Part shown: piece by piece, positions 1 through 5,694 of the stretch
How positions within the stretch are numbered: position 1 is the stretch's first letter
Layout: the number at the start of each line of letters is the position of its first letter
Source of the DNA: a virus
Reading direction: 5' to 3' (one strand)
IMG/VR virus record: IMGVR_UViG_3300045988_151390
Span: 1-5,694 of that record
Length of the DNA stretch: 5,694 nt
Notes under the pieces: generated by a model
Databases searched by the model: none
What the model was told of the DNA's origin: nothing
The model's input: the letters and a program-made list of their open reading frames with translations, nothing else
Program-made: the position numbers and the translations under genes

Positions 1-1
1 A

Positions 2-25
2 TTTTTTTTTTTTTTTTTCTTTTTT
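2..25. repeat. Homopolymeric T17-C-T6 tract (poly-A on the minus strand) in the intergenic region between the two divergent promoters
   Basis: Counted directly from the sequence; the same tract recurs at 5577-5600. Confidence 0.9.
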
Positions 26-82
26 GCCGGCAGGCGCCACGTTTAGTCACGCGATAGCGTCTCCACCGCGTCCCCCGTCCCC

Positions 83-101
83 GCAAGGGCAAAGCCCTTG
101 C
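83..101. other. Perfect 8-bp GC-rich hairpin gcaagggc-aaa-gcccttgc in the GC-rich intergenic region; candidate origin or packaging-signal structure
   Basis: The 83-90 arm is the reverse complement of the 94-101 arm, with a 3-nt loop. The hairpin sits in a GC-rich non-coding stretch (roughly 30-190) that holds several smaller GC palindromes: acgc-gata-gcgt, gccg-tga-cggc, cggc-ggga-gccg. Confidence 0.4.
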
Positions 102-162
102 CCTTTCTAAACAGGCTGGTAGGGGCTTCCGATACGTAGTTACTGCCGTGACGGCGGGAGCC

Positions 163-197
163 GGTGGGCGTGCGTGTAATACGCCCACCTTTTTTTA
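163..197 (+). terminator. Perfect 9-bp stem (ggtgggcgt / acgcccacc, 9-nt loop) followed by T7; terminator-like or minus-strand-origin hairpin just upstream of the rep promoter
   Basis: Inverted repeat at 163-171 / 181-189 followed by tttttttactttttttt. It could insulate rep from read-through around the circle, or act as an origin hairpin on the ssDNA. Confidence 0.4.
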
Positions 198-250
198 CTT
201 TTTTTTACTTTCCTCTTGACAGCTCCTTCATATTGTGGTAACATTTAGCC
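190..250 (+). promoter_or_regulatory. Sigma70-like promoter for rep. It has upstream T-tracts (T7-ACT-T8-ACT, UP-element-like), -35 TTGACA (216-221), a 17-nt spacer ending in TGG (an extended -10 TGn), and -10 TAACAT (239-244)
   Basis: Consensus -35 with an exact 17-bp spacer. The -10 matches at 4 of 6 positions and carries an extended -10 TG. It sits about 35 nt upstream of the rep RBS. Confidence 0.5.
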
Positions 251-276
251 ATGGAAATGAAAGGTGGTTTCCTCAT

Positions 277-1413
277 ATGAAAACGGTTGTTAAACTTGAT
301 TATGCCACGTTTGCTTTTGAGCAAGGTTCGATTTCTATTTCTATAATCGAAGATGCGCTTGCTCAGTGCGATTTACATTTTTCGCAGACTTCCAACGCAA
401 GTGAGAATTCCCCATACAATTCGCCTGCGGGTCTTTTCTTTAAGCCGAATAACGGCGCGAAACAGTCTCCGCACTCTTTGCAAGTGTCCGGTCATGGTTG
501 TGAGCTTTTCCGTCCCACATTGCCGCGGCTCGCGTCACTGATGCAGGATGGTCATGAATTCGGTCACTTTTCCCGTCTTGACTTTTGCTTTGATGTTGTT
601 ATGACAAAGCAACGGTGGCGCGAGTTCTATCTGGGTGTTATTTCTGCTTCTGTTGATGAAATGAATTACCCTGAAAAAGCCCGTAAGGTTCGCAAGGTCA
701 TGTATCAGGGCTATGGCGATTCTACTACCGTCTATATCGGTCGTAGAACGTCTTCCGCGGTCTTCTGCCGCATCTATAATAAATCCCTTCAAGACCCCGA
801 AAAAAAGCTTTGTGTGGCTTCTGGTGAGTTTCTGGACTGCCCTGATGATTCCTATATCATTCGTTATGAGATGGAATTGAAATTTACTTCTCGTGTTCGT
901 TCTGGTTCTCGTTCCGTTTATGACCCGTCTCCGCTTTTCTGGTTTTACTATGAAGACCCTGAGAAGCTTTTCGCCTATCTTCGTAAAGTTTGGAATCGTT
1001 ACGGAAATGATACTCTTCTTCCCGATGGCTGGGACGATATGCAGTTCGTGACCGATATTGTAGCCCGTGGCATTCATTACACTGATGACTTTTGGCATCC
1101 CCTTAGCGATGACCTTGCTCAAAAGTTCTCCGTTTCTATCCATACCGAAGAACAAAAAATGTCTTACGTTGCTAACGTCTTCGGTCATAGGATTATTGAT
1201 ATTCTTCTTTATCGTCCTGAGTTGCTTTTCCTCGCTTGTTGTAAGTGGGAGCAGTATTATAATGAGCGTCTTTCGTTCTCCCCTCTGGAGCTTACACAGG
1301 AACTTGCGCAGTTCTCGGAATCCTCCCGCATTGCCGTTGAGGAATTTGAAGAACTTGCTGATGACCCATCTCCCTTTAGTGAAGTCGGGTTTGATGATAT
1401 ATCTTTATTCTGA
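277..1413 (+). CDS. Rolling-circle replication initiation protein of filamentous phage (gII / RstA analogue, Rep_trans-like)
   Basis: Longest ORF in its region. The ORF track begins at GTG 235, but ATG 277 (MKTVVKLDY...) is preceded by AAAGGTGG (260-267) at a 9-nt spacing. Motifs: N-terminal VKLDYATFAFE, HEFGHFSRLDFCFDV, VYIGRRTSSAVFCRIYNK and IRYEMELKF. From memory these resemble the conserved RxYNK/RxYDK and E-L-K motifs of the pT181 RepC / CTXphi RstA (Rep_trans) family. It is the first gene after the intergenic region and is followed by an SSB gene, as in inoviruses. Confidence 0.8.
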   Translation: MKTVVKLDYATFAFEQGSISISIIEDALAQCDLHFSQTSNASENSPYNSPAGLFFKPNNGAKQSPHSLQVSGHGCELFRPTLPRLASLMQDGHEFGHFSRLDFCFDVVMTKQRWREFYLGVISASVDEMNYPEKARKVRKVMYQGYGDSTTVYIGRRTSSAVFCRIYNKSLQDPEKKLCVASGEFLDCPDDSYIIRYEMELKFTSRVRSGSRSVYDPSPLFWFYYEDPEKLFAYLRKVWNRYGNDTLLPDGWDDMQFVTDIVARGIHYTDDFWHPLSDDLAQKFSVSIHTEEQKMSYVANVFGHRIIDILLYRPELLFLACCKWEQYYNERLSFSPLELTQELAQFSESSRIAVEEFEELADDPSPFSEVGFDDISLF

Positions 1414-1431
1414 TGAAAGGATGGTCGCTGT

Positions 1432-1674
1432 ATGAAAGTTACTGTAGTTGGTAAGTCCCGCCGCGCTGGTACATCTAAGCAGGGCAAAAACTATGATTTT
1501 ACTACTCTTATGGCCGAATATTCGATGCTTGCAAACGCTGACAATGATGGCGTACAGGTTGATAGAATCAATGTTGACGCTCTCATGATGCCGTATGCGC
1601 TCATTGTCGTTGGCGCTATGTATGACCTTGACTTTGACCGCAACGGATATCTCCTTGGAATTGAGGAAGTCTAA
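1432..1674 (+). CDS. ssDNA-binding protein, gene V-like (80 aa)
   Basis: SD GAAAGGATGG lies 7 nt upstream of ATG 1432, which comes 18 nt after the rep stop. Size and position match gV. The segment KSRRAGTSKQGKNYDF resembles the DNA-binding wing of M13 gVp (TTRSGVSRQGKPYSL, recalled from memory). Confidence 0.8.
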   Translation: MKVTVVGKSRRAGTSKQGKNYDFTTLMAEYSMLANADNDGVQVDRINVDALMMPYALIVVGAMYDLDFDRNGYLLGIEEV

Positions 1675-1710
1675 CTTCCTTTGTTCAAACCTAAATTTCA
1701 TTTCCTATGG

Positions 1711-1730
1711 GAGAGCTGTTCGCAGCTCTC
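1711..1730 (+). other. Perfect 8-bp hairpin gagagctg-ttcg-cagctctc with a UUCG tetraloop, 4 nt upstream of the tRNA 5' end
   Basis: Exact inverted repeat with no downstream U-tract, so it is not a classical terminator. It may be an RNA processing or stability element, or a DNA hairpin on the ssDNA form. Confidence 0.6.
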
Positions 1731-1734
1731 ACAT

Positions 1735-1808
1735 GGCGGGGTGGTGCAATGGTAGCACGTCACGCTCTGAACGTGAAACTGCTGGTTCGAATCCAGACCC
1801 CGCAACCA
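1735..1808 (+). tRNA. tRNA-Gln(CUG)-like gene with encoded CCA
   Basis: Hand-folded cloverleaf. Acceptor is 1735-1741 / 1798-1804 (6 of 7 pairs, G1·A72 mismatch). U8 is at 1742. D-stem is gtgc / gcac (1744-1747 / 1755-1758) with D-loop aatggta (A14, G18, G19, A21 present). Anticodon stem is tcacg / cgtga, with loop ctCTGaa (U33, anticodon CUG, A37). Variable region is 4 nt. T-stem is gctgg / ccaga (4 of 5 pairs) with the canonical T-loop TTCGAAT (G53, T54, T55, C56, A58, C61). Discriminator is A1805 and CCA is 1806-1808. Confidence 0.7.
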
Positions 1809-1826
1809 AACGGATTTGACCTCCGT
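1808..1826 (+). other. Small hairpin aacgga-tttgacc-tccgtt directly after the tRNA CCA; a possible tRNA 3' processing or terminator-like element. Its loop contains a TTGACC -35-like hexamer, but no good -10 follows
   Basis: 6-bp inverted repeat seen directly; only a weak T-run follows. Confidence 0.3.
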
Positions 1827-1855
1827 TATTCGATGCCGTGAAAGGTGGTGGCGAA

Positions 1856-3034
1856 GTGAATAAAAAGTGTCGATGCTTCTTTAAGCGCTTCGCCGCCCTT
1901 GTCGCGGCTCTCTTTATCTCTTTTTCTCTTCCTGTTTCGGCTCTGGCTGCTTCTGACCCGGTAGCTGATATGCCATCTTTGGATGATTTCTATAATCATC
2001 ATGGGTCTTGGTATGCTTGGCGTAGTTTTAAAATGTCAGGTATCCTTTATTATGAGTTGCTTTGCTCCCCTCTTTCTGTTTCTGGTAGTTCTTATTCGTT
2101 ACCTTATTCCGTTTCATATGCTACTAACGCATTTGATGTTTCTTATATTGCTACTGATTCTGGCTTAACATATGATTATGCTTGCGCTTTTCCTCTTCCT
2201 CTCCGTGGTGCTTCTGGTTATTGGTACGAACTACCTTCTTTCCCTATTGGTTTGAGCACAAATGCTGATACTTGTCTTGTTCGCGTTTTTTCTACTGTTG
2301 ACCAACCTTCTGGTACTTACGGCTTTTTAACTTCTTCTTTTAGTCGTTCTGACCGTCTTCTTTCTTTCGGCAATACTGTTGGTTCTTCTTCTGGTTCTTC
2401 TACTGATACTTTGGATTCGTTTATTTTTTCATCTCCCTTTTATTCCTATCCTTTTGCTATTCGTCAAACTACTTCTTCTTCCGCAAGTGGTTATGTTTTA
2501 CAGGGCGGTGATAAAGGCTTTTTTGTTCCTTTGTCTAACTATTCACGTGCCCGCTATATTGACCTTGGAAGCACCCGTTTTCTTCGTGGTACTAATTCTT
2601 TCGTTGCTTATCCGTCTGGATACACTATTCCTTCTTCTGATATTGGTTTTGTTTTTGTTCAACAACCTTCTTCTTCTCCTGTCTATTCTGCTTCTGCTTT
2701 TGATACGACCGGGTCTTTCGCTTTTTCTCTTCTTGTTCCTGCTTCTCGTCTACATGACGTTAAACTTGGCGATTGGATATCTGATTCCCCAGAGGATTTG
2801 CAAGATGCGATAACTAATCAATTCGGCATTGATTCCGGTACTCTTAAAGATTCTCAAGATAAATTTAATTCTTGGAATTCTTCTTCTTCCGTTGATTCTG
2901 ATGTTGCTTCTGGTGCTTCTGGTCTTCTTGGCGGGCTTTTTCAGAACTTAGGTACATTCTTCTTTTCTGTTTCTCTCCTTTGCTTTGGCGCTGTTATTCT
3001 TCGAATGCTCATTAGAAAGGCGGTTGACGGATGA
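1856..3034 (+). CDS. Secreted Ser/Gly/Thr-rich minor coat / adsorption protein, pIII-like, with a C-terminal membrane anchor
   Basis: ORF 1838-3034. The likely start is GTG 1856, preceded by AAAGGTGGTGG (1841-1851); the alternative is GTG 1838. A predicted signal peptide MNKKCRCFFKRFAALVAALFISFSLPVSALA / ASDP has an AxA cleavage site. Long Ser-rich low-complexity linkers are present. The C-terminus LLGGLFQNLGTFFFSVSLLCFGAVILRMLIRKAVDG is a TM helix plus a basic tail, the same architecture as Ff pIII. It is the largest structural ORF. Confidence 0.7.
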   Translation: MNKKCRCFFKRFAALVAALFISFSLPVSALAASDPVADMPSLDDFYNHHGSWYAWRSFKMSGILYYELLCSPLSVSGSSYSLPYSVSYATNAFDVSYIATDSGLTYDYACAFPLPLRGASGYWYELPSFPIGLSTNADTCLVRVFSTVDQPSGTYGFLTSSFSRSDRLLSFGNTVGSSSGSSTDTLDSFIFSSPFYSYPFAIRQTTSSSASGYVLQGGDKGFFVPLSNYSRARYIDLGSTRFLRGTNSFVAYPSGYTIPSSDIGFVFVQQPSSSPVYSASAFDTTGSFAFSLLVPASRLHDVKLGDWISDSPEDLQDAITNQFGIDSGTLKDSQDKFNSWNSSSSVDSDVASGASGLLGGLFQNLGTFFFSVSLLCFGAVILRMLIRKAVDG

Positions 3035-3162
3035 CTTTTCTTGACTTCTTCATATCAGTTTTTAACTTTTTCGGTTCTGGTGGCGCTCTCGTCATTGCCG
3101 TTGTCGTTTTCCTTGTTGGTCTCGGTATTTATAAGTTTGTAAAGGATTGGTTACCATGGTAG
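3031..3162 (+). CDS. Small hydrophobic virion/membrane protein, 43 aa (coat or minor-coat candidate)
   Basis: ATG 3031 overlaps the upstream stop (ATGA), and AAAGG (3016-3020) lies upstream. The protein is MTFLDFFISVFNFFGSGGALVIAVVVFLVGLGIYKFVKDWLPW: an acidic N-terminus, one TM helix and a basic C-terminus, like class-II (signal-less) inovirus coat proteins such as Pf3. It falls below the ORF-track size cutoff. Confidence 0.55.
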   Translation: MTFLDFFISVFNFFGSGGALVIAVVVFLVGLGIYKFVKDWLPW

Positions 3163-3323
3163 ACTTTGTTTCGACTCTCGGTGTTGTAACATCGTTTATT
3201 GCGAATGTCCTTAACCTCCCTTTTTTCGGTTTTGGTACCTTCGGCACAGTTGTTCTTATTTTTCTACTGCTTTCGCTTGTTGGCTTTGTTCTCCGTGGCC
3301 TTTGGGATGGGGGTGATAAATAA
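3156..3323 (+). CDS. Small hydrophobic membrane protein, 55 aa (minor coat, pVI/pVII/pIX-like candidate)
   Basis: ATG 3156 overlaps the previous stop (ATGGTAG). SD AAAGGA (3141-3146) is at a 9-nt spacing. The protein is MVDFVSTLGVVTSFIANVLNLPFFGFGTFGTVVLIFLLLSLVGFVLRGLWDGGDK, with two hydrophobic segments. Its stop overlaps the next start (TAATG). Confidence 0.55.
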   Translation: MVDFVSTLGVVTSFIANVLNLPFFGFGTFGTVVLIFLLLSLVGFVLRGLWDGGDK

Positions 3324-3934
3324 TGGAGGTCCCTACTATCATTAAAACTTGGGTTGATTCTGACGGTGTGACTGTCTATACCGTCCAGTATAAAGATGGT
3401 AGTACTTGTGACATGACTGTCGAGCAGTATGATTATCTCAGAGCTTCGGCTCAGGCTGTCGTTGATTTGGACGCTAAATCGTCTGCTGAATCTCAGCCGG
3501 AAGCTTCTCCTGTTCCCGCTGAGCCTTCGCAGAACATTACCGAAAGTCCCGACCTCCGCGAAGGTTATGTGCCGCAGGAAGAAGAATTACCTTTCGAAGG
3601 GAGCTTGACCGCTTATGATGACCGCGCCGCAGATTCTCCGGCTCTGTATGCTAATCTCCCAAACGTCTCTAATAGTTTCACTTCTATTATGGATTGGTTC
3701 GGAGACACGTTTTTTATCGAACGTACTGAGACGGTGCACAAGTCCGGCTATACGTCTGAAAGGTACTCCTATAACTCTTCGACTCAACTTATTCAGCTCC
3801 CTTATGCGGAAGATTCCACTACTACTTCACAAGTTCTCAACCCGCAAGCTTGTGTTTCTGCTTTGCTTGTTGTCCTTGTCTTCGTTACTACTGTTACATG
3901 GATTAAAAACGCGATTTGGGGGCGCATGAGTTGA
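3323..3934 (+). CDS. Acidic Pro/Ser/Glu-rich protein with a C-terminal TM anchor (203 aa); putative minor coat, receptor-interaction or assembly protein
   Basis: ATG 3323 has SD GGTGA 6 nt upstream. The 203-aa ORF ends ...ACVSALLVVLVFVTTVTWIKNAIWGRMS (TM helix plus basic tail). The N-terminal 150 aa are acidic and low-complexity. Codon usage is visibly GC-richer than in neighbouring genes. No family was recognised. Confidence 0.65.
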   Translation: MEVPTIIKTWVDSDGVTVYTVQYKDGSTCDMTVEQYDYLRASAQAVVDLDAKSSAESQPEASPVPAEPSQNITESPDLREGYVPQEEELPFEGSLTAYDDRAADSPALYANLPNVSNSFTSIMDWFGDTFFIERTETVHKSGYTSERYSYNSSTQLIQLPYAEDSTTTSQVLNPQACVSALLVVLVFVTTVTWIKNAIWGRMS

Positions 3935-4047
3935 TGGTATTTCTACCTTTGCAGTATTGTTTCGGCATTTTTACTGTCCCCGAGATTGGTTATTTCATTA
4001 TTTTCGCTGCTGTATTATCTATGTTGGTTCTCCTGTTGCGTCCGTGA
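3934..4047 (+). CDS. Small hydrophobic protein, 37 aa (minor coat candidate)
   Basis: ATG 3934 overlaps the upstream stop (TGATG). The protein is MVFLPLQYCFGIFTVPEIGYFIIFAAVLSMLVLLLRP. The nearest SD-like run is weak (GGGGG, 12 nt upstream), so translation probably depends on coupling. Confidence 0.4.
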   Translation: MVFLPLQYCFGIFTVPEIGYFIIFAAVLSMLVLLLRP

Positions 4048-4146
4048 CAGGTTCCAAAATATTTTTTGAAAGGATGATGCTTTCAGACTCCTACCACTTC
4101 TATCATTGGTACGTTGCTTTCTCAGGTCGGCGAATTTTTCACTCAG

Positions 4147-4275
4147 ATGATTACTTGGATGGGTCAGCTGATTGACTTTTATGAGCAGCAGCCGATTCTC
4201 CTTGTCTTCGTTATTCTGATGATTGCAAGCATCGTGCTCCGTCTTCTCCGCCGTTGGATTCCTGGCCGCTCCTAA
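4147..4275 (+). CDS. Small coat-like protein, 42 aa; major coat protein (pVIII-like) candidate
   Basis: The protein is MITWMGQLIDFYEQQPILLVFVILMIASIVLRLLRRWIPGRS: an acidic N-terminus, a single TM helix and an Arg-rich C-terminus (DNA-contact-like), the classic pVIII layout. A strong intrinsic terminator follows immediately, as after gVIII in Ff phages. No clear SD is present. The reading frame is open from 4078, so the true start could be the upstream TTG at 4114. The region overlaps the doubtful TTG-start ORF 3957-4175. Confidence 0.45.
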   Translation: MITWMGQLIDFYEQQPILLVFVILMIASIVLRLLRRWIPGRS

Positions 4276-4281
4276 AAGTGA

Positions 4282-4330
4282 GAGAAAACGCCGCCGACCA
4301 TTTTAATGGTCGGCGACGTTTTCTCGTTTT
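4282..4330 (+). terminator. Long intrinsic terminator: 20-bp stem (one C·A mismatch, loop ttta) whose GC-rich upper stem is followed by UUUUCUCGUUUU; it abuts the ATPase start codon
   Basis: Each pair of 4282-4301 versus 4306-4325 was checked by hand. The T-rich tract 4319-4330 follows the stem. The hairpin is symmetric enough to work on either strand. Confidence 0.65.
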
Positions 4331-4972
4331 ATGAAAGGATTATATGCTATGCTTTATGGTATTCTCATCTTTTGTATTTGCTGGCTTTTTGTATATATCG
4401 ATAATTATTGCAAAAACTCCTACAAATTGGAAGCTGTTGTTGGTTCAAAAGGTTCTGGCAAGTCTCTGTATATGTCTCGTGTTGCTGATAAGTGGCTTCG
4501 TTCTAATAAGGGGCTTATCTATTCTAATATGGGTATTGGTTATGAGTTAGATCCGGAATACTGGAAACAGACTTTTCTCCCTGATTCCCTTATTCTTATC
4601 GATGAAATTGGTGTTTTGCACTCTAACCGTGACTTTAAGACTATGCCCCGCGAAGCTGTCGAGTTTTTCAAGATGCAACGCAAGTATCATTTGACAATTA
4701 TTGTATCGTCTCAGACTATGGACTTTGACAAAAAGATTCGTGACCTCTGCGACCGCATTTATCTTTGCAACCGTATCGGCTGGTTTTGCCGTCTCACTCC
4801 CTATCGCTCTTGCATCGCTATGGAACATCGCCCCGAGGGAGGGCAAGAACTTGTCAATACGGTGCGCAAGGCGGGACGGGCAAGATGGTATACTATCCCT
4901 AAGTCTGTGAAGCAGGTGAGCGCCTTAGAATACGATACGGAGCAGGTTATTAGCAAGACCTCCTCTAAATAA
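4331..4972 (+). CDS. Zot / pI-like phage assembly ATPase (P-loop NTPase), short form of 213 aa with an N-terminal TM helix
   Basis: Walker A is VVGSKGSGKS, and Walker B is the hhhhDE-type motif LILIDEIG. Both are typical of the Zot N-terminal domain of inovirus pI. An N-terminal hydrophobic segment (LYGILIFCICWLFVYI) precedes the P-loop. The alternative start ATG 4349 has SD AAAGGA (4334-4339) at a 9-nt spacing. Confidence 0.85.
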   Translation: MKGLYAMLYGILIFCICWLFVYIDNYCKNSYKLEAVVGSKGSGKSLYMSRVADKWLRSNKGLIYSNMGIGYELDPEYWKQTFLPDSLILIDEIGVLHSNRDFKTMPREAVEFFKMQRKYHLTIIVSSQTMDFDKKIRDLCDRIYLCNRIGWFCRLTPYRSCIAMEHRPEGGQELVNTVRKAGRARWYTIPKSVKQVSALEYDTEQVISKTSSK

Positions 4973-4978
4973 AAACTT

Positions 4979-5015
4979 CCCCCCGTGCCCTTTAGGGTCA
5001 GGGGGGTTGTTTTTA
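4979..5015. terminator. Bidirectional intrinsic terminator between the convergent ATPase (+) and 72-aa (-) genes
   Basis: The hairpin is cccccc-gtgccc-ttta-gggtca-gggggg: 6 GC pairs, an internal loop, and a ccc/ggg stem around the ttta loop. TTGTTTTTATT follows on the plus strand, and an A-run upstream gives a U-tract on the minus strand. Confidence 0.65.
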
Positions 5016-5022
5016 TTATTCT

Positions 5023-5241
5023 TTAGCTATTTTTAAAGTAATGGTAAAGAAACTCTTCGTTATCTTTTAGAAGTCGTGCTTGGATTCTGAATCGGTGCAT
5101 ACTGCTTAGTTTCTTATCGTTAATCCATTTTTGTGCTGCGATTCTTAGAGCTTCTTTTTTGTTTTTTGCTTCGATATGGATAATCCATTCTTTATCTTCC
5201 CTTTTCTCCGTGCAAAATCTAATCTCATAATACTTATTCAT
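5023..5241 (-). CDS. Hypothetical basic 72-aa protein, second gene of the AT-rich minus-strand cassette
   Basis: Minus-strand ORF with SD AAAGGAGAA 9 nt upstream of the ATG, 17 nt downstream of the gene-1 stop. The protein is MNKYYEIRFCTEKREDKEWIIHIEAKNKKEALRIAAQKWINDKKLSSMHRFRIQARLLKDNEEFLYHYFKNS, net charge about +6. It has a faint resemblance to small HicB/UPF0150-like alpha/beta proteins, recalled from memory and not reliable. The K/E/N/I-rich composition differs from the phage core. Confidence 0.65.
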   Translation of the reverse strand: MNKYYEIRFCTEKREDKEWIIHIEAKNKKEALRIAAQKWINDKKLSSMHRFRIQARLLKDNEEFLYHYFKNS

Positions 5242-5258
5242 TTTTTTTTGTTCTCCTT

Positions 5259-5495
5259 TTAAAATCTTGTGAATGTTTTTCCGTCTTTTGTCTGTGCGAT
5301 TATCTCCCAGAAAATTTCATCGAGGTATTTTGTTGTATCCACGTAGTTGATGTCAATTCGCTTGATTATGAAGAAGTCGTAGAATTCTTCATTTTCATTG
5401 ACTGCGGTATATTTGAATGCTCTGTATTGATAGCTTTTCGTGTAGACAATTCTTTCTGTAAAGACCTTTTCAAGGAATTCTTTTTTTACTTTCAT
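5259..5495 (-). CDS. Hypothetical 78-aa protein, first gene of the AT-rich minus-strand cassette
   Basis: Minus-strand ORF with SD AAGGAGAT 8 nt upstream of the ATG (revcomp of 5501-5510). It lies about 20 nt downstream of the predicted TSS of the TTGACA/TACAAT promoter. The protein is MKVKKEFLEKVFTERIVYTKSYQYRAFKYTAVNENEEFYDFFIIKRIDINYVDTTKYLDEIFWEIIAQTKDGKTFTRF. No family was recognised. Confidence 0.65.
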   Translation of the reverse strand: MKVKKEFLEKVFTERIVYTKSYQYRAFKYTAVNENEEFYDFFIIKRIDINYVDTTKYLDEIFWEIIAQTKDGKTFTRF

Positions 5496-5524
5496 GCGCT
5501 TATCTCCTTTCCTTTTATGTCTTT

Positions 5525-5553
5525 ATTGTAGCATAGAAATTTCTATTTGTCAA
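5525..5553 (-). promoter_or_regulatory. Near-consensus sigma70 promoter on the minus strand driving the 78-aa/72-aa operon: -35 TTGACA (revcomp of 5548-5553), exact 17-nt spacer, -10 TACAAT (revcomp of 5525-5530)
   Basis: The reverse complement of 5521-5560 reads TTGACAaatagaaatttctatgcTACAATaaag. The predicted TSS is near 5518, giving a 5'UTR of about 23 nt that contains the AAGGAGAT SD. Confidence 0.6.
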
Positions 5554-5568
5554 TAGGAATTTCTATTG
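5533..5568. promoter_or_regulatory. Two tandem palindromic operator-like sites, 20 bp apart centre to centre. Site 1 ATAGAAATTTCTAT (5533-5546) is a perfect 14-bp palindrome inside the promoter spacer. Site 2 cAATAGGAATTTCTATTg (5551-5568) is an 18-bp palindrome with one mismatched pair, overlapping the -35
   Basis: Both palindromes were checked base by base. They share the half-site ATAG(A/G)AA / TTTCTAT. Their position over the -35 and spacer is typical of an autoregulating repressor operator. Confidence 0.55.
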
Positions 5569-5575
5569 CTCCATC

Positions 5576-5694
5576 ATTTTTTTTTTTTTTTTTCTTTTTT
5601 GCCGGCAGGCGCCACGTTTAGTCACGCGATAGCGTCTCCACCGCGTCCCCCGTCCCCGCAAGGGCAAAGCCCTTGCCCTTTCTAAACAGGCTGG
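5576..5694. repeat. Terminal redundancy copy 2, identical to 1-119 (circular wrap-around)
   Basis: Exact match to the first 119 nt of the window. Confidence 0.9.

Follow-up and report, generated by a model that had tools for sequence, protein, structure and literature searches.

A tRNA-Gln-like gene of filamentous phages as a probable dedicated initiator tRNA for a coat gene with a proposed non-AUG start

The window, which is the whole 5,694-nt stretch of DNA analysed here, represents a circular genome of 5575 nt with positions 1-119 repeated exactly at 5576-5694 (119-nt terminal repeat). It has the hallmarks of an inovirus (Tubulavirales), being small and circular and coding for a Rep of the rolling-circle type, a protein that binds ssDNA, a Zot/pI ATPase, and coat proteins that are small and hydrophobic. 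Other small membrane proteins are encoded as well, and a 43-aa and a 55-aa gene are among the window genes. Rep scores 29.5 bits against Rep_trans (gathering score 29.6) and Zot scores 24.9 bits (gathering score 20.3), while the PHROG matches fall into the replication initiation, RstB-like, and Zot-like families. Family searches of the window proteins found no integrase. The window shares approximately 80% DNA identity with GenBank ‘Inovirus sp.’ MT135292 and others. A promoter scan of the + strand gave nothing scoring above the promoter upstream of Rep between that promoter and the tRNA gene, and found no promoter adjoining the tRNA gene. A genetic code with TGA as sense (code 4 or 25) was ruled out by the TGA TGA end of Rep and by other genes ending in TGA. 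The features of the genome are collected in Table 1.

Table 1. Features of the window that bear on the tRNA gene and the coat gene
Feature	Position	Strand	Basis or remark
Sigma-70-type promoter, TTGACA-17-TAACAT with TG	216..244	+	Promoter scan; upstream of Rep
Rep (Rep_trans)	277-1413		Ends in TGA TGA
gV/RstB-like protein, 80 aa	1432-1674
Hairpin GAGAGCTG-TTCG-CAGCTCTC	1711..1730	+	Fold; ends 4 nt before tRNA position 1
tRNA-Gln(CUG), proposed dedicated initiator tRNA	1735..1808	+	ARAGORN, Rfam, covariation, comparison with cellular tRNA-Gln
Hairpin ACGGA-TTTGACC-TCCGT	1810..1826	+	Fold; directly 3' of CCA end
pIII-like protein with signal peptide	1856-3034
Shine-Dalgarno GAAAGGATG of coat gene	4068..4076	+	Consensus; conserved in 32/32 relatives
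In-frame TGA closing the coat frame	4075..4077	+	Two codons upstream of CAG
CAG, proposed coat start codon, cognate to tRNA anticodon	4084..4086	+	Invariant in 32/32
Gene for the putative major coat protein (63 codons, then TAA)	4084..4275	+	Reading frame, conservation, layout
Strong terminator-like hairpin, 20 pairs	4282..4325	both	Directly after coat gene
Zot/pI	4349-4972

The tRNA gene lies on the coding strand between the gV-like and pIII-like genes, in agreement with a preliminary description of this DNA, which had rightly remarked that a tRNA is unusual for an inovirus of 5.6 kb. The only gene called by ARAGORN in the window is a tRNA-Gln(ctg) on the + strand, at 1735-1808. The gene matches the Rfam family RF00005 over model positions 1-71 with 53.4 bits (gathering score 29, E 1e-9), it has the tertiary nucleotides, and its cloverleaf is the minimum-free-energy fold (-28 kcal/mol). 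The anticodon CTG is found at 1767-1769, the CCA end is encoded, and position 73 is an A. The tRNA gene occupies this genomic place in 29 relatives from the window clade, as it does in all 18 of the tRNA-bearing gut inoviruses that are more distant. Among 26 distinct clade sequences, 91.8% of the stem-pair cells in the alignment are paired, both sides have changed in 13 of 21 pairs, and compensatory changes occur in all four stems. None of 500 shuffles matched the observed pairing values, and slid registers were only 34-53% paired. Because of the compensatory changes in 13 of the 21 stem pairs, and because the tertiary invariants and the CCA end are all kept across the relatives, the comparison indicates that selection acts on the gene as a tRNA. 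The earlier call of a full-length, structurally sound tRNA is borne out by ARAGORN, the Rfam score, and this covariation. The earlier description had also named G.A mismatches at 1:72 and 49:65, and these are exactly the non-standard pairs flagged by Rfam. It had treated the one at 1:72 as a blemish; instead, the 1:72 mismatch is the most conserved special feature of the gene, the pair being formed in none of the 26 distinct sequences.

Two hairpins enclose the tRNA gene. In relatives, the upstream hairpin either carries compensatory changes or is replaced by another hairpin in the same place, and it is probably the 3'-end structure of the Rep-gV mRNA after RNase P cleavage. The downstream hairpin has covarying versions in relatives, such as CTGTCG/CGACAG and TTGTTG/CAACAA. 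As conserved hairpins flank the tRNA and no promoter adjoins it, the tRNA is likely processed out of a polycistronic transcript.

The reading frame in front of the terminator-like hairpin encodes a protein with an acidic amphipathic N-terminal part, a transmembrane helix, and a basic C-terminus (RRWIPGRS). Judging from its size, its hydrophobic and basic layout, its position, and the terminator, we infer that it is the putative major coat protein. Four coat proteins searched against Pfam and PHROG had no significant match, and the protein has no PHROG family, unlike all other proteins of the window, which have full-length ones. The gene is missed or shortened by gene callers, with 11 small protein clusters vs more than 240 for Rep. 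It has no usable ATG, GTG, or TTG in the window. Its Shine-Dalgarno motif and 7-9-nt spacing are the same as those before the ATG or GTG of Rep, gV, the pIII-like, 43-aa, and 55-aa genes, and Zot; at a gap of 7 nt, as at the window's ATG/GTG genes, stands CAG. An in-frame stop is located one or two codons before CAG in 32 of 32 genomes (31 TGA, one TAA). In these genomes the next in-frame NTG varies in position, at codon 10-13 or only at codon 19-21, and lacks a Shine-Dalgarno; near the coat start site of L278, L284, L285, and L438 there is no NTG whatsoever. The codons directly after CAG evolve as coding sequence, because the indels right after it are of 3 nt and 6 nt, and because third positions in the 20 codons that follow vary in 15 of 18 columns vs 7 and 5 at the other two positions. 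The translation from CAG reads QTPTTSIIG... If CAG starts the coat gene, the predicted N-terminal peptide is (formyl- or pyroGlu-)QTPTTSIIGTLLSQVGEFFTQ..., the alternative from a downstream Met being M(ITWMGQL...). A canonical codon does lie in frame near or inside the Shine-Dalgarno in a few relatives (ATG in L008 and the variant P0121, GTG in L005, L006, and L277), and the CAG-type start is therefore argued there from spacing. A +1 frameshift from the ATG-ATG overlapping the Shine-Dalgarno was ruled out, as these ATGs abut the Shine-Dalgarno and their frame is a non-conserved ORF of 19-33 aa.

The codon at the coat start site follows the anticodon of the phage's own tRNA, a link that the preliminary description missed. 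It is the cognate codon, in frame and at a spacing of 7-8 nt, in 68 of 68 genomes and contigs, which comprise the 32 window-clade genomes with invariant CAG and 36 further genomes and contigs. Six anticodons are represented: CTG pairs with CAG, TTG with CAA, CGT with ACG, AGT with ACT, TGT with ACA, and GGT with ACC or, by wobble, ACT. In 18 of 18 more distant genomes, which have five anticodons, the codon 7-8 nt past the coat Shine-Dalgarno exactly complements the anticodon. An out-of-sample test was a metagenome scan keyed only on the 5' half of the tRNA and blind to the coat gene. It yielded 18 contigs with both tRNA and coat gene; all 18 follow the rule, and they add a new class, GGT with ACC/ACT. 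Among the out-of-sample phages, AGT and TGT sisters have tRNAs with A34 or U34 and few further base differences, and their starts are ACT vs ACA, respectively. The pIII-like gene also starts with the cognate codon after a Shine-Dalgarno and runs straight into the signal peptide in L280, L281, L282, L279, L283, L292, and L276, and likewise in L430, L432, L433, L435, L438, L442, and L447. The controls, five tRNA-less relatives with six coat genes, all have a Shine-Dalgarno and ATG. Since switches are found within four separate Zot clades, the comparison suggests at least seven independent anticodon/start-codon switches. Judged by covariation only, the tRNA would qualify as an initiator by function, its anticodon matching in 68 of 68 cases the codon that the Shine-Dalgarno sets in the P site and that opens the ORF.

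These data are comparative genomics of uncultured phages, partly from GenBank ‘UNVERIFIED’ assemblies. A scan of IMG/VR with a Zot alignment gave only 4 loci, GenBank tblastn being much richer. Two DNA-pattern scans of IMG/VR (T arm with ‘GCAACCA’ end; D arm with T loop) were too general and brought no new inoviruses; their matches were genes for initiator tRNA-Met and tRNA-Gln(UUG) in the tRNA arrays of large tailed phages. Scanning for any codon 5-10 nt after a Shine-Dalgarno match of at least 6 nt gave 345 ‘other’ codons, a set too noisy to be of use, in which most entries were adjacent to true starts or were internal motifs resembling a Shine-Dalgarno.

The phage tRNA shares its D arm (UGGUGYARNGGUMRCAY), acceptor pairs 2-7, type of T arm, and length with cellular Clostridia/Bacillota-type tRNA-Gln(CUG/UUG), it has an NUG anticodon in the window, and a pattern of its 5' half retrieves cellular tRNA-Gln(CUG/UUG). 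By this sequence likeness, a tRNA-Gln of that type is the likely evolutionary source. The sister-phage tRNAs keep the tRNA-Gln body, but their anticodons (CGU, AGU, UGU, GGU) are no longer those of Gln. Positions 1:72 and 73 are the ones that set initiators apart from elongators. Cellular tRNA-Gln has 1:72 paired (U-A or A-U), G73, and mostly G37, with about 100 of 120 genomic matches reading UGCGGGN...NCCCGCA-G-CCA, whereas the phage gene has G.A or C.A, A73, and A37. In 15 of 19 phage lineages 1:72 is G.A or C.A; the other 4 have U-A, none has G-C or C-G, and A72 is invariant. The window has G1.A72 with A73, i.e. the mismatch of an initiator and not the U1-A72 (or A1-U72) and G73 of an elongator tRNA-Gln. 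All Gln-type phage tRNAs have A at position 73, and the discriminator covaries with the anticodon class. In E. coli, a mismatch at 1:72 is an EF-Tu anti-determinant and a formylation determinant. An engineered Cys initiator works only with a mismatch or weak pair at 1:72 (PMC11822699). The absence of U1-A72 may also block amidation if the host uses GatCAB.

Bacterial initiator tRNA-fMet has further features in common with the phage tRNA, which apart from the unpaired 1:72 with A72 and the A73 of the Gln-type versions has G2:C71, C3:G70, G4:C69, C32, A37, and A38, and which would likewise read a P-site codon placed by the Shine-Dalgarno. The acceptor stem of the E. coli initiator is CGCGGGG/CCCCGCA-A-CCA, and that of the phage tRNA, GGCGGGG/CCCCGCA-A-CCA, differs from it only at position 1. 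The pairs G2:C71, C3:G70, and G4:C69 and A73 are invariant in the clade. As the three pairs are also present in cellular tRNA-Gln, only A73 (vs G73) discriminates within the acceptor set, and the pairs are therefore not independent evidence of initiator design. Unlike tRNA-fMet, the phage tRNA has the anticodon CUG (UUG, CGU, AGU, UGU, or GGU in relatives) instead of CAU, and U11:A24, the elongator type, instead of A11:U24 in all aligned sequences. It also lacks the three consecutive G:C pairs 29-31:39-41, with A29-U41, C30-G40, and G31-C39 in the window; all three are found only in L282, and G30:C40 in roughly 60% of lineages. An E. coli initiator without the three G:C pairs is formylated but non-functional in the wild-type background, and G30-C40 is essential (PMC6393288, PMC5389676). 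The remaining differences from tRNA-fMet are the tRNA-Gln-like D arm and body, the amino acid, which is probably Gln or Thr instead of Met, and the encoding by a 5.6-kb phage in which the tRNA would serve one or two genes. The Thr-anticodon tRNAs often have U, C, or G in place of A37, unlike normal ANN-reading elongators.

We consider it likely, from these comparisons, that the phage encodes this tRNA as an initiator of its own, dedicated to this task. It would be transcribed within the Rep-gV-structural gene transcript, as no promoter adjoins it, and cut out by host RNase P and 3' trimming. The CUG anticodon and tRNA-Gln body suggest that it is probably aminoacylated with Gln in this phage. 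By E. coli rules, the unpaired 1:72, A72/A73, and G2:C71/C3:G70 would keep it off EF-Tu, and the same acceptor features would make it a substrate of the host formyltransferase and IF2. Sequence and covariation point to the CAG 7 nt past the coat Shine-Dalgarno as its partner in the P site. Synthesis of the coat protein would then require the phage tRNA, as would that of the pIII-like adsorption protein in sister lineages. The outcome would be a private start codon, probably with delay or dosage control of the virion proteins relative to Rep and gV, and relatives would have retuned anticodon and start codon in step (CAG, CAA, ACG, ACU, ACA, ACC). More generally, these phages likely have a natural orthogonal initiation system, in which each genome has one initiator tRNA derived from elongator tRNA-Gln and a cognate non-AUG start for the major coat gene and often the adsorption gene; the two would have switched together at least seven times, and the phages would be the first natural example of a start codon reassigned by a virus-encoded tRNA.

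The covariation of the anticodon with the codon beside the Shine-Dalgarno would likewise be predicted by regulatory pairing, in which the tRNA, charged or not, docks on the ribosome-binding region of the coat (and pIII-like) gene as on the specifier codon of a T-box leader, opening or blocking it, and host fMet-tRNA starts elsewhere; tRNAs without the three G:C pairs expected of initiators also speak for it. We regard such docking as quite unlikely. No alternative start is on offer, as the frame reaches only one or two codons beyond the site on its upstream side; the next NTG is variable, distant from the Shine-Dalgarno, and absent in some genomes; the four named above have none close by; and the matched codon is in frame at the exact P-site distance of 7-8 nt in 68 of 68. 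A T-box-like mechanism was rejected, as the 20-30 nt from the upstream stop to the Shine-Dalgarno are too small for Stem I and antiterminator and there is no alternative start.

The tRNA could also be an ordinary elongator supplementing CAG decoding, e.g. of a CAG-rich coat gene, which is the usual explanation for the tRNAs of tailed phages and one of three readings in the preliminary description. The tRNA-Gln-like body is compatible with this, CAG outnumbers CAA in the window (31 vs 21) though other two-fold families prefer A-ending codons, and the coat ORF has five internal CAG and no CAA. However, CAG/(CAG+CAA) is 0.56-0.69 in all anticodon classes, including phages with an ACN-reading tRNA, and the share of ACG is lowest (0.09) in genomes with an ACG-reading tRNA. 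From codon usage we rejected codon supplementation, the share of the cognate codon in ORFs being independent of the anticodon class. Neither the conserved 1:72 mismatch, a pair formed in cellular tRNA-Gln, nor the tracking of one start-site codon by the anticodon nor a coat gene without a start codon is explained by an elongator, and this role is very improbable.

Equally hard to credit is a mere punctuation element, i.e. a tRNA-shaped signal at which RNase P and 3' processing split the replication transcript from the structural one irrespective of the anticodon. The structure-conserved hairpins directly 5' and 3' could indeed protect new mRNA ends, and no promoter adjoins the tRNA, but punctuation needs no specific anticodon, conserved U33 and anticodon loop, encoded CCA, or class-covarying discriminator, and leaves the anticodon/start-codon covariation unexplained. 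Processing is probably an additional consequence and not the function. Last, it is extremely unlikely that the gene is an attP-like version of a host's tRNA-Gln gene for integration by a host or helper recombinase. Its body is homologous to Clostridia-type tRNA-Gln, and L396 and L276 lie inside a 107-kb Oscillospiraceae MAG contig and a 42-kb phage-like contig, respectively, but the tRNA is internal in both and not terminal, having the replication genes on one side and the pIII-like gene on the other, as in free genomes. The attP reading was rejected because of sequence divergence and contig sizes, all 120 Rep homologues of the window clade among the matches listed being on contigs of ~5 kb with no integrated copy found. 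The gene is full-length, diverged with compensatory changes, unlike cellular tRNA-Gln at 1:72 and 73, and switching in anticodon, in a window without integrase. Hence, the tRNA identity given in the preliminary description holds, while the best-supported function is not among the three that it proposed.

A dedicated phage initiator would resemble the orthogonal initiators engineered in the laboratory (amber i-tRNA(CUA), tRNA(AAC), Cys-tRNAj) in being a second initiator whose anticodon is changed and which starts chosen genes at the matching non-AUG codon after an ordinary Shine-Dalgarno; in those, 1:72 must be a mismatch or weak, and the amino acid follows the anticodon, e.g. Gln for CUA (PMC11822699; bioRxiv 10.1101/2021.05.25.445580; PMC6393288). 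The engineered tRNAs have a tRNA-fMet scaffold and keep the three G:C pairs, whereas the phage tRNA is natural, with an elongator tRNA-Gln scaffold and six anticodon/start-codon pairs. Phages with suppressor tRNAs and stop-codon recoding of late genes (Borges et al., bioRxiv 10.1101/2021.08.26.457843; PMC9523058; PMC10879173) are similar in that gut phages need their own tRNA to read structural or late genes, close relatives switch frequently, and gene callers fail. Suppressor tRNAs act on an internal stop in the A site in large tailed phages, unlike the start codon in the P site proposed here for 5-kb ssDNA filamentous phages. Another viral capsid gene beginning at a non-AUG codon by means of a virus-supplied tRNA-shaped RNA is that of dicistroviruses, whose intergenic IRES starts the capsid ORF at GCU or CAA without initiator tRNA. 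That IRES acts in cis in eukaryotes by mimicking tRNA/mRNA, with the first codon in the A site, while the phage agent would be a trans-acting real tRNA in bacteria.

If this reading is true, reassignment of a start codon by a virus-encoded tRNA would add a new type of deviation from the standard genetic code, and the bacterial ribosome could initiate with a tRNA without the three G:C pairs, raising the question of how initiation factors accept one lacking this signature. It would also explain why annotations and protein databases lack the most abundant virion gene of these phages, and gene callers could adopt the rule of reading the phage tRNA anticodon and seeking its codon behind a Shine-Dalgarno. 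A 5-kb phage might spend 74 nt on coat control for timing, dosage, a non-Met N-terminus, or a guard against expression or exploitation outside its own infection. For synthetic biology, the phages would offer natural, compact, and already diversified orthogonal pairs of initiator tRNA and start codon.

The phages probably form a widespread group of mammalian-gut filamentous phages with Clostridia as hosts. For the window clade there are hints at the host: Clostridiales CRISPR targets gut stand-alone-Zot inoviruses (PMC8530359), one relative is binned in a Roseburia MAG, and another is integrated in an Oscillospiraceae MAG contig.

The window holds a circular genome of 5575 nt, with positions 1-119 repeated identically at 5576-5694 as a 119-nt terminal direct repeat. 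The genome is about 80% identical to 'Inovirus sp.' entries in GenBank that come from pig faeces. All long ORFs except two are on the plus strand.

Features of the window
Feature	Position	Strand	Remark
Rep (Rep_trans)	277-1413	+	
gV/RstB-like protein	1432-1674	+	80 aa
Hairpin	1711-1730		structure-conserved
tRNA-Gln(ctg)	1735-1808	+	ARAGORN
Hairpin	1810-1826		structure-conserved
pIII-like protein	1856-3034	+	392 aa, GTG start, signal peptide
Small membrane proteins and a 203-aa protein		+	
Shine-Dalgarno of coat gene	4068-4076	+	GAAAGGATG
TGA closing the coat frame	4075-4077	+	in frame
CAG	4084-4086	+	proposed coat start
Coat ORF	4084-4275	+	63 codons
Terminator hairpin	4282-4325		strongest in genome, directly 3' of coat ORF
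Zot/pI ATPase	4349-4972	+	ATG start
Two ORFs, 72 and 78 aa	5023-5241, 5259-5495	-	no family match

ARAGORN calls a single tRNA gene in the window, and the Rfam tRNA model scores it at 53.4 bits, above the gathering score of 29. The Rfam alignment contains exactly two non-standard pairs, the G.A at 1:72 and the G.A at 49:65, and the single sequence folds into a cloverleaf. All features given for this tRNA in the preliminary description are present. A Rep-based scan of IMG/VR gathered 27 relatives with Rep identities of 82-96%; the tRNA is at the same site in 24, and the other three are fragments of 4.0-4.2 kb ending within or just past Rep. Seven pig inoviruses in GenBank carry it as well. Across 26 distinct tRNA sequences, 91.8% of cells are paired, both sides have changed at 13 of the 21 stem pairs, none of 500 shuffles matches any pairing measure, and slid registers reduce the pairing to 34-53%. 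These data demonstrate that the window tRNA is a real gene under selection. A72, A73, and CCA are invariant in the clade. Because 1:72 is unpaired in all 26 sequences (G.A in 24 and C.A in 2), this apparent blemish is a selected feature. In one relative, L020, the tRNA (1577-1650) has lost 1 nt of the D loop and its anticodon loop has 8 nt (ARAGORN anticodon 'actg'). Decay of the gene, faulty assembly, or quadruplet reading could account for this form, and the coat start of L020 is still CAG.

Every ATG- or GTG-started gene of the window has the Shine-Dalgarno (G)AAAGGNNN 7-9 nt before its start. A further copy of the motif is followed, after 7 nt, by a CAG in frame with a 63-codon ORF just upstream of Zot. 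The predicted product joins an acidic amphipathic segment to a transmembrane helix and a basic tail (RRWIPGRS), an arrangement typical of inovirus major coat proteins. TGA shuts this frame two codons ahead of the CAG. When the coat starts of 32 genomes are aligned, the CAG is without variation, and all 32 have a stop in frame one or two codons before it (29 with TGA CTT CAG). The first NTG in this frame varies, being a TTG at codon 10-13 in most genomes and absent until codon 19-21 in several. Indels past the CAG span 3 or 6 nt, and in the 20 codons past it, variable columns number 7, 5, and 15 by codon position, out of 18 each. This pattern of stops, indels, and codon positions places the beginning of translation at the CAG or its immediate neighbourhood, and demonstrates that the coat ORF has no canonical start codon. 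An ATG-ATG (4074-4079) abuts the coat Shine-Dalgarno out of frame; its ORF (4074-4175), encoding 33 aa in the window and 19 aa in relatives, lacks a conserved length and is unlikely to be expressed. Gene callers agree, by omission, with the missing canonical start. PHROGs has a full-length family for every other protein of the phage and none for the coat protein, and a collection of 5.8 billion proteins has more than 240 Rep clusters versus 11 small coat clusters, which are called from differing internal codons. In one variant, P0121 (69 aa, five contigs, 98% identity to the window coat protein), GGA replaces the TGA before CAG, so that an ATG within the Shine-Dalgarno region (ATG AAA GGA GGA TGC CTT CAG) is in frame and is used by gene callers; the same change strengthens the Shine-Dalgarno to AAAGGAGG, still 7 nt before CAG.

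Distant gut inoviruses were gathered by a Zot query in GenBank. Each tRNA-bearing genome among them has a single tRNA, always at this site in the genome, with differing anticodons, and in every one the coat codon 7-8 nt past the Shine-Dalgarno complements the anticodon exactly.

Anticodons and coat start codons of related inovirus genomes (L-numbers) and of contigs from the metagenome scan
Anticodon	Coat start	Genomes	Scan contigs
CTG	CAG	L005, L006, L280, L281, L287, L276	
TTG	CAA	L282; L360 (coat 68% identical to the window's)	
CGT	ACG	L277, L278, L279, L283, L396	
AGT	ACT	L008, L284, L292	12
TGT	ACA	L285, L286	4
GGT (not seen before)	ACC		2

No NTG lies between the upstream stop and the cognate codon in L278, L284, and L285. 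Genomes with two coat paralogs start one of them at the cognate codon and the other at an ATG behind a normal Shine-Dalgarno. The Zot group of at least 80% identity contains CGT, CTG, and AGT anticodons together, that of 57-60% CGT, CTG, and TTG, and that of 51-54% AGT, TGT, and CTG; the window clade and L360 add another anticodon difference at the Zot-group level. Since differing anticodons share Zot identity groups, at least seven co-switches are needed. The six coat genes of the tRNA-less relatives (L288, L290, L291, L295, and L296) all have a Shine-Dalgarno and ATG. An out-of-sample metagenome scan, defined only by the phage-type tRNA 5' half (G1 or C1) and an anticodon whose first base is not C, yielded 33 contigs, mostly from gut metagenomes. 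Both the tRNA and a coat homologue are on 18 of them, and codon and anticodon match in 18/18. Eight L008-like phages read 'TGA AAG GTG GTA TGC TCT ACT' without an in-frame ATG, and therefore remove the ambiguity of the L008 start. The TGT tRNAs have U34 in place of the A34 of their AGT sisters, plus a few other base differences. The ACC start is found in paralog 2 of L442, where the frame opens one codon upstream, while ACT would be read by G.U wobble in paralog 1 of L442 and L447. Taken together, the co-variation spans six anticodons.

The gene directly after the tRNA also begins with the cognate codon in several lineages: CAG in L280, L281, and L276; CAA in L282 and L426; ACG in L279 and L283; ACT in L292, L430, L432, L433, L435, L438, L442, and L447; and ACC in L434. 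It is pIII-like in most of them, with the right spacing, and runs directly into the signal peptide. The window pIII-like gene starts with GTG. In bajarodino viruses 58, 65, and 54 (L284 2953-3027, L285 2953-3027, and L286 3046-3126), the annotated pIII-like CDS spans the entire tRNA, starting at an ATG over tRNA positions 1-2 in the first two and 7 nt upstream of the tRNA in the third, and the tRNA would code for the signal peptide's charged N-terminal part. These three have no Shine-Dalgarno or start downstream of the tRNA, and may make dual use of the 74 nt or let tRNA excision compete with pIII translation.

Transcript processing at the tRNA, serving as punctuation, is likely to happen, as no promoter adjoins the tRNA and structure-conserved hairpins lie on both sides of it, but punctuation leaves the anticodon unexplained. 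A T-box-type regulatory contact between tRNA and mRNA would predict the anticodon/codon covariation; however, it would offer no start for the coat gene, and there is no leader through which it could act. The earlier proposal of a supplement for CAG decoding fails, because the share of the cognate codon within ORFs is independent of anticodon class. The proposed attP copy of a host tRNA fails as well: relatives of the window clade among the matches listed are contigs of about 5 kb, an integrase is absent, and the phage gene is divergent and full-length.

The tRNA 5' half was scanned against 185,579 species genomes. Its matches are mostly cellular tRNA-Gln(CUG/UUG) from Clostridia, other Bacillota, Patescibacteria, and Chloroflexota, of the form UGCGGGR...YCCCGCA-G-CCA, with U1-A72 (or A1-U72) paired, G73, and mostly G37. 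By sequence likeness, the phage tRNA appears to descend from such a tRNA-Gln, which would therefore also account for G2:C71, C3:G70, and G4:C69. It differs from the cellular form in the unpaired 1:72, A73, and A37. Of 19 lineages, 15 have G.A or C.A at 1:72 and four have U-A; none has a strong pair there. All nine NUG versions have A as discriminator base and all ten NGU versions have U or C, a split that suggests adaptation to another synthetase upon change of anticodon class. The NGU versions retain the tRNA-Gln body, and their position 37 is often U, C, or G. Formylation in E. coli depends mainly on an unpaired or weak 1:72, which is also the chief anti-determinant for EF-Tu. An engineered Cys initiator functioned only with a 1:72 mismatch or U1:A72/A1:U72 (PMC11822699). 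Different from canonical initiators, the phage tRNA lacks the three anticodon-stem G:C pairs, and its 11:24 pair is U:A; in wild-type E. coli, tRNAs without the three G:C pairs get formylated yet are rejected at initiation, and G30:C40 is essential in the initiator (PMC6393288, PMC5389676). From comparative evidence, we infer that the phage tRNA acts initiator-like, yet stands outside the tRNA-fMet family.

In such initiation, the tRNA would be co-transcribed and then excised, charged with Gln in the window and with Thr in the NGU classes, formylated, delivered by IF2 and kept off EF-Tu, and would pair with CAG in the P site. Speculatively, the phage could benefit from delayed or dosed virion-protein synthesis, from a leaderless coat protein whose N-terminus is not Met, or from a guard against expression outside its own infection. 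A full-text literature search turned up neither a naturally occurring initiator tRNA encoded by a phage nor non-AUG starts linked to a tRNA in inoviruses. The nearest systems are engineered orthogonal initiators (PMC11822699; bioRxiv 10.1101/2021.05.25.445580; PMC6393288) and phage suppressor tRNAs recoding late-gene stop codons (bioRxiv 10.1101/2021.08.26.457843).

Several related tRNAs and loci have features of their own. L008 (4587-4661) and about 15 metagenome contigs (L417, L420, L425, and others) have an extra U in the T-stem 3' strand; the stem is GCCGG/CCG-U-GC in the AGT and TGT tRNAs of this subgroup, and the U is no sequencing error, since it recurs across many independent assemblies. 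Bacterial/CPR genomes L313, L400, L415, L390, and L311 have an initiator-type tRNA(CAU) with C1.A72, A73, and the tRNA-Gln-like D arm of the phage tRNA (for example, CGCGGGGTGGTGCAATGGTAGCAT...CTCATAA...CCCCGCAAC), which is closer in likeness to the phage tRNA than E. coli tRNA-fMet is. The 1.4-kb contig Ga0123354_10322749 (L436) carries, at 817 of the locus's reverse-complement strand (match 548-606 in locus coordinates), a tRNA whose phage-type 5' half (C1) is joined to a TAC anticodon and whose CCA end is not encoded; it may be a seventh class with a GTA start, and is too short to reveal a coat gene. L276 (IMG/VR 3300045988_115507, 42 kb) holds a complete inovirus module at about 3200-7700, with a Rep_OBD Rep, tRNA-CTG, pIII-like protein, coat, and Zot, flanked by a large terminase, an HTH regulator, a DEAD/ResIII helicase, and a DUF927 primase-like protein. 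It is either an inovirus integrated in a tailed (pro)phage or a chimeric assembly. L396 (8001-16000 of the 107-kb contig CAKTPV010000006, an Oscillospiraceae MAG) is an integrated copy with tRNA-CGT and an ACG-started coat gene; it hints at an Oscillospiraceae host, and the prophage ends fall outside the 8-kb locus.

In the window, a T-rich run (A T18 C T5) stands at the start of the terminal repeat, and GC-rich hairpins come after it (about 30-120 and 163-189); this stretch is probably the replication origin or packaging region. The best promoter match (5553-5525, 11/12) drives both minus-strand ORFs and overlaps two copies of the ATAGRAATTTCTAT palindrome (5533-5547 and 5552-5566). With these ORFs and palindromes, region 5023-5572 looks like a divergent regulator/operator module.

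Follow-up and report, generated by a model that had tools for sequence, protein, structure and literature searches.

A low-GC antisense block next to rep in a gut inovirus is probably an accessory operon of independent cargo genes

Inoviruses and microviruses of the gut are numerous and have tiny genomes, so any non-core gene that they retain should pay its way. What, then, do two small genes do that are read against every core gene of one such phage? The window (the whole stretch of DNA analysed, 5,694 nt) represents the circular 5,575-bp genome of a gut inovirus. Its only long minus-strand ORFs with start signals lie at 5495..5259 (orfA) and 5241..5023 (orfB), confirming the two genes of 78 and 72 aa that an initial annotation had placed within 5023-5575 and viewed as a candidate repressor, immunity or toxin-antitoxin-like module. 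Our analysis indicates that the block is probably an accessory operon of independent cargo genes and not a toxin-antitoxin or repressor pair. As to functional class, we tentatively favour counter-defence or host takeover. The features of the locus are the following.

5019..5600, minus strand: inserted accessory block (promoter platform, orfA, orfB and A/T tract), missing in close relatives
5259..5495, minus strand: orfA, 78 aa, constant gene of the module and member of an undescribed family (ORF and homologues)
5023..5241, minus strand: orfB, 72 aa, basic cargo protein (ORF and three diverged copies)
5502..5509, minus strand: orfA ribosome-binding site AAGGAGAT, nearly invariant in 28 distinct relatives
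5251..5259, minus strand: orfB ribosome-binding site AAAGGAGAA, overlapping the orfA stop codon
5525..5553, minus strand: predicted sigma-70-type promoter (-35 TTGACA at 5553-5548, 17-nt spacer, TG at 5533-5532, -10 TACAAT at 5530-5525)
5533..5546, no strand: palindrome O1 ATAGAAATTTCTAT, 14 bp, candidate operator inside the promoter spacer
5553..5566, no strand: palindrome O2 ATAGGAATTTCTAT, 14 bp, candidate operator abutting the -35 hexamer, 20 bp from O1
5577..5600, no strand: plus-strand T-tract (an A-tract when read on the minus strand, where it precedes the promoter); right border of the insertion
4968..5017, no strand: terminator hairpin, a GC-rich stem with flanking A-run and T-run, between the convergent Zot-like gene and orfB
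5601..5694 (= window 26-119, continuing to ~190), no strand: GC-rich hairpin region, presumed origin/packaging, just upstream of the cassette promoter

The borders of the block are defined by close relatives of 4.9 kb (L002, L003, L004), in which window position ~5014-5018 is cleanly joined to window position 5615 (=40) within ~17 nt, giving an insertion of ~580 bp (5019-5600). The cassette is antisense to every core gene. On one side it borders on the terminator behind the Zot-like assembly gene, on the other on the GC-rich hairpin region that precedes rep. This region folds as DNA with -36.6 kcal/mol (z -3.0), is retained in relatives devoid of the cassette and, judging from its position, presumably functions as an origin; in L008 and L009, which have a different inovirus backbone, it was co-transferred with the promoter and orfA. 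An Rfam scan of the window returned tRNA only, and the phage tRNA-Gln has no exact match in a collection of 185,579 genomes. None of the ten window proteins matches an integrase family in Pfam or PHROGs. The block had been called compositionally foreign, which holds for GC content (0.323 for 5019-5575 versus 0.441 in the remaining genome) but not for strand bias. Region 5019-5575 is close to the lowest-GC 557-nt window of the genome (minimum 0.314 at 5010; mean 0.429, sd 0.033). The plus-strand genes prefer T-ending codons (T3 0.37-0.64), and the T-richness of that strand continues unbroken across the cassette (T 0.46), the antisense genes being A3-rich (0.40-0.43).

The expression signals of the block are conspicuous. 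Its promoter is the best of 13 promoter-like sites in the window, matching the consensus at 11 of 12 positions with an extended -10 (TG), in agreement with the earlier prediction of a dedicated near-consensus sigma70 promoter. Conservation across 28 sequences is 0.994 for the -35 and 0.982 for the -10 hexamer, and promoters of the same type precede orfA homologues in the microviruses L014, L016 and L030. The ribosome-binding sites AAGGAGAT and AAAGGAGAA are stronger than the AAAGG-type sites of plus-strand genes and are, as had been proposed, the strongest in the window. Palindromes suspected at 5533-5568 proved to be O1 and O2; the window has no further match to ATAGAANNNNCTAT (0.41 expected by chance; 0 of 200 shuffles reached the observed count), and no copy was found elsewhere in the phage, including the rep promoter (216-244). 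The outer ATAGAA/CTAT bases of O1 are conserved among relatives, its centre being variable. Two palindromes placed so well within a promoter look like operators, suggesting that some regulator, possibly orfA itself, acts there. O1 and O2 also pair together in single-stranded DNA (dG -10.9 kcal/mol, z -6.9). A single-stranded, Frpo-like promoter was considered and rejected for the cassette promoter, since this hairpin leaves the -35 in the loop and the -10 outside the stem and thus rebuilds no duplex -35/-10. The tract at 5577..5600, a possible UP-like element, varies in length and sequence among relatives (conservation 0.80). At the other end, inverted repeat I1 of the terminator has 24-nt arms with 79% complementarity. 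The symmetric hairpin with its A-run and T-run agrees with the proposal of a bidirectional terminator, but a simple scan flagged terminator-like sites (4987-5007) on the plus strand only; given its symmetry, the hairpin would also work on the minus strand. The same element is found downstream of orfA or of a cargo gene in relatives.

How constant is the content of this slot? Among 33 relatives chosen by their Zot-like protein, the slot is empty in 22 (length 21-171 nt), holds orfA alone in eight and orfA with another gene in three. Thus, the earlier notion of an acquired, dispensable moron outside the core inovirus set was borne out by the 22 relatives without the block and by the clean join in the 4.9-kb genomes. 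The converse, that these might be conserved core inovirus genes, is contradicted by a block that is antisense, low in GC and missing in most relatives. In a second sample of 46 loci, which were selected for carrying orfA, this gene stands alone in about two thirds, the remainder encoding a member of seven unrelated cargo families. Elsewhere, orfA is followed by at least seven small genes unrelated to one another, and there are further genomes whose slot contains either a lone 76-aa cargo gene or another pair of genes. A 'KEAL' motif of beta-beta-helix type is shared by the cargo families and hinted at a common origin, which was rejected, as hhalign probabilities between the families do not exceed 2%. 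Conversely, orfB-like genes occupy the slot in the absence of orfA in L057 and L058. The junction TAA-AAGGAGAA is retained ahead of unrelated cargo genes in L005, L006, L007 and L008, which points to the orfA stop and the orfB ribosome-binding site as a conserved junction for cargo gene exchange. L005 contains a permuted copy flanked by cellular-type genes, which may represent an insertion or an assembly chimera. Cargo genes without orfA have a different leader, the GC-rich 'platform 2' seen for instance in L057, which serves the same cargo genes in other genomes and in which an Rfam scan found nothing.

The constant gene, orfA, encodes a near neutral protein (pI 7.9) predicted to consist of one helix and a five-stranded sheet. 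It is represented by more than 300 homologue clusters with codon-position conservation of 0.95/0.95/0.85; judged by the variable third position, orfA evolves as a coding gene. The family is unannotated and is spread over Inoviridae, Microviridae and phi29-like podoviruses. In Microviridae, the homologues are antisense as well (OP549876, where the gene is unannotated, L014 and L016); in phi29-like podoviruses, which encode DNA_pol_B_2, Gp16 and holin, the homologue is the first gene at the genome end. The GC content of orfA is 8-12 points below that of each ssDNA-phage backbone and equals that of the ~30% GC podovirus. An ATAGAA motif beside the -10 hexamer recurs with the family in the three phage types; O1/O2-type palindromes are not retained in the microvirus homologues L014 and L016. 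In one locus, L028, a promoter is followed by an AcrIC5-like gene and then by an orfA homologue with 33% identity. The AcrIC5-like protein scores 31 bits against a Pfam AcrIC5 threshold of 27 and has no match among PDB sequences. This single locus around a distant homologue is a hint of an anti-defence role. Outside these phages, an orfA pattern search of 185,579 species genomes found no copies, 72,556 plasmids contain no relative of orfA or orfB, and reference phages yielded no relatives of orfB and, for orfA, only the unannotated microvirus copy OP549876. Pattern scans of viral contigs for divergent subfamilies gave nothing new. A plasmid context that had been considered for orfA (L007) was withdrawn, the contig containing a fragment of a same-clade phage beside plasmid-like DNA. 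The family is not described in the literature. Only one paper was found in which both ssDNA phage families appear along with 'opposite strand'; its subject is a homing endonuclease encoded by a different inovirus.

The second protein had been characterised as strongly basic, and orfB indeed has a pI of 9.6 and a charge of +5.8. Its frame is intact in three diverged copies, with 7 synonymous versus 13 non-synonymous codon changes; being rare and weakly constrained, orfB could be decaying cargo. The predicted beta-beta-alpha-beta-alpha fold resembles small alpha/beta modules such as ribosomal eL20/LX and PurS and, more weakly, T7 Gp2 and AcrIE2, with just 6-18% identity and no family-level match to any of the four. 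On the evidence of this model, the fold is generic and provides no pointer to function. A DpnD/PcfM-like identity (PF14207) was discarded, since orfB scores 13.1 bits (E 0.097), below the Pfam gathering threshold of 25 bits; a 58-aa cargo family reaches 14.9 bits against the same model and threshold. More broadly, orfA, orfB and eight other slot proteins were scanned against Pfam, PHROGs, NCBIfam and PADLOC, the models of the latter covering defence systems and not anti-defence proteins, with sub-threshold matches only (DpnD-PcfM, DUF7661, DUF3658, phrog_35213). Profile searches against PDB sequences found nothing. The view that both proteins lack a described family or fold assignment is therefore maintained, these profile searches having given sub-threshold matches only. 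Neither protein matches an Acr family, and the window contains none. Family scans and predicted structures likewise uphold the absence of a recognisable helix-turn-helix (HTH) in both proteins; neither HTH nor RHH is present in orfA according to Pfam or the predicted structure. No membrane segment or signal peptide is visible in the orfA and orfB sequences.

These results bear on several alternative explanations. A type II toxin-antitoxin or abortive-infection module fits the layout, with two small genes whose signals overlap, a palindromic promoter and a basic second protein, and the orfB profile has a weak, non-significant match (E 0.25) to a chain labelled 'Antitoxin' (8yxv_B). However, each gene is found without the other, and the partners, drawn from at least seven unrelated families, are exchangeable. 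Searches of Pfam, NCBIfam and PADLOC brought up no toxin or antitoxin family; specifically, neither protein corresponds to toxin families or folds such as RelE/ParE, MazF, HicA, PIN or Doc, and antitoxin DNA-binding domains (HTH, RHH, AbrB) have no family match in orfA or orfB, whose models adopt other folds. The toxin-antitoxin reading is thus already strongly disfavoured, and we regard it as scarcely tenable. With it falls the earlier idea of a functional two-gene unit, given that orfA is mostly alone and orfB-like genes occur without it in L057 and L058; the proposed toxin or antitoxin identity lapses with the absence of all toxin, antitoxin, HTH and RHH families and folds. CTXphi and Pf phages have divergent regulators next to rep on the opposite strand, and the location of our block, as the initial annotation recognised, matches theirs, the comparison being one of position. 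A controller of lysogeny or immunity similar to CTXphi RstR or the Pf4 repressor, which would keep rep silent and stabilise a carrier or prophage state, is compatible with this position, divergent from rep and between the morphogenesis genes and rep, as well as with the palindromes in the promoter. L005 could be an integrated copy, in which case the lysogeny question would reopen. Against this stand the lack of an HTH, the absence of an operator copy near the rep promoter (216-244) or elsewhere in the phage, the two thirds of clade members without the block and the 185,579 genomes without a copy. In addition, the orfA family occurs in Microviridae and phi29-like podoviruses, which are mostly lytic. 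We therefore consider a repressor very improbable, and the lysogeny or immunity role suggested earlier is unsupported on the same grounds: no second operator, no genomic copies and a family shared with these two phage groups.

The main rival to an operon of independent cargo genes is that orfA is a small Aca-like autoregulator, which binds the promoter palindromes and damps the operon, the variable neighbouring genes being the real effectors. Inverted repeats bound by Aca proteins are documented in acr promoters (PMC6765145, PMC13551039), and our locus has two 14-bp palindromes 20 bp apart, one in the spacer and one abutting the -35, with conserved outer bases. The combination of a constant small gene with variable small genes, the order of promoter, AcrIC5-like gene and orfA-like gene in L028, as in acr-aca operons, and the recurrence of the ATAGAA motif at the -10 with the family in three phage types point in the same direction. 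Yet orfA is near neutral and has neither an HTH nor an RHH fold, the palindromes are not retained in the microvirus homologues L014 and L016, and cargo genes without orfA use a different leader. Moreover, orfA is the sole gene of the operon in most carriers, where, as a regulator, it would control nothing but itself. Such a role is thus unlikely, although less so than the remaining alternatives. Inovirus genes that exclude unrelated phages have been demonstrated experimentally (PMC6813254), and an accessory, variable block that appears, from its predicted signals, to be strongly expressed would suit orfA, and possibly orfB, as a superinfection-exclusion factor by which a chronically infected cell blocks the entry or replication of competing phages. 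The occurrence of the family in Microviridae and phi29-like podoviruses argues against it, since long-term exclusion is of little benefit to mostly lytic phages, as does the lack of a membrane segment or signal peptide visible in the sequence; we consider exclusion improbable. Equally improbable, in our estimate, is a further proposal, that the slot is an ssDNA-phage counterpart of the anti-defence 'leading region' of conjugative plasmids and the orfA family a new class of inhibitors. Because cargo genes are always antisense, the packaged strand itself serves as template; complementary-strand synthesis would reach the cargo straight after the presumed origin hairpins, making it the first transcribable DNA, or hairpin promoters within the GC-rich 'platform 2' leader would even drive its transcription. 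New counter-defence proteins would thereby be available ahead of any exposure of the replicative form. As Inoviridae, Microviridae and phi29-like phages all pass through single-stranded intermediates during replication, a host activity endangering these intermediates is a conceivable target.

Returning to the preferred reading, 5019-5600 would be a self-contained, horizontally acquired accessory ('moron') operon, in which an expression platform (A-tract, promoter with palindromes and strong ribosome-binding site) is fused to the constant orfA, followed by a cargo position occupied here by orfB. The incoming single strand would first be made double-stranded, upon which host RNA polymerase would transcribe the cassette into a short bicistronic mRNA running from 5525 to the shared terminator. 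The proteins of orfA and orfB would each have an effect of their own in trans, directed at the host cell or its defences and not at the replication or lysogeny of the phage itself. The locus thus represents a defined cargo slot in one gut inovirus clade, with interchangeable small genes behind two alternative leaders, and reveals an unannotated family exchanged among three groups of small phages that are unrelated to each other. If the cargo genes encode counter-defence or host-takeover factors, the slot is a compact, easily cloned source of new inhibitors, and if they serve counter-defence, it could show how ssDNA phages cope with bacterial immunity. If orfA is a regulator, it would have a DNA-binding fold not previously seen in operons of anti-defence genes. 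In both cases there is no further need to pursue a toxin-antitoxin or lysogeny-repressor function, and experimental work is spared.

Like CTXphi RstR and the Pf4 repressor-excisionase genes, the block lies next to rep on the opposite strand; unlike these, it encodes no HTH protein, lacks an operator at the rep promoter, shows no clear sign of lysogeny, is missing from most members of the clade and belongs to a family also found in Microviridae and phi29-like podoviruses. Type II toxin-antitoxin pairs carried by inoviruses are on record (PMC6813254) and similarly comprise two small adjacent genes at an accessory position, but orfA and orfB are not co-inherited and toxin and antitoxin families and folds are absent. 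The parallels to acr-aca operons include a strong promoter overlapped by two inverted repeats, a conserved small gene linked to variable ones and the distant orfA homologue directly downstream of an AcrIC5-family gene (L028). By contrast, every described Aca has an HTH or RHH, neither of which is present in orfA, and orfA is first in the operon, not last, and usually its sole gene. The leading regions of conjugative plasmids are anti-defence islands with early expression from single-stranded promoters (PMC11541004). The slot resembles them in that the entering strand is the template, beside the presumed origin hairpins, and in that the genes are small, variable and predicted to be strongly expressed; unlike in leading-region promoters, the hairpin formed by the promoter palindromes of the window recreates no duplex -35/-10. 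Lambdoid phage morons are accessory genes inserted between core genes with their own promoter and terminator. Our block shares with them its own predicted promoter and terminator, a differing composition, presence or absence at a fixed site and dispensability for the core cycle. Unlike lambdoid morons, however, the slot resides in a 5-kb ssDNA phage and all its cargo is antisense to the core genes; the cargo is swapped behind a constant leader gene, at the conserved junction of stop codon and ribosome-binding site, and other genomes place the same cargo genes behind a second leader, which is GC-rich.

The two small minus-strand genes next to rep, orfA and orfB, lie in a modular slot for antisense cargo, newly recognised here in a gut inovirus, in which orfA is the constant gene. 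The first 119 bases of the window are identical to its last 119, so the window represents a 5,575-bp circle. Its plus strand carries the following features.

277-1413, plus strand: Rep_trans-type replication gene
plus strand: 80-aa gene, weakly matching single-strand-binding proteins
1735-1808, plus strand: tRNA-Gln(CTG), between the 80-aa and 398-aa genes (ARAGORN; Rfam 53.4 bits)
1838-3034, plus strand: ORF of the 398-aa protein
plus strand: genes for several small membrane-type proteins
4331-4972, plus strand: stand-alone Zot-like assembly ATPase

Gut inoviruses with predicted Firmicutes hosts are reported to have, typically, a stand-alone Zot domain (PMC8530359). Among deposited records the nearest are four genomes labelled 'Inovirus sp.' and obtained from pigs (MT135292, MT135293, MT135296 and MT135305; 4.9-5.5 kb), 83-87% identical over parts of the genome, and the same clade includes many human-gut contigs of 4.9-5.7 kb. 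The real starts of ORFs 1838-3034 and 4331-4972 are probably internal. The PHROG match begins at residue 28 in the former and at residue 7 in the latter, where an ATG at 4349 is preceded by GAAAGGA and relatives measure 207 aa. A conserved tRNA is unusual in a 5-kb filamentous phage. The tRNA-Gln was found in 24 of 24 clade genomes checked, in some as a 69-nt variant, and is absent from another inovirus (L008) and a microvirus (L030). Compared with its counterpart in the related contig L004 it is 98.7% identical, with flanks at ~76-85%; a 39-nt piece of it has zero exact matches in 185,579 genomes. In seven relatives (L020, L024, L026, L040, L041, L049, L052) the Zot-like proteins are 95-97% identical, yet no homologue of the window's rep is detectable in the whole contigs, and in L031 and L055 the reps are just ~40% identical, so the replication module has been exchanged while the rest of the backbone stayed conserved. 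An 11.7-kb ENA scaffold (L005) contains at 2585-8102 a whole phage copy, permuted, broken inside rep (window ~1095-1108, 14-nt overlap) and flanked by HSP20 and SLH-domain genes, which could be an integrated phage or an assembly chimera.

The initial annotation had described two low-GC minus-strand genes with strong ribosome-binding sites, a near-consensus promoter of their own, palindromes and a terminator, and all of these were recovered.

5495..5259, minus strand: orfA, 78 aa
5241..5023, minus strand: orfB, 72 aa
5553..5525, minus strand: promoter TTGACA-17-TACAAT with TG upstream, the window's best promoter-like site
5533-5546 (in the spacer) and 5553-5566 (abutting the -35): two 14-bp palindromes, 20 bp apart
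4968-5017: symmetric hairpin with A- and T-run flanks, between orfB and the convergent Zot-like gene

The GC content of the block is 0.323 versus 0.441 for the rest, essentially the lowest of the circle. The plus strand is T-rich throughout the block too (T 0.46), and since this T-richness continues, the antisense genes are A-rich at third codon positions. Thus, the block, which had been called compositionally foreign, is so in GC content and not in strand bias. Its ribosome-binding sites, AAGGAGAT and AAAGGAGAA, are more complete than those of the plus-strand genes, which are of the AAAGG type. The two palindromes are the sole matches to ATAGAANNNNCTAT in the genome (chance expectation 0.41; observed count reached in 0 of 200 shuffles).

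In three relatives of 4.9 kb, window position 5615 (=40) is reached within ~17 nt of the point just past the Zot terminator (window ~5014-5018); judging from these junctions, the block is an insertion. We took a census of the clade by the Zot-like protein, and therefore independently of orfA, counting genomes with the slot anchored on both sides (n=33). The slot is empty (21-171 nt) in 22 of them, holds orfA alone in eight, and orfA plus another gene in three. Genomes with a diverged right-hand anchor are described apart: L071, L080 and L090 hold a single 76-aa gene, L096 holds orfA alone, and MT135296 (3449-3846, minus strand) holds an unrelated pair of short ORFs (61 and 68 aa), both acidic, which have no family matches and are not annotated in the GenBank record. 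The clean join in the 4.9-kb relatives, the frequently empty slot and the unmatched protein families bear out the earlier view of an acquired moron of undescribed function.

A second set of 46 loci was selected for orfA. In about two thirds of these orfA stands alone, and in the remainder a small gene from one of seven families, none related to another, comes right behind a conserved TAA-AAGGAGAA junction; profile-profile comparison found no relationship between the cargo families. The window's orfB is a singleton among these followers. It is also rare, with three clusters among 5.8 billion proteins, one being an identical copy from a second sample. Both diverged orfB homologues (L057, L058) occupy this slot with neither orfA nor the AT-rich promoter present, behind a strongly structured leader that also precedes the unrelated 76-aa gene.

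L057 1480-1553 and L058 100-176, also L071, L080 and L090: ~75-nt GC-rich leader, AAAGGTA..CAAGCGAAGCGAGCGAGCGGCGACGCCGCTCG.CGCTCCGCAAATTTTGAGTACGGGAGGAC

This leader is conserved and strongly structured (z -5.9), and stands in front of two unrelated cargo genes, each time in the absence of orfA and its promoter; it has no Rfam match and no recognisable sigma-70 promoter. Since cargo comes with either the orfA platform or the GC-rich leader, the slot has two alternative front ends and interchangeable cargo, which is hard to reconcile with an obligate orfA-orfB pair. The window has about two copies (66-84) of a short C-rich repeat, CGTCCCC (GGGGGAC on the opposite strand); where the GC-rich leader is present (L057 ~1310-1390; L071), the repeat has expanded to some nine copies in tandem. 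Beside the origin-like hairpins it could form a G-quadruplex or i-motif.

An exhaustive profile search with the orfA family against 1.84 billion cluster representatives returned just 17 hits, including relatives of 56-88 aa with common motifs (F-x3-V, T-x2-Y-x-Y, KRI, DTT and W). Their contexts fall into three groups. The first is a different inovirus backbone (L008/L009) with a Rep_OBD replication protein, gp8-type coat and HTH regulator, sharing with the window only ~450 bp, which cover orfA with its promoter and the neighbouring GC-rich hairpins. The second is Microviridae, where two contigs encode the homologue on the strand opposite to neighbouring Phage_ORF5 genes. The complete microvirus genome OP549876.1, from a human vaginal sample and the only carrier among 50,697 phage records searched, contains an unannotated 69-aa homologue (2551-2757, minus strand). 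This gene runs opposite to every one of the five annotated genes, sits after the pilot-protein gene and immediately upstream of rep, in the gap separating the two, and has its own predicted promoter, of the same type as the window's, and its own terminator. The third comprises two phi29-like podoviruses of ~16 kb that encode DNA_pol_B_2, Podovirus_Gp16 and a holin; in both, the homologue stands first at one end of the genome. In one of them (L028) a gene at 328-615 (plus strand), between the promoter and the orfA-like gene, exceeds the Pfam threshold for the anti-CRISPR AcrIC5 (31 bits vs 27); its product has no match among PDB sequences, and the gene is absent from the sister contig L027. The 185,579 species genomes and the plasmid collection contain no relative. 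orfA belongs to an unannotated family that this gut inovirus has in common with Microviridae and phi29-like phages. Its GC content lies 8-12 points under each single-stranded phage backbone and equals that of the ~30% GC podovirus, which suggests that it came from a pool of low-GC phage genes. In a further contig (L007, 1-1051 and beyond) a phage fragment (Zot C-terminus, cargo gene, orfA, hairpins) lies directly against RepA_N, TnpV and ParB genes, together with a complete type I-C CRISPR-Cas locus; the contig may be chimeric, or the fragment may have inserted into an element resembling a plasmid.

By its conservation across codon positions (0.95/0.95/0.85; 28 distinct sequences), orfA evolves like a protein-coding gene. 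Its predicted structure (pLDDT 87, confident) places an N-terminal helix against a five-stranded sheet, and that of orfB (pLDDT 79) is beta-beta-alpha-beta-alpha. OrfA is near neutral; orfB is basic (pI 9.6), as had been proposed, and the reported absence of a helix-turn-helix applies to both. Neither scores at or above the cutoff of a Pfam, PHROG, NCBIfam or PADLOC family, and no RHH or toxin-type fold was found in either.

The block fits a moron-type accessory operon, because it has its own promoter and terminator, distinct composition, presence or absence at a fixed site and modular cargo. The toxin-antitoxin layout suggested in the initial annotation is not supported, given the independent occurrence of the genes and the lack of a toxin family or fold. 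Its repressor or immunity pair fares no better: a DNA-binding fold is absent, the operator occurs nowhere else in the genome and most relatives lack the block, all of which argue against phage-internal regulation, and no prophage copies were found among 185,579 species genomes, which argues against lysogeny control. The family's presence in Microviridae and phi29-like podoviruses, which are mostly lytic, also speaks against phage-internal regulation. The cargo proteins would rather act in trans on the host. Counter-defence or host takeover is tentatively the most likely functional class, because the small cargo is hypervariable, the podovirus homologues are early or terminal and one locus has an AcrIC5-like neighbour. 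Its strongest rival, a rather unlikely one, makes orfA an Aca-like autoregulator that would use the two palindromes as candidate operators (cf. PMC6765145, PMC13551039); however, its fold is neither HTH nor RHH, it is usually the operon's only gene, and the palindromes are lost in the microvirus homologues L014 and L016. Superinfection exclusion, documented for other inovirus genes (PMC6813254), is possible for the block genes but improbable.

The biology of the cargo slot is real and testable. In single-stranded DNA the window's promoter palindromes are predicted to pair (dG -10.9 kcal/mol, z -6.9); unlike the single-stranded promoters of plasmid leading regions, this hairpin does not rebuild a duplex -35/-10 in single-stranded folding, and the window's promoter gives an analogy with those regions no direct support. 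All slot cargo genes are antisense, so that the packaged T-rich strand is their template, and they adjoin the origin-like hairpins. By analogy, the slot might, with low probability, serve early anti-defence expression; its layout recalls the leading regions of plasmids, in which single-stranded promoters drive early expression of anti-defence genes (PMC11541004).

Follow-up and report, generated by a model that had tools for sequence, protein, structure and literature searches.

Paired ATAG-N6-CTAT palindromes on the promoter of an accessory inovirus cassette as putative operators for a repressor that may act in trans

The window, the whole 5,694-nucleotide stretch that was analysed, is circularly redundant, with positions 1-119 identical to 5576-5694, which gives a circular genome of 5575 nt. 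This 5.6-kb genome is that of a small filamentous phage (inovirus) from the gut. The nearest matches in GenBank are porcine 'Inovirus sp.' genomes, which share 84-86% identity across 26-37% of the stretch. The phage genes on the + strand encode a Rep_trans-type initiator (235-1413), an ssDNA-binding-like protein of 80 aa, a 398-aa protein, several small membrane ORFs, a 203-aa protein and a Zot/pI-like ATPase (4331-4972). The phage also carries a tRNA-Gln at 1735-1808, which may be an attachment site. Antisense to the + strand genes lie the two genes of a small cassette on the - strand. The first, ORF78 (5259..5495), is conserved and encodes a small alpha+beta protein; the second, ORF72 (5023..5241), is rare and occupies a variable slot. 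Together with a promoter, its putative operators and a T-run, these genes form a low-GC insertion of about 596 bp (5019..5614), in which the GC content is 0.29-0.34 as against about 0.44 in the remaining genome. The inovirus relative MT135305 aligns up to position 5018 and restarts at 5615 (= 40) with no sequence between, and this alignment gap marks 5019-5614 as a discrete insertion. A hairpin with 24-nt arms of 79% complementarity (4968..5017) lies between the pI/Zot-like gene and the cassette end; it contains terminator-like sites at 4987-5007 and is read as a two-way terminator. The arrangement is best explained as a horizontally acquired, accessory, antisense cassette composed of ORF78 and a variable second gene. 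An earlier note on this DNA had described the region as a cassette switch. No sign of a switch was seen, and the cassette is a plain insertion that MT135305 lacks.

The promoter predicted for the cassette consists of a -35 hexamer TTGACA (5548..5553, - strand) and an extended -10 TGcTACAAT (5525..5533, - strand), with TACAAT at 5530..5525 and TG at 5533..5532. The hexamers are 17 nt apart and match the consensus with a score of 11/12, which made this the top site of the stretch in a promoter scan; transcription from it would be expected to start near 5518. Hexamers, spacing and TG are kept in relatives, as in a promoter of the sigma-70/sigmaA type, and per-site pi over the -35 hexamer is 0-0.07 among 27 relatives. 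With the preceding TA, the extended -10 forms what we take to be the Gram-positive -16 'TRTG' element (here TATG) known from Firmicutes promoters. A Shine-Dalgarno sequence AGGAG (5504..5508, - strand) lies 8 nt upstream of the ORF78 ATG, inside an invariant CATAAAAGGAAAGGAG leader. Two palindromes are superimposed on the promoter. The first, ATAGAAATTTCTAT (5533-5546), is a perfect 14-bp palindrome, the only perfect one of at least 12 bp in the stretch; it fills the promoter spacer and is the proximal putative operator, O1, ATAG-AAATTT-CTAT (5533..5546). The distal putative operator, O2, reads ATAG-GAATTT-CTAT on the + strand (5553..5566) and touches the first base or bases of the -35. In its extended 18-bp form, CAATAGGAATTTCTATTG (5551-5568), it pairs at 8/9 positions and covers three bases of the -35. 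The palindrome centres, at 5539.5 and 5559.5, are 20 bp apart. One further tetranucleotide continues the pattern in 10-bp phase (5523..5526, - strand); it overlaps the final two bases of the -10 and reads ATAA here, and ATAG in nearly all relatives. The anatomy given in the earlier note was thus borne out: a near-perfect sigma70 promoter, to which the extended -10 is added, a perfect 14-bp palindrome filling its spacer, and a second, 18-bp palindrome over the -35 two helical turns away. Both dyads are placed so that a bound protein would exclude RNA polymerase, O1 in the spacer and O2 on the -35.

Of 2000 shuffled genomes with dinucleotides preserved, 498 (~25%) contained a perfect 14-bp palindrome, so that a single one is unremarkable. 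Two ATAG-N6-CTAT sites within 40 bp of each other arose in 0 of 2000 shuffles, with a mean count of 0.068 per genome. The strongest evidence that the sites are not due to chance comes from the comparison among relatives. ORF78 homologues number 257, nearly all on contigs of 5.0-5.7 kb from human or animal gut metagenomes. The 34 distinct upstream regions that were compared could be aligned without gaps, and pi was calculated from the 27 inoviruses that carry the 78-aa protein type. Conservation sets in exactly at the distal ATAG, downstream of a variable A/T run, and extends through the ribosome-binding site; the block so defined reads ATAG-N6-CTAT / TGACAA / ATAG-N6-CTAT / GCTACA / ATAG, so that the five tetranucleotides ATAG/CTAT/ATAG/CTAT/ATAG follow one another in exact 10-bp steps.

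Among the 27 inoviruses, pi is 0.30 at 4-fold synonymous sites, and it is 0-0.07 at the proximal A-ATAG-AA and CTAT and at the distal CTAT beside the -35. The four central bases of the proximal site reach 0.33, 0.53, 0.27 and 0.48, and the distal ATAG is looser (0.26, 0.07, 0 and 0.31). In each palindrome the four outer pairs are retained in 27-34 of the 34 sequences (31-34 for the proximal site), and the inner three pairs are frequently disrupted by one-sided changes without compensation. Such changes argue for the reading of half-sites by a symmetric protein and not for a hairpin. The earlier note had emphasized the perfect palindrome, but only 14 of the 34 relatives carry a perfect one at the proximal site. 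On the aligned sequences, the selected feature is the pair of ATAG-N6-CTAT half-sites with a free centre, rather than perfect symmetry; the half-sites are conserved beyond neutral drift and the centre is free, as in a candidate operator. Part of the conservation of CTAT overlaps promoter elements, since its T is shared with the -35 on one side and TAT plus G corresponds to the presumed TRTG on the other. Unlike CTAT, the invariant A-ATAG-AA in the spacer has no explanation as a promoter element. It is judged probable, at roughly 0.7, that the palindromes function as operators.

Neither cassette protein looks like a repressor. A confident alpha+beta model was predicted for ORF78, without an HTH or RHH, and a fold search of the PDB and BFVD gave no match. 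Family searches with ORF78 and ORF72 against Pfam, PHROGs, NCBIfam and PADLOC gave nothing significant. ORF72 has two other relatives only among 5.8 billion proteins, is absent from about 45 related inovirus loci that retain the operators, and resembles Acr proteins and T7 Gp2 weakly in structure. As modelled, the folds of ORF78 and ORF72 are not DNA-binding folds. With a median pI of 9.0, the ORF78 family is mildly basic and may bind nucleic acid. Several long repeat proteins that matched ORF78 (P0150, P0151, P0156 and P0157) were set aside as ankyrin or low-complexity artefacts. A second ORF78 type of 69 aa, 36% identical and from the same inovirus family, has the same operator half-sites upstream, and at locus L035 a type that is 43% identical follows a consensus promoter. 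ORF78 thus diverges while the sites stay, without the co-variation expected of a protein that sets their specificity. The gene also occurs with its promoter core in microviruses (OP549876, L011, L145 and L146), in which the distal site lacks its left half and the proximal left half-site reads ATAC or TTAG in two of three lineages. A DNA-binding protein encoded beside the sites was looked for as well, and no HTH, Xre or RHH-like ORF was found in the genome or in the approximately 45 related inovirus loci.

The divergent rep promoter lies on the + strand (216..244), with TTGACA at 216-221, a spacer of 17 nt and TGTGgTAACAT, in which TAACAT occupies 239-244. The distance from it to the cassette -35 is 238 bp around the circle, in agreement with the approximately 240 bp given in the earlier note. 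The same note had proposed that one protein could couple the cassette to phage replication. No third exact copy of ATAG-N6-CTAT was found anywhere in the genome, and no copy lies near the rep promoter at 216-244 even when one mismatch is allowed; such coupling finds no support.

The further copies of the motif for which the earlier note had suggested a search, absent from the rest of this phage, were found in larger, unrelated viral contigs (16-180 kb). Viral contigs were scanned for CTATTGACAAATAG-N6-CTAT, and the scan recovered inoviruses together with dsDNA-phage-sized contigs of 16-144 kb that have an identical architecture, ATAG-N6-CTAT / TGACAA / ATAG-N6-CTAT / G.TA.AAT. The sites in these larger contigs are strongly enriched and clustered at promoters (one 2-kb stretch, for instance, contains 6 against an expectation of 0.04); some lie downstream of the -10, and some on other promoters. 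A generic scan for two sites 20 bp apart, with the intervening bases left unspecified, yielded 61 loci. In 34 of the matches a -35 occupies the 6-bp gap and a -10 follows directly after the second CTAT, the register in which the cassette promoter is also set. Matches of the promoter in GenBank (Enterococcus and S. thermophilus phages, Borrelia plasmids) were discarded as generic Firmicutes promoter and RBS sequence without pairs of ATAG-N6-CTAT.

Two kinds of putative regulator accompany the sites in the larger contigs. Twenty-six loci encode a protein of 60-76 aa with a strand-helix-helix pattern; its gene is usually divergent, 56-190 nt from the double-site promoter, and a third operator is located on the gene's own promoter. 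The family has no Pfam match, and its profile matched PDB entries weakly (2kke, a small uncharacterised protein, E 0.07; Arc, E 1.4), so that the term RHH-like is a tentative reading of the pattern and of these weak profile matches. A tblastn search of GenBank phages with two of the RHH-like proteins gave no match for one and a single unannotated match for the other, and a search of viral contigs with P0131 as query gave no match. In the group of loci whose promoter is closest to that of the inovirus (L069, L070, L142 and L143), an Xre HTH gene (Pfam HTH_3/HTH_26/HTH_37) follows directly after the promoter. In L144, where the Xre homologue is 58% identical, both sites read ATAC-N6-GTAT with the register unchanged. 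A symmetric half-site change in both copies is what is predicted for a changed protein specificity, the comparison of Xre genes with their sites being based on five loci. An adjacent Xre or RHH-like regulator gene is present in dsDNA-phage-sized contigs and absent from the approximately 45 inovirus loci.

The earlier note had interpreted the sites as those of a repressor that shuts off its own promoter. What stands of this is a promoter with two dyads placed as operators and with half-sites under selection; regulation by a cassette protein of its own promoter is not supported, given the rarity of ORF72, the absence of an HTH or RHH from ORF78, the 36%-identical ORF78 variants behind the same half-sites, and the association of the same operators elsewhere with Xre and RHH-like genes that are absent from inoviruses. 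ORF78 could still be an autorepressor if it had a new fold, neither HTH nor RHH, and bound ATAG-N6-CTAT as a dimer. The promoter and ORF78 move as a unit in inoviruses and microviruses, ORF78 is the sole conserved gene of an operon whose second slot varies, and its antisense position next to rep is that of the repressor in other inoviruses. In anti-CRISPR loci, AcrIIA1 offers an analogy as a bifunctional payload and regulator. The basic character of the family, together with the conserved polar residues T19, Y24, R46 and T69, could provide a binding surface. Set against the predicted fold, the missing co-variation and the ties of the motif to other regulator families, these points leave an ORF78 autorepressor unlikely. 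It is also quite unlikely that there is no repressor at all, that is, that the promoter was captured with the cassette and the palindromes are baggage kept for promoter strength, drawn from the context of the -35, the TRTG element and A/T-rich DNA in the spacer and upstream. Such a reading accounts for the proximal CTAT plus G as the presumed TRTG -16 element and for the distal CTAT through the T shared with the -35, and it agrees with the erosion of the left half-sites in microviruses (ATAC, TTAG, distal ATAG missing). Of the 29 matches to CTATTGACAAATAG-N6-CTAT in bacterial genomes, moreover, the majority are ordinary-looking promoters from many phyla; the scan of bacterial genomes for the promoter pattern gave mostly generic promoters and no ORF78 homologue. 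The baggage reading does not account for the seven invariant spacer bases A-ATAG-AA, which lie outside the known sigmaA elements and are followed by four bases that drift neutrally. Elsewhere, copies of the motif lie downstream of the -10 as well as on different promoters, and the motif switches symmetrically with an Xre homologue; these positions, with the symmetric switch, mark it in other phages as a protein site and not a promoter element.

The two palindromes could instead pair with each other in single-stranded DNA, forming an 18-bp hairpin that serves complementary-strand priming or as a single-strand promoter, for which the Ff minus-strand origin and plasmid Frpo elements are models. 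A fold of the + strand at 5510-5580 is predicted with a dG of -10.9 kcal/mol (z -6.1), the element adjoins the intergenic region, and a transcript from the promoter would pair with the packaged strand, provided that this is the + strand, as gene orientation and T-richness suggest. No covariation was detected, however, in the 34 relatives (score 0.032 as against 0.026 when shuffled, with 91 of 500 shuffles as high), and the hairpin or cruciform reading was rejected on this ground. The predicted fold places the -35 in its loop and leaves the -10 unpaired, which does not mimic a duplex promoter; the same architecture is present in dsDNA-phage-sized contigs; and the cassette cannot be an essential origin in MT135305, since that phage lacks it entirely. 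A functional hairpin is highly improbable on these data. The same low probability is given to binding by a chromosomal regulator of the host, such as a Fur-family protein of Oscillospiraceae MAGs that has a near-identical promoter of its own. Three loci (L036, L042 and L053) do carry ..GAATAATTCCTATTGACAAATAG-N6-CTATG.TATACT immediately upstream of a Fur-family gene of 133-145 aa. Fur-type boxes differ in symmetry from the phage site, and the distal element in these hosts is a 7-1-7 box (TAAGAAT-A-ATTCCTA), which exceeds the phage site by 2 bp. The matches represent one orthologous group only, as against at least a dozen matches expected from chance or from generic promoters, and no link between the Oscillospiraceae MAGs and the inovirus was found.

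The reading preferred here is that the operators are bound in trans by a repressor that the inovirus does not encode, and that neither cassette protein is the binder; the likelihood assigned to it is a little under even. We infer that the sites are bound in infected cells and that binding represses, with the binder supplied from elsewhere. A symmetric dimer, or a pair of dimers, would sit on both sites from the same side of the DNA, 20 bp corresponding to about two helical turns, and RNA polymerase would be excluded, as one site lies at the -35 edge and the other in the spacer. The binder would be a small Xre-type HTH or RHH-like repressor, encoded by the host, by a prophage in the same cell or by some other mobile element. 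The captured cassette would then form a self-contained unit of transcription that brings along a promoter, a Shine-Dalgarno sequence and a two-way terminator, and its output would depend on other elements in the cell. Several considerations weigh against a binder in trans. The factor would have to exist in all hosts of a diverse inovirus family; the cassette is mobile between inoviruses and microviruses, for which a regulator that travels with it is the simpler explanation; and it is odd that two unrelated families, Xre and RHH-like, should be associated with the same motif. This duality leaves room for a third binder, ORF78 included.

Comparison with known systems gave partial likenesses. The O_R sites of phage 434, ACAA-N6-TTGT, form a lambdoid operator array and are bound by HTH dimers of the CI/Cro type. 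The inovirus sites are likewise 14 bp long; each half-site has four conserved outer bases, and the six central bases would be weakly read. They stand in tandem about two turns apart on a promoter, so that cooperative occupancy is possible, and Xre/Cro-type genes accompany the motif in dsDNA-phage-sized contigs. Unlike 434, the inovirus has no HTH gene and no divergent repressor promoter that shares the sites, and an accessory gene would be controlled instead of a lysis-lysogeny switch. In the immI region of P22, the ribbon-helix-helix repressors Mnt and Arc act on P_ant, and TAGA boxes occur in the operator of Arc. The half-site core TAG(A/G) is similar to such a box, and in the 26 loci mentioned above the double-site promoter faces a divergent small RHH-like gene with its own operator, although the RHH assignment, made from the pattern and weak profile matches, is itself weak and the RHH-like gene is absent from the inovirus.

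In acr-aca anti-CRISPR operons, a strong promoter with two inverted repeats is repressed by Aca. The cassette similarly has a very strong predicted promoter, two inverted repeats on the -35/-10 region and short, variable payload genes, one of which, ORF72, is the protein with the weak resemblance to Acr proteins and T7 Gp2, but the operon has no HTH gene of the aca type, and PADLOC gave no match. Inoviruses themselves provide a further comparison. RstR, the repressor of the inovirus CTXphi, and Pf4r, that of the inovirus Pf4, are both transcribed opposite to the replication genes and are HTH proteins that act on replication-gene promoters. Pf4r binds its own promoter as a dimer (PMC8402870). 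The cassette shares with these a small opposite-strand gene by rep and the intergenic region, with putative protein sites on its promoter; it differs in that ORF78 is not an HTH protein, that the sites are on the ORF78 promoter only, with none at the rep promoter, and that the cassette is dispensable, being absent from MT135305. As an autoregulated repressor cassette of the CI, RstR or Pf4r kind, the region falls short in two respects, the DNA-binding domain and the operators at the rep promoter. All of the known-system comparisons fail on one shared point, that no cognate regulator is encoded with the sites.

Operators that overlap a promoter are textbook; what is unusual is clear purifying selection on operators in a genome of 5.6 kb that encodes no protein recognisable as their binder. 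If they are bound in trans, a gene of a filamentous phage is under the control of another element or of the host, a case of cross-virus regulation in the gut that is testable. A more specific version, that ssDNA phages (the inovirus family and some microviruses) have captured a gene wired to the repressor of a dsDNA temperate phage or mobile element, is doubtful, though worth considering. If true, the gene would be silent where the element is resident and on in naive cells or upon induction of the element, amounting to regulatory eavesdropping across virus realms within one host. A string search of the literature for the motif returned nothing relevant. Three items are new relative to the literature and databases searched: a recurrent operator class, two copies of ATAG-N6-CTAT in fixed register with the -35 and -10; the uncharacterised RHH-like regulator family; and the small alpha+beta family of ORF78, which occurs in inoviruses, microviruses and one large phage. 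In the last of these, a 97-kb contig (L095), the ORF78 relative lies 2.8 kb within an operon, and no operator accompanies it.

The entire antisense cassette, at 5019-5614, is a low-GC insertion. A related inovirus, MT135305, is without the cassette, and the terminator of its pI gene, which encodes a Zot/pI-like ATPase, directly adjoins the intergenic region. The slot 3' of ORF78, the first cassette gene, is variable, and different inoviruses carry unrelated small genes there. This slot corresponds to 5023-5241 on the minus strand of the window, occupied by ORF72, and to 3227-3430, 315-470 and 3226-3441 in L135, L136 and L137, respectively. By structure comparison, the fold of ORF72 weakly resembles eL20/PurS, T7 Gp2 and anti-CRISPR proteins.

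Homologues of ORF78 were also found in Microviridae (L002, accession OP549876, at 2554-2757; L011 at 5001-5213; L145; and L146), accompanied by the core of the same promoter as in the inovirus cassette; a small gene cassette is therefore common to two families of ssDNA phages. In one microvirus lineage the gene lies antisense to the replication initiator gene rep, and in another it has the same orientation as the capsid genes. A viral contig of 97 kb (L095) encodes a further member of the ORF78 family, of 57 amino acids, within one of its operons (reverse complement, 10013-10186), with a double-operator promoter linked to an RHH-like gene 2.8 kb upstream.

The RHH-like family comprises uncharacterized proteins of 60-76 amino acids with the N-terminal motif (S/T)Y(S/N)xxxQKxYNxK, and no Pfam family was matched. 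Its genes diverge from double ATAG-N6-CTAT promoters, and their own promoter bears a third operator. The viral contigs that encode members range from about 11 to 201 kb, and many are low-GC gut phage contigs of 100-180 kb (L077, L082, L085, L087-L092, L095, L099, L101, L102, L104, L105, L107, L108, L110, L118, L119, L122-L124, L126, L128 and L132). Almost no relatives were found among GenBank phages in tblastn searches with two RHH-like queries. In another locus (L144, about 1590-1640), two copies of ATAC-N6-GTAT replace ATAG-N6-CTAT before a 58%-identical homologue of the Xre-type HTH regulator; as read from the sequence, the half-sites of these operators are altered symmetrically. Site spacing in L142 and L144 is 18 bp rather than 20 bp.

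A promoter near-identical to that of the phage, reading TTCCTATTGACAAATAG-N6-CTATG.TATACT, is present in Oscillospiraceae/Faecousia MAGs (L036 at 1570-1660, L042 and L053) with a Fur-family regulator gene downstream; a 7-1-7 box, TAAGAATAATTCCTA, lies upstream of the promoter of this gene. A separate 52.9-kb bacterial contig (L010, 1382-3249) contains a fragmentary copy of the window's inovirus, consisting of a partial Rep, an ORF78 of the 69-amino-acid type with degenerate operators beside it, and the C-terminal part of pI (97% identity). The fragment is flanked by a YchF-type GTPase gene on one side and an SLH-domain protein gene on the other, and these genes may offer a clue to the host of the inovirus.

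Positions 1-119 and 5576-5694 form an exact 119-nt terminal redundancy; the window therefore represents a circular genome of 5575 nt. Within this repeat are a T-run of 25 nt and GC-rich hairpins, for example GCAAGGGCAAAGCCCTTGC at 83-101. Relatives retain these elements, which probably serve as signals for the origin or for packaging. Elsewhere in this 5.6-kb inovirus, a complete tRNA-Gln(CTG) gene on the plus strand (1735-1808; Rfam, 53.4 bits; ARAGORN) is situated in the space that separates the gene for the ssDNA-binding-like protein from a 398-amino-acid ORF. This gene seems to be conserved in relatives, because the aligned similarity of two porcine inoviruses to the window begins at 1733, and it could serve as an attachment-site mimic or as a functional tRNA.
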